DNA of 41,561 nucleotides from a virus (IMGVR_UViG_3300033067_001666:1-41561), one strand, 5' to 3'; counted from the stretch's first letter, positions 1 to 41,561 are shown. Translations and numbers: made by a program. Notes: generated by a model not told the origin, from the sequence alone.

Positions 1-186
1 CTCACCGCCCTCTCTCTGCCCATGTTGCTCGGGCGATGATGGCGGGGGTGCCGGAGCGGTGAGGGGGGGTATCGGTCGTTGTGAGACCAAGGCTGGTCGC
101 TGCAAGCGAGTACGATGGGCATGGAAAAGCCCAGGCGCTGCTGTCACAGCCCTGGGCGTGGACGAAGCCACCAAGGAGGCTCCGAC

Positions 187-663
187 ATGTCCAACGGTAC
201 CGCAACGAAAGTTGATCTGCTGTGCGTCTATTGCGGCTGGGACGCTGACTCGGTCGACCACGTCTTGCCCAGGGCATGGACGGGTAACGCTGCCCGGCCT
301 CACGTCCCAACGGTGCCGGCGTGTCGTGACTGCAACTCTCGGATCGGCGACCATCATGCGCCGACATTGGCTGAGCGCCGGGCGCTGGCCTATGAGTCGT
401 TGGAACGCAAGTCCCGCAAGCTTCTTCGGAACCCGTCTTGGACTGACGACGAGATGGCCGAGCTCGGCCCGCATCTGCGTCACGAGCTCGAGTGCCGCGA
501 GGCGAAGCGTCGCATGGTCAAGTACCGGTTGGACAACCTTGCGCGCGACGAGGATGACCCGGTGTTGGACTGGCTGCTGCATTGTGCCGCGTACGGCGAC
601 AACTTCGCCGCCCGCATCTTGGACAGGAAGCAGGCCGCGCAGCTGGCCGCTCGGGTGCTGTAG
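187..663 (+). CDS. HNH endonuclease (packaging-associated position)
   Basis: CVYCG..DHVLP..VPACRDCN HNH/Zn motifs; AAGGAGG RBS before ATG 187; directly upstream of terminase genes. Confidence 0.85.
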   Translation: MSNGTATKVDLLCVYCGWDADSVDHVLPRAWTGNAARPHVPTVPACRDCNSRIGDHHAPTLAERRALAYESLERKSRKLLRNPSWTDDEMAELGPHLRHELECREAKRRMVKYRLDNLARDEDDPVLDWLLHCAAYGDNFAARILDRKQAAQLAARVL

Positions 664-672
664 GGGCTTCCT

Positions 673-936
673 GTGGGGCTGCTGACGTCCGCGGCGGCGT
701 CTGGTGACCGACGGGCCGCTCTGGAGGCCCTAAGGGCGTCTCTGGCGGCAGCCGTGGAAGCCGCTGATCCCGAGAAGATTGCCCCGCTGGCGAAGCAGCT
801 ACGTGAGACGTTGGCGGAACTGGAAGCCCTGCCGAACGCCAAGGAGAAGTCGACCAGTGATGATCTCGCCGCCAAGAGGTCTGCTCGGCGTGCAGCAGCC
901 AAGGTTGCTGACAGTGCCTCAGGGGGCAATCTCTAG
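673..936 (+). CDS. terS: terminase small subunit
   Basis: 87 aa helical protein (RAALEALR..LAKQLRETLAEL..DDLAAKRSARR) typical of actinophage TerS; overlaps TerL start. Confidence 0.7.
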   Translation: MGLLTSAAASGDRRAALEALRASLAAAVEAADPEKIAPLAKQLRETLAELEALPNAKEKSTSDDLAAKRSARRAAAKVADSASGGNL

Positions 937-2278
937 CAGCGGCGCGGAGGCGGCCGAGCTTGCCGCCTCAGCCGGGTTGCACCTGGACGGCTGGCAGCGG
1001 TTGGCGTTGGACGTGGCGTTGGGTGAGCGGGCCGACGGCAGGTGGGCGGCGTTCGAGGTCGGGTTGGTGGTGTCTCGCCAGAACGGCAAGGGCAGCATCC
1101 TCGAGGCCCGTGAGCTGGCCGGCCTGTTCTTGTTCGGCGAGCGGCTGATCTTGCATAGCGCCCACGAGTTCAAGACGGCGGCGGAGGCGTTTCTGCGGGT
1201 CAAGTCGCTGGTCGATAACACGGACGATCTGCGCCGGAAGGTGAAGCAGATCCGTACGTCGCACGGCGACGAGGGGATCGAGTTGCTGGACGGGGCGCGC
1301 CTGAGGTTCGTTGCTCGTTCTCGTGGGTCCGGTCGCGGGTTCTCTGGCGACTGTGTGATCTTGGACGAGGCTTATCACCTCGGGCCGCAGGAGATGGGGG
1401 CGTTGCTACCGACGTTGTCGGCACGCCCTAACCCGCAGGTCTGGTACACGTCGTCGGCCCCGATGTCGACGTCTACGCAGCTGCACGCGGTTCGACGCCG
1501 GGCGTTGGCCGGCGGGTCGGATCGTCTGGCCTATTTGGAGTGGTCGGCGCCGGCTGAGTGTGACCCGGCGGACCCGTCGGCGTGGGCGCAGGCCAACCCG
1601 GCGTTGGGGTTGCGGGTGCGTGAAGAGTTCGTGCGCGCCGAGTTGGATGCGATGCCGTTGGCCGAGTTCCGTCGCGAGCGGCTGGGGGTGCCTGACGACG
1701 AGGCCGGCGCTGACCGGCAGGTGATCTCGGATGAGGCGTGGGCGCTGCTGGCGGACCCCTCTTCGGAATGGTCGGGCGCGCCGACTGGTGTGGCTGACGT
1801 GTCGCCTGACGGCCGCTGTTCGCTGGTCTTGGCCGGGGTGCGGGCGGATGGCCGCCGCCATGTCGAGCTTGTCGACAACCGGGCTGGTACCGGCTGGGTG
1901 GCGGCGAGGCGGGCGGAGTTGTCGGGCAGGTATGGGGTGTCGACGTGGGTGCGTGACCCGGCCGGCCCGGCGGTGGAGCTCGAGGGCGACTGGCAGGACT
2001 TGTCGGGTCGCGAGTGGGCTGAGGCGTCGTCGGGGTTTGTTCGCGCCGCGTTGGATCCGGAGTGCCCGGTGGGCGAGCAGTTCCGGTGGCGGTGCACGGC
2101 GAGTTTGGAGCGGGCGGTGGGCGACGCGCTGCGGGGTGCGGTGCGCCGGGAGCGTGGCGACGGGGCGATGGTGTGGGCTCGCCGCAGGTCGAGTGTGGAT
2201 ATCAGCCCGCTTGTGGCGTTGACGATCGGCTGGTGGGTTGTCGGGTCTCCTGTTGATCCTGTTCCGAATCTGTGGTGA
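857..2278 (+). CDS. terL: terminase large subunit
   Basis: LDGWQ, Walker A SRQNGKG, SGRGFSGD, Walker B VILDEA, WAQANPALG, C-terminal DISPLVA; AAGGAG RBS at 841-846. Confidence 0.95.
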   Translation: MMISPPRGLLGVQQPRLLTVPQGAISSSGAEAAELAASAGLHLDGWQRLALDVALGERADGRWAAFEVGLVVSRQNGKGSILEARELAGLFLFGERLILHSAHEFKTAAEAFLRVKSLVDNTDDLRRKVKQIRTSHGDEGIELLDGARLRFVARSRGSGRGFSGDCVILDEAYHLGPQEMGALLPTLSARPNPQVWYTSSAPMSTSTQLHAVRRRALAGGSDRLAYLEWSAPAECDPADPSAWAQANPALGLRVREEFVRAELDAMPLAEFRRERLGVPDDEAGADRQVISDEAWALLADPSSEWSGAPTGVADVSPDGRCSLVLAGVRADGRRHVELVDNRAGTGWVAARRAELSGRYGVSTWVRDPAGPAVELEGDWQDLSGREWAEASSGFVRAALDPECPVGEQFRWRCTASLERAVGDALRGAVRRERGDGAMVWARRRSSVDISPLVALTIGWWVVGSPVDPVPNLW

Positions 2279-2284
2279 TGGTCG

Positions 2285-2491
2285 ATGTGCGATGGGGTCA
2301 TGTCGCACATCGACGCAGCGGGGTATGGTATGGGGGTGGCTGTGAGCGCGCCTGACGTGGTGAAACTGATCGCCGTGGTCGGTGCGCTGGTGTCGGCGGC
2401 GTGGGCGTTCGGCCCGCCCGGGCTGGCGGTCGGGTGCGGGGTGGTCTGGGTGATCGGGTGGGCGATGAGCGTCAGCGGCGGACGACAGTGA
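2285..2491 (+). CDS. small membrane protein between terL and portal
   Basis: two hydrophobic stretches; stop overlaps the portal GTG; start codon uncertain. Confidence 0.55.
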   Translation: MCDGVMSHIDAAGYGMGVAVSAPDVVKLIAVVGALVSAAWAFGPPGLAVGCGVVWVIGWAMSVSGGRQ

Positions 2492-3807
2492 GTTTCGGTG
2501 GCCTGCTGCGCGCCGCGTTGCCTGGGTTCGAGGTCCGGTCTTTGTCGCTCGAGAACCCTGCTGTTCCTGTGTCTGTTTCGTCGGTTGGCCCGTGGCTGTC
2601 TGGTTCTGGCGTTGAGGTTTCGGAGTCCACGGCGCTTGGGTTGACCGCCTACCTGCGGGCTGTGTCGTTGATCTCGTCGTCGTTGGCGATGCTGCCGCTG
2701 CGGGTGTACTACCGGGGTTCTCGGCGGCTGGTGGTGTCTCGCACGGTGCTGGATTCGCCATCGCCGGATCAGACCCCGTTCGAGTTCTGGCAGACCTGGT
2801 TGATGCACCAGCTGTCGTGGGGCAACGCGTACGGGTTCAAGATCCGCGATGGGGCTGGCGTGGTGCGTCAGGTCAGGCAGATCCATCCGTCGCGGGTGAA
2901 GGTGTCTTCCGGCCCTGCCGGCAAGGTGTTCGAGGTGATCGGCGAGGACGGCCAGTTGCGGTCGTTCTCATCGTTCGAGGTCGCTCATCTGCCGTTTCTG
3001 TCGCCCGACGGGATGGTGGGCTTGTCGCCGTTGCAGGCGTGCAGCACCGTGTTGGGGTCGGCGATGGCGGCTGAGGTGGTGTCCGAAAGCTTCTACCGGA
3101 ACGGGACAAAGCTTTCGGGGGTCATGAACGTCGATGCGACGTTGACCGAGACGCAAGCCAACTCGTTGAAGTCGCGGTGGAACCAGCTGTTCGCCGGGCC
3201 TTCGAAGGCGGGTGACGTGGCGATCCTCGATTCAGGGGCGAAGTTCACGCCCCTGACCTTGCCGCCTGAGGACGCTCAGCTGTTGCAGTCTCGGGCGTTC
3301 GGGGTCACGGAAATCGCCCGCATGTTCGGGGTGCCAAGCCATTTCCTGAACGACCAGGAGAAGGCGACGGCGTGGGGTAGCGGCATCGAAAGCATGGGGA
3401 TCGGCTACGTGGTCTACACGCTGCTGCCCAGGGTGAAGGCGGCGGAGCAGCGGATCACCCGCGAGCTGCTGCCAGGCGGCTGGGATTCGGGGGAGTGGGA
3501 AGCCCGCTGGGATCTGAAGGGCCTGCTCCGTGGTGACGCGGCGACGAGGGCGCAGTTCTACCGGGCGATGACCGACCTGATGGTGATGACGAACCATGAC
3601 GTCGCCGAGCTCGAGGACATGGACCCGCCCCCGGGCGCGCCGGTGTATGCGATGCCGTCGAACTTCACGCTTGTCGATTCGGAGTCTGGTGACGCGAAGG
3701 TGTTGGCCGGCGCGCAGCCGCCTCCGGCCGACCCGTCGCCCGACCCGTCGGCGCAGGCGCATGTCGATGGGCTGAACGACGTCCATGTTGTTGACGGCGG
3801 GCAGTGA
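2488..3807 (+). CDS. HK97-family portal protein
   Basis: GNAY, IHPSRV, GLSPL, EDAQLLQSR, EIARMFGVP, LLRGD motifs; position after terL. Confidence 0.95.
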   Translation: MSFGGLLRAALPGFEVRSLSLENPAVPVSVSSVGPWLSGSGVEVSESTALGLTAYLRAVSLISSSLAMLPLRVYYRGSRRLVVSRTVLDSPSPDQTPFEFWQTWLMHQLSWGNAYGFKIRDGAGVVRQVRQIHPSRVKVSSGPAGKVFEVIGEDGQLRSFSSFEVAHLPFLSPDGMVGLSPLQACSTVLGSAMAAEVVSESFYRNGTKLSGVMNVDATLTETQANSLKSRWNQLFAGPSKAGDVAILDSGAKFTPLTLPPEDAQLLQSRAFGVTEIARMFGVPSHFLNDQEKATAWGSGIESMGIGYVVYTLLPRVKAAEQRITRELLPGGWDSGEWEARWDLKGLLRGDAATRAQFYRAMTDLMVMTNHDVAELEDMDPPPGAPVYAMPSNFTLVDSESGDAKVLAGAQPPPADPSPDPSAQAHVDGLNDVHVVDGGQ

Positions 3808-3810
3808 GAG

Positions 3811-4701
3811 GTGAGGACGATGAACGTTTCGACGGCTGAGGTTCGTGAGGCTTTCCAGAGCGGCGCCAACGGGCGGGAACGGATCTGGGCGAGGCTCGAG
3901 GCCCGGGACGTGTCCACGGACGGCGAGATCCGCATGGGCGGCACGGCGGCGGTGTTCGGGGCGCGGGCCAAGGTCCGTCTTCCTGACGGCAGGATCGCTA
4001 TCGAAGAGGTGGCGGCGTCGGCGTTCAACAACACGTTGCAGCGCGGCGACATCTTCCTGTTGTGGCAGCACGACCCGAAAGAGCCGATGGCGCGCACCGG
4101 TGCCGGCAACCTGACCCTTGAGGCCAGGGGTTCGGGTGAGATGCCGGGGCTTGACTGGCAGGCGCAGAACATGCCGATGACACAGCGAGTGCGTGACGCC
4201 GCCGCCCTGCTCGACGCCGGGGTGGTCGACAAAATGTCGTTCGGGTTCACCGTCCCCCGTGGCGGCGACTCGATTTCGGTGCAGGACGACGGGACGCTGC
4301 TGAGGCAGCTGCACGATATTCGTCTGGCCGAGATTTCTCTTGTGACTTGGCCTGCCTACAACGAGACGTCTGCGTCGCTGCGAGCAGACGCGTTCGGTCT
4401 GCTGTGTCGTTCTCTTGGCGTGACAGAAGAGGACGTGTTGTCTCGTCTGTCGCACGACGAGTGTTTGGATCTTGCTACACTGCGATCGTCGACCGCTTCC
4501 CAGCAGGTCGAGCCGGGGGCCGTAACCACCTCGGAAGATGCCACACGGGCCGTAACCACCGTGCAGGCCGGGAATTCCAACCGTCTTGTGCGTGAGCTCC
4601 GCCTTCGGGCGTTGTCCCGCATGGATTTTCCGAAGGACCCAAATGAACTCCCAGGAACGAATCCTGGTCGAGAAGCGGGCCGCGGCATACTCGCACGCTA
4701 A
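3811..4701 (+). CDS. HK97-family prohead protease
   Basis: LWQHD and KMSFGF catalytic motifs, EISLVTWPAY; between portal and capsid. Confidence 0.9.
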   Translation: MRTMNVSTAEVREAFQSGANGRERIWARLEARDVSTDGEIRMGGTAAVFGARAKVRLPDGRIAIEEVAASAFNNTLQRGDIFLLWQHDPKEPMARTGAGNLTLEARGSGEMPGLDWQAQNMPMTQRVRDAAALLDAGVVDKMSFGFTVPRGGDSISVQDDGTLLRQLHDIRLAEISLVTWPAYNETSASLRADAFGLLCRSLGVTEEDVLSRLSHDECLDLATLRSSTASQQVEPGAVTTSEDATRAVTTVQAGNSNRLVRELRLRALSRMDFPKDPNELPGTNPGREAGRGILAR

Positions 4702-5911
4702 GGATCTCCTTGAGCGTGCGGCTGCGGAGAGCCGTGGACTGACCTCCGAGGAAGAGACCACCGTCGACAACGCGTTCGCTGACGTCGACAAGTACGACGC
4801 CGATCTTCAGCGTTACCGGCGTGCCGCCGATCTCGACACCCGTTTCGAGGTGATCGACGAGGCCGCCGCCGAGCAGCGGACCCGGGTCATGGTCGACGCC
4901 GGTGTTTCGACCAGTGTCGAAGAGTCCCGTGACGCGCTTCGCGATCACACCGAGGCGTTCTGGACGTTCGCCGCTCGCGGTGTGGCCGCCCTGAACGGCG
5001 AGCAGCGCGCTGCGCTCGAGCGGTTCGACCAGGAGCAGCGGGCCATGGGTGTCATCACCGGTGTCGGTGGCGGCTACGCAGCCCCGGATGGTTTCTGGTC
5101 GAAGGTGACCGAGACCATGAAGTACTACGGCGGCATGATGCAGGTCGGGGTTGAGGCGATCAACACCCCGAACGGCAACCCGCTCCCGTGGCCGACCAAC
5201 GACGACACCAGCAACACCGGCTCGTGGGTCGCTGAGAACACTGACGCCGGCACGGCCACCGACCTGTCGTTCGGGGCTAAGACCCTGTACGCCCACGGCC
5301 TGTCCTCGAGCATCCTCAAGGTGTCCCTCGCGTACCTTCAGGACGTCGACCCGGTTGCCGGCGAGGCGTTCATCACCCGCAAGCTGGGCGAGCGCATGGG
5401 CCGCACCCTGAACACGGCGCTGACCACCGGCAACGGCGTGAACAAGCCGTACGGCATCATCAACGGTCTGTCGACCGGAAAGACCACGGCGTCGGCCACG
5501 GCGATCACCGCCCCGGAGATCATCGATCTCCAGCACAGCGTCGACGTCGCCTACCGGACCAACGCCCGGTTCATGCTCCACGACCTGATCTTGGCCGCGA
5601 TCCGCAAGCTGGTAGACACCACCGGCCAGCCGATCTTCCAGGTCGATTTCCGGTCCGGTACCCCGGCGACCCTGCTCGGCAACCAGTTCGTGTTGAACAA
5701 CGACATGGATTCGGCTGTCACCACCGGCAAAAAGACCATCGCCTTCGGCGATTTCCAGGCTTGCTACGCCATGCGCACCGTGACCGGCGGACAGCTCCGC
5801 CGGCTCGAGGAGCGTTACGCCGAGTTCGGCCAGGTCGGTTTCATCAGCTTCGGCCGTTACGACGGTCTTGTGCAGGACGCCAGCGCCGTCAAGCTGCTGG
5901 TCCAGGCCTGA
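4643..5911 (+). CDS. HK97-fold major capsid protein with N-terminal delta/scaffold region
   Basis: coiled-coil N-terminus, GGYAAP, WVAEN, GNGVNKPYGI, IAFGDF, RYDG; AAGGA RBS before ATG 4643. Confidence 0.95.
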   Translation: MNSQERILVEKRAAAYSHAKDLLERAAAESRGLTSEEETTVDNAFADVDKYDADLQRYRRAADLDTRFEVIDEAAAEQRTRVMVDAGVSTSVEESRDALRDHTEAFWTFAARGVAALNGEQRAALERFDQEQRAMGVITGVGGGYAAPDGFWSKVTETMKYYGGMMQVGVEAINTPNGNPLPWPTNDDTSNTGSWVAENTDAGTATDLSFGAKTLYAHGLSSSILKVSLAYLQDVDPVAGEAFITRKLGERMGRTLNTALTTGNGVNKPYGIINGLSTGKTTASATAITAPEIIDLQHSVDVAYRTNARFMLHDLILAAIRKLVDTTGQPIFQVDFRSGTPATLLGNQFVLNNDMDSAVTTGKKTIAFGDFQACYAMRTVTGGQLRRLEERYAEFGQVGFISFGRYDGLVQDASAVKLLVQA

Positions 5912-5924
5912 TCGGGAGGATCGG

Positions 5925-6308
5925 ATGTCTTGGCGTAAGGATTTCGACAAGGAGATCGCTGCGGCGACGTCTCTCGCTCCGGCTGCTCGCACGGCCACGG
6001 CGAACGGCACCGGCGTTGATCTTCAGAACTACCAGCGGTGCGCGGTGGTGTTCAACGTTGGTGCGATCACCGACGGGACTCACACCCCGAAGCTTCAGGA
6101 GTCGGACGACAACAGCACGTTCACCGACGTTGCTGCGGCCGACCAGTCGGGCACGCTTGCGGCTCTGACGGCGAACACGAACCAGGAGGTGGGCTACCTG
6201 GGGTCGAAGCGGTACATCCGTGCCGTGTCGACTGTTTCCGGTGCCACCACCGGCGGCGTGTACGCCGCTCTTGTCGTTCGTGCCGGCTCGCGGACTCTGC
6301 CGGCCTGA
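5925..6308 (+). CDS. putative capsid decoration/cement protein
   Basis: 127 aa beta-rich protein (TATANGTGVDL..KLQESDD..KRYIR) right after the capsid gene; GGAGG RBS. Confidence 0.55.
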   Translation: MSWRKDFDKEIAAATSLAPAARTATANGTGVDLQNYQRCAVVFNVGAITDGTHTPKLQESDDNSTFTDVAAADQSGTLAALTANTNQEVGYLGSKRYIRAVSTVSGATTGGVYAALVVRAGSRTLPA

Positions 6309-6310
6309 CG

Positions 6311-6580
6311 ATGCGGGTTCGTGTTGCGCAGCGAATCACCGGGTTCCGTGACGGTGTTGAGTGGCCTGAGATCGGCGGTGAGATCGACCTTCCCGGTTGG
6401 GAAGCGGAGAATCTGATCGCTATCGGCCATGCCGTCCCGGTTGAGGTGGCTGCGCTGGAAACCCATGAGGGCGGGGGCGTGGTCGTCGACACCGTTGAGG
6501 TTGTCGACGAGGCCGGGTCCGAGGTCGTGCCGCCTGCGACCTCGGACCCTGTCCCGAAGCGCGCGAAGCGGAAGGCGTAG
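6311..6580 (+). CDS. hypothetical virion-associated protein
   Basis: MRVRVAQRITGFRDGVEWP..AENLIAIGHA with basic tail; fills the gap in the head operon. Confidence 0.6.
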   Translation: MRVRVAQRITGFRDGVEWPEIGGEIDLPGWEAENLIAIGHAVPVEVAALETHEGGGVVVDTVEVVDEAGSEVVPPATSDPVPKRAKRKA

Positions 6581-6583
6581 ACG

Positions 6584-7204
6584 GTGGCGGCGACTGACCT
6601 GCTCAGCTTGGACGACGCCCTTGCGGCGGTTCGTCTGTCCCGGTCGCACACCACGCACGTGGCCCGTCTCGAGGGTTTGGTGTCGGCGGTGTCGGCTGCG
6701 GTTGATGAGCTGGTCGGTCCGGTCGTGGTTCGCACGGTGACCGGCGAGCAGCATCCGGGCGGGGTTACGGCGGTCAGGTTGCGTCGTACCCCGGTGTCGT
6801 CGGTGACGACGGTGAAGACGTGGGTTCGGGGTGCCGCCACGACGTTGACAGCAGAGTCGCTGTCGGCGTCGGGCGGCTACCTCGCTGAGCCTCACGCCGA
6901 CTATCCGTCGTTGCTGTCGGGGGTGTTGCTGCGCCGGTCGTTGTGGTCGTCGATCGTGTGGGAAGCCGGGACGGTTGAGGTCACCTACCAGGCCGGCCGG
7001 TACGCCAACACGGCGGCTGTGGTCGGCACCCGGTTTCACACGGCGGCGGTGTTGGCGTTGCAGAACTTGTGGCAGGGAATCGCCGATTCGGTGGCGGTGG
7101 TCAACGAGTTCGAGCAGCCGGTGTCGGCGTTTCCTGCGGTGATCCTGCCTCGGGCGGTCAGGGACGTGTTGTGGTCTGACACCCAGTACCGGGGTTTGGG
7201 CTGA
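6584..7204 (+). CDS. head-tail adaptor (gp6/gp15-like)
   Basis: LLSLDDA start, PVSSV, VEVTYQAG, AAVLALQNLW; synteny. Confidence 0.7.
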   Translation: MAATDLLSLDDALAAVRLSRSHTTHVARLEGLVSAVSAAVDELVGPVVVRTVTGEQHPGGVTAVRLRRTPVSSVTTVKTWVRGAATTLTAESLSASGGYLAEPHADYPSLLSGVLLRRSLWSSIVWEAGTVEVTYQAGRYANTAAVVGTRFHTAAVLALQNLWQGIADSVAVVNEFEQPVSAFPAVILPRAVRDVLWSDTQYRGLG

Positions 7205-7668
7205 TGGGCGCAACGTCGCTGCTCGAGGTTCGCGACGCATTGCACGAGCTCGTGTCGGCGGCTCTGGCCGCTGAGGGCGTGGACGTGTTGTGGAACCCGC
7301 CGACGGAAGCTGAGGAGCTGTCCGAGCTGACGGCGGCGTTCTGGGTCAACTCGATCGACGTTGACGCTGAACCGTGGACGTTGCCGTCGGGGCTGCGCGA
7401 GTTGTACGTGATGACTCTCGTCATCAAGTGTCTGCCGTCCGATGGCGACGTGACGTCACGTGACGCCGCCACAGCGGTTCTGGCGCTCGCCGACGTGGTG
7501 TATGGGGTGGTGACATCCAACGCCCGTCCGCTGGCCTCTACGGCGGCGTGGGACGCCCGCATCACGTGGGCCGGGTACTCGTTTCAGGATCTGCGGTTGG
7601 AGAAGCCTTCGGGGTTCGCGGCCGGTGTCGAGATCCGTATCGGCGTGGAGGCGACACGTTGCTCTTGA
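7204..7668 (+). CDS. putative tail terminator/completion protein
   Basis: 154 aa acidic protein upstream of the tail tube gene; TGATG coupling. Confidence 0.5.
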   Translation: MGATSLLEVRDALHELVSAALAAEGVDVLWNPPTEAEELSELTAAFWVNSIDVDAEPWTLPSGLRELYVMTLVIKCLPSDGDVTSRDAATAVLALADVVYGVVTSNARPLASTAAWDARITWAGYSFQDLRLEKPSGFAAGVEIRIGVEATRCS

Positions 7669-7859
7669 GGTATGTGGGCGGGCTGTCCGAGGTTGCGCTT
7701 CCCGGTGTTCCCGGGGTGGCGGTTCGAGGCGGGACGCTCGAGGTGGTCGATGAGGACGTGGCGGCTCGTGCTGTCGGGTCTGGGGAGTGGGAGCAGGCTG
7801 ACGATCAGCCGGCCCCGAAGCGGCGGGTGCGGGTTGCTCCGGCTCCGCAGAAAGGTTGA
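7659..7859 (+). CDS. small hypothetical protein
   Basis: GGAGG RBS then TTG 7659; LRYVG..EVVDEDVAAR..WE. Confidence 0.55.
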   Translation: MLLRYVGGLSEVALPGVPGVAVRGGTLEVVDEDVAARAVGSGEWEQADDQPAPKRRVRVAPAPQKG

Positions 7860-7864
7860 CGGGG

Positions 7865-9037
7865 ATGTCAGTGACAGGGGTCGGGTCCGGCCTTTCTCTC
7901 GCCAAAGAAGTTCGCACGGTCAGCAACGCCACCTGGGCGTCGAGCGTCGCGACGTTGACGACGTCGGCGGCGCACGGCCTTGGGGTCGGCGCCCGTATCC
8001 GGGTGGCTGGGGTGACGCCGTCGGGGTACAACGGGATCTACGTGACGACGACCGGCACGACTGGTACGACGGTGAAGTACGCGAAGACGTCGGATCCGGG
8101 GGCGTTCTCGGCGGCCGGTCAGCTGTACAGCATCGGCATGACGACCACCCCGACGAGGGTGTTGCAGCTCATCTCCGAGTCGCTCGATCTCGACGTCGCG
8201 AAGCTGGAAACCCCGACCCTGTCGGGCGGCACGTTGTTCCAGCAGGCGACGTCGGTGCGTCAGGGCCGCAAGCGGGTCGCCGGTGACACGGCGCTGCTGT
8301 TGTGGACGAAGGGCGAGGCGTTGCTGTTCGAAGCGATGCTCGGCGCCATCGCCACCACCGGGTCGGGGCCGTACACCCACACCGCCACCCCGTTCAAGTA
8401 CCTGCCCAGCTACACGATGCAGGTGTCGTTTGGGGCGACCACGGCGACGATGGTCAAAGAGATGACCGGCATGATGGTCGACTCGTGGGAGATCGCCCTG
8501 GCCGCCGGCGAGAACGCAACGCTCGGCCTGTCGTGGGTCGGGAAGGACATGGCGTTCTCGACCGGCGACGCGCTGGACGGCACCGCCCCCACCGGGATCA
8601 CCGCCTACAACTACATCGACGGCTCCATCACCGTCGGCGGGTCGTCGGTCGGCTGCGTCAAGAACATCACGATCGCCGGGAACAACAACCTTGCTTCGGA
8701 CGACACGTGCATCGGCACGTCGGTCATCTCCGACCAGGAGCGCGGCCAGTTCGCCGAGATCACCGGCACCATCGAATTCGAGCTCGAAGCCACCGACGTG
8801 TCCTACCTGACGGACTATGTGGCCGGCACCCAGAAGACGGTTGTGCTGGCCCTGGCGAACGGGTCGAGTTCGATCACGATCACGCTGACGATGCAGTGGC
8901 TCCCGGGGATCACCCCGAAGGTGACCGGCACCGAGAAGCTGACCGTGTCCGGGCCGTTCAAGGCGTTTGTCACGTCGGGCAACACCGACGCCCAAACCCT
9001 GTCCATTGTCGCGGTGAACGCCGACTCGACTCCCTGA
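7865..9037 (+). CDS. major tail (tube) protein with inserted N-terminal beta domain
   Basis: GSGLSLAKE..ISESL, YTHT, PSYTMQV, GMMVDSWEI, ITGTIEFE; Thr/Gly rich; synteny. Confidence 0.8.
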   Translation: MSVTGVGSGLSLAKEVRTVSNATWASSVATLTTSAAHGLGVGARIRVAGVTPSGYNGIYVTTTGTTGTTVKYAKTSDPGAFSAAGQLYSIGMTTTPTRVLQLISESLDLDVAKLETPTLSGGTLFQQATSVRQGRKRVAGDTALLLWTKGEALLFEAMLGAIATTGSGPYTHTATPFKYLPSYTMQVSFGATTATMVKEMTGMMVDSWEIALAAGENATLGLSWVGKDMAFSTGDALDGTAPTGITAYNYIDGSITVGGSSVGCVKNITIAGNNNLASDDTCIGTSVISDQERGQFAEITGTIEFELEATDVSYLTDYVAGTQKTVVLALANGSSSITITLTMQWLPGITPKVTGTEKLTVSGPFKAFVTSGNTDAQTLSIVAVNADSTP

Positions 9038-9043
9038 CGTCTG

Positions 9044-9685
9044 ATGGCTCGCCGTGTTGTGGGCGGCCTGACGGTGCAGGGGCTCGAGGAGACGATCGCC
9101 GCAGCGTCCGCCGCTGAGAAAGATCTCAAGTTGGCGGTGATGCGGGAGATCCGCCGCGAGCTCCGACCGATGGTGTCTGACATCAAGGGCCGGTTCTCCG
9201 ATCTTGGGGGGACCGGCCCGAGGGTTGCCACGACGGTGCGGGCTTCGGTGACCGCGAAGTCGGCGGCGGTGCGGATGGGCGACGCAAGGCATCCGTACGC
9301 TTTGGGCCGCGAGTTCGGCGCGAAGCGGGGGCAGACCCGCCCGCATGTGCGTCGGGTGCAGTCCGGCGCGCTGTCCTCTCGTGCTGTCGGCGGGGGGACG
9401 CAGCGGGTGTCGGTGGCCCGGATCCCGTATTTCAAGGACACGATCTTCGGGTCGTGGACGGGGAACGGGTTCACGCTCGCCCAGACCGGGGACCGGTTGA
9501 AGGTCGAGAAAACGTCGGGCCGGGCGTTCTACCCGGCGATCGGGGCCGGCGCGCAGCACGTGTACGAACGTCTCTCAGCGGTGGCCGACAAGTACGCCGA
9601 CAGTTTCCCCGGGCCGACGTCTGGCGCGCAGCAGTCGGCCGGGCTGGACCGGTTGGCGTCGTTTCTCAAACAAGGCGGAGTGTGA
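9044..9685 (+). CDS. HK97 gp10-like neck/tail completion protein
   Basis: VQGLEE start, PYA..REFG, RAFYPA; basic protein. Confidence 0.55.
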   Translation: MARRVVGGLTVQGLEETIAAASAAEKDLKLAVMREIRRELRPMVSDIKGRFSDLGGTGPRVATTVRASVTAKSAAVRMGDARHPYALGREFGAKRGQTRPHVRRVQSGALSSRAVGGGTQRVSVARIPYFKDTIFGSWTGNGFTLAQTGDRLKVEKTSGRAFYPAIGAGAQHVYERLSAVADKYADSFPGPTSGAQQSAGLDRLASFLKQGGV

Positions 9686-10098
9686 TGGCAAAGGCCCCGG
9701 ACCCGAAGGAAATCGCCCGGCTGCGTGCCGCTGAGGAAGCAGCGAGACAGGCGGAGGAGGTGCGCAAGGCCCGCGAGGCGATGGTGATGTGGGTGTTCCT
9801 CGGCGGGGAACGCCGGGTGTTGCGCATGCTGGACACGACAGCGTTGCAGGTGCGGGAGCTGCGCCGGACGTGCGGGCTGGGGCTCAACGAACTGTGGCTC
9901 GCCCTGTACGATCCGGGGGCGACGCCGCTTGATACGTTGCTGGCGGCCTGGTGGCTGGCCGGGATGCAGGCCGGCGTTGAGGGCGAGACGTTCGAAGGGC
10001 TGTTGGGCCGCTCGTTCGCTGACGCCCCGTGGCTGCATTTCCCGTCGGAAGAAGACATCGCGGAGGACGCGGCGGGTGATGATGACCCCCCGGCCTGA
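9685..10098 (+). CDS. tail assembly chaperone (G)
   Basis: immediately upstream of tape measure; acidic end DDDPPA at a slippery site. Confidence 0.75.
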   Translation: MAKAPDPKEIARLRAAEEAARQAEEVRKAREAMVMWVFLGGERRVLRMLDTTALQVRELRRTCGLGLNELWLALYDPGATPLDTLLAAWWLAGMQAGVEGETFEGLLGRSFADAPWLHFPSEEDIAEDAAGDDDPPA

Positions 10099-10217
10099 GG
10101 CGGCGGCTACGTCCGTGGCTGCCGCTGATCTACACGAAGACGTCGCTTCGCTGGCCGGACGTGGAGGCGATGCCGATGGGCGAGCTCGACGCGCTGCTCG
10201 AGCATCTGCGGGGGTGA
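10086..10217 (+). CDS. -1 frameshift extension of tail assembly chaperone (GT); slippery C CCC CCG at 10086-10092
   Basis: -1 frame is open from 10086 (TGA at 10083-10085) to TGA 10215-10217: PPGLRRRLRPWLPLIYTKTSLRWPDVEAMPMGELDALLEHLRG; ends 3 nt before the tape measure start. Confidence 0.75.
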   Translation, partial: PPGLRRRLRPWLPLIYTKTSLRWPDVEAMPMGELDALLEHLRG

Positions 10218-10220
10218 CCG

Positions 10221-12479
10221 GTGGCTAGAGCGGTTGGTATTGACTTCAAGTTCACCGGCGACCCGACCAAGGCGGTGGCGGCGTTCCGGCAGATCGCCCA
10301 GGCCGCGAAGAACGCGGGCGGTTCGCTCGGCGTGGCGGGCCGGCAGATGGAAGAGGCGCTCACCAAGGCGGAGCGGGCGGCGCAGCAGCAGGCCAAGTCG
10401 GTGCGTGGCGCCTTGTCGGGCGGGGCAAACCAGAAGGCCGCCGGGTTCCTTGGCGGGCTAGCGGACGCTTTGGGGGTGGGCGAGTTCGCCGACCAGTTGG
10501 GCGGCGTCGAAGGCCTGCTCGACGGGGTGTCGTCGAAGGCGGCTCTTGCTGCCACCGGGTTCGCTGCGCTGGGCGCCGCCGCCGTGAAGGTCGGGGTCGA
10601 CTCGTTCAACGCGTTCAAATCGATCGTCGAGCAGGTCGACGCTGTCGCCGACGTGACCGGGGCGTCCGCTGAGGAAGCCTCGAAGCTTGTCGGCGTGTTC
10701 AAGGGCGTCGGTCTTGACGCCGGGGCCGGTGCTGCCGCGATGGCGAAGCTGGCGAAGGCGGTCGGCACCAACGAGGAAGCGCTACTCAAATACGGGATCG
10801 TTGTCGCCCGCAACGCTGACGGCACCGCCAACCTGAACGGCACCCTTCTCAACGTGGCATCCGCCTATCAGGCGACAGCTGACCCGGCCGAGAAAGCGGC
10901 GTTGGCGTCGGCGGTGTTCGGCAAGTCGTGGGCGGACATGGTCGACGTGCTCGACAAGTCCCGATCGAAGATCGCCGAGTTGCAGGGGCTTGCCCCGGGG
11001 GTGACCGAGGACGACATCCGCCGTCTCGAGGAGTACAAGCAGGCGTCGGCAGGGCTTGGGCAGGCGTGGGGCGACACGAAACTGTCGATCGGCCGGCAGC
11101 TGATCTCGCTCACTTCGGCTGAACTGGAACGGTTCACGGGCGTGGCAAGAATCGCCGGGTCGACGTTGACCGGCGATTTCGGGGGGGCGTGGGATGCGCT
11201 CACCGGGAAGACCGAGCAGGCGTCTACCGCATTCCAGAACGCCTCGGATGATCTCGGCGGGCGGCTGGTGGCCGCAGCGTTGCAAGCCGCCTTTGCGACC
11301 GACCGGCTTGGCGTGTCGTTCGAGCTCGCCTCAGTGAAGGCAGCCAGGGCGTCGTCGTCGTTTGCTGCGGTGTTCGACCGGCAGACCACATCGATCGGCG
11401 CGCAGGTCCGGTTCAAGGACGCGATCTTCGGGTTGCAGCAGGCGCAGGCAAGCTCGGCCGGGCAGGCAGCGAAGTACGCCGACGCGCAGGACAACGTGGC
11501 TCGTGCGGTCGGCGACCAGTCCCGGGCCGCAGCGGACGCCGCCCGCAAGATCGCCGACGCCGAACGCCGGTCCTCCGAACGCATCGTTGACGCCCAGCAG
11601 GATGTCATCGACGCCCGCGAGCGCGCGGCACGTTCGGCGCAGTCTGCTGCCGACCGGGTTGCTGACGCCGAACGGGCGCTGGTCGATGCCGCCACGGCAG
11701 GGGCGGGTGACAACCCGTTGGAACAGAACCGGCGCATCCAAGACGCCCGGATCGAGCTCGAGCGCGCCCAGCGGGATCAGGCGCAGTCCGCGACCGACGG
11801 GGCAAAGAACGTCAAAGAGGCAGAGGAAGACCTGTTCAAGGCGCAGCAGGACGGGGCGCGCGAGGTTGCCGACGCCCGTCGTGAGGCCGCTGAGGCGCAG
11901 GCCGACGCCGCCGAACGTGTCGCTGACGCTCAGGGCCGGGCGAACGAGTCGTTCGACGTGGGTGCCGTGTCGATCGGGAACATGACCGGCAAGGTCGATG
12001 ACCTGGTCAAGTCGACGTTTGATGCTGCGTTCCAGATCCAGCAGATGGGCGGCTCGCAGGCCGACGTGAAAGCGAAGGTCGACGAGTCGATCCGGGCGCT
12101 CGAGGAGTACGGCCCGCAGCTCGGGTTGACGTCCGCCCAGGTCGAGTATTACCGCAAGCAGTTGCAGTTGATCCCGGCGATGATCCCGACCCGGATCCGG
12201 GTTGATTTCTCGGTGGGTTCGGTCACCGACGTCGCCCGCCGCGGTCTCGCCGCTGCCGCTGCTTCGGTGTTGCAGGTGCCCCAGTTCGCTGGCGGTGGCA
12301 CGTTCCGGGCGCAGGGCGGCGGTGCTGGTCTGGCGGTGTTGCACGACGGGGAGAAGGTGTTGACCCCGGAGCAGCAGCAGGCGCAGGGCGGGATCACGGT
12401 GAACGTGTACGGGTCGGTGATGGCGGAACGGGACCTGGTGGAGACGATCGGCCGGGCGTACCGGCAGGGGTTCCGCTGA
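10221..12479 (+). CDS. tape measure protein
   Basis: 752 aa Ala-rich helical/coiled-coil protein after the chaperone; C-terminal FAGGG..AVLHDGEKVLT..ITVNVYG. Confidence 0.9.
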   Translation: MARAVGIDFKFTGDPTKAVAAFRQIAQAAKNAGGSLGVAGRQMEEALTKAERAAQQQAKSVRGALSGGANQKAAGFLGGLADALGVGEFADQLGGVEGLLDGVSSKAALAATGFAALGAAAVKVGVDSFNAFKSIVEQVDAVADVTGASAEEASKLVGVFKGVGLDAGAGAAAMAKLAKAVGTNEEALLKYGIVVARNADGTANLNGTLLNVASAYQATADPAEKAALASAVFGKSWADMVDVLDKSRSKIAELQGLAPGVTEDDIRRLEEYKQASAGLGQAWGDTKLSIGRQLISLTSAELERFTGVARIAGSTLTGDFGGAWDALTGKTEQASTAFQNASDDLGGRLVAAALQAAFATDRLGVSFELASVKAARASSSFAAVFDRQTTSIGAQVRFKDAIFGLQQAQASSAGQAAKYADAQDNVARAVGDQSRAAADAARKIADAERRSSERIVDAQQDVIDARERAARSAQSAADRVADAERALVDAATAGAGDNPLEQNRRIQDARIELERAQRDQAQSATDGAKNVKEAEEDLFKAQQDGAREVADARREAAEAQADAAERVADAQGRANESFDVGAVSIGNMTGKVDDLVKSTFDAAFQIQQMGGSQADVKAKVDESIRALEEYGPQLGLTSAQVEYYRKQLQLIPAMIPTRIRVDFSVGSVTDVARRGLAAAAASVLQVPQFAGGGTFRAQGGGAGLAVLHDGEKVLTPEQQQAQGGITVNVYGSVMAERDLVETIGRAYRQGFR

Positions 12480-12480
12480 C

Positions 12481-14673
12481 ATGGCGATCTACACGCGCAT
12501 GCATCCGAGGGTGTACATCGAGCTTGAATCGAACCCGTTGGATGCCGCCGACCCGGGCGACTGGATCGACGTCTCCACCCTGGTCAAGGGCATCGATTTC
12601 CGGCATGGCAAGTCCCGGTCGTCTGGCGACTTCCAGCCCGGCTCAGGGCAGGTCACGCTCGACAACCGTGACTCCCAGTTCGACCCGACGAACACGGCCG
12701 GGCCGTACTACGGGAAACTGAAGCTGCGCCGCAAGATCCGGGTTGATGCGCTTGTCGAACAGTACGACAGCAGCGACGGGTCGATCATCGCCTCCTACGA
12801 CGTGACCTTGGCGTTCGGGTGGGTGACATCGTGGGGGAACCAGTGGCAGTGGCGGCGGCTGGTCGACACGACCGTCACATGGACCGACGCGCTCGGCCTG
12901 CTCGCCAACCACAACCTGCCGGACAGCGTGTGGGACTACCGGATCCAAACCCTGGCCGACGCCGGGAAGGTGGTCGCCTGGTACCGGTGGGACGACCAGT
13001 CCGACACGGCGGTTGACTCGTCGGGGAACGGGAACCACGGGCGGTATGCGATCTCCGAGGACGGGTCGGACCCGGCGACGTCGGCGGGCGCGCCGGTCGG
13101 GGTGGTGCGCGCCGGCCGCAGCGACCCGGTGATCCCGCAGGTCGACCGGCCCGGCTTGTCGTTCGGGAAGATGGTCGCCGAAGCAGGGCAGCCGGCGACC
13201 GCCCCGACAAACGGGTGGCGGTTCCCGTGTGTTGTCGCCAGCCCCGCCGCCACATCGGGGCTGTGGGGGACGTCGTTCACCGTTGAGACATGGGTGCGGT
13301 TCCGGGCGGCGTTCTCGCTGTCCGCCGCCGGACTGGCGTCAGCGGTCACGGCGCGCTGGCAGTTCCTTGGCTACTGGGGTCTGGACCCGTACTCGCCGAT
13401 CCGTGTCCTCGGGTTCTCGAAAGAGGGTCGGGTCACCGCGGGCGGGTCGTTCTACGGTGAGCTGATCCCCGGGACACCGCCGAACGTGTGGCTTCCGTAC
13501 GGCTCGGGCGGTCCGAGCGGCGTGCTCGGTCAGCCCACCGTTGACGACAACCAGGTGCATCATGTGGTGTACCGGGTGACGTCAACGTCGGGCACCAGTC
13601 AGATCGACTTCTTCATCGACGGTGTCGAACAAACCGCGTATGACTCGTCGATCGTGGATGGCTGGCCTGTGCCGCTGCCCGGCGCGCGGCCGATGGTGAT
13701 CGGCTACCAACACCAGCAGCTTTACCCGAGCGCGAACCCGAACATCGACGTGGCCTGCGGGTTCGAGCTCGGCGACGTCGTCATCTACAACCAGGCGTTG
13801 ACCTCCACGGAGATCCTCACCAACTACCGGTCGGGGCGGTACGGCAACCTTGCCGCCTCCGCCGACCTGGTCGCCTCGTCCGCGTTTGAGCAGGCGTGCA
13901 CCATGGCCGGCTACGCCCCCGGCGTGTTCGTGTTCGGCACCACCGCCAAACAAGTCGCCGCCGGCAAGACCGCCGGGAAGACAGTCGTCGACTACATCCG
14001 TGAGCTTGGGCGTGGCGAAGACGCGCTCGTGTGGCAGGACCGGTACGGCGAACTCCGGTTGGATTCCGAATCATGGAAACGAGGCGCCGGCCCCGGCGCG
14101 TCGGTTGCCGCCACGCTGACCGACGGCACCGACCCGTTCTCAAACCGGATCGGCTACGAAGACTGCACCCTCGACCTTGATGACAGCCTGCTCGCCAACT
14201 CGTGGTCGGTGTCCTACGAAGGCGGCCAGCAGATCGCGGAGGACACGGCCAGCATCGCCGAACACGGCCGCTACGAACAGTCGATCACAACGCTGCTCAC
14301 CGACCCCGACGACGCTCAGGGGCTCGCCCAGTTCCGGGTTCTGCAACGCAGCGACCCGCAGGTCGAGGTGGGCGAGGTCACGTTCGCGGTCGACGCCAGG
14401 TCGTTGACGTTCGTGCAGAACTCGTGCGACGTCCGCTACCGGGTCGAACTGATCCGCACCCGGCCCGATGGCAGCGTGTTCACCCAAGACCACTGGATCG
14501 AATCGGTCCGCCACCAGATCGAAGGCTCGAACGCCGGCTACGACCAGGGGGTGGCGCCGTACGCGTTCGGGACTTGGAACGTCACCTTGTCGTTGTCGCG
14601 GGCCGATTGGCCGGCAACCCCGTTCATTCTCGACACGTCGGCCCTCGACGGTGTCGACACCATCTGGTACTAG
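12481..14673 (+). CDS. minor tail protein with LamG/ConA-like domain
   Basis: WIDVS..VTLDNRD..FDP N-terminus; VAWYRWDD..DSSGNGNHG, FTVETWVR, DVVIYNQALT LamG motifs. Confidence 0.8.
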   Translation: MAIYTRMHPRVYIELESNPLDAADPGDWIDVSTLVKGIDFRHGKSRSSGDFQPGSGQVTLDNRDSQFDPTNTAGPYYGKLKLRRKIRVDALVEQYDSSDGSIIASYDVTLAFGWVTSWGNQWQWRRLVDTTVTWTDALGLLANHNLPDSVWDYRIQTLADAGKVVAWYRWDDQSDTAVDSSGNGNHGRYAISEDGSDPATSAGAPVGVVRAGRSDPVIPQVDRPGLSFGKMVAEAGQPATAPTNGWRFPCVVASPAATSGLWGTSFTVETWVRFRAAFSLSAAGLASAVTARWQFLGYWGLDPYSPIRVLGFSKEGRVTAGGSFYGELIPGTPPNVWLPYGSGGPSGVLGQPTVDDNQVHHVVYRVTSTSGTSQIDFFIDGVEQTAYDSSIVDGWPVPLPGARPMVIGYQHQQLYPSANPNIDVACGFELGDVVIYNQALTSTEILTNYRSGRYGNLAASADLVASSAFEQACTMAGYAPGVFVFGTTAKQVAAGKTAGKTVVDYIRELGRGEDALVWQDRYGELRLDSESWKRGAGPGASVAATLTDGTDPFSNRIGYEDCTLDLDDSLLANSWSVSYEGGQQIAEDTASIAEHGRYEQSITTLLTDPDDAQGLAQFRVLQRSDPQVEVGEVTFAVDARSLTFVQNSCDVRYRVELIRTRPDGSVFTQDHWIESVRHQIEGSNAGYDQGVAPYAFGTWNVTLSLSRADWPATPFILDTSALDGVDTIWY

Positions 14674-14682
14674 GAGCACGTC

Positions 14683-15210
14683 ATGGCTTGGACATCGCCG
14701 GCAACGTGGTCGGTAGGGGAGGTCCCTACCGCCGCCAAGATGAACGCCCACATCCGAGACAACCTGGTCGACCTCGGGCAGCCGGGCGTCGGCTACCTGA
14801 CGTTCTCGTCTACCCAGTCGTTCCCGACGTCGGGCGGCACGGAGACGTACACGCAGCTTGCGTTCGATTCGATGCCGATCACCAAGAACTGTCACGTGAC
14901 ATCGAACCGGTTCTATGTCGACCAGGCCGGCACCTGGGAGTTCTGTGCGATGATCCGCTGGCCTTCCACCGCGTCGGCAAACGCGTCGTCTCTGCGGTGG
15001 GCGAAGATCTACGCGAACGGGTCGGCGACCGACTACCGAGACATCCGGTTCAACTTCCAGAACTTCGACACGATCTGCACGGTGGTCACCGGGCCGATCA
15101 CCCTGAGCTCGGGGGCGTATGTCGATCTGCGAGGCGCCCAGTCGCACGGCTCGAACCTGACGCTCACGTCGGCCGGGACCTACCTGTACGGGCGGATCGT
15201 GTACCGATGA
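14683..15210 (+). CDS. minor tail/tail fibre protein
   Basis: MAWTSPATWSVGEVPTAAKMNAHIRDN N-terminus; beta-rich C-terminus; AGGAG RBS. Confidence 0.7.
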   Translation: MAWTSPATWSVGEVPTAAKMNAHIRDNLVDLGQPGVGYLTFSSTQSFPTSGGTETYTQLAFDSMPITKNCHVTSNRFYVDQAGTWEFCAMIRWPSTASANASSLRWAKIYANGSATDYRDIRFNFQNFDTICTVVTGPITLSSGAYVDLRGAQSHGSNLTLTSAGTYLYGRIVYR

Positions 15211-15264
15211 GTGCGCTTGCCTGGTCGATGTGGCAAGTACGATGGTCATGAAAGGTGGTGGGCG

Positions 15265-15576
15265 ATGGCTTCTTATTCTCTGACCGTTGGCGGTCGGCCG
15301 TCCGGGGTGCACAAGACGTTGTCGGGCACGACAGCGGACACGGTCACCGTTACGAGCACGACGACGTCCTCTCGAGGGCAGGTGATCAACCGTTCGTCGG
15401 CCGCTATCTACCTGCGGTTCGATGGGTCTGCGGCGGTTGCCGCTGCTGACGGGACGGTGGTGTTGCCGGCCGGGCTGGTGTACGAGTGGTTCATCGGGTC
15501 AGGCACCGCGACGGTGAGCGTGGTCGGTTCCGGTGACGCCTATTCGGTGCAGGCTTCGCCGTACGGGAGCTGGTGA
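15265..15576 (+). CDS. small beta-rich structural protein
   Basis: Thr/Ser/Val rich, INRSSAAIYLRFDG; in tail operon. Confidence 0.55.
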   Translation: MASYSLTVGGRPSGVHKTLSGTTADTVTVTSTTTSSRGQVINRSSAAIYLRFDGSAAVAAADGTVVLPAGLVYEWFIGSGTATVSVVGSGDAYSVQASPYGSW

Positions 15577-15580
15577 GCCG

Positions 15581-17290
15581 ATGCGCTCACGTGGCGCTTA
15601 CAGCGGCGCCTATTCGGGCGTGTACCTGCCGGGTGGCCCGGCGTACAGCGGCCAGTACTCGGGGAACACGTTCTCCCCGGCGGCGCTCGCCCCGTACGCC
15701 TGGTATGACGCCGAGCTCGGCCAGCCGAAGAACGTCGGGTATGTCGAGCTGACCGGCGTGTCTGGCGACTACGTGTTCACTCCCGATTCGGCGGGTCTGT
15801 CGTTCTCCAACGACATCGAGGTCGTGATGCGAGTCCGGGTGACGGACTGGACCGCGGCGGCGAACCAGACGCTGTGCGGGAAGTACGTGACGACCGGGAA
15901 CCAGCGGTCGTGGCGGTTCTACGTGTCGACCACCGGAGCTATCGTGCTGACAGCGTCAGCGAACGGAACTGCGGTGACGAGTGTGACGGTGACCCCGACG
16001 GTGGCGTTCACCGATGGCGCGTGGATCTGGCTGCGGTTGCGGTTGGATCTGACCAACGGCGCGAACTCGGTGGGCACGGTCGAAACAGCGGCGGACACCG
16101 GATCCAATGTCGAGCCGTCGTCGTGGACTGCGAACGGTACGGCGACCGGGACGACGATCGCCGGGGTGTTCGACGGTACGGCGGCGTTGGAGATCGGCAC
16201 GTTCCAGTCGGGGACGTCGGAGCGGCTTGCTGGGCGTGTGGGCCGGTGCATTGTGCGCAGCGGGTTCGCCGGGTCGACGGGCGCCGATTTCAACGCCGAT
16301 GACTGCTACCTCGATGGGGTCACCGATTCGGTTGGGAACGTGTGGTCTGTCGCCAACGCGAAGGTGTATGACCGGTCAGCGAACGCTCGGGCGGCGGTTG
16401 TGAACGCGTCGGGCAGCAACGCGGCGGCGCCGTTGTCGTGGCGTGGCGTGCCGTCCGTCCACATTGAGGCAGCGGGAGCGGGCATCAATGGCGTGTCGTG
16501 CACCGCTCCCGCTGGCACTGCGTCGTACTCGGCGGTCCCACGTGACGGCGGTTCACCTTCCACGGGGGTGGCGGCTCCCGGAGCGTTCTCGTTTACTACC
16601 GCAGGGGACTGGCAGTACGTAAGCCTGTTGAACGGTTCCGCCGTGGAAGTGGCGCGGTATGCACCGGCGTCAAGCACCCAGGCCGGCCATACCGACAGTT
16701 ATGGCGTGGTGTGGGCGGTGGACCGCGGGACGTCGGGCCGCAAGTCGGTTGTGCAGTCCCACGCCGCCACGTCGGCCCGTTCGGTGTTTCTGCTCGGGAC
16801 CGATGACTACCTCACGGTGCCGGCCGCCGCCGTGCCGCCCATGGCGGCGTCCGACGCTGCGACGATTCTTGTTGTCGGGCGCACGTGGGGTACGCCGCCG
16901 TCTCTTGGCTGTTTCTTTCATTTCGGGCAATCAGGCGGCGCCCTGCCCCTCCTTCTGCTGCGCGAGAACGGGGGTGGCCCTACCCTGCAATCGTTCATCC
17001 AGGACGGCTCGGGTTCGGCGTTTGCGTATGCGTCGTTCACCAATTCTCAGCGTTTCGTGATCGGCGTTGCCTTGGCTGCCGCCACCGTGAGATCAATCGC
17101 GAACAGCAACGAAGCTTCCGCAGCGCGCGGCGGTGTAGCGATTTCCCCGGCATCTCCCGTCGCGACTATCGGCGCATACGCCGGGAGCGCCTACCAGGAT
17201 TTCGAATGGGAAGCCGTGCTCACGTTCAGCCGGGCGCTCACCGCCAGCGAGATCGGGCAGATCGTCGCCTACTACCGAGGCGCCGCATGA
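15581..17290 (+). CDS. tail-associated protein with LamG-like domains (candidate receptor-binding protein)
   Basis: YAWYDA, QRSW, LEIG, FSRALTASEI motifs; 569 aa Gly/Ser/Thr rich. Confidence 0.65.
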   Translation: MRSRGAYSGAYSGVYLPGGPAYSGQYSGNTFSPAALAPYAWYDAELGQPKNVGYVELTGVSGDYVFTPDSAGLSFSNDIEVVMRVRVTDWTAAANQTLCGKYVTTGNQRSWRFYVSTTGAIVLTASANGTAVTSVTVTPTVAFTDGAWIWLRLRLDLTNGANSVGTVETAADTGSNVEPSSWTANGTATGTTIAGVFDGTAALEIGTFQSGTSERLAGRVGRCIVRSGFAGSTGADFNADDCYLDGVTDSVGNVWSVANAKVYDRSANARAAVVNASGSNAAAPLSWRGVPSVHIEAAGAGINGVSCTAPAGTASYSAVPRDGGSPSTGVAAPGAFSFTTAGDWQYVSLLNGSAVEVARYAPASSTQAGHTDSYGVVWAVDRGTSGRKSVVQSHAATSARSVFLLGTDDYLTVPAAAVPPMAASDAATILVVGRTWGTPPSLGCFFHFGQSGGALPLLLLRENGGGPTLQSFIQDGSGSAFAYASFTNSQRFVIGVALAAATVRSIANSNEASAARGGVAISPASPVATIGAYAGSAYQDFEWEAVLTFSRALTASEIGQIVAYYRGAA

Positions 17291-17610
17291 CCACCATCAC
17301 CACCTCCATAGCCGCAGTCGACGCCATCCAACGCATCCCCCTCGAATGCTGGCGCGGGCCCTACGACGACCCCAACGGCTACCCCAACTACCCCGTGTGG
17401 GTCGACACTGCCGGCGCCCCCGTCGACACTCTCGACGACGCCACCCACGCCCTATGGGACGGCGCATTCGGCGCGCTCACCGCCCGCCTCATCGCCGCCA
17501 TCGGCGCCGACCCAACCCGAATCCCCGCCGACACCACCACACTCGACCGTGCCGCCCTCCTCGAGCTCTACCCCGCAGTCGCCATCGAACCCAACCAGGT
17601 GACGCCGTGA
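17287..17610 (+). CDS. hypothetical protein
   Basis: ATGA overlap with upstream gene; high-GC3 codons. Confidence 0.55.
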   Translation: MTTITTSIAAVDAIQRIPLECWRGPYDDPNGYPNYPVWVDTAGAPVDTLDDATHALWDGAFGALTARLIAAIGADPTRIPADTTTLDRAALLELYPAVAIEPNQVTP

Positions 17611-17987
17611 AACTGCATGCCGCCACCATCGAAGACGCCCGCAACGCCCGACGCGCCCGCCCCACCATCGGCCAGCGCATCCCCCAACCCGTCGACCAGC
17701 AAGGCGCCACCCCCGCCCTCTGGTCCGACTGCGTCGCCTACGTGGTCGACGACGACCCGGCCGCCACCGCCGACGACCAGGACCTCATCGCAGCTGTCGC
17801 CGCCGCCCCCGGCAAGCTCCGCCCCGCCGACGGCAACCCCGCCAAGATCAGGGCACGGCTCGCCGCTGAGATCGCCAAGGCCAAGAGCGACCGTGAGGCT
17901 GGCAAGAAGATCGGCCGCGACAAACCGAAAGACCGCGACGCCGAAGACCCGAAGTCTGGTGGCGGCAAAACCAAGGCAGGGCGGTAG
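17607..17987 (+). CDS. hypothetical protein
   Basis: GTGA overlap; Lys/Arg/Asp-rich C-terminus. Confidence 0.55.
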   Translation: MKLHAATIEDARNARRARPTIGQRIPQPVDQQGATPALWSDCVAYVVDDDPAATADDQDLIAAVAAAPGKLRPADGNPAKIRARLAAEIAKAKSDREAGKKIGRDKPKDRDAEDPKSGGGKTKAGR

Positions 17988-18302
17988 ATGGCAACCGTCA
18001 CCAACACCGTCAAACTCCCAGACGGCACGACCCCCAGCCGGGTTGATGTCACGATCGAGCTGGTGACCTCTGCTCACGTGCGCACGTCCGGGTGGGTCAC
18101 GGCCAACGGGAACACGGTGTTGTCAGCGGCCCGCCCGACGGTGACGGCTGGCGTGTGGTCGGCGGATCTCACGCCGAACGCGAACATCACCCCGGCGGGC
18201 ACGGTGTACAAGGTGACCGAGGTGGCCGACCGGCATAGCTACGTGCATTTCATCTCCGTAGACGCTGACGGCGGAACCTTGTACAGCCTGAGGGAGCCAT
18301 GA
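17988..18302 (+). CDS. hypothetical protein (beta-sandwich, tail-protein N-terminal-like)
   Basis: PDGT..WSADLTPN..PAGTVYKVTE pattern. Confidence 0.55.
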   Translation: MATVTNTVKLPDGTTPSRVDVTIELVTSAHVRTSGWVTANGNTVLSAARPTVTAGVWSADLTPNANITPAGTVYKVTEVADRHSYVHFISVDADGGTLYSLREP

Positions 18303-19108
18303 CCGGGTACTACCTGCTCGACCATCCGAACCCGAACTGTCCTGATCGTGGCGACGGGAAGTATTGGGGCTATGCGGAGATGCAGGGCCAGCCGTTCTTG
18401 ATCGCCGTGCACACGACCGAGTCGTTTGCGGACGAGCTCGGCGAGGACATGGGCGCCGAGAACGTGGCCGCCTACTTCTCGAGGTCGACGACTGCGGCGA
18501 GCTATCACACGATCGTGGACAGTGATTCGACGGTGCGTTGCCTGCCGGCCGGGTTGGATGGGACGACGGTGCACACGGCGTTCCATTGCTACGGCCGCAA
18601 CACGGGGACGCTGGGGATCAGCTTCGCTATGCGGGCGTCTGAGTGGCCTACCGTCTCCCCGGCGTGGGCGACCGCAGCGTTGGAGCGGGCGGCGGATGAG
18701 GTGGCCTTGTGGTGCCGCAGGTGGGATATCCCGGCGCGCCGGGTGTCTCGGGCTGAGGCTGATGCCGGGGTGTCGGGGATCACGGGGCACGGGATTTTGC
18801 AGCCGGAGGATCGTACGGATCCGGGGGCGTCGACGACGTTCGAGCCCAGCTTGTTCCCGTGGGACCGGTTCCTCGGGATGGTCAACGAACGGCTGAACGG
18901 CGAGAAGCCGAAGGCGGAAGGTGAGGAATACATGTTGCAGCACTTCTTGCGGGTGACCGAAGGCGAGCTGAAGGACACCATCTACGCCCGGTACACCACC
19001 GGCGCGCTGGTGCCCATCGCCCCGGAGGAGTTCGACACCGACGGCGGCAAGGTGTCGGTGAAGAACACGACCACCGCCGGTCTGCGGATGGCGTTGAGCA
19101 ACCAGTAG
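18299..19108 (+). CDS. N-acetylmuramoyl-L-alanine amidase (endolysin)
   Basis: IAVHTTE, ASYH, AFH, GITGH..RTDPG..FPW Amidase_2 Zn motifs. Confidence 0.9.
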   Translation: MTGYYLLDHPNPNCPDRGDGKYWGYAEMQGQPFLIAVHTTESFADELGEDMGAENVAAYFSRSTTAASYHTIVDSDSTVRCLPAGLDGTTVHTAFHCYGRNTGTLGISFAMRASEWPTVSPAWATAALERAADEVALWCRRWDIPARRVSRAEADAGVSGITGHGILQPEDRTDPGASTTFEPSLFPWDRFLGMVNERLNGEKPKAEGEEYMLQHFLRVTEGELKDTIYARYTTGALVPIAPEEFDTDGGKVSVKNTTTAGLRMALSNQ

Positions 19109-19118
19109 CTCAAAACCC

Positions 19119-19850
19119 ATGCCGACCCCGTACTACCAAGACGACCAGGTCACCATCTACCACGGGGACGCCTTGGACGTACTCGACGGGTTGGAACACG
19201 CCGACGCCGTCATCACCGACCCGCCCTACGCCAGCGGCACGAGGATGGAAGCAAAGAAGTCTTCCAGCGGGTCCATGCTGCGTGCAGGGCGGTTCGCCGA
19301 CCGGCCGATTGACCTGGACCAGATGACCACCACTGGGTTCGTCTGGCTCATGCGACACGTCGGGATGCACGCCGAACGCATGCTCCCGGACGGCGGGTCA
19401 CTGCTGTGTTTCATCGACTGGCGTCAATGGCCGAACCTCGTCGGGGCGCTCGAAACCTGCAACCTGAGGGTGCAGGGGATGGTCGTGTGGGACAAGGGAA
19501 GCATGGGACTAGGCAACGGCTTCCGTGCCCAGCACGAGCTGATCTGCCACGCCGCCAAGGGGGTGCCCACCATCGCTGACCGCGGCACCGGCAACGTGTT
19601 GCAGTTCGGCCGGGTAGAGCCAACCGATCACCCCAGCCCGAAGCCGACCCCACTCATGAACAAACTTATGCAAGTGGTTACCGAGCCAAGCCAGCTAGTG
19701 GTCGACCCGTTCATGGGTAGCGGTTCGACGTTGCGGGCGGCGAAGGACCTGGGCCGGCGCGCCATCGGGATCGAACGAGACGAGCGCTACTGCGAGATAG
19801 CCGCTGAACGGCTCGGGCAGAACGTGCTCGACTTCGGCGGCGCTGCCTAA
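19119..19850 (+). CDS. DNA amino-methyltransferase (N6A/N4C, beta order)
   Basis: ITDPPY, HPSPKP, VVDPFMGSGST, AIGIE..YCEIA. Confidence 0.95.
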   Translation: MPTPYYQDDQVTIYHGDALDVLDGLEHADAVITDPPYASGTRMEAKKSSSGSMLRAGRFADRPIDLDQMTTTGFVWLMRHVGMHAERMLPDGGSLLCFIDWRQWPNLVGALETCNLRVQGMVVWDKGSMGLGNGFRAQHELICHAAKGVPTIADRGTGNVLQFGRVEPTDHPSPKPTPLMNKLMQVVTEPSQLVVDPFMGSGSTLRAAKDLGRRAIGIERDERYCEIAAERLGQNVLDFGGAA

Positions 19851-19864
19851 CCCGCCGTCTGCCC

Positions 19865-20091
19865 ACTAGTTGCCAACTATCCGCACGACCACCGAGCGTG
19901 GTACGGTCGTGCACCCCCGGGTCCTTTCATGGCCTGTCGTTGTGCGCTGTGCCCTGGTCGCACACCGAACATTTCGGCGATTTCGGGAATCCCATGCGGT
20001 TGCCCATGATCCCGAACTTCATGGCGGCATGCTACATAGCCGCTGGTCAGAGCGCTATTCGACGGGATCCTGACAACTAGTTGCCAACTAG
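19865..20091. other. probable attP / recombination site region
   Basis: non-coding gap; 15-bp direct repeat ACTAGTTGCCAACTA at 19865-19879 and 20076-20090, each palindromic; central inverted repeat TTCGGGA 19982-19988 / TCCCGAA 20010-20016; ~900 bp from integrase. Confidence 0.55.
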
Positions 20092-20156
20092 ACCGTTTCT
20101 CGCTACCGTGCGTGGTGACAGAAGTTGTTCGCTCTACGCCCACGGGAGTGCCCACA

Positions 20157-20966
20157 ATGACCACGGCAATCGAATGGACCGACCGCACGTGGAACCCTGT
20201 CACGGGATGCGACCGGACCTCGCCCGGCTGCGACAATTGCTACGCCCTCACCATGGCGAAGCGCCTCAAGGCCATGGGGCAGCCCCGCTACCAGAACGAC
20301 GGCGACCCCCGCACCAGCGGCCCCGGGTTCGGCGTCACCTGCCATCGTGACGTGCTCGACCAGCCGAGACGATGGCGGAAGCCGTCGATGGTGTTCGTCA
20401 ACAGCATGTCCGACCTGTTCCACAAGGACGTGCCGCTCCACTTCATCGGCGACGTGTGGCGGACCATGGCCGCCACACCGCAGCACACCTATCAAGTGCT
20501 CACCAAGCGCCCGCAGCGGTTGGTCGCTGAGATCGGATGGGAGGTTGAGCGAGCACAGCTCTACGGCACCGGTAACAGCTTCGTCGTCGGTGATCCCGAC
20601 GCCGGCTACACGCCCTTGCCGAACGTATGGCTAGGCACGTCAATCGAAAGTGACCGTTACACGTTCCGTGCTGACCACCTACGGGCCACCGCCGCGGCCG
20701 TGCGGTTCCTGTCCTGCGAGCCGCTGCTAGGGCCGTTGCCATCACTCGACCTCACCGCCATCGACTGGGTGATCATCGGGGCCGAGAGCGGCCACGGCGC
20801 GCGGCCGATGAGCAACGACTGGGCGCTGGAAGTCGTCGCCAAGGCTGACGCTGCTGGGTGCGCCGTGTTCGTTAAGCAGCTCAGCGGCGGGGTGCATGCT
20901 GTTAAGGACCTCGCGCAGTTCCCACTCGTCAACTTGCGTCGTCGCGAGTACCCGAAAGCCGCCTGA
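20157..20966 (+). CDS. DUF5131 (phage Gp37/Gp68) radical-SAM-like protein
   Basis: TAIEWTDRTWNPVTGC..SPGCDNCYA, FVNSMSDLFH, LTKRP, RFLSCEPLLG, WVIIGAESG, FVKQ. Confidence 0.92.
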   Translation: MTTAIEWTDRTWNPVTGCDRTSPGCDNCYALTMAKRLKAMGQPRYQNDGDPRTSGPGFGVTCHRDVLDQPRRWRKPSMVFVNSMSDLFHKDVPLHFIGDVWRTMAATPQHTYQVLTKRPQRLVAEIGWEVERAQLYGTGNSFVVGDPDAGYTPLPNVWLGTSIESDRYTFRADHLRATAAAVRFLSCEPLLGPLPSLDLTAIDWVIIGAESGHGARPMSNDWALEVVAKADAAGCAVFVKQLSGGVHAVKDLAQFPLVNLRRREYPKAA

Positions 20967-22105
20967 TGCCCGCTCCTAAGCGCCGTCCGCAAGGCTCCGG
21001 CGGCCTGCGTAAGCGTGGCGACCGGTGGCAGTCCTCCGTCGTTGACCCGCGCACCGGGCGCACGCTGTGGCACACGTGGCCGGCCGGGACGACACGCCGC
21101 CAAGCGGAACATAACCACCAGGAATGGTCGGCGGAGATTAGCAAAAGGCGACCGGCCGACCGCACCGTTACCGTCGCCGCCTACCTCACGTCGTGGCTTG
21201 GGATCCGCCAGGCCGACATGACCCCGGCCACCCACGCCCGCCACGCCGCCAACGCCCGGGTCCTCGAGCGCGAGATCGGCGGGGTCCGTTTGGCCGAGCT
21301 CGACCCGCTCGCCCTCACCGAAACGTTCGCCGTGCTCGCCCGCACCTACAGCCCTGCGTCGGTCAAGTCACTACGCGCCACCGCTAACGCGGCGCTCGGC
21401 GACGCTGTCCGCTGGGAGCGGCTGCCGTCGAACCCGATGACCGCCGTACGCCTCCCCAGGCCCCCGGCGAAGCAGGACCGGGCGACCCCGACAACCGAGC
21501 AGGTGCACGCCCTGTGCGCCACGGAGACGGACGATCTGTGGCGTGGGGTGTGGGAGGTGTTGGCCGGGACCGGCGCGCGCCCGGGCGAGGTGCTGGCCCT
21601 GCACTGGCGTGACGTGGACCTGCGGAAAGGCACCGTGCAGATCGGCCGCACCCTCACCCAGAACGGGCGGCGCACGGTCATGGGGGATACGACGAAGACC
21701 CGGCGCGCACGACGTATCGCCATCGACCCGCACCTTGTGAGCGTGCTCACCGCCTGGCGGAGGACGCTACGCGACGAGGAACTGGCGCGCGCCGGTAAGG
21801 ATGCCCCGTTGTTTCCGTCGCCGCTTTCAGGGTCGGGTGTGGTGTCTCAGGGTGCGTTGGCCGCTAGGTTCCGGGCTGGGATGCGTCGTGTCGGGGCGGA
21901 TGAGAACATCACCCCGCACGCGGTGCGGCACTGGTTCATCTCGACGTGGATGGCGCAGGGTTGGCCACCACAGACGATTGCCGCTCACTGCGGGAACTCG
22001 ATCGAACAGGTGATGCAGCGCTACGGGGTCCACGCCCCGGACCACGCTTTGGCTGAGGTGGCGGCGAGAATGCCGGCACGAAACAAGGAGACAAGTAATG
22101 CATGA
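20966..22105 (+). CDS. int: tyrosine integrase
   Basis: TGARPGEVLAL (R), TKT (K), HAVRH (HxxR), CGNS..RY (Y); basic N-terminal arm region. Confidence 0.9.
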   Translation: MPAPKRRPQGSGGLRKRGDRWQSSVVDPRTGRTLWHTWPAGTTRRQAEHNHQEWSAEISKRRPADRTVTVAAYLTSWLGIRQADMTPATHARHAANARVLEREIGGVRLAELDPLALTETFAVLARTYSPASVKSLRATANAALGDAVRWERLPSNPMTAVRLPRPPAKQDRATPTTEQVHALCATETDDLWRGVWEVLAGTGARPGEVLALHWRDVDLRKGTVQIGRTLTQNGRRTVMGDTTKTRRARRIAIDPHLVSVLTAWRRTLRDEELARAGKDAPLFPSPLSGSGVVSQGALAARFRAGMRRVGADENITPHAVRHWFISTWMAQGWPPQTIAAHCGNSIEQVMQRYGVHAPDHALAEVAARMPARNKETSNA

Positions 22106-22640
22106 TCCTTCCGTTCTCGTCGCCGACATCGCCGGGGTCCCGCTCACCCCGCGCTCGCTGCGCCGATGGCGCAAAGGGGCCGGCCGACCTGCGCTGATCG
22201 AGGTATGGCACGAGGAGCCAGGCGGCCGCGACTCGGGGTCCGTCTGCGCGTACAAGTCGATGCGTTGGCATCCGCATCACTGGCGGGTCAGGTTCATGCC
22301 GTACGTCGAGATGCGGCGCCGGTTCGAACGTTGCGCCGCCTGCGGGCGGCGGATGAACCGGGCCACACGGTTCGGCTACATGAGTTCCGACAAGGTCTGG
22401 CACGAGGAATGCTCGGCGCTCGCCGTGATGCGGGGTGACAGGAGACTGCTGCTCGAAGTGCTCGACCGGTTGGCGTTCGCCTACGGCATCGACGACCAAG
22501 ATGCTCTCCGGTCTGTCGTGGTGCGGATGGAACGGCGCGACCAGTTCCTTCTGTACTACCGGACGTGGCAGCTGCTCGCCCACTACAGGGCGAGCGACGA
22601 CAAGTGGCGCGCACCAAACGAGCACATGATCAAAGGCTGA
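22098..22640 (+). CDS. hypothetical protein with CxxC..HxxC motif
   Basis: AAGGAG RBS, overlaps int stop; RCAACG..WHEEC. Confidence 0.65.
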   Translation: MHDPSVLVADIAGVPLTPRSLRRWRKGAGRPALIEVWHEEPGGRDSGSVCAYKSMRWHPHHWRVRFMPYVEMRRRFERCAACGRRMNRATRFGYMSSDKVWHEECSALAVMRGDRRLLLEVLDRLAFAYGIDDQDALRSVVVRMERRDQFLLYYRTWQLLAHYRASDDKWRAPNEHMIKG

Positions 22641-22701
22641 AGCGCCTTAAGCAAGGCCCTTCTTGATCGCGGTTCGGTAACAATCTTCCCGTCGTGTCAC
22701 C

Positions 22702-22748
22702 CATGCACGTGCATGAACCAAACTGCATTAGTTCCGTGTTCGTGCATG
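22702..22748. promoter_or_regulatory. palindromic operator-like site
   Basis: perfect 14-bp palindrome CATGCACGTGCATG 22702-22715 and partial copy CGTGCATG 22741-22748 in a lower-GC intergenic stretch. Confidence 0.4.
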
Positions 22749-22855
22749 TCACTGAACTGTCATCGATTCCGTTGCCGACGTAACGTCGAGTGGCGGTAGT
22801 GCGACGGTAGGGTGCCCGCGGGCCGACGCCGAGGGAAACACGGAGGGCTACCCCG

Positions 22856-23128
22856 ATGCCGCCAGAAGGAAACGCCGATACGACCAGCGCCGGTGATTGG
22901 GTGCTGATCGACCGGCGAACGATCGACACCGAACAACAACGGATCGCGATGATCCGCCACTACGCCGAAGCACTACTCAGCGTTCTGCCGGGCCATCCGC
23001 TCGAGCCGGATCAACTGCGCGACAGCCTGTTTCGTGGTGGCGGACAACCTGACGGACGACAAGATGACGTCGAGCTCGTCGACCTCCGGCGGGTCGATCC
23101 CAGCCCCACGGACCAGCGAACCGACTGA
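22856..23128 (+). CDS. hypothetical protein (convergent overlap with repressor)
   Basis: GGAGGG RBS; plausible codons in 5' half; 156-nt antisense overlap lowers confidence. Confidence 0.35.
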   Translation: MPPEGNADTTSAGDWVLIDRRTIDTEQQRIAMIRHYAEALLSVLPGHPLEPDQLRDSLFRGGGQPDGRQDDVELVDLRRVDPSPTDQRTD

Positions 23129-23491
23129 ACACCCCAGCCCCTTCGCTATGTCGACGAGCTCGCCGACCGTCCACGACTGGCGGGGGCCTTTCGACGACAG
23201 CAGCCGGGCGGCGGAGTGCACGTTCCATCCGACCTGACGGGCCGCCTCGCTGCGGCTCCACCCTTTGCGGATGGTCATTTGGTGGAGGACTTCGGCGGTC
23301 AACACGTCGTCGACACCGGCGCGCGGTGGCCGGCGGCGGCGCACGTCGTCGTCGGGATCCTCACCGATCCGTGAGCGTGGGGCGGGGAGCGGCTTGCGTG
23401 TTTTGGCGGGGGTGGTGCGTGGTTTGCGTGGTGGCTTGGCTGGCTTTTGGCCGTCGTCATCTGCGGGTTTGTGTGTGGGCACGGCTGTCAT
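22973..23491 (-). CDS. XRE-type HTH immunity repressor candidate
   Basis: KGWSRSEAARQVGW..WTVGELVDIAKGLGCSVGSL; divergent from a Cro/Xis-like gene. Confidence 0.7.
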   Translation of the reverse strand: MTAVPTHKPADDDGQKPAKPPRKPRTTPAKTRKPLPAPRSRIGEDPDDDVRRRRPPRAGVDDVLTAEVLHQMTIRKGWSRSEAARQVGWNVHSAARLLSSKGPRQSWTVGELVDIAKGLGCSVGSLVRGAGIDPPEVDELDVILSSVRLSATTKQAVAQLIRLERMARQNAE

Positions 23492-23550
23492 TCTGCCCAG
23501 GGTTGTGGTCGTTAAGCACACACCTCTTTGAGTGATCCACGAGTTTTTGC

Positions 23551-23633
23551 TTGCTGTTGGTCGATGTGCGACGTAGAGTCGTCGATGTGGACACGAACAG
23601 CGAACACAACGAACGTCAGTCAAATCCTGACGT
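23551..23633 (+). promoter_or_regulatory. rightward early promoter and operator
   Basis: TTGCTG(23551)-17bp-TAGAGT(23574); inverted repeat ACGTCAG-N7-CTGACGT 23613-23633. Confidence 0.5.
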
Positions 23634-23652
23634 GAACAGCAAACCGCACGAC

Positions 23653-23928
23653 GTGACCGCCGTTAGCGAACCATTCGACCCGGCCGACATCCAACGGCGG
23701 CTCACCGAACTCGAAGCGCTTCTCAAGCCCCACCAGTTCGACCGCTGGCACCCGCTCCGCCGGGCGTCTGACCTCACCGGCATTCCCAAGGGCACGCTCC
23801 AGTACTGGATCCGCACGCACCGGATCGCCCGAGACACGGACTGCCGCAAGCTCCGCGGCATGTGGTTCATCAACCCCGCATGGGTCGCCTCACAAGCGGC
23901 CCTCAACCCCCGAAAGGACACCGCATGA
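23653..23928 (+). CDS. excisionase/Cro-like HTH protein
   Basis: LRRASDLTGIPKGTLQYWIR..RGMWFI MerR/Xis-type HTH; start uncertain (GTG 23632 or 23653). Confidence 0.7.
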   Translation: MTAVSEPFDPADIQRRLTELEALLKPHQFDRWHPLRRASDLTGIPKGTLQYWIRTHRIARDTDCRKLRGMWFINPAWVASQAALNPRKDTA

Positions 23929-24515
23929 CGCCCACCATCGACATCCACGCCGTACTCGTCGCCCACAAACTGTGGCTCCAAGGAAACCCCGAAGGCCGCC
24001 GCGCCGACCTCACCGGCGCCTACCTCACCGGCGCCAACCTTGCCGGCGCCAACCTTGCCGGCGCCTACCTCACCCGCGCCTACCTCACCGGCGCCAACCT
24101 TGCCGGCGCCTACCTCACCCGCGCCAACCTCACCGGCGCCAACCTTGCCGGCGCCAACCTTGCCGGCGCCAACCTTGCCGGCGCCTACCTCACCCGCGCC
24201 AACCTCACCGGCGCCGACCTCACCGGCGCCAACCTCACCCGCACCGACCTCACCGGCGCCAACCTCACCCGCACCGACCTCGCCGGCACGTGCGTGTCGC
24301 TGCTGCTTGGCGACGACGGACGCTGTTATCGGGTGGTCGCCCATCGCGGGCTGCTGTCCGACGGTGAACCGGTCTATCTGGCCGGGTGCCGCAAGCTCTC
24401 CATCGTCGGCGCACGCGCCCACTGGTCGAACCCCGACCACCCAGACCGGGCCGCTGCGGCCCGGATCCTTGCCGCGATCGAAACTCACCAAGCAGCCCTC
24501 AACCCCCGCAAGTAA
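23925..24515 (+). CDS. pentapeptide repeat protein
   Basis: 19 tandem [AT][NDY]L[TA][GR] units; AAAGGA RBS. Confidence 0.92.
24003..24287 (+). repeat. 19 x 15-bp coding tandem repeat
   Basis: units such as GCCAACCTTGCCGGC / GCCTACCTCACCCGC. Confidence 0.95.
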
Positions 24516-24535
24516 CCCCAAGAAACAAGGCGGAC

Positions 24536-25321
24536 ATGACCCCCATCACCAAGCTCACCACCGTGGCAGTGCTCGCAACACTCGCCGCACCCACCCTCGC
24601 CGCAACCGCCGGAGCAACCCCCAACTGCACCGGCCGCGCAGCCCTCACCACCTACACCGTCACCATCACCGACACCACCTACCACGCCACCTTCACCCCC
24701 ACCCCCGGCTGCGAACAGGCCGACATCACCATCGCCGCCCACAACACCGCCCACCTCACCTGGGACCCCACCGAACTCCAGCCCCTCATCGCCAGCCACA
24801 CCGTCCCCGCCGGCACAGGCGAGCTCACCTGGACCCTCCCCAACGGCGTGTCGCCCCGCTGCCGCCTCCAACTCGACCTCATCACCGGCCCGGCGTTGCC
24901 CGAGATCAACCCGACCTCCCGGTACAACGAAACCGCCATCGGCGGGGTCGCCAACCGCCTGGTCGACGCCCGCTACAGCGAATCGAAGTGCACCGCAACC
25001 GGCGGGCCGACCCCGATCCCCACCCAGCCCGTGGAGCCCCCGACGACGACACAGGTCACTCCCCCCGAGACCGACGTGCCGCTCGAGGAGGCGCCCACCA
25101 CGACGACGCCGGAGGTACTCGCTCCCTCCACGGTGCCTCCGGCGTCGTCATCCACCCAACCCGAAGCCGCCGTCGTGGGCGGCGACCCCACCCCCGTCTT
25201 GCCGATGACCGGCGGTAACACCAGCCTGATCGTGGCATGGGGTGCTGGGCTCCTCACCGCAGGCGCAGCGTTCGTCTGCGGTGGCCGCAAGATCCGCCGC
25301 CGCACCTACCAGGAGAACTGA
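24536..25321 (+). CDS. secreted, sortase-anchored (LPXTG) surface protein
   Basis: signal peptide, Cys-containing beta domain, Pro/Thr/Glu linker, LPMTG + hydrophobic helix + RKIRRR. Confidence 0.8.
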
Positions 25322-25557
25322 TGCCAAGCCTGGCCACCTCGGTTCGACGCCACGTCAAACGTGCGTCGCCCACCGCCACAGTCACCGAGTACAACACCAG
25401 CCCTTTCTGCGAGCGGGTCATCGTTTCCACCCTCGCCGACGAATACGAGACGGTCCTTGAAGTGCTGCGATCGAAGATGCGCGACGAGATCTACGTGACC
25501 GGCTACAGCAGAGGCAAGCGAACAGCGCAGTTCATCGTTGAATGGCAGGTGACATGA
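25321..25557 (+). CDS. hypothetical protein
   Basis: AGGAG RBS, TGATG coupling. Confidence 0.6.
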   Translation: MPSLATSVRRHVKRASPTATVTEYNTSPFCERVIVSTLADEYETVLEVLRSKMRDEIYVTGYSRGKRTAQFIVEWQVT

Positions 25558-25769
25558 CCCCGACGGATGTGTTGGCGGCGGCGATCGCCCGGCGGATCAA
25601 CACCCACAAACACCGCTGCCCCGAAGCCGCCAACACCGAACCCGAACCCTGGATGACCGAAGCCGCCAACGAAATCGCAGCCGCGATCAACACGCCAGGC
25701 TTCCACGCCCGCCTCAACCCCGACCAGATGCGACGCGCCATCATCGCCGAACTCGAACAGGAGAACTAA
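25554..25769 (+). CDS. hypothetical protein
   Basis: ATGA coupling in early operon. Confidence 0.6.
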   Translation: MTPTDVLAAAIARRINTHKHRCPEAANTEPEPWMTEAANEIAAAINTPGFHARLNPDQMRRAIIAELEQEN

Positions 25770-26038
25770 TGAGCACCACCGTCGACATAGCGGCCGAACT
25801 CGGATGCGAAGAGATGACCACCTTCATCATCGATGAAACCGATCTCACGGTCGGCTGGAACGACAATGGGTACAGCCCCGTCACCTTCCAGATCAAGCAG
25901 ACCCGGGACAACCAGAACGACAACAGCGCCGCCATCTGGTTCGACACGCACACCGCTCGACGCATCGCCCGTGCGCTCATGGACGCCGCCGAACAGGTCG
26001 ACCTCGCAGCCGCCAAGACGGGAGCCGTCGCGCCGTGA
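25769..26038 (+). CDS. hypothetical protein
   Basis: AGGAG RBS, TAATG coupling. Confidence 0.6.
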   Translation: MSTTVDIAAELGCEEMTTFIIDETDLTVGWNDNGYSPVTFQIKQTRDNQNDNSAAIWFDTHTARRIARALMDAAEQVDLAAAKTGAVAP

Positions 26039-26361
26039 CCGGGGCGTCGTCACGCCGCAAAGGCGCCACCTACGCCCTCACAATCCGCCGCTGGCTCGAA
26101 GCACAAGGCTGGGAATGCATGGCCCGACAAGCAGGCGAAGACGGCGACGACATCCGCATACTCGACCTCCCCCACCTCTCCATCGAAATCAAGAACCAAG
26201 CCCGCCTCAACCTCGCCGGCTGGATGACCCAAGCCACCCGGCAGGCAGGCGAACGCATCCCCGTTGTCGTCCACAAACGCCACGGCGTCGGCGACCCCGC
26301 CAACCAGTGGGTCACGTTGCAGCTCGCCGACTTCGAACGGCTCATCCGGAAAGGACGCTGA
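26035..26361 (+). CDS. Holliday junction resolvase (PD-(D/E)XK, actinophage type)
   Basis: SRRKG..DGDDI..IEIKNQ..W..QA..PVVVHKR. Confidence 0.75.
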   Translation: MTGASSRRKGATYALTIRRWLEAQGWECMARQAGEDGDDIRILDLPHLSIEIKNQARLNLAGWMTQATRQAGERIPVVVHKRHGVGDPANQWVTLQLADFERLIRKGR

Positions 26362-26565
26362 ATGTCCCGGCCTGTGCGGTGCGACCATTGCAACGAACCG
26401 ACGTCCGACCGGGTCGGGTACATCGTCTACAACATCCACGTCCGCTCCGAAGGCGACGCCCCCCACCGCTCCCACCTCGACCACGACTTCTGCGGAATCG
26501 AATGCCTCGCCGCCTGGGCCAACGCCCGGCTCGACGACAAGAACCAAGGGATGCACCTCACATGA
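26362..26565 (+). CDS. small Zn-finger protein
   Basis: RCDHC..DFCGIEC. Confidence 0.6.
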   Translation: MSRPVRCDHCNEPTSDRVGYIVYNIHVRSEGDAPHRSHLDHDFCGIECLAAWANARLDDKNQGMHLT

Positions 26566-26969
26566 CCGACAGCCTGGAATGGGATTCGACGTTCACCACA
26601 GACGATGAAGCTGTCTGCGTCACCTACCGCGGACACGTCGACCGGGCCGTCGCCATCCACGACGCAACGGTGCGAGTCGCTCGCCACATCGGCTACCAGC
26701 TCGACGAAGTCGACCCTGCCGACATCCGTTTCGACCACACCGTCAAAGGCAAAGACCCGTCAGGCGAATACGGCTGGCTGTACGGCCCGCTGCCCCACAA
26801 CTGCCACGAAGATTTCACCTGCGTTGTGCACCCGCCCGAAGTCGAAAACGACCCTGACTTCGAAGACTTCGACGCCTGCCGTTGCGCCGACTGGTGCCCC
26901 GGCGACGGCGAAGACATCGACCCGGCCGACCCGGCCCCGGCCACCGTGTTCACGTGGGGCTCGACCTAA
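26562..26969 (+). CDS. acidic Cys/His-containing hypothetical protein
   Basis: ATGA coupling; last gene before terminator. Confidence 0.6.
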   Translation: MTDSLEWDSTFTTDDEAVCVTYRGHVDRAVAIHDATVRVARHIGYQLDEVDPADIRFDHTVKGKDPSGEYGWLYGPLPHNCHEDFTCVVHPPEVENDPDFEDFDACRCADWCPGDGEDIDPADPAPATVFTWGST

Positions 26970-27019
26970 CCAACAACCCCGACGGAGGCCACAACGAACC
27001 ACTAACAACCCGCACGGCA

Positions 27020-27052
27020 GAAGACCCCCAGCCAAACCGGCCGGGGGTCTTC
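27020..27052. terminator. hairpin terminator between convergent operons
   Basis: GAAGACCCCC / GGGGGTCTTC 10-bp stem, extended by GCC/GGC, followed by GCTTTG. Confidence 0.7.
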
Positions 27053-27067
27053 GCTTTGTGCGGGGGT

Positions 27068-27289
27068 TCAGTTCTTGGGTGGGTTGATCGCGTTCCACAC
27101 GGCCTGGCGGGACACGTTCAACCGTCTCGCCGTTTCGGACATCCCGATCGCATCGACAAGCGCTTGCAGCACCTCACGCCGCTCCTCAGCAAGCCCGCCG
27201 ATCGCCGACCTGTGATCAGCCATCGCCTGGCGGATCGCCCGTTCCTTGTCCATCAAGGCGGTCACGATGTCCTCACCCGCCTCTGCCAT
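27068..27289 (-). CDS. small HTH DNA-binding protein
   Basis: GMSETARRLNVSRQAVWNA HTH after a coiled-coil. Confidence 0.7.
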   Translation of the reverse strand: MAEAGEDIVTALMDKERAIRQAMADHRSAIGGLAEERREVLQALVDAIGMSETARRLNVSRQAVWNAINPPKN

Positions 27290-27311
27290 AACACCCGACG
27301 ATAGCCCACCC

Positions 27312-27731
27312 CTAACCGCCGATCTGCAACGTCGGACCGAGATGCACCGGGATCTGCGGGGCCGGCTCGAGCTCCATGCCCGCAGGCTTCTGCGGCTCGA
27401 TCGGAGACCCGTCGCACGACTTGCGCTGCCAGCACGTCGAGTACCGGCCTTTGACCTTCGGGCCGTACTTCGCAGCCCCGTACGCCGCAGCACCAACCGC
27501 CCCGGCCGCGAGAACCTTCGACGACCCGATACCCGACGCTGCGCCCTTCCCTGCCGCCTCTGCGGCACTGTCGATCGTGTCGCCGACCTGCGCCGCACCG
27601 AGCTCGGCCGACCGGTTAAGCGTCGCCTTTCCATCGATCGACCCGTCCTTGTTGGTGACGATCCCGCCGTTCATGCCGCCCACCGCAAGGACTGCGACGA
27701 TGACAACTCCGGCCGTTCTCATTGCGCTCAT
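27312..27731 (-). CDS. membrane/secreted Gly-Ala-rich protein
   Basis: hydrophobic N-terminus, second hydrophobic GxxxA-rich stretch; AGGAG RBS. Confidence 0.65.
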   Translation of the reverse strand: MSAMRTAGVVIVAVLAVGGMNGGIVTNKDGSIDGKATLNRSAELGAAQVGDTIDSAAEAAGKGAASGIGSSKVLAAGAVGAAAYGAAKYGPKVKGRYSTCWQRKSCDGSPIEPQKPAGMELEPAPQIPVHLGPTLQIGG

Positions 27732-28132
27732 CTACCTACTCCTGCTCGAGGCCAATGAGCCGGGAACGGCGCGCCGTGACCGACCCTTGACCACCACTCT
27801 TCGGGCGTGTCGTCGCCCTTCGATGAATTGCACGAGATGCACGCCGGCACCCGGTTCCCCGGGCCGTCGTCACCCCCACGGGACCACGGGTACACGTGGT
27901 CCCAGGCGTCCGCCGGGCGGCCGCAGTACGTGCACTGGTAGAACCTTGACGGCCCCGCAACCCTGGTCATCGACACCCGCTTGCGGGCCACCCCGAGCAC
28001 CGCGTCCTTGCCTGCGCCAAGCCACAACAACGGCAGCGACACGAACAAGGCGACGGTGATAGCGGTGTACCGGCCTGCCATGGCGAGGCAGGCGAGCGGG
28101 AACACGACGGCGAAAACGTGGCGGGGTTTCAT
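27728..28132 (-). CDS. membrane-anchored HNH endonuclease
   Basis: two N-terminal hydrophobic segments, then CTYCG..DHVYPWSRGG..NRVPACISCNSSKG. Confidence 0.8.
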   Translation of the reverse strand: MKPRHVFAVVFPLACLAMAGRYTAITVALFVSLPLLWLGAGKDAVLGVARKRVSMTRVAGPSRFYQCTYCGRPADAWDHVYPWSRGGDDGPGNRVPACISCNSSKGDDTPEEWWSRVGHGAPFPAHWPRAGVGR

Positions 28133-28136
28133 GGTT

Positions 28137-29168
28137 CTATCCTGCCAACTCGATGTGCCATGGCTCGTGTCCGTAGGGGAACACCAGCCCGAATGCCTTG
28201 GCGTTGTCGTGTGCCCACGACTCCACGTCGGCGGTGCTGAAAATGAGGTCGGCGGCAAGGCCATCGCAGTGCTTCGATTCGCACGTGGTGCCATCCGACC
28301 AAGACGCCGGGTTGCCGGCGCCAGACAGGTACTTGTTGTACAGGTCGAGCTGTTGGCCGGGGTCACGGAACCCTGACCGCACCGTGATACCACCCGGAGC
28401 GGCTGCCATCAGAGCGTCGAGTTTCGCCCCGAACGTCGGGTCCAAACGGTCCGCCCGAGCCTGCCGTGCAACCGGCGCTGCGGCCTGATCAGACCCGAAC
28501 AACGTGTCGTCAACGGCGCGCCAGGCGCCGTCTGCGCCGACCAGATCGGAGGCGTCGCCGACCCTGACCCACCCTCGAATGACCACGTTCCACACGCTCT
28601 CCCCCAGCTTCCTGGGGGTGCGCTGCTTGCCTTCGGTCGCTTCGATGATGAACGGTTCGGCCCGGTCGTACGTGGCGATATCGGCCATCACGTCGTCGGC
28701 GTACCCGTCCTGATCGGCGCCGTAGTAGGCGACAACAGCCGAGCGGAGGTGGTCGCCGAGCACGTCGCCGTGGGTGCCGCACAGGTGGCGGACGGTTGCC
28801 TGTGCGGCATCGTCGATGTCCTGCGGGTTGCCGCCCTTGCCGTAGATCGCCCACGAGGTGGGCATGAATTGGCCCGGGCCTTCGGCCTGTGCGCCGCCCA
28901 TCCAGTTGACCGGCGGCCCGTAGATCGCCGGTCGGGCGACTCCGTCAGCGTCGAGTGCGGCCCCGCCGTGGGAGGCGTGCCCGGACTCTTTCCGGTAGAT
29001 AGCGGCGAGGATCGGCCAGCGCATCCCAGGGCAGGCGTCGGGGCTCTCGACGGCCTGCACGTATGCGGTGAGGGCGCGCTGAGGGATGCCTTCGACACCG
29101 CCGGGGATCGGCACTGCGCCGGCCCCGACACCGATAGCGGCGGCTGCCACATGGGAGCGCAAACCCAT
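28137..29168 (-). CDS. two-domain peptidoglycan hydrolase: lytic transglycosylase + M15 Zn peptidase
   Basis: WPILAAIYRKES..AEGPGQFMPTSW..YG (lysozyme-like); SGFRD..Q..SKH..GLAAD..EPWHIE (M15/VanY-like). Confidence 0.85.
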   Translation of the reverse strand: MGLRSHVAAAAIGVGAGAVPIPGGVEGIPQRALTAYVQAVESPDACPGMRWPILAAIYRKESGHASHGGAALDADGVARPAIYGPPVNWMGGAQAEGPGQFMPTSWAIYGKGGNPQDIDDAAQATVRHLCGTHGDVLGDHLRSAVVAYYGADQDGYADDVMADIATYDRAEPFIIEATEGKQRTPRKLGESVWNVVIRGWVRVGDASDLVGADGAWRAVDDTLFGSDQAAAPVARQARADRLDPTFGAKLDALMAAAPGGITVRSGFRDPGQQLDLYNKYLSGAGNPASWSDGTTCESKHCDGLAADLIFSTADVESWAHDNAKAFGLVFPYGHEPWHIELAG

Positions 29169-29389
29169 CAGGCAGCGACCCCCCGACTAGCGAGGCTGGT
29201 CCGCACCCGCGACACCCATTCGAGGATCGCGTTGCAGTGGTCGACCACGACGGTCAGATCGCCGTAGAACTCGTACGGGTCGGAGTTCTCGCCGTTTTCG
29301 AACAGGCTGTGCACCTGGTGCAGCATCCGGATGTTCTCGCCGTACTCGTCGAGCTCGCTGGGCGCAAGGTGGAGGCGTACGTCGGCCAT
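29168..29389 (-). CDS. hypothetical protein
   Basis: 73 aa, TGATG coupling on both sides. Confidence 0.6.
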   Translation of the reverse strand: MADVRLHLAPSELDEYGENIRMLHQVHSLFENGENSDPYEFYGDLTVVVDHCNAILEWVSRVRTSLASRGVAA

Positions 29390-29679
29390 CAGTTGCCCTC
29401 CAGCGGGGTCGTCGGCAACGTCTCCTCCGTCGCCTCGGGCACTGCCACCGCAGCACCGAACCCGGACATGGCGTTGCGCGCCCCAGCGGCAATCGGTTCG
29501 GTCGCCGACAGGGTCTCACCGCCCAGGATCCCGGCTCCCTGCACCACCGGCACAGCCCCGTTCACGGTCGCCTCCACGGTCTGCGAGGCGGTGCCCGGGT
29601 TGCGTGCCTCGCCGATAGCGAGCGCCACCGCGAACCCGACAGCACCGACCCCGATGGATCTCACTACGCCTTTAGCCAC
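29389..29679 (-). CDS. small membrane protein
   Basis: N-terminal hydrophobic helix SIGVGAVGFAVALAIG; AAGGAG RBS. Confidence 0.65.
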   Translation of the reverse strand: MAKGVVRSIGVGAVGFAVALAIGEARNPGTASQTVEATVNGAVPVVQGAGILGGETLSATEPIAAGARNAMSGFGAAVAVPEATEETLPTTPLEGN

Positions 29680-31058
29680 TTGGCTTCTCCTTTGTATCCC
29701 GCCGTTTGAGCGGCGATCTTGCGGGGCTCTTTCGGCCCCAAGAACAGCGAACGGGAACGCGTCGCGCGCCGGTCAACCCGCACGAACATGCCGCCGTTCA
29801 ACGACTCCGGGATCGTCTGGCAGGGGGCGATATCGACGCTGTCGCCCATGATCATCGTGGCCTGCTGCAACGACTCGCAGCCCATCCCGATACGCACCCG
29901 ACAGTTGTCCCGCACCTCGGTGGACATCGCCTCGTGAGACGGACGCTGCGTCGCCAGCACCGTCCCAATCCCGGCGGCCCGGCCCATCGACAAGATCAGC
30001 TCGAGCCGCTGCTCGCGTTCGGTGCGTTCCTTCGGGGTGCCGATCCGGCGCAACGCACCGATCTCGTCGACCACCAAAACGATCCGCTTGCCGTCAGCGT
30101 CAGCCCACTCGACCTGGTCCTCTGGCATCGCCTCGTAGCGGCGCATCATCTCGTGGTAGACGGCGTCGAAAGCCTTGCCGGTCGCCTCCGGGCCACGGGC
30201 TACATGCGCTCGTTCGGCCCAGCCACGGAACTCGACCATCTTCGGGTCGCACAGCACGAGCTCGACGTCAGGGCAGTGCGCCATCTCGGCGATCAGCACC
30301 CGCAACAGGACGCTCTTGCCGCCTCCGGTGCTGCCCCCGATGAGCACGTGCCGGCCGTCCGAACCGGGCCACGGGATAGCCGCTGGCGCGCCGGTCGCAT
30401 CGAACCCGATCGTGATGTCACGACCCGCCTTGAGGGTCGACGGGCCGGGCCACGGGCGCACGTCGTACAGCCGGTCCCACGGGCCGTGCCGTTCGTCGTC
30501 GAGCACCAGTTTCGAGCGGCCCAACACGTCGGTGGCGAGCAGCGTGGCGTCCCCGGTTTGCAGGGCCTGGCCGACCAGTTCCGGTTCGATCTTGCCGGTG
30601 TGATCCACCTCGAGTTCCCACCCGGTCGCGGTCTTCTGCGCGCCCCGCACCCGGGCGTTGTCGTGGGTCGAGTGCACAGCGTTGTACGCCCGGTTCCGTT
30701 CTTTGTGCAACGCAAGCACGGCAGACAAAGGCTGCCCTCCGGTCTTGCCGTAGTCCCACCAGAGGTAGGCGAGCAGCGCAGCGAACACGACCGGGACGGT
30801 GATGGTGTACCGCCATTCCGGGACCAGCTTCCACAGCACCACGAACGCGACGGCGGATATGCCGAGCACGCTCATGGCGACGACGGTGATGGCGTCCTTG
30901 CGGTTCTTCCACAGCCACGTGACAACGGCGAACATGCCGACCAGACCGACGGCGGTGTTGCCCATCGCCATGACGTTCTTGCGGGCCTGCCGGCGGAACC
31001 AGCCGGTGACCCACAGCACGCCGAACAAGGCCGGGATGAGCGGCATGAGACGGTCCAT
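29664..31058 (-). CDS. FtsK/SpoIIIE-family DNA translocase (Tra-like) with N-terminal TM helices
   Basis: about 4 TM segments; HVLIGGSTGGGKS Walker A, DPKMVE, EMMRRY, VVDE Walker B, GRAAGI..LATQRP. Confidence 0.9.
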   Translation of the reverse strand: MDRLMPLIPALFGVLWVTGWFRRQARKNVMAMGNTAVGLVGMFAVVTWLWKNRKDAITVVAMSVLGISAVAFVVLWKLVPEWRYTITVPVVFAALLAYLWWDYGKTGGQPLSAVLALHKERNRAYNAVHSTHDNARVRGAQKTATGWELEVDHTGKIEPELVGQALQTGDATLLATDVLGRSKLVLDDERHGPWDRLYDVRPWPGPSTLKAGRDITIGFDATGAPAAIPWPGSDGRHVLIGGSTGGGKSVLLRVLIAEMAHCPDVELVLCDPKMVEFRGWAERAHVARGPEATGKAFDAVYHEMMRRYEAMPEDQVEWADADGKRIVLVVDEIGALRRIGTPKERTEREQRLELILSMGRAAGIGTVLATQRPSHEAMSTEVRDNCRVRIGMGCESLQQATMIMGDSVDIAPCQTIPESLNGGMFVRVDRRATRSRSLFLGPKEPRKIAAQTAGYKGEAKWLKA

Positions 31059-31061
31059 CTG

Positions 31062-31793
31062 TCAGCCGGCCGCCACGCTCGTCGGTGTCGGATCCTGCGG
31101 GGTTTCGACCACGTTCGGGGCGGTCTCCATGCCGTCGAACTCGCAGTTGAACAGCCGCACCCCAGCGGACGAATCGTCGGCCACGACACGCAACGTGCCA
31201 AGCGTCGGGGCGACAAGACGAAGGTCGACGATACGGAACGAGGTAAGCAACGCTGACGCCTGCTGCTCGAGCGGCGTGGCGCGCTCGATGTTCACGGTGC
31301 GACCGCCGGTGTCAGGGTCGCCGCCGATCATCTGTTTCGCCTCGTTGGTGAGCTGGCAGCCTCGCACCCACGAGAACGGGGTCGGCACAGCGATCTGTGT
31401 CTGCGAGTTCTTCGCAAGGTTGAGCTCGGCGCGCACCTTGTCGACCGCCGCGCTTGTCGCGTAGTCGGCGATTGCCTGCTCGTTCGGCGGGGCTGGCATG
31501 AACATGCGGGTGGCGATCACGTTGACGGCGACGAGGACTGCGATGCCGCCGATGACCTTGTAGCGGCCGGGCTGGGCGGCGATGGAGTCGGCGAACCCGC
31601 CTGCAACTCGCTTTGCCCACTTCGCCAGACCTGGTTTGACCGGCGGAGGCGGGGGAGGAGGGGGCTGCGGGATGCCGTTGATGGCGTCCGGGAGGGGCGG
31701 AGCCCCGACCTTTGCCCCGGTCCTTCGGACTTCGTCGCTTCGGTCCGGGGCAAGTGTAGCGTCCGTGTCAAGGCGTGGGTGTACGGCTGTCAC
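31062..31793 (-). CDS. bitopic membrane protein with Pro-rich N-terminus
   Basis: poly-Pro run, one TM (VIGGIAVLVAVNVIA), downstream domain with two Cys; GAGGAG RBS. Confidence 0.7.
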   Translation of the reverse strand: MTAVHPRLDTDATLAPDRSDEVRRTGAKVGAPPLPDAINGIPQPPPPPPPPVKPGLAKWAKRVAGGFADSIAAQPGRYKVIGGIAVLVAVNVIATRMFMPAPPNEQAIADYATSAAVDKVRAELNLAKNSQTQIAVPTPFSWVRGCQLTNEAKQMIGGDPDTGGRTVNIERATPLEQQASALLTSFRIVDLRLVAPTLGTLRVVADDSSAGVRLFNCEFDGMETAPNVVETPQDPTPTSVAAG

Positions 31794-31987
31794 TGGCTGT
31801 TCTCCTCTTTGGCGCTGACACCGGAGACGTGGACGGACCATTCAGCTGCTCGGGGGTACCAGGCTGAAGTCACTTGATCGATCTCGAACTGCTCGTCGCC
31901 GAAGGCTTCGGCGACCTTGGCCCGAGCCTCGTTCTCGGCACGCTGCCGGTCCACGTTGCGTGCAGACGCGTGCGCTAAACGCTTCAC
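31790..31987 (-). CDS. hypothetical protein
   Basis: GTGA coupling at both ends; AAGGA RBS. Confidence 0.55.
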   Translation of the reverse strand: MKRLAHASARNVDRQRAENEARAKVAEAFGDEQFEIDQVTSAWYPRAAEWSVHVSGVSAKEENSQ

Positions 31988-32193
31988 TTCGCGTCCTTGG
32001 CCTTGCGACCCGGCCGAGCAATCGGGGCGGGCCTGGTGGACGGCACGAGCTGCTGCCGGAGCATGGCGACTGCCTCGTTGAGGAGGTCGTCGGTCGGGCG
32101 TCCGGTCAGGGTCTCGAGGGCCTTGACGTGCTTGACGGCGGTGGGGTCGATGGCGATGGCGTCGCCCGACTCGGATCGGTACTGGGTGTCCAT
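31984..32193 (-). CDS. small protein, possible ribbon-helix-helix regulator
   Basis: IAIDP..LETLTGRPTDDLLNEAVAML pattern; first gene of the reverse operon. Confidence 0.5.
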   Translation of the reverse strand: MDTQYRSESGDAIAIDPTAVKHVKALETLTGRPTDDLLNEAVAMLRQQLVPSTRPAPIARPGRKAKDAK

Positions 32194-32201
32194 ATTGGTC
32201 A

Positions 32202-32268
32202 ACTGTACACCGAGGGGTTGACGCATGTCCAGGGCGGGGTGTACACCGTGTATATTGCAATCGACGGC
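32202..32268. promoter_or_regulatory. divergent promoter/operator region of the reverse operon
   Basis: minus strand TGGACA(32231-32226)-18bp-TACAGT(32207-32202), 8 nt before ATG 32193 (leaderless-type); TGTACACCG at 32204 and 32240; GTATATTGCAA at 32250. Confidence 0.5.
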
Positions 32269-32355
32269 ACGCCCCAAGCGGCCCGAAAACGAAGCGGTCC
32301 CGGCCGGCGCTGGAACGCCAACCGGGACCTTCCCCACAGGAAGAGGACCCTCCCC

Positions 32356-32658
32356 GTGAAGCACGAAGACCTTACCTCCGTCACCGTTGCCGTCCCCGAT
32401 TTCGCGCCTGCCGTACCGCAGGATTTGGTCGAGCGGTACGACGTGCTGACGTCGAACCTGACCCCGATCGTCCGTGAACTGGCGGGCCTGCTGGACGAGC
32501 TCGACAAGCTCGACGTCGAGTCCGTCGAAGCGTTGTGTAAGGCGTTCGCCGGCACCGACCCGGACCTCGAGGACAGCTTCACGAAGCAGTGGATCACCGA
32601 CTCCGGCGCGAACCGTTCGTGGAACCTGCTCGCCTTCGTCGGGATCTTCCCCCGCTGA
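32356..32658 (+). CDS. hypothetical acidic helical protein
   Basis: GAGGA RBS, GTG start, high GC3. Confidence 0.6.
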   Translation: MKHEDLTSVTVAVPDFAPAVPQDLVERYDVLTSNLTPIVRELAGLLDELDKLDVESVEALCKAFAGTDPDLEDSFTKQWITDSGANRSWNLLAFVGIFPR

Positions 32659-32684
32659 TTGCGGCGATGCGTGTGTCGATGCCG

Positions 32685-32759
32685 ATGGCCGAGTTCGTGG
32701 CGTGGGTTGTTGGCTCGGGCCTGTTCGGTCTGCTGCTCGGTTCGCTCCGCCGCCGCTGA
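32685..32759 (+). CDS. possible 24-aa hydrophobic peptide
   Basis: MAEFVAWVVGSGLFGLLLGSLRRR; no clear RBS. Confidence 0.3.
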   Translation: MAEFVAWVVGSGLFGLLLGSLRRR

Positions 32760-32763
32760 CCAT

Positions 32764-32817
32764 ATCGACGGCGTATATTGCAACGCCTGTGCTGGCGGGT
32801 ACAGTGACCATCGACGG
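32764..32817 (+). promoter_or_regulatory. promoter/operator for the right early operon
   Basis: TTGCAA(32778)-16bp-TACAGT(32800); GTATATTGCAA and ATCGACGG shared with 32250-32268. Confidence 0.45.
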
Positions 32818-32915
32818 TCGCACACCGACCAGCGTCCTGCCCTGAAAACGAAGGTGGCCCGGGGTGCGCTCGCAACGCAACCCCGGGCCGTGGAACCCCC
32901 ATCAAGGAGTCACCC

Positions 32916-33175
32916 GTGACACACTCCGCCCGTTCGACGACGTGCTCGCCGATTTCGCAGCACGCACCGGCCGGCCGCTCGGCAACCGCATCACCGAAGC
33001 CGAAGCGTTCCACTCGATCGACGGCCACCCCAACAACGTCGCCCGATTCATCCAAGCCATCGCACCGTTCGCACCCGAGTACATCTCCACGCACACCGAC
33101 CTCGGCGAGCTCGTCACCCGCTACCAGATCGACGTCGACGGCGTCCGCATCAACGTGGAGATCCGGTCGTCATGA
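32916..33175 (+). CDS. hypothetical protein, start out of frame (possible frameshift)
   Basis: AAGGAG + GTG 32916 are not in the high-GC3 frame that ends at 33175; nearest downstream in-frame GTG is 32942. Confidence 0.45.
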
Positions 33176-33576
33176 ACACGATGATCTTCCCGTCGCTTCG
33201 GCGCATGAACAACGACCACATGCGCACCCTCGCCCTGCTCCGCGACAAGCACGGCTACGAAGCACTCACCTGCACCGAAACCAAACTCGGGATTCGGCAG
33301 ATCGACGCATGGCACCCGCAGTGCACCAACTGGACGCTCACCGTCCGCTACCTCAAAGCCGCCCGGCCGGGGGAGTGGGGCCGGCAGATCACCATCACCT
33401 GGTGGGCGTGGGACCAGCCCGACGCCCGGGGCTGCCCCACCACCGAACAACGCAAGCTTCCGCTCGACGTGAACCTTGCCAGCATCCTGCATCTCACCGG
33501 CGACGACGTCACGTTCGAACGGCTGTGGGCGGCGTGCGACGGGATCAACACCGACCACCCAGCAGGCGGTGCGTGA
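33172..33576 (+). CDS. hypothetical protein
   Basis: ATGA coupling, GGAG RBS. Confidence 0.6.
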   Translation: MNTMIFPSLRRMNNDHMRTLALLRDKHGYEALTCTETKLGIRQIDAWHPQCTNWTLTVRYLKAARPGEWGRQITITWWAWDQPDARGCPTTEQRKLPLDVNLASILHLTGDDVTFERLWAACDGINTDHPAGGA

Positions 33577-33830
33577 TGGATCCCGTCTCAATAGCCAAAG
33601 CGGCGCTCGCGGAGGTTGGGGTCGACACGTACGTCGTTGCCGACGACGGGGCGCTGGCCGCCGTGGACCTGATGGCCGTACACCCGCACGTAGCGCTCAA
33701 CGCAGCACGTATCGCCTGGCGCACTCCCGACATGGCACTCGACGAATACGTGTCCCACCTCAAAAGCGTCTACCCGCTGCTGTCCAAGCGGTACGACCTC
33801 TGGCTCGCCACGCACGGGGTGGTCGTGTGA
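33576..33830 (+). CDS. hypothetical protein
   Basis: TGATG coupling; MDPVSIAKAALAE.. Confidence 0.55.
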   Translation: MDPVSIAKAALAEVGVDTYVVADDGALAAVDLMAVHPHVALNAARIAWRTPDMALDEYVSHLKSVYPLLSKRYDLWLATHGVVV

Positions 33831-34027
33831 TGTACAGCTGCACCGACTGCGACCGCCAGTTCGACGACCACCAGGCGTACGCCTCGCACATGGCACGCAC
33901 CCACGGCCGACGCATCATCCGACACGGCCGGTACACCACCTACAGCAACGACGTCTGCCGGACCTGCGACGACTGCCGCCGAGCATGGGCCGACTACCAA
34001 CGCACCCGACGCCGGCAGGTGGCGTGA
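33830..34027 (+). CDS. C2H2 Zn-finger protein with HG..Y..CxxC motif
   Basis: YSCTDCDRQF..HMARTH; RHGRYTTY..CRTCDDCRRA. Confidence 0.7.
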   Translation: MYSCTDCDRQFDDHQAYASHMARTHGRRIIRHGRYTTYSNDVCRTCDDCRRAWADYQRTRRRQVA

Positions 34028-34290
34028 TGCAGATCGCACCGCCCGAATGGGCCGCCACCGCACCCTGCAAAAGCAAAGGCCACCTGTTCTTCCCGCCGCA
34101 CGGCGAACGACCCGAAGCACGCGCCCGACGCGAAACCAAAGCCCTCGCCGCCTGCGCCCGCTGCAACCACATAGACGCCTGCCGCGAATGGGCCGCCAGC
34201 GAGACAGACGGGATCTGGGCCGGGGAGATCCGCCACGGGTCCGCCACCAAACACCGGTACCGCGAACGCCGCCGGCAGCAAGCGTCCTAG
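34027..34290 (+). CDS. whiB: WhiB-family transcription factor
   Basis: W..APC..LFFP..CARC..C..GIWAG: four Cys plus G[IV]W[GA]G turn. Confidence 0.9.
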   Translation: MQIAPPEWAATAPCKSKGHLFFPPHGERPEARARRETKALAACARCNHIDACREWAASETDGIWAGEIRHGSATKHRYRERRRQQAS

Positions 34291-34367
34291 AAGGTCTCAC
34301 CCCGCACGTACTATGCCCACAGCTGGTCGCACATCGACCGGCACGTTGCCCACAAGGAACCCCCATC

Positions 34368-34592
34368 ATGACCATCGCCAGCATCACCAAGTGGCCCGCC
34401 GCAGTGCGCGAACACCGGACATGGAGCGACGAGCCATACGAACTCACCGACTGGGTCATCGCAGACCGACGCATTCCGCTCATCTGGCTACAGCCCGGGG
34501 TCTGGGACTTCGGCATGAGCTGGAACGCCGAAACGATTTCGGTGTCGTTCGGCAAAGCGGTGCTCTACGTCGACAAGGAACAGATCCCGTGA
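34368..34592 (+). CDS. hypothetical Trp-rich protein
   Basis: AAGGA RBS; coupled to next gene. Confidence 0.55.
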   Translation: MTIASITKWPAAVREHRTWSDEPYELTDWVIADRRIPLIWLQPGVWDFGMSWNAETISVSFGKAVLYVDKEQIP

Positions 34593-34816
34593 CCGACCTC
34601 GAGCACAGCGAAGGCGGCCGCTACCCGCACTGCCGATGCGCCGCATGCCAAGCCGACTGGGCTGCCTACAACCGACGGCTCCGAGCCCTACGCCGCACCC
34701 AGCCCACCCCCCAACACGCCCACGGACGGCCAGGCACCGCAAGCAACCACGGGCGCACCTGCACCGCCTGCCGGCAAGCCAACAACATCCGCCGCTACCG
34801 GAGAACCCACGCATGA
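34589..34816 (+). CDS. small Cys-rich basic protein
   Basis: HCRCAAC and HG..TCTACR repeats, same style as 33830-34027. Confidence 0.6.
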   Translation: MTDLEHSEGGRYPHCRCAACQADWAAYNRRLRALRRTQPTPQHAHGRPGTASNHGRTCTACRQANNIRRYRRTHA

Positions 34817-35793
34817 CGCTCGCACCCGAAATTCCCGCAGACCCCAACGACCCCGCATGGCACGAAGCACGGCGCACGTTCATCGGCGCCAGCGACGCCC
34901 CCGCCGTGCTCGGGATCAGCCCATGGGCCACACCGCTCGACGTGTGGGCCAACAAGCTGAACGTCGGCGAACAGTTCGCCGGGAACCTGTCCACCGACAT
35001 GGGTCACGCCCTCGAAGACATGATCGCTCAGACCTGGTGGAGGGATTCCGAGTTCGCAGAGAGGCACGTGTCGGTGCTTGCTAACCCGAAGGTGACCATC
35101 CGTCACCCGGACCACCCTCACATCGCTGCCAGTGTCGACAGGGCGGTGATCGCCCACCATTCGCTGGAACATCGAGCCGTGCACCTTCTCGGCGCCGGCA
35201 GCATCGAGAACCTTGTTGAGTGCAAGTACGTCGGGCCGCCCACCGCCTACCAGTGGGCGAACGGCGTGCCCGTCTACGTGCAAGCGCAATGCCAGGTGCA
35301 GATGGCTGTGACCGGCGCGCGCCGGGTTCACGTCGCTGCGCTCATCGTCGACCACGGCCCACGGTTCTTCACTGCCGTCGTCGAACGCGACGACGCGGTC
35401 ATTGCCGACATTGTCGACCGGCTCAACGCGTTCTGGGACCAGTACGTCGCCACCGGCCAGCGCCCCGAAGACGAGCACGGGCTGTGGAACCCCGACCAGG
35501 TCCGCCGCCGGCTCGAAGACATGTACCGCCCGCCCGTCGAAGGCAACGCCGTACGCCTCCCGCACGAGCTCGCCGACGTCGTCGCCGAAGTGAAGCGCAC
35601 CAAGGCGCTGATCAAAGACCTCGAGCGGCAGGTCAAAGCAGCGGAGAACGAGCTGCGCCTGTTCATGGTCGACAACCAGGCCACCGACGCGTTCATCGAC
35701 GACAACCAGAAGCCCGCCGTCACGTGGCGGACCATCGCCCGCAAGGGCTACACGGTCGAACCCTCCGAATACCAGAAACTGACGGTGGCGTGA
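34813..35793 (+). CDS. YqaJ-like viral recombinase exonuclease
   Basis: WHEARR..IGASD..LGISPW, GHALE, ASVDR, VECK, Y..QCQ.QM.VTG. Confidence 0.92.
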   Translation: MTLAPEIPADPNDPAWHEARRTFIGASDAPAVLGISPWATPLDVWANKLNVGEQFAGNLSTDMGHALEDMIAQTWWRDSEFAERHVSVLANPKVTIRHPDHPHIAASVDRAVIAHHSLEHRAVHLLGAGSIENLVECKYVGPPTAYQWANGVPVYVQAQCQVQMAVTGARRVHVAALIVDHGPRFFTAVVERDDAVIADIVDRLNAFWDQYVATGQRPEDEHGLWNPDQVRRRLEDMYRPPVEGNAVRLPHELADVVAEVKRTKALIKDLERQVKAAENELRLFMVDNQATDAFIDDNQKPAVTWRTIARKGYTVEPSEYQKLTVA

Positions 35794-35984
35794 TGGCCAG
35801 GCCGTCGCTCGAGGGTGGGGCTGGCGAATCGCCGCTACTTGCGGCGAAGACGCCTCGGGCACTTGTCGCCCGTGTCGACACCTACTGCAAGCGACTCGGC
35901 ATCACCCGCAGCGAATTCGTCCGCCAGGCGCTCGAGGAGTACGCCGACTTTCTCGACGACTACGTGGACGCCCTCAAGCCGTGA
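35793..35984 (+). CDS. CopG/ribbon-helix-helix protein
   Basis: LVARVD..GITRSEFVRQALEEY. Confidence 0.75.
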   Translation: MARPSLEGGAGESPLLAAKTPRALVARVDTYCKRLGITRSEFVRQALEEYADFLDDYVDALKP

Positions 35985-36034
35985 CCTCCCGCGCCGTCAA
36001 CCACAACTGGAACCGCCCGAACGAAAGCGAACCC

Positions 36035-36814
36035 ATGACCGACACCCAACCCGACCTCAACCAAGCGCTAGCCGTCACCAAACCCGGCAACAGCGTCGCC
36101 AAGCTCAGCCCGAAACAAGCCATCAAGAACACCGTCGAAGTCAACAAGCGAGAGATCGAGAACGCCCTACCAGCCGGGTACGTCGGCGGCCCCGAACGCT
36201 TCGCCCGCACCGTCCTCACCTGCGTCGCCCGCGACCCCAACCTGCTCAAGTGCTCCCCGCAATCCATCATCGGCGCCGCCATGCAAGCCGCACAGCTCGG
36301 GCTCACCCCCGGCGTGCTGGGCGAGGCATGGCTCATCCCGTACGGCGGTGAATGCACCTTCCAACTCGGCTACAAGGGACTCGTAGCGCTCGCCTCGCGC
36401 GCCGGGGTCACCATCCAAGCGCACACCGTCTACGAGCGAGACGACTTCGACTACGAGCTCGGGCTCGAACCCACCCTCCGCCACAAGCCCGCAACCGGCG
36501 ACCGAGGCAAAGGCGTCTACTGGTACGCCGTCGCACGCGACCGCGACACCGGGCACCCCCTCGGGTTCGCTGTGCTCGACCGCCACCAGGTCGACAAGCG
36601 CCGCAAAGCCAACCGGGGCAAGTCGCCCGCCTGGGACCAGTGGTACGACGAGATGGCCCTCAGCAAGGCCGTGCGGGAGGTGTGCCGGCTTCTCCCGCTC
36701 ACCGTCGAGATGTCCAGCGCCCTCGTGTCCGACGGGGCCGTACGCACCGAGATCGACGCCCAGCCCGACGAGATCATCGCCGACGACTACATCGACGCAG
36801 AGGTCGTCGAATGA
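36035..36814 (+). CDS. recT: RecT single-strand annealing protein
   Basis: LLKC.PQSI..AAQLGL..LGEAWLIPY..FQLGYKG..SPAW..EMA.K. Confidence 0.93.
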   Translation: MTDTQPDLNQALAVTKPGNSVAKLSPKQAIKNTVEVNKREIENALPAGYVGGPERFARTVLTCVARDPNLLKCSPQSIIGAAMQAAQLGLTPGVLGEAWLIPYGGECTFQLGYKGLVALASRAGVTIQAHTVYERDDFDYELGLEPTLRHKPATGDRGKGVYWYAVARDRDTGHPLGFAVLDRHQVDKRRKANRGKSPAWDQWYDEMALSKAVREVCRLLPLTVEMSSALVSDGAVRTEIDAQPDEIIADDYIDAEVVE

Positions 36815-36957
36815 GCGTTACCCGGCGCCCGTTCTTATCGCCTGCGCGCTGCTGCATCTGCGGGTTCCGCATCGCCGCCATGCAGCCCGTTCACTCCACC
36901 GTCGCCCGGGACAAGTACCGCACCCTGCTCGTCGCCCACAAGGACTGCGCCTCATGA
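36811..36957 (+). CDS. small Zn-finger protein
   Basis: RCCICG..HKDC; ATGA coupling. Confidence 0.5.
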   Translation: MSVTRRPFLSPARCCICGFRIAAMQPVHSTVARDKYRTLLVAHKDCAS

Positions 36958-37214
36958 CCGTCCAGCCCGACCCCGCCATCGTCCGCGCTCTGCTCGCCAA
37001 ACACCACGACGGCGACCAGCCCACAGCCTGCGAAACCTGCGTCCTCGCCGACGCGCTCACCAGCGAACAACACGCCACCCACGACTACGCCGCCGAAACC
37101 CGCCGGCTCCGCCAACGCCTCAACACATGGGCCGAAGCAGTCACCCCCGAGCTCGGCTACTCCGGCCACCACATCCAACACATGATCACCAGCATCCTCG
37201 AGGCCACCCAATGA
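36954..37214 (+). CDS. hypothetical protein
   Basis: ATGA coupling; CETC. Confidence 0.55.
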   Translation: MTVQPDPAIVRALLAKHHDGDQPTACETCVLADALTSEQHATHDYAAETRRLRQRLNTWAEAVTPELGYSGHHIQHMITSILEATQ

Positions 37215-37438
37215 GCGGGCTCTACCCCGACCACACCGGCGGCCTCACATTCGGCGGCCAGCAGTTCCACAACCCCGCCAAACGCCCCGCCGGCAACCGG
37301 TGCATCGGCTGCAACCGGCAGAAAGACAAAGCCGCCCGCCCCGGGCTCTGCGCCGCCTGTAGGGACAGCCGAGACCTCCAAGCCCGCTGGGCGAGAGAAG
37401 ACGCCGCAGAAGCCCTCCAGGCCGACGACAGCCAATAG
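37211..37438 (+). CDS. small Zn-finger protein
   Basis: RCIGC..LCAAC. Confidence 0.55.
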   Translation: MSGLYPDHTGGLTFGGQQFHNPAKRPAGNRCIGCNRQKDKAARPGLCAACRDSRDLQARWAREDAAEALQADDSQ

Positions 37439-37503
37439 CCCCCCACACACCAGCCACGGACGGCGGAGCGGGCCACGGACGGCCCTCAGCGGAAAGCACG
37501 AAC

Positions 37504-38664
37504 ATGAACAGCTACACCCCCGAACTCGCCGACCTCATGGAACACGAGCGAGTCATCGAACAGGGGCTCACCACGTTCATCGACGTCGGCAACGCCCTCG
37601 TCGCCATCCGAGATGGCAAAAAGTACCGCGCAGCCGGACACGCCACCTTCGACGACTACTGCCGTGGGCGCTGGCAGTTCAGCCAGCAGTACGCCGGAAA
37701 CCTGATGCGCGCAGCGTCTGCGGTCGCCGTTCTCGAGGCCGAAAGTGAAACGACAGTTTCAGTTCTGCCGACGGCCGAGACTCAGGTCCGCCCGCTGGCC
37801 CGCCTGCGTGACGACCCCGACGAGATGCGCGCCGCATGGGCCGAAGCAGTCGAACGCGCCGACGGCAACGTCCCCACAGAAGCCATCGTCCGAGAAGTCG
37901 TCGCCGAACGCGCCGCCCCCGCCATCACCCAACCCATCCGCCCCGAAATCATCACCCCAACACCCGCACCACGACCCGCCGAACCCGTCCGCCCCCCAGT
38001 CATCAAACCCAACCTCGGACACGGCATCAGCCACCCCGCCCGCTACAGCGACGAACTCATCCCCGTCTTCGCCGACCTCCTCGAACCCAGCAGCCACCTA
38101 CTCGACCCCTTCGCCGGCACCGGCAAAATCCACCAACTCCAACACCACGGCCACACCACCATCGGCATCGAAATCGAACCCGAATGGGCCGACCTCCACC
38201 CAGACACCATCACCGGATCAGCGCTCGACCTCCCATTCAACGACCGCACCTTCGACGCCATCGTCACCTCACCCACCTACGGCAACCGGCTCGCCGACAG
38301 CCACAACGCCAGCGACCCCCACCTACGCCGCAGCTACACCCACGACCTCGGCCGCCAACTCAACGACGACAACAGCGGCAGCCTCCAATGGGGCGACGCC
38401 TACCGCACCTTCCACAAACGAGCCTGGGCCGAAGCCGTACGCGTCCTCAAAGTCGACGGCATTTTCCTGCTCAACATCAAAGACCACATCCGCAACGGCC
38501 GATGGGTCGACGTCGCAGGCTGGCACGTAGGCGCCCTCACCGACCTCGGACTCAACGTCGAAGCAATCCGCCCCGTCATCACCGGCCACCTCCGCCAAGG
38601 CGCCAACAGCGAACTACGCGTCCCCGCCGAGCTCATCATCTCGCTCCGGAAGGTGACCGCATGA
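37504..38664 (+). CDS. DNA amino-methyltransferase fused to an N-terminal helical domain
   Basis: HPARY, DPFAGTG (motif I), IGIEIE, IVTSPTY (motif IV variant); N-terminal VGNALVAIRD..Y..TFDDYC..W domain and Pro linker. Confidence 0.85.
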   Translation: MNSYTPELADLMEHERVIEQGLTTFIDVGNALVAIRDGKKYRAAGHATFDDYCRGRWQFSQQYAGNLMRAASAVAVLEAESETTVSVLPTAETQVRPLARLRDDPDEMRAAWAEAVERADGNVPTEAIVREVVAERAAPAITQPIRPEIITPTPAPRPAEPVRPPVIKPNLGHGISHPARYSDELIPVFADLLEPSSHLLDPFAGTGKIHQLQHHGHTTIGIEIEPEWADLHPDTITGSALDLPFNDRTFDAIVTSPTYGNRLADSHNASDPHLRRSYTHDLGRQLNDDNSGSLQWGDAYRTFHKRAWAEAVRVLKVDGIFLLNIKDHIRNGRWVDVAGWHVGALTDLGLNVEAIRPVITGHLRQGANSELRVPAELIISLRKVTA

Positions 38665-39089
38665 ACTTCCAAGCAGCCGCCTCCCAACAAGGCGCCATGT
38701 TCGACCATCAATGCCGCTACCTCCTCACCGACGCCGGCTGGGACACCTCACCCCGACCCCTGTTCGTCCCCGACGCAGGCGTCGAAATCGACTGCACCGC
38801 CCGCAAAGACGACCTCGCCGTCTGGATCGAATTCAAAGGATCGTGGCGCGGCGAACAACCAGGCATGCGCCGCACCGACACCACCAAGAAAGCGATCGTC
38901 AGCGGCTACCTCCTCCGCTCAGCCGGCTACACAACCCCCTACGTCGTCATCACCAGCCACCTGCCCGCCGCCAACAGCGCAGGCGACACAATGGTCCGCC
39001 TCGCCGTCGAAAACGGGGCCGTAGCCGCAGTCATCTGCATCAACGACCAAGGCTGGGCCAAAGCCCTCGAGCAAGCAGCACGGCGATGA
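38661..39089 (+). CDS. PD-(D/E)XK nuclease, restriction-endonuclease-like
   Basis: VEIDC..WIEFKG..PGMRRTDTTKKA; ATGA coupling to the MTase. Confidence 0.65.
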   Translation: MNFQAAASQQGAMFDHQCRYLLTDAGWDTSPRPLFVPDAGVEIDCTARKDDLAVWIEFKGSWRGEQPGMRRTDTTKKAIVSGYLLRSAGYTTPYVVITSHLPAANSAGDTMVRLAVENGAVAAVICINDQGWAKALEQAARR

Positions 39090-39304
39090 CAACAACCACG
39101 GCGGAACACATCCCCGGCCTCTGGATGCAAGTCCGATGCCCCACCTGCGACGGGCCCGTACACGTCACCAACCCCGGCGGCACCAACGGTCGCGAGACCA
39201 AGGCGATCGTCCGCTGCCCCCAACACGGGCACGGCGAATGGCTCATCACCTGCCGCATCACCCCCATGATCGAACGCGTCGGATACCAAGGGCCGGTCGA
39301 ATGA
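39086..39304 (+). CDS. Zn-ribbon protein
   Basis: RCPTC..RCPQH. Confidence 0.55.
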   Translation: MTTTTAEHIPGLWMQVRCPTCDGPVHVTNPGGTNGRETKAIVRCPQHGHGEWLITCRITPMIERVGYQGPVE

Positions 39305-40077
39305 GCGGGTGGATCAACCTCGCCACCACGTTCCCACGGCACCCCAAGGCGCTCGCCGCCGGGCCTGCCGCACGGCACCTGTTCATCGTCGGGTTGTGCT
39401 GGGCCGGCGAGTACGACACAGACGGCGCCATCCCCGGCTACGTCCTCAACTCCCTCGCCATCGACGCCGGCATAGCTGCCGATGACGTCGGCCAGACAGC
39501 CGACCGGCTCGTCGAGGTGGGCCTGTGGGTGCGTAACGCGGACGGATGGCAGGTCCACGACTGGGGCCAGTGGCAATCAACTTCCGCTGAACGCGAGGAG
39601 CGGCGGAGCAAGAACCGTGAGCGGCAGGCTGCGTGGCGCGCCCGGCAGCAGGCGAAAGCGGCAAACCAGCAGGTCGGAGATGGTGCAGAGGCCCCTGACG
39701 GCACCCTCAACGGTCACGACGTTAGCGACGCGTCGCGTAACGCGTTAGTCACTGCCCCTAAGTCAAAGTCAAAGTCAACTCCTAAGGATCTATCTACTAG
39801 TCCTCTGGTCCCTTTAACAGGAACGCCGTTCGGCTCGGGGACTGACGGATCTATCCGGACAGCAACAACCGACCAACGAATCACCGCCACCTTCGACGCC
39901 TGGCTCGACCGACAAGCAGCAACCCAAGGCATCCCCGAAGGCCGACGCCGGCAGGGCTACATCCAGCAAGCCCAACGCACCATCGACCAACACTGGCCCG
40001 CCCTCAAAGCCCTCGCCCAAGCCAACCCCACAGCCACCCCCGACACCCTCGCCGAGCTCTACCGAAAGAAGCCATGA
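39301..40077 (+). CDS. phage replication initiator / replisome organiser
   Basis: W..L...F.RHPK..LCW..TDG.IP..LVEVGLW..GWQVHDW, charged helix, low-complexity linker. Confidence 0.75.
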   Translation: MSGWINLATTFPRHPKALAAGPAARHLFIVGLCWAGEYDTDGAIPGYVLNSLAIDAGIAADDVGQTADRLVEVGLWVRNADGWQVHDWGQWQSTSAEREERRSKNRERQAAWRARQQAKAANQQVGDGAEAPDGTLNGHDVSDASRNALVTAPKSKSKSTPKDLSTSPLVPLTGTPFGSGTDGSIRTATTDQRITATFDAWLDRQAATQGIPEGRRRQGYIQQAQRTIDQHWPALKALAQANPTATPDTLAELYRKKP

Positions 40078-40367
40078 GCTACCGAGTCACCATCCACAGC
40101 TCCGCACCCACCGGTCACCACGGCACAGCCAAAACCGTCAGCTACGAACACCGAGCCGGCGCAGAGGCATACGCCCGCACCGCCCGCGAGGAAGACCCCG
40201 GTGCAACCGTCCGAGTCGACGGCCAACACGAAGAGGCGCCCGTCACCCTCGAACGAGCACGCGAGTGGATGGCACACATCAACGCCATCTGGGCAGCAGC
40301 CCCCCAATTCACCGACCACAACCACCACGGCGGCGCAGCACGATGCCCCGTGTGCTCACGCGTCTGA
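40074..40367 (+). CDS. hypothetical protein
   Basis: ATGA coupling; C-terminal CPVC. Confidence 0.55.
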   Translation: MSYRVTIHSSAPTGHHGTAKTVSYEHRAGAEAYARTAREEDPGATVRVDGQHEEAPVTLERAREWMAHINAIWAAAPQFTDHNHHGGAARCPVCSRV

Positions 40368-40414
40368 CCTTGGTCACTGTGCCCTCAACGGCGAGCGCAG
40401 TACGATCGAAGCCC

Positions 40415-40534
40415 ATGACGACAGCCCTCCTGTACGCCGCCGCAGCGACAGCCCTCGTCGCCTGGCCGATTCGCTGGGGTCTGATCCGAGCCCTTCACCA
40501 CCACCCCGCCAACAAGCGGCGATCCCGCCGATAG
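40415..40534 (+). CDS. small membrane peptide
   Basis: MTTALLYAAAATALVAWPIRW + basic tail. Confidence 0.4.
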   Translation: MTTALLYAAAATALVAWPIRWGLIRALHHHPANKRRSRR

Positions 40535-40721
40535 GGCAACCCATGCCGACTGTGCGCACATCGACCACCCAGAGTCGTACAATGAGCGCAGTCGGGTTGC
40601 AGGCGGTTGCCTCAGAGGTGCGGGCGGCGGCGTGGCGCCCCCTCAGAGGCCCGTGGGCAACGGGCCGCCTGCAACCCGACACCCAACCCCTAACGAACGG
40701 AAGCAGGTAGCGGCGGTGGCG

Positions 40722-40946
40722 ATGAGCAGCATGGAGATCACAGCCCCAGGCAAACTGTTCGGGCTCATCATCGCCATGGTGCTGTGCTTCGCCAGCATCC
40801 TGGCCGGACAACTCGGATTCGGCGACACCCCCGACATCATCCCCGGCGTCCTCTTCGGCATCATCGGCTACCTACTCGGCAACGGCGTAGGCGCCCGCAC
40901 TGGCCAACCCACCGCCCCCGTCATCGGCCCCAAGATCGAGGGATAG
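40722..40946 (+). CDS. two-TM protein, holin candidate
   Basis: LFGLIIAMVLCFASILAG and IIPGVLFGIIGYLLGNG helices. Confidence 0.55.
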   Translation: MSSMEITAPGKLFGLIIAMVLCFASILAGQLGFGDTPDIIPGVLFGIIGYLLGNGVGARTGQPTAPVIGPKIEG

Positions 40947-40951
40947 CCCGA

Positions 40952-41071
40952 ATGAACCTGCTGTTCGGGGTAGCCATGTTCGCAGCGTTCGGGCTGTTCA
41001 TCGTCGCCGTAACCTGGGCGGCCTGCTACATGGTCGCCAAAGCAGACCGTGCCGGACGGGAGAACCAGTGA
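40952..41071 (+). CDS. small single-TM protein
   Basis: MNLLFGVAMFAAFGLFIVAVTW..; GAGGG RBS. Confidence 0.5.
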   Translation: MNLLFGVAMFAAFGLFIVAVTWAACYMVAKADRAGRENQ

Positions 41072-41157
41072 TCGCCTACCTCGTCGAATGGTGGAGCACC
41101 TTCCTCGTGTTCGCTCACGTCCACGGCCCCGGCATCCTGTTCACGTTCACCATCTGA
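41068..41157 (+). CDS. possible 29-aa hydrophobic peptide
   Basis: GGAG RBS, GTGA coupling; VIAYLVEWWSTFLVFAH.. Confidence 0.4.
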   Translation: MIAYLVEWWSTFLVFAHVHGPGILFTFTI

Positions 41158-41161
41158 GCCC

Positions 41162-41561
41162 GTGAACACCGACCTGAGGGACAGGGGCCGGCCGTGGGGC
41201 CGCACCGTGCTCGCCGCCTACGAACGCGACAGCTGGACCTGCCGGCGCTGCCACAGGCCCGTGCACCTCACCCGCACCTGCCCTCGCCGTGGCTGCGACC
41301 TGTGCGCCCACGGCGACCACGTGGTGGGGGTGGCAGCAGCACGGGCGATGGGCTGGTCTCGAGCGCAGGTCAACGAGCTCGACAACGTGATCGCCTCATG
41401 CCGTCGCTGCAACCTCACCAGGGCAGCTCAGCAACGGAGCCATGCGAGGCGCCTGGCCGCCCGCCGCAGGGTACAGGGGGGGGTACCAGGCGTACGGGTG
41501 GGGGTACACGCCCTCGATGGCCCCGGGGGGGCCGAAAAGTCTGACCAGGACCCTGGGAGAC
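41162..41561 (+). CDS. HNH endonuclease (no stop before window end; absent from ORF track)
   Basis: manual translation: ERDSWTCRRC..GDHVV..DNVIASCRRCN; frame open to the last base. Confidence 0.8.
   Translation, partial: MNTDLRDRGRPWGRTVLAAYERDSWTCRRCHRPVHLTRTCPRRGCDLCAHGDHVVGVAAARAMGWSRAQVNELDNVIASCRRCNLTRAAQQRSHARRLAARRRVQGGVPGVRVGVHALDGPGGAEKSDQDPGR
41476..41561. other. probable packaging (cos-like) region continuing into position 1
   Basis: G-runs, CCCCGGGGGGG and GAAAAGT at the end, CTCTCTCT near position 10; lies between HNH and terS. Confidence 0.45.

Follow-up and report, generated by a model that had tools for sequence, protein, structure and literature searches.

Between positions 27068 and 32193 of the window (the whole 41,561-nucleotide stretch of viral DNA analysed here, IMGVR_UViG_3300033067_001666), 10 minus-strand ORFs, M1 to M10, are flanked on both sides by plus-strand early genes (Table 1). 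The initial annotation had described a tightly packed reverse-strand block breaking the plus-strand early region, and both the ORF map and the junction distances bear this out: 6 of the 9 junctions overlap (-4, -4, -16, -1, -1, and -4 nt), and the remaining 3 are gaps of 3, 4, and 22 nt. G+C at the codon positions (0.67/0.51/0.83) is coding-like and the same as in the rest of the phage, and hydrophobic segments occur in M3, M4, M5, M7, M8, and M9. Every operon frame tested is open in 4 to 5 loci. The operon of 10 reverse-strand genes is real, intact, and non-chimeric, and a dN/dS check gave values of 0.10 to 0.61 across the 7 genes M3 to M9, all below 1, by which these genes are judged to be under purifying selection.

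Table 1. Features of the operon and the phage, with the basis on which each was described.
Feature	Description	Position	Strand	Basis
M10	73 aa, coiled coil + HTH	27068..27289	-	weak HTH match, locus comparison
M9	139 aa, N-terminal TM then Gly/Ala-rich	27312..27731	-	conserved, 72-81% identity
M8	134 aa, HNH nuclease	27728..28132	-	domain match, hydrophobicity, alignment
M7	343 aa, wall hydrolase	28137..29168	-	domain matches, homologues, motif alignment
M6	73 aa, soluble, likely helical	29168..29389	-	locus comparison
M5	96 aa, N-terminal TM then Gly/Ala-rich	29389..29679	-	locus comparison, dN/dS
M4	464 aa, Tra-lineage FtsK-like ATPase	29664..31058	-	domain match, trees, motif alignment, structure comparison
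M3	243 aa, bitopic membrane protein	31062..31793	-	hydrophobicity, homologue alignment
M2	65 aa, accessory	31790..31987	-	locus comparison
M1	69 aa, conserved first gene	31984..32193	-	52-81% identity, 5 sequences
Divergent promoters	overlapping candidates	32202..32247	.	scanner and conservation; function inferred
Hairpin	G+C-rich, between convergent operon and early genes	27020..27052	.	sequence
Integrase	phage tyrosine integrase	20966..22105	+	gene scans

The surrounding genome is of siphophage type, with a putative actinobacterial host. Gene scans identified a terminase, portal, protease, capsid, tail tube, tape measure, and amidase (a separate endolysin at 18299-19108), together with the tyrosine integrase, a repressor-like gene, RecET, and Rep, and the phage is likely temperate. 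In agreement with the initial annotation, the scanned genes include no RepSA, relaxase, or second integrase; there is no ParA/ParB match among the phage genes, and neither the 10 operon proteins nor the other called genes include a relaxase, a VirB4 ATPase, or a polytopic VirB6-like channel. Rep is a phage-type initiator without a RepSA/RepAM/Prim-pol match. An AICE is defined by Int, Tra, and RepSA/RepAM/Prim-pol in one element (PMC3218068), and a phage with Int, a Tra-like protein, and a full head-tail set that lacks RepSA/RepAM/Prim-pol is, as had been stated, not a whole AICE.

From its assembly context, the operon is judged to be resident in phage DNA. Contigs from 2 other studies cross the promoter junction, reaching 255 nt to either side, and near-identical operon copies co-occur with head-tail genes in wastewater runs; no single contig spans both head genes and operon in the runs examined. 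A database check for the same gene order found it in L007, L010, and L039, loci that were assembled independently of one another and whose phage-like flanks lie on the opposite strand. Queries of an IMG/VR subset with M4, with M4/M7/M3 alignments, with the capsid, and with 2 distant M3 homologues turned up nothing closely related: the matches were remote FtsK loci and a single capsid at 36%. Among cultured phages and plasmids (291 and 1144 matching records), no match to M4 covers 80% of the query, and M3 has no match among plasmids. In these searches the protein family lacks a close cultured relative. Among genomes sampled at class level (401) and at phylum level (401), a real M3 occurs in G001 only, the other matches (4 and 41 genomes) being weak and confined to the Pro-rich/TM part; an att core or host link sought in 401 genomes gave no convincing core.

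The promoter candidate proposed upstream of M1 stood up in part. The leftward site (TGGACA-18-TACAGT, 32231-32202), which lies 8 nt upstream of the ATG of M1, was picked up by a promoter scanner, and GTCAA and ACACCCC in this region are invariant in 7/7 aligned loci, but 1 site against 0.5 expected by chance is not significant by itself. A transcript of M1 from this site would likely be leaderless. The overlapping rightward candidate, with TTGACG at 32218-32223 and a -10-like box at 32242-32247, points toward the early genes. At the other end of the operon, the hairpin that had been read as a terminator likely is one; it is visible in the sequence and has a similar counterpart downstream of the operon in L007, but it is missing from the terminator scanner output, and L010 and L039 have no clear equivalent. 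An Rfam search gave nothing significant.

M4 combines N-terminal membrane helices and a short alpha domain with an FtsK_SpoIIIE domain (Pfam, E 4e-17) bearing intact Walker A and B and QR motifs, as expected for the TM-anchored FtsK/SpoIIIE ATPase of the initial annotation; all 15 of 15 aligned sequences keep the Walker A K/S, the Walker B DE, QR, and R389. In 3 trees M4 clusters with pIJ101 Tra, pSG5 TraB, pJV1 TraB, and pWTY27 Tra (support 96/98, 97/96, and 90/97), in a sampling with long branches, without TraSA and pSVH1 TraB, with pZL12 Tra outside the clade, and with 2 unnamed rows labelled Tra only after the first tree had been inspected. AU tests reject a grouping of M4 with chromosomal FtsK (p 4e-5), the TcpA group (p 0.0013), or EccC (p 0.0066). 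The best NCBIfam match is plasmid_TraB (E 2.9e-16), at 59.1 bits against an equivalog cut-off of 800, and in Foldseek TcpA and FtsK rank top, with no TraB structure among the matches. Matches to EccC/EssC are weak, and M4 has a single ATPase domain. On the evidence of the trees, then, M4 is of the actinomycete Tra/TraB lineage rather than an FtsK, TcpA, or EccC. PF26465 is assigned to some M4 homologues.

The proposed likeness to TraB/TraSA holds for the lineage of the motor but not for substrate recognition. TraB reads clt through a C-terminal winged-helix domain, as described in PMC3583192. This domain is absent from M4, which ends 223 aa past Walker A compared to 332-398 in 4 Tra references, and the gamma domain of chromosomal FtsK is absent as well. 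A repeat scan within and beside the operon found no clt-like repeat cluster. The same scan recovered the clt of both pJV1 and pWTY27 and, immediately downstream of pSG5 traB, a cluster of repeats; the clt of pIJ101 with its 5-bp repeats escaped it, and a short or degenerate clt could do so likewise. Because the DNA-recognition domain is missing and no clt array was found, we do not regard M4 as a member of TraB.

Two enzymes accompany the motor, and the transglycosylase-M15 and HNH assignments made for them hold. M7 has a hydrophobic N-terminus, an SLT_2/MltB-like transglycosylase domain (E61), whose identity is taken from M7 homologues, and an M15 peptidase domain (R268, H300, D307, E335, H338), whose VanY/M15 match (E 1.6e-4) is under the Pfam cut-off; the catalytic residues of both wall-cutting domains are intact. 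M7 aligns over its full length (28%, E 4e-17) with an SLT+M15 protein of an Iamia plasmid, whose gene shares its stretch with genes for a coupling protein and for a MobF relaxase. Among plasmids, the SLT domain mostly matches SLT/C40 hydrolases from Streptomyces, and the one such neighbourhood inspected is a conjugation operon. M7 resembles conjugation-region hydrolases, the Iamia one among them. M8 carries 2 hydrophobic segments ahead of its HNH domain (E 1e-8), and its CxxC, DH, N, and CxxCN motifs are invariant in 4/4 complete copies. We rejected M8 as the terminase HNH; a separate HNH-motif ORF, read by eye, lies at 41162-41560. With this terminal HNH and the endolysin encoded elsewhere, the phage has no need of M7 and M8 for lysis or packaging.

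The remaining proteins are small or lack described relatives. M3, in our comparisons an undescribed family, has a Pro-rich N-terminus, a TM segment at 80-98, and a C-terminal domain that is likely outside the cell and contains 2 Cys invariant in 19 close homologues; its predicted fold is of low confidence (pLDDT 50). M5 (dN/dS 0.10-0.37) is among the most constrained genes of the operon. M2 is present in L007, L009, and L016 and absent from L010, L014, L019, and L039, and the M6 slot holds a same-size, unrelated-looking protein in L007 and a replacement in the X2/X5 relative. M6 was considered as a WXG100 protein and has no WXG100 match in Pfam. M1 is likely an autoregulator; the ribbon-helix-helix fold suggested for it found neither a Pfam nor a PDB match. 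For M10, which closes the operon in 4/4 complete copies (34-47% identity), the HTH previously noted was found, but only as a weak match. Its layout resembles by eye that of an 80-aa pIJ101 ORF, which we take to be KorB, but hhalign gives a probability of 0.6%, and this homology was rejected.

Among the closest parallels is dsDNA conjugation by TraB/Tra and Spd proteins in Streptomyces plasmids and in AICEs (pSVH1, pSG5, pJV1, pIJ101, pWTY27; TraSA of pSAM2), which shares the motor lineage with its N-terminal membrane helices, the coupled operon of small membrane proteins, and the lack of relaxase and VirB4. In contrast to these systems, the phage operon has no C-terminal winged helix, no clt array that we could find, no GntR TraR, and neither RepSA nor RepAM; it has an SLT+M15 hydrolase and a TM-HNH in addition, and it resides in a tailed phage; its partner proteins are without an Spd match, with no similarity of M3, M5, or M9 to the Spd proteins of 5 reference plasmids. 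The Tcp system of pCW3 from Clostridium perfringens, whose coupling protein TcpA is the top Foldseek match of M4, likewise places a TM-anchored FtsK-like ATPase near a wall hydrolase (TcpG) and a bitopic protein, and a bifunctional wall hydrolase like M7 is a feature of Gram-positive T4SS of the pCW3 Tcp and Tn916 type. However, pCW3 has TcpM and a large ATPase, whereas the phage operon has no relaxase or VirB4- or VirB6-like gene, and the AU test rejects the TcpA grouping. Lone FtsK-like genes of cluster J mycobacteriophages and Bacillus phage Wbeta (wp22) match part of M4 at no more than 33% identity; the protein from cluster J falls inside the chromosomal FtsK group, with no hydrolase/HNH operon annotated around its gene, and wp22 falls outside the Tra clade.

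We propose, at about even chances, that the operon is a prophage-expressed, contact-dependent dsDNA exporter that would pass phage DNA without a virion to an adjoining cell, which could be a neighbouring cell or the compartment that follows in a chain or filament. The leftward promoter, leaderless and overlapping with the rightward one of the early genes, would be on in the lysogen or around induction, with M1 and/or M10 holding it in check. M4 would form a membrane hexamer, M3, M5, and M9 serving as its partners for the channel or for spread, and M7 would open the peptidoglycan locally. The substrate would be the excised phage circle; with no sequence-reading domain in M4 and no clt located, it would probably be loaded by way of a free end or nick, likely supplied by a cytoplasm-facing M8, or else by a small DNA-binding adaptor. 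FtsK, SpoIIIE, and TraB pump toward the membrane side of the motor, and M4 would do the same, after which the phage's own recombination and integration genes could re-establish it in the recipient. The second, virion-independent route suggested in the initial annotation thus gains from the motor lineage and the intact, phage-resident operon, but not from any TraB-type substrate recognition.

A motor without a recognition domain or clt might instead export DNA blindly. The HNH would then cut the host chromosome and the pump export the fragments, with the prophage hitch-hiking and host genes mobilised too. The nuclease, intact in all complete copies, and the Tra-lineage motor are consistent with such export, but a lysogen would pay a high price for cuts in the host chromosome, and the small conserved DNA-binding candidates M1 and M10 could provide specificity; we consider it unlikely. 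An active nuclease next to a pump could also destroy DNA rather than deliver it, which argues against the exporter. Another alternative is a prophage superinfection exclusion or anti-phage membrane complex, whose motor would engage incoming DNA for the anchored HNH to destroy. The joint presence of a membrane nuclease and an ATPase, the variable M2 and M6 slots, the mosaic ATPase alleles, and generic PADLOC matches to MADS8, SspH, and HerA all lean this way, as does the position of the operon on the opposite strand with its own candidate promoter, the usual layout of lysogen-expressed genes. However, PADLOC found the full gene set of no catalogued system; its matches (M4, M8, and M10 only) are limited to the shared ATPase or HNH domain, and 7 of the 10 proteins have none. 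Exclusion also offers no clear role for a bifunctional conjugation-type wall hydrolase and sits poorly with a Tra-lineage motor, and we hold it improbable.

Export of protein rather than DNA, with M4 delivering small proteins such as M6 or the HNH by type VII-like contact as a toxin against non-lysogens, would suit the small, soluble M6 in its variable slot and the weak EccC/EssC matches. It is nonetheless very unlikely, since type VII secretion has a multi-domain EccC and WXG100 substrates, whereas M4 has one ATPase domain and does not group with EccC, M8 is membrane-anchored, and neither a WXG100 Pfam match nor an evident immunity gene is present. The 2 intact wall-cutting domains of M7 and the several small, possibly holin-like membrane proteins could point to an accessory lysis or DNA-release cassette late in infection, but the phage has its own endolysin, the operon points away from the late genes, and lysis needs no ATP-driven pump, which makes this highly improbable. 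Finally, a captured, decaying plasmid/AICE remnant or a chimeric join, which the plasmid/AICE-like ancestry of the motor and the missing head-to-operon contig might suggest, is largely refuted and scarcely tenable, because the operon is intact, under purifying selection, of the same composition as the phage, bridged to it by independent contigs, and phage-flanked in other loci.

The idea of phage conjugation is not itself new, because the Streptomyces plasmid-phage pZL12 has already been reported (PMC3583192) to conjugate through tra and 2 adjacent genes. Phage ZL12 (NC_013420) is likewise a tailed phage genome with an FtsK/SpoIIIE-like tra in a transfer cluster, but it is a 90 kb extrachromosomal replicon compared to about 41.5 kb with a tyrosine integrase here; its 725-aa Tra is not close to M4, and no operon protein matches its neighbours. 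Plasmid-phages of the pZL12 type are extrachromosomal prophages that carry genes for partition and plasmid replication; here ParA/ParB matches are absent and an integrase is encoded, but the search for an att site found none. The literature searched, comprising AICE and conjugation papers with few subscription papers among them, describes no phage operon of FtsK, hydrolase, and HNH. If the exporter reading is correct, an integrating tailed phage can spread in a second way that needs no receptor, and a Tra-type motor can load DNA although it lacks the clt-reading domain regarded as typical and defining for such motors, which bears on how circular dsDNA is loaded and crosses the wall in actinomycete conjugation. 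More speculatively, and rather doubtfully, the phage may represent integrating "conjugative prophages", free of relaxase and clt, in which a membrane nuclease makes the end, a recognition-less Tra-lineage motor pumps, and a hydrolase dedicated to the task opens the wall. Prophages of this kind could spread along filaments or to cells without a receptor, and the host chromosome could travel too, a new route of gene exchange for Acidimicrobiia. The operon is small and self-contained, with clear catalytic residues, and its relatives come from wastewater and bioreactor metagenomes of 3 studies, a setting in which control of actinobacterial populations is of practical weight.

Ten minus-strand genes (M1 to M10) had been proposed within the plus-strand early region, tightly packed and mostly coupled, and this layout stands, with overlaps at 6 of the 9 junctions and a codon-position G+C that is the same as in the phage's own genes. 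Domain searches bore out FtsK_SpoIIIE for M4, HNH for M8, and a C-terminal M15 peptidase for M7, and returned a weak match to the HTH expected of M10; the RHH label of M1 drew no match in Pfam or PDB and was not upheld. Taken by itself the promoter candidate does not reach significance, but the motifs GTCAA and ACACCCC are invariant across 7 aligned loci, and we read them as a putative pair of divergent promoters that overlap, the leftward of which would lie 8 nt ahead of the M1 start.

Features of the window and of related loci (L, loci returned by searches; X, wastewater sequencing runs)
Feature	Position	Strand	Remark
Operon M1 to M10	32193 down to 27068	-	
M1	31984..32193	-	First gene
M10	27068..27289	-	Last gene
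HNH-motif ORF, left	115-663	+	Directly upstream of terminase region
Contig join	85 to 624		One contig each in X3 and X5; short side only 30 nt
Tail-tip, endolysin, methyltransferase block	15200-19900		Uncovered by close relative in X2, X3, X5
Contig divergence	15161		A contig continues into different sequence
Pentapeptide-repeat gene	23925-24515	+	Early region; replaced in X2/X5 relative; upstream of operon in L014
HNH-motif ORF, right	41162-41560	+	Right end of window; position of terminase cofactor in cos phages
Short hydrophobic ORF	L007:2145-2255; L010:812-931		Additional, between M3 and M4
Gene annotated phage major capsid protein	L076:10642-12102		Plasmid pWTY27; adjoins tra and serine recombinase genes

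The M4 protein search gave 39 matches, namely the window's own cluster, 14 other full-length clusters at 56-77% identity, 1 partial, and 23 distant FtsK-family proteins, and the close family was present in 12 of the 32 metagenome loci and 1 of the 3 genome loci among those returned. A search for the same gene order, suggested at the outset, recovered it unchanged in the three loci spanning M3 to M10 (L007, L010, and L039), whose flanks are phage-like, lie on the opposite strand, and encode resolvases resembling RuvC and RusA as well as a PHROG family. Of 10 proteins tested from flanks or slots, 4 had PHROG matches, and further flank proteins match the window phage's early genes. Some loci lack M2, and the content of the M6 slot differs between loci. 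Two other studies supplied runs X2 and X5, in which a relative at roughly 96-99% identity covers the head-tail genes and the operon; no contig spans head genes to operon in the runs examined, and one crosses the promoter junction and reaches 255 nt to either side. A further run, X1, may be the sample from which the window came. The junction contig and the shared order in the three loci largely rule out a chimeric join. Every tested frame is open, and pairwise dN/dS is 0.37-1.12 for M1 and 0.10-0.61 for M3 to M9, the latter below 1 and at odds with a decaying copy. The operon thus reads as a conserved phage module, neither chimera nor remnant, and the idea of a remnant or artefact is barely credible.

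The ATPase tree called for by the initial annotation grouped M4 with Tra/TraB and not with FtsK, TcpA, or EccC. In three trees, which have long branches, exclude TraSA and pSVH1 TraB, and have groups that were named once the first tree had been seen, the M4 family joins pIJ101 Tra, pSG5 TraB, pJV1 TraB, pWTY27 Tra, and related rows, with support of 96/98 (56 rows), 97/96 (35 rows), and 90/97 (29 rows, EccC in and pIJ101 out). AU tests reject joining M4 to chromosomal FtsK (p 4e-5), the TcpA group (p 0.0013), or EccC (p 0.0066). The grouping is more than an effect of high G+C, since chromosomal FtsK of actinobacteria and the protein of cluster J phages side with FtsK. pZL12.71, the Tra carried by pZL12, a plasmid-phage from Streptomyces, lay outside the Tra clade on a long branch in the first tree and was omitted from later ones. 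The top NCBIfam match of M4 is plasmid_TraB, at a score far below cut-off, and Foldseek on the M4 model puts TcpA and FtsK at the top. The catalytic residues show no variation in 15/15 aligned sequences, except R360 (14/15).

M4 is a Tra-lineage motor in truncated form. Its model (pLDDT 71) consists of N-terminal helices, a short alpha domain, a RecA fold, and a single helix at the end. Because the protein ends 223 aa past Walker A (332-398 in Tra references) and the model at that helix, M4 lacks the winged-helix domain, the part of TraB that reads clt repeats according to PMC3583192 and PMC4447253. A scan for clustered 7-8-mers showed no intergenic cluster in or beside the operon; on reference plasmids it picked out the pJV1 and pWTY27 clt as well as a cluster that follows pSG5 traB, but not the pIJ101 clt. 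The analogy with the TraB/Spd machine therefore holds for motor ancestry and layout, but not for two defining features, the winged helix reading clt and the clt array itself. Separately, M4 alleles are mosaic when P0007 and P0014 are compared with P0003, P0006, and P0009 (in P0007 the membrane part is 98-100% like P0003 and the motor 94-98% like P0009), which suggests that cassettes have recombined or that the assembly is chimeric. FtsK-like proteins of roughly 350-370 aa form a separate clade (L002-L006, L021-L027, L033-L038), several on viral contigs.

Of the partner proteins, M7 has its transglycosylase Glu conserved in 21/21 homologues and the M15 residues R, H, D, and H in all 15 homologues of M15 type. 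Over its whole length it can be aligned with a protein from the conjugation region of an Iamia plasmid; its SLT domain matches mostly SLT/C40 hydrolases of Streptomyces plasmids, and the one neighbourhood opened among 100 matching records was a conjugation operon. In six homologues M23 replaces M15 with SLT kept (P0180, P0183, P0185, P0186, P0188, P0189), and one of these SLT+M23 homologues has an Acidimicrobiia MAG as its named source. In M8, two hydrophobic segments accompany a Zn-finger HNH that is intact in 4/4 copies, and the charge distribution of M8 suggests a nuclease facing the cytoplasm. M3, with no meaningful Pfam match, is a bitopic protein of an undescribed family; a 50%-level search gave 39 matches, three of them long, repetitive, and apparently spurious. 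About 30 distant M3 homologues (P0118-P0150) share 16-42% identity, and since one of these, P0122, has the same contig count (3) and longest contig (6512) as the M7 homologue P0190, a wider cassette family is hinted at. Two small membrane proteins, M5 and M9, show strong conservation and no match to the Spd proteins of five reference plasmids.

These parts fit a machine that drives dsDNA across membrane and wall to a cell in contact, and export of phage DNA, the role first suggested, is about as likely as not. With no recognition domain in M4 and no clt, DNA would most likely be loaded from a free end that M8 makes, or with M1, M2, or M10 serving as adaptor. Sequence-blind export of host DNA is unlikely, and exclusion or defence equally so. 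Protein delivery is more doubtful again, and a lysis aid more improbable still. The phage's endolysin and terminal HNH are encoded outside the operon.

That a phage also conjugates via a Tra protein is already reported for pZL12 (PMC3583192). In the literature searched, which is incomplete in coverage, we found such an operon described for no integrating phage, and no close relative occurs among the cultured phages or plasmids searched. What is specific here is that a 41 kb phage with an integrase combines a motor of Tra lineage lacking its reading domain with a conjugation-type bifunctional hydrolase, a TM-HNH, and the undescribed bitopic family. That such phages represent integrating conjugative prophages with a relaxase-free, clt-free machine (nuclease-made end, Tra-lineage pump, hydrolase) is the boldest reading and an unlikely one.

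The window, the entire 41,561-bp virus record, has no end repeat and reads as an HK97-type siphophage, with terminase, portal, prohead protease, capsid, tail tube, tape measure, and amidase genes, a tyrosine integrase, a leftward repressor-like gene, a Holliday junction resolvase, WhiB, RecE/RecT, and a replication initiator. WhiB and a G+C of about 66% point to an actinobacterial host. Among relatives with a named source, the closest to a module protein belongs to an Acidimicrobiia MAG, and a hydrolase of M7 architecture lies on the Iamia plasmid, so the host may belong to Acidimicrobiia; no att site was found against 401 genomes. The right-end HNH-motif ORF and the terminase at the left end suggest a near-complete genome, although the completeness figure is 44%. 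The left HNH-motif ORF may be an optional homing endonuclease, given the join seen in X3 and X5, and the tail-tip block is likely a swapped module.
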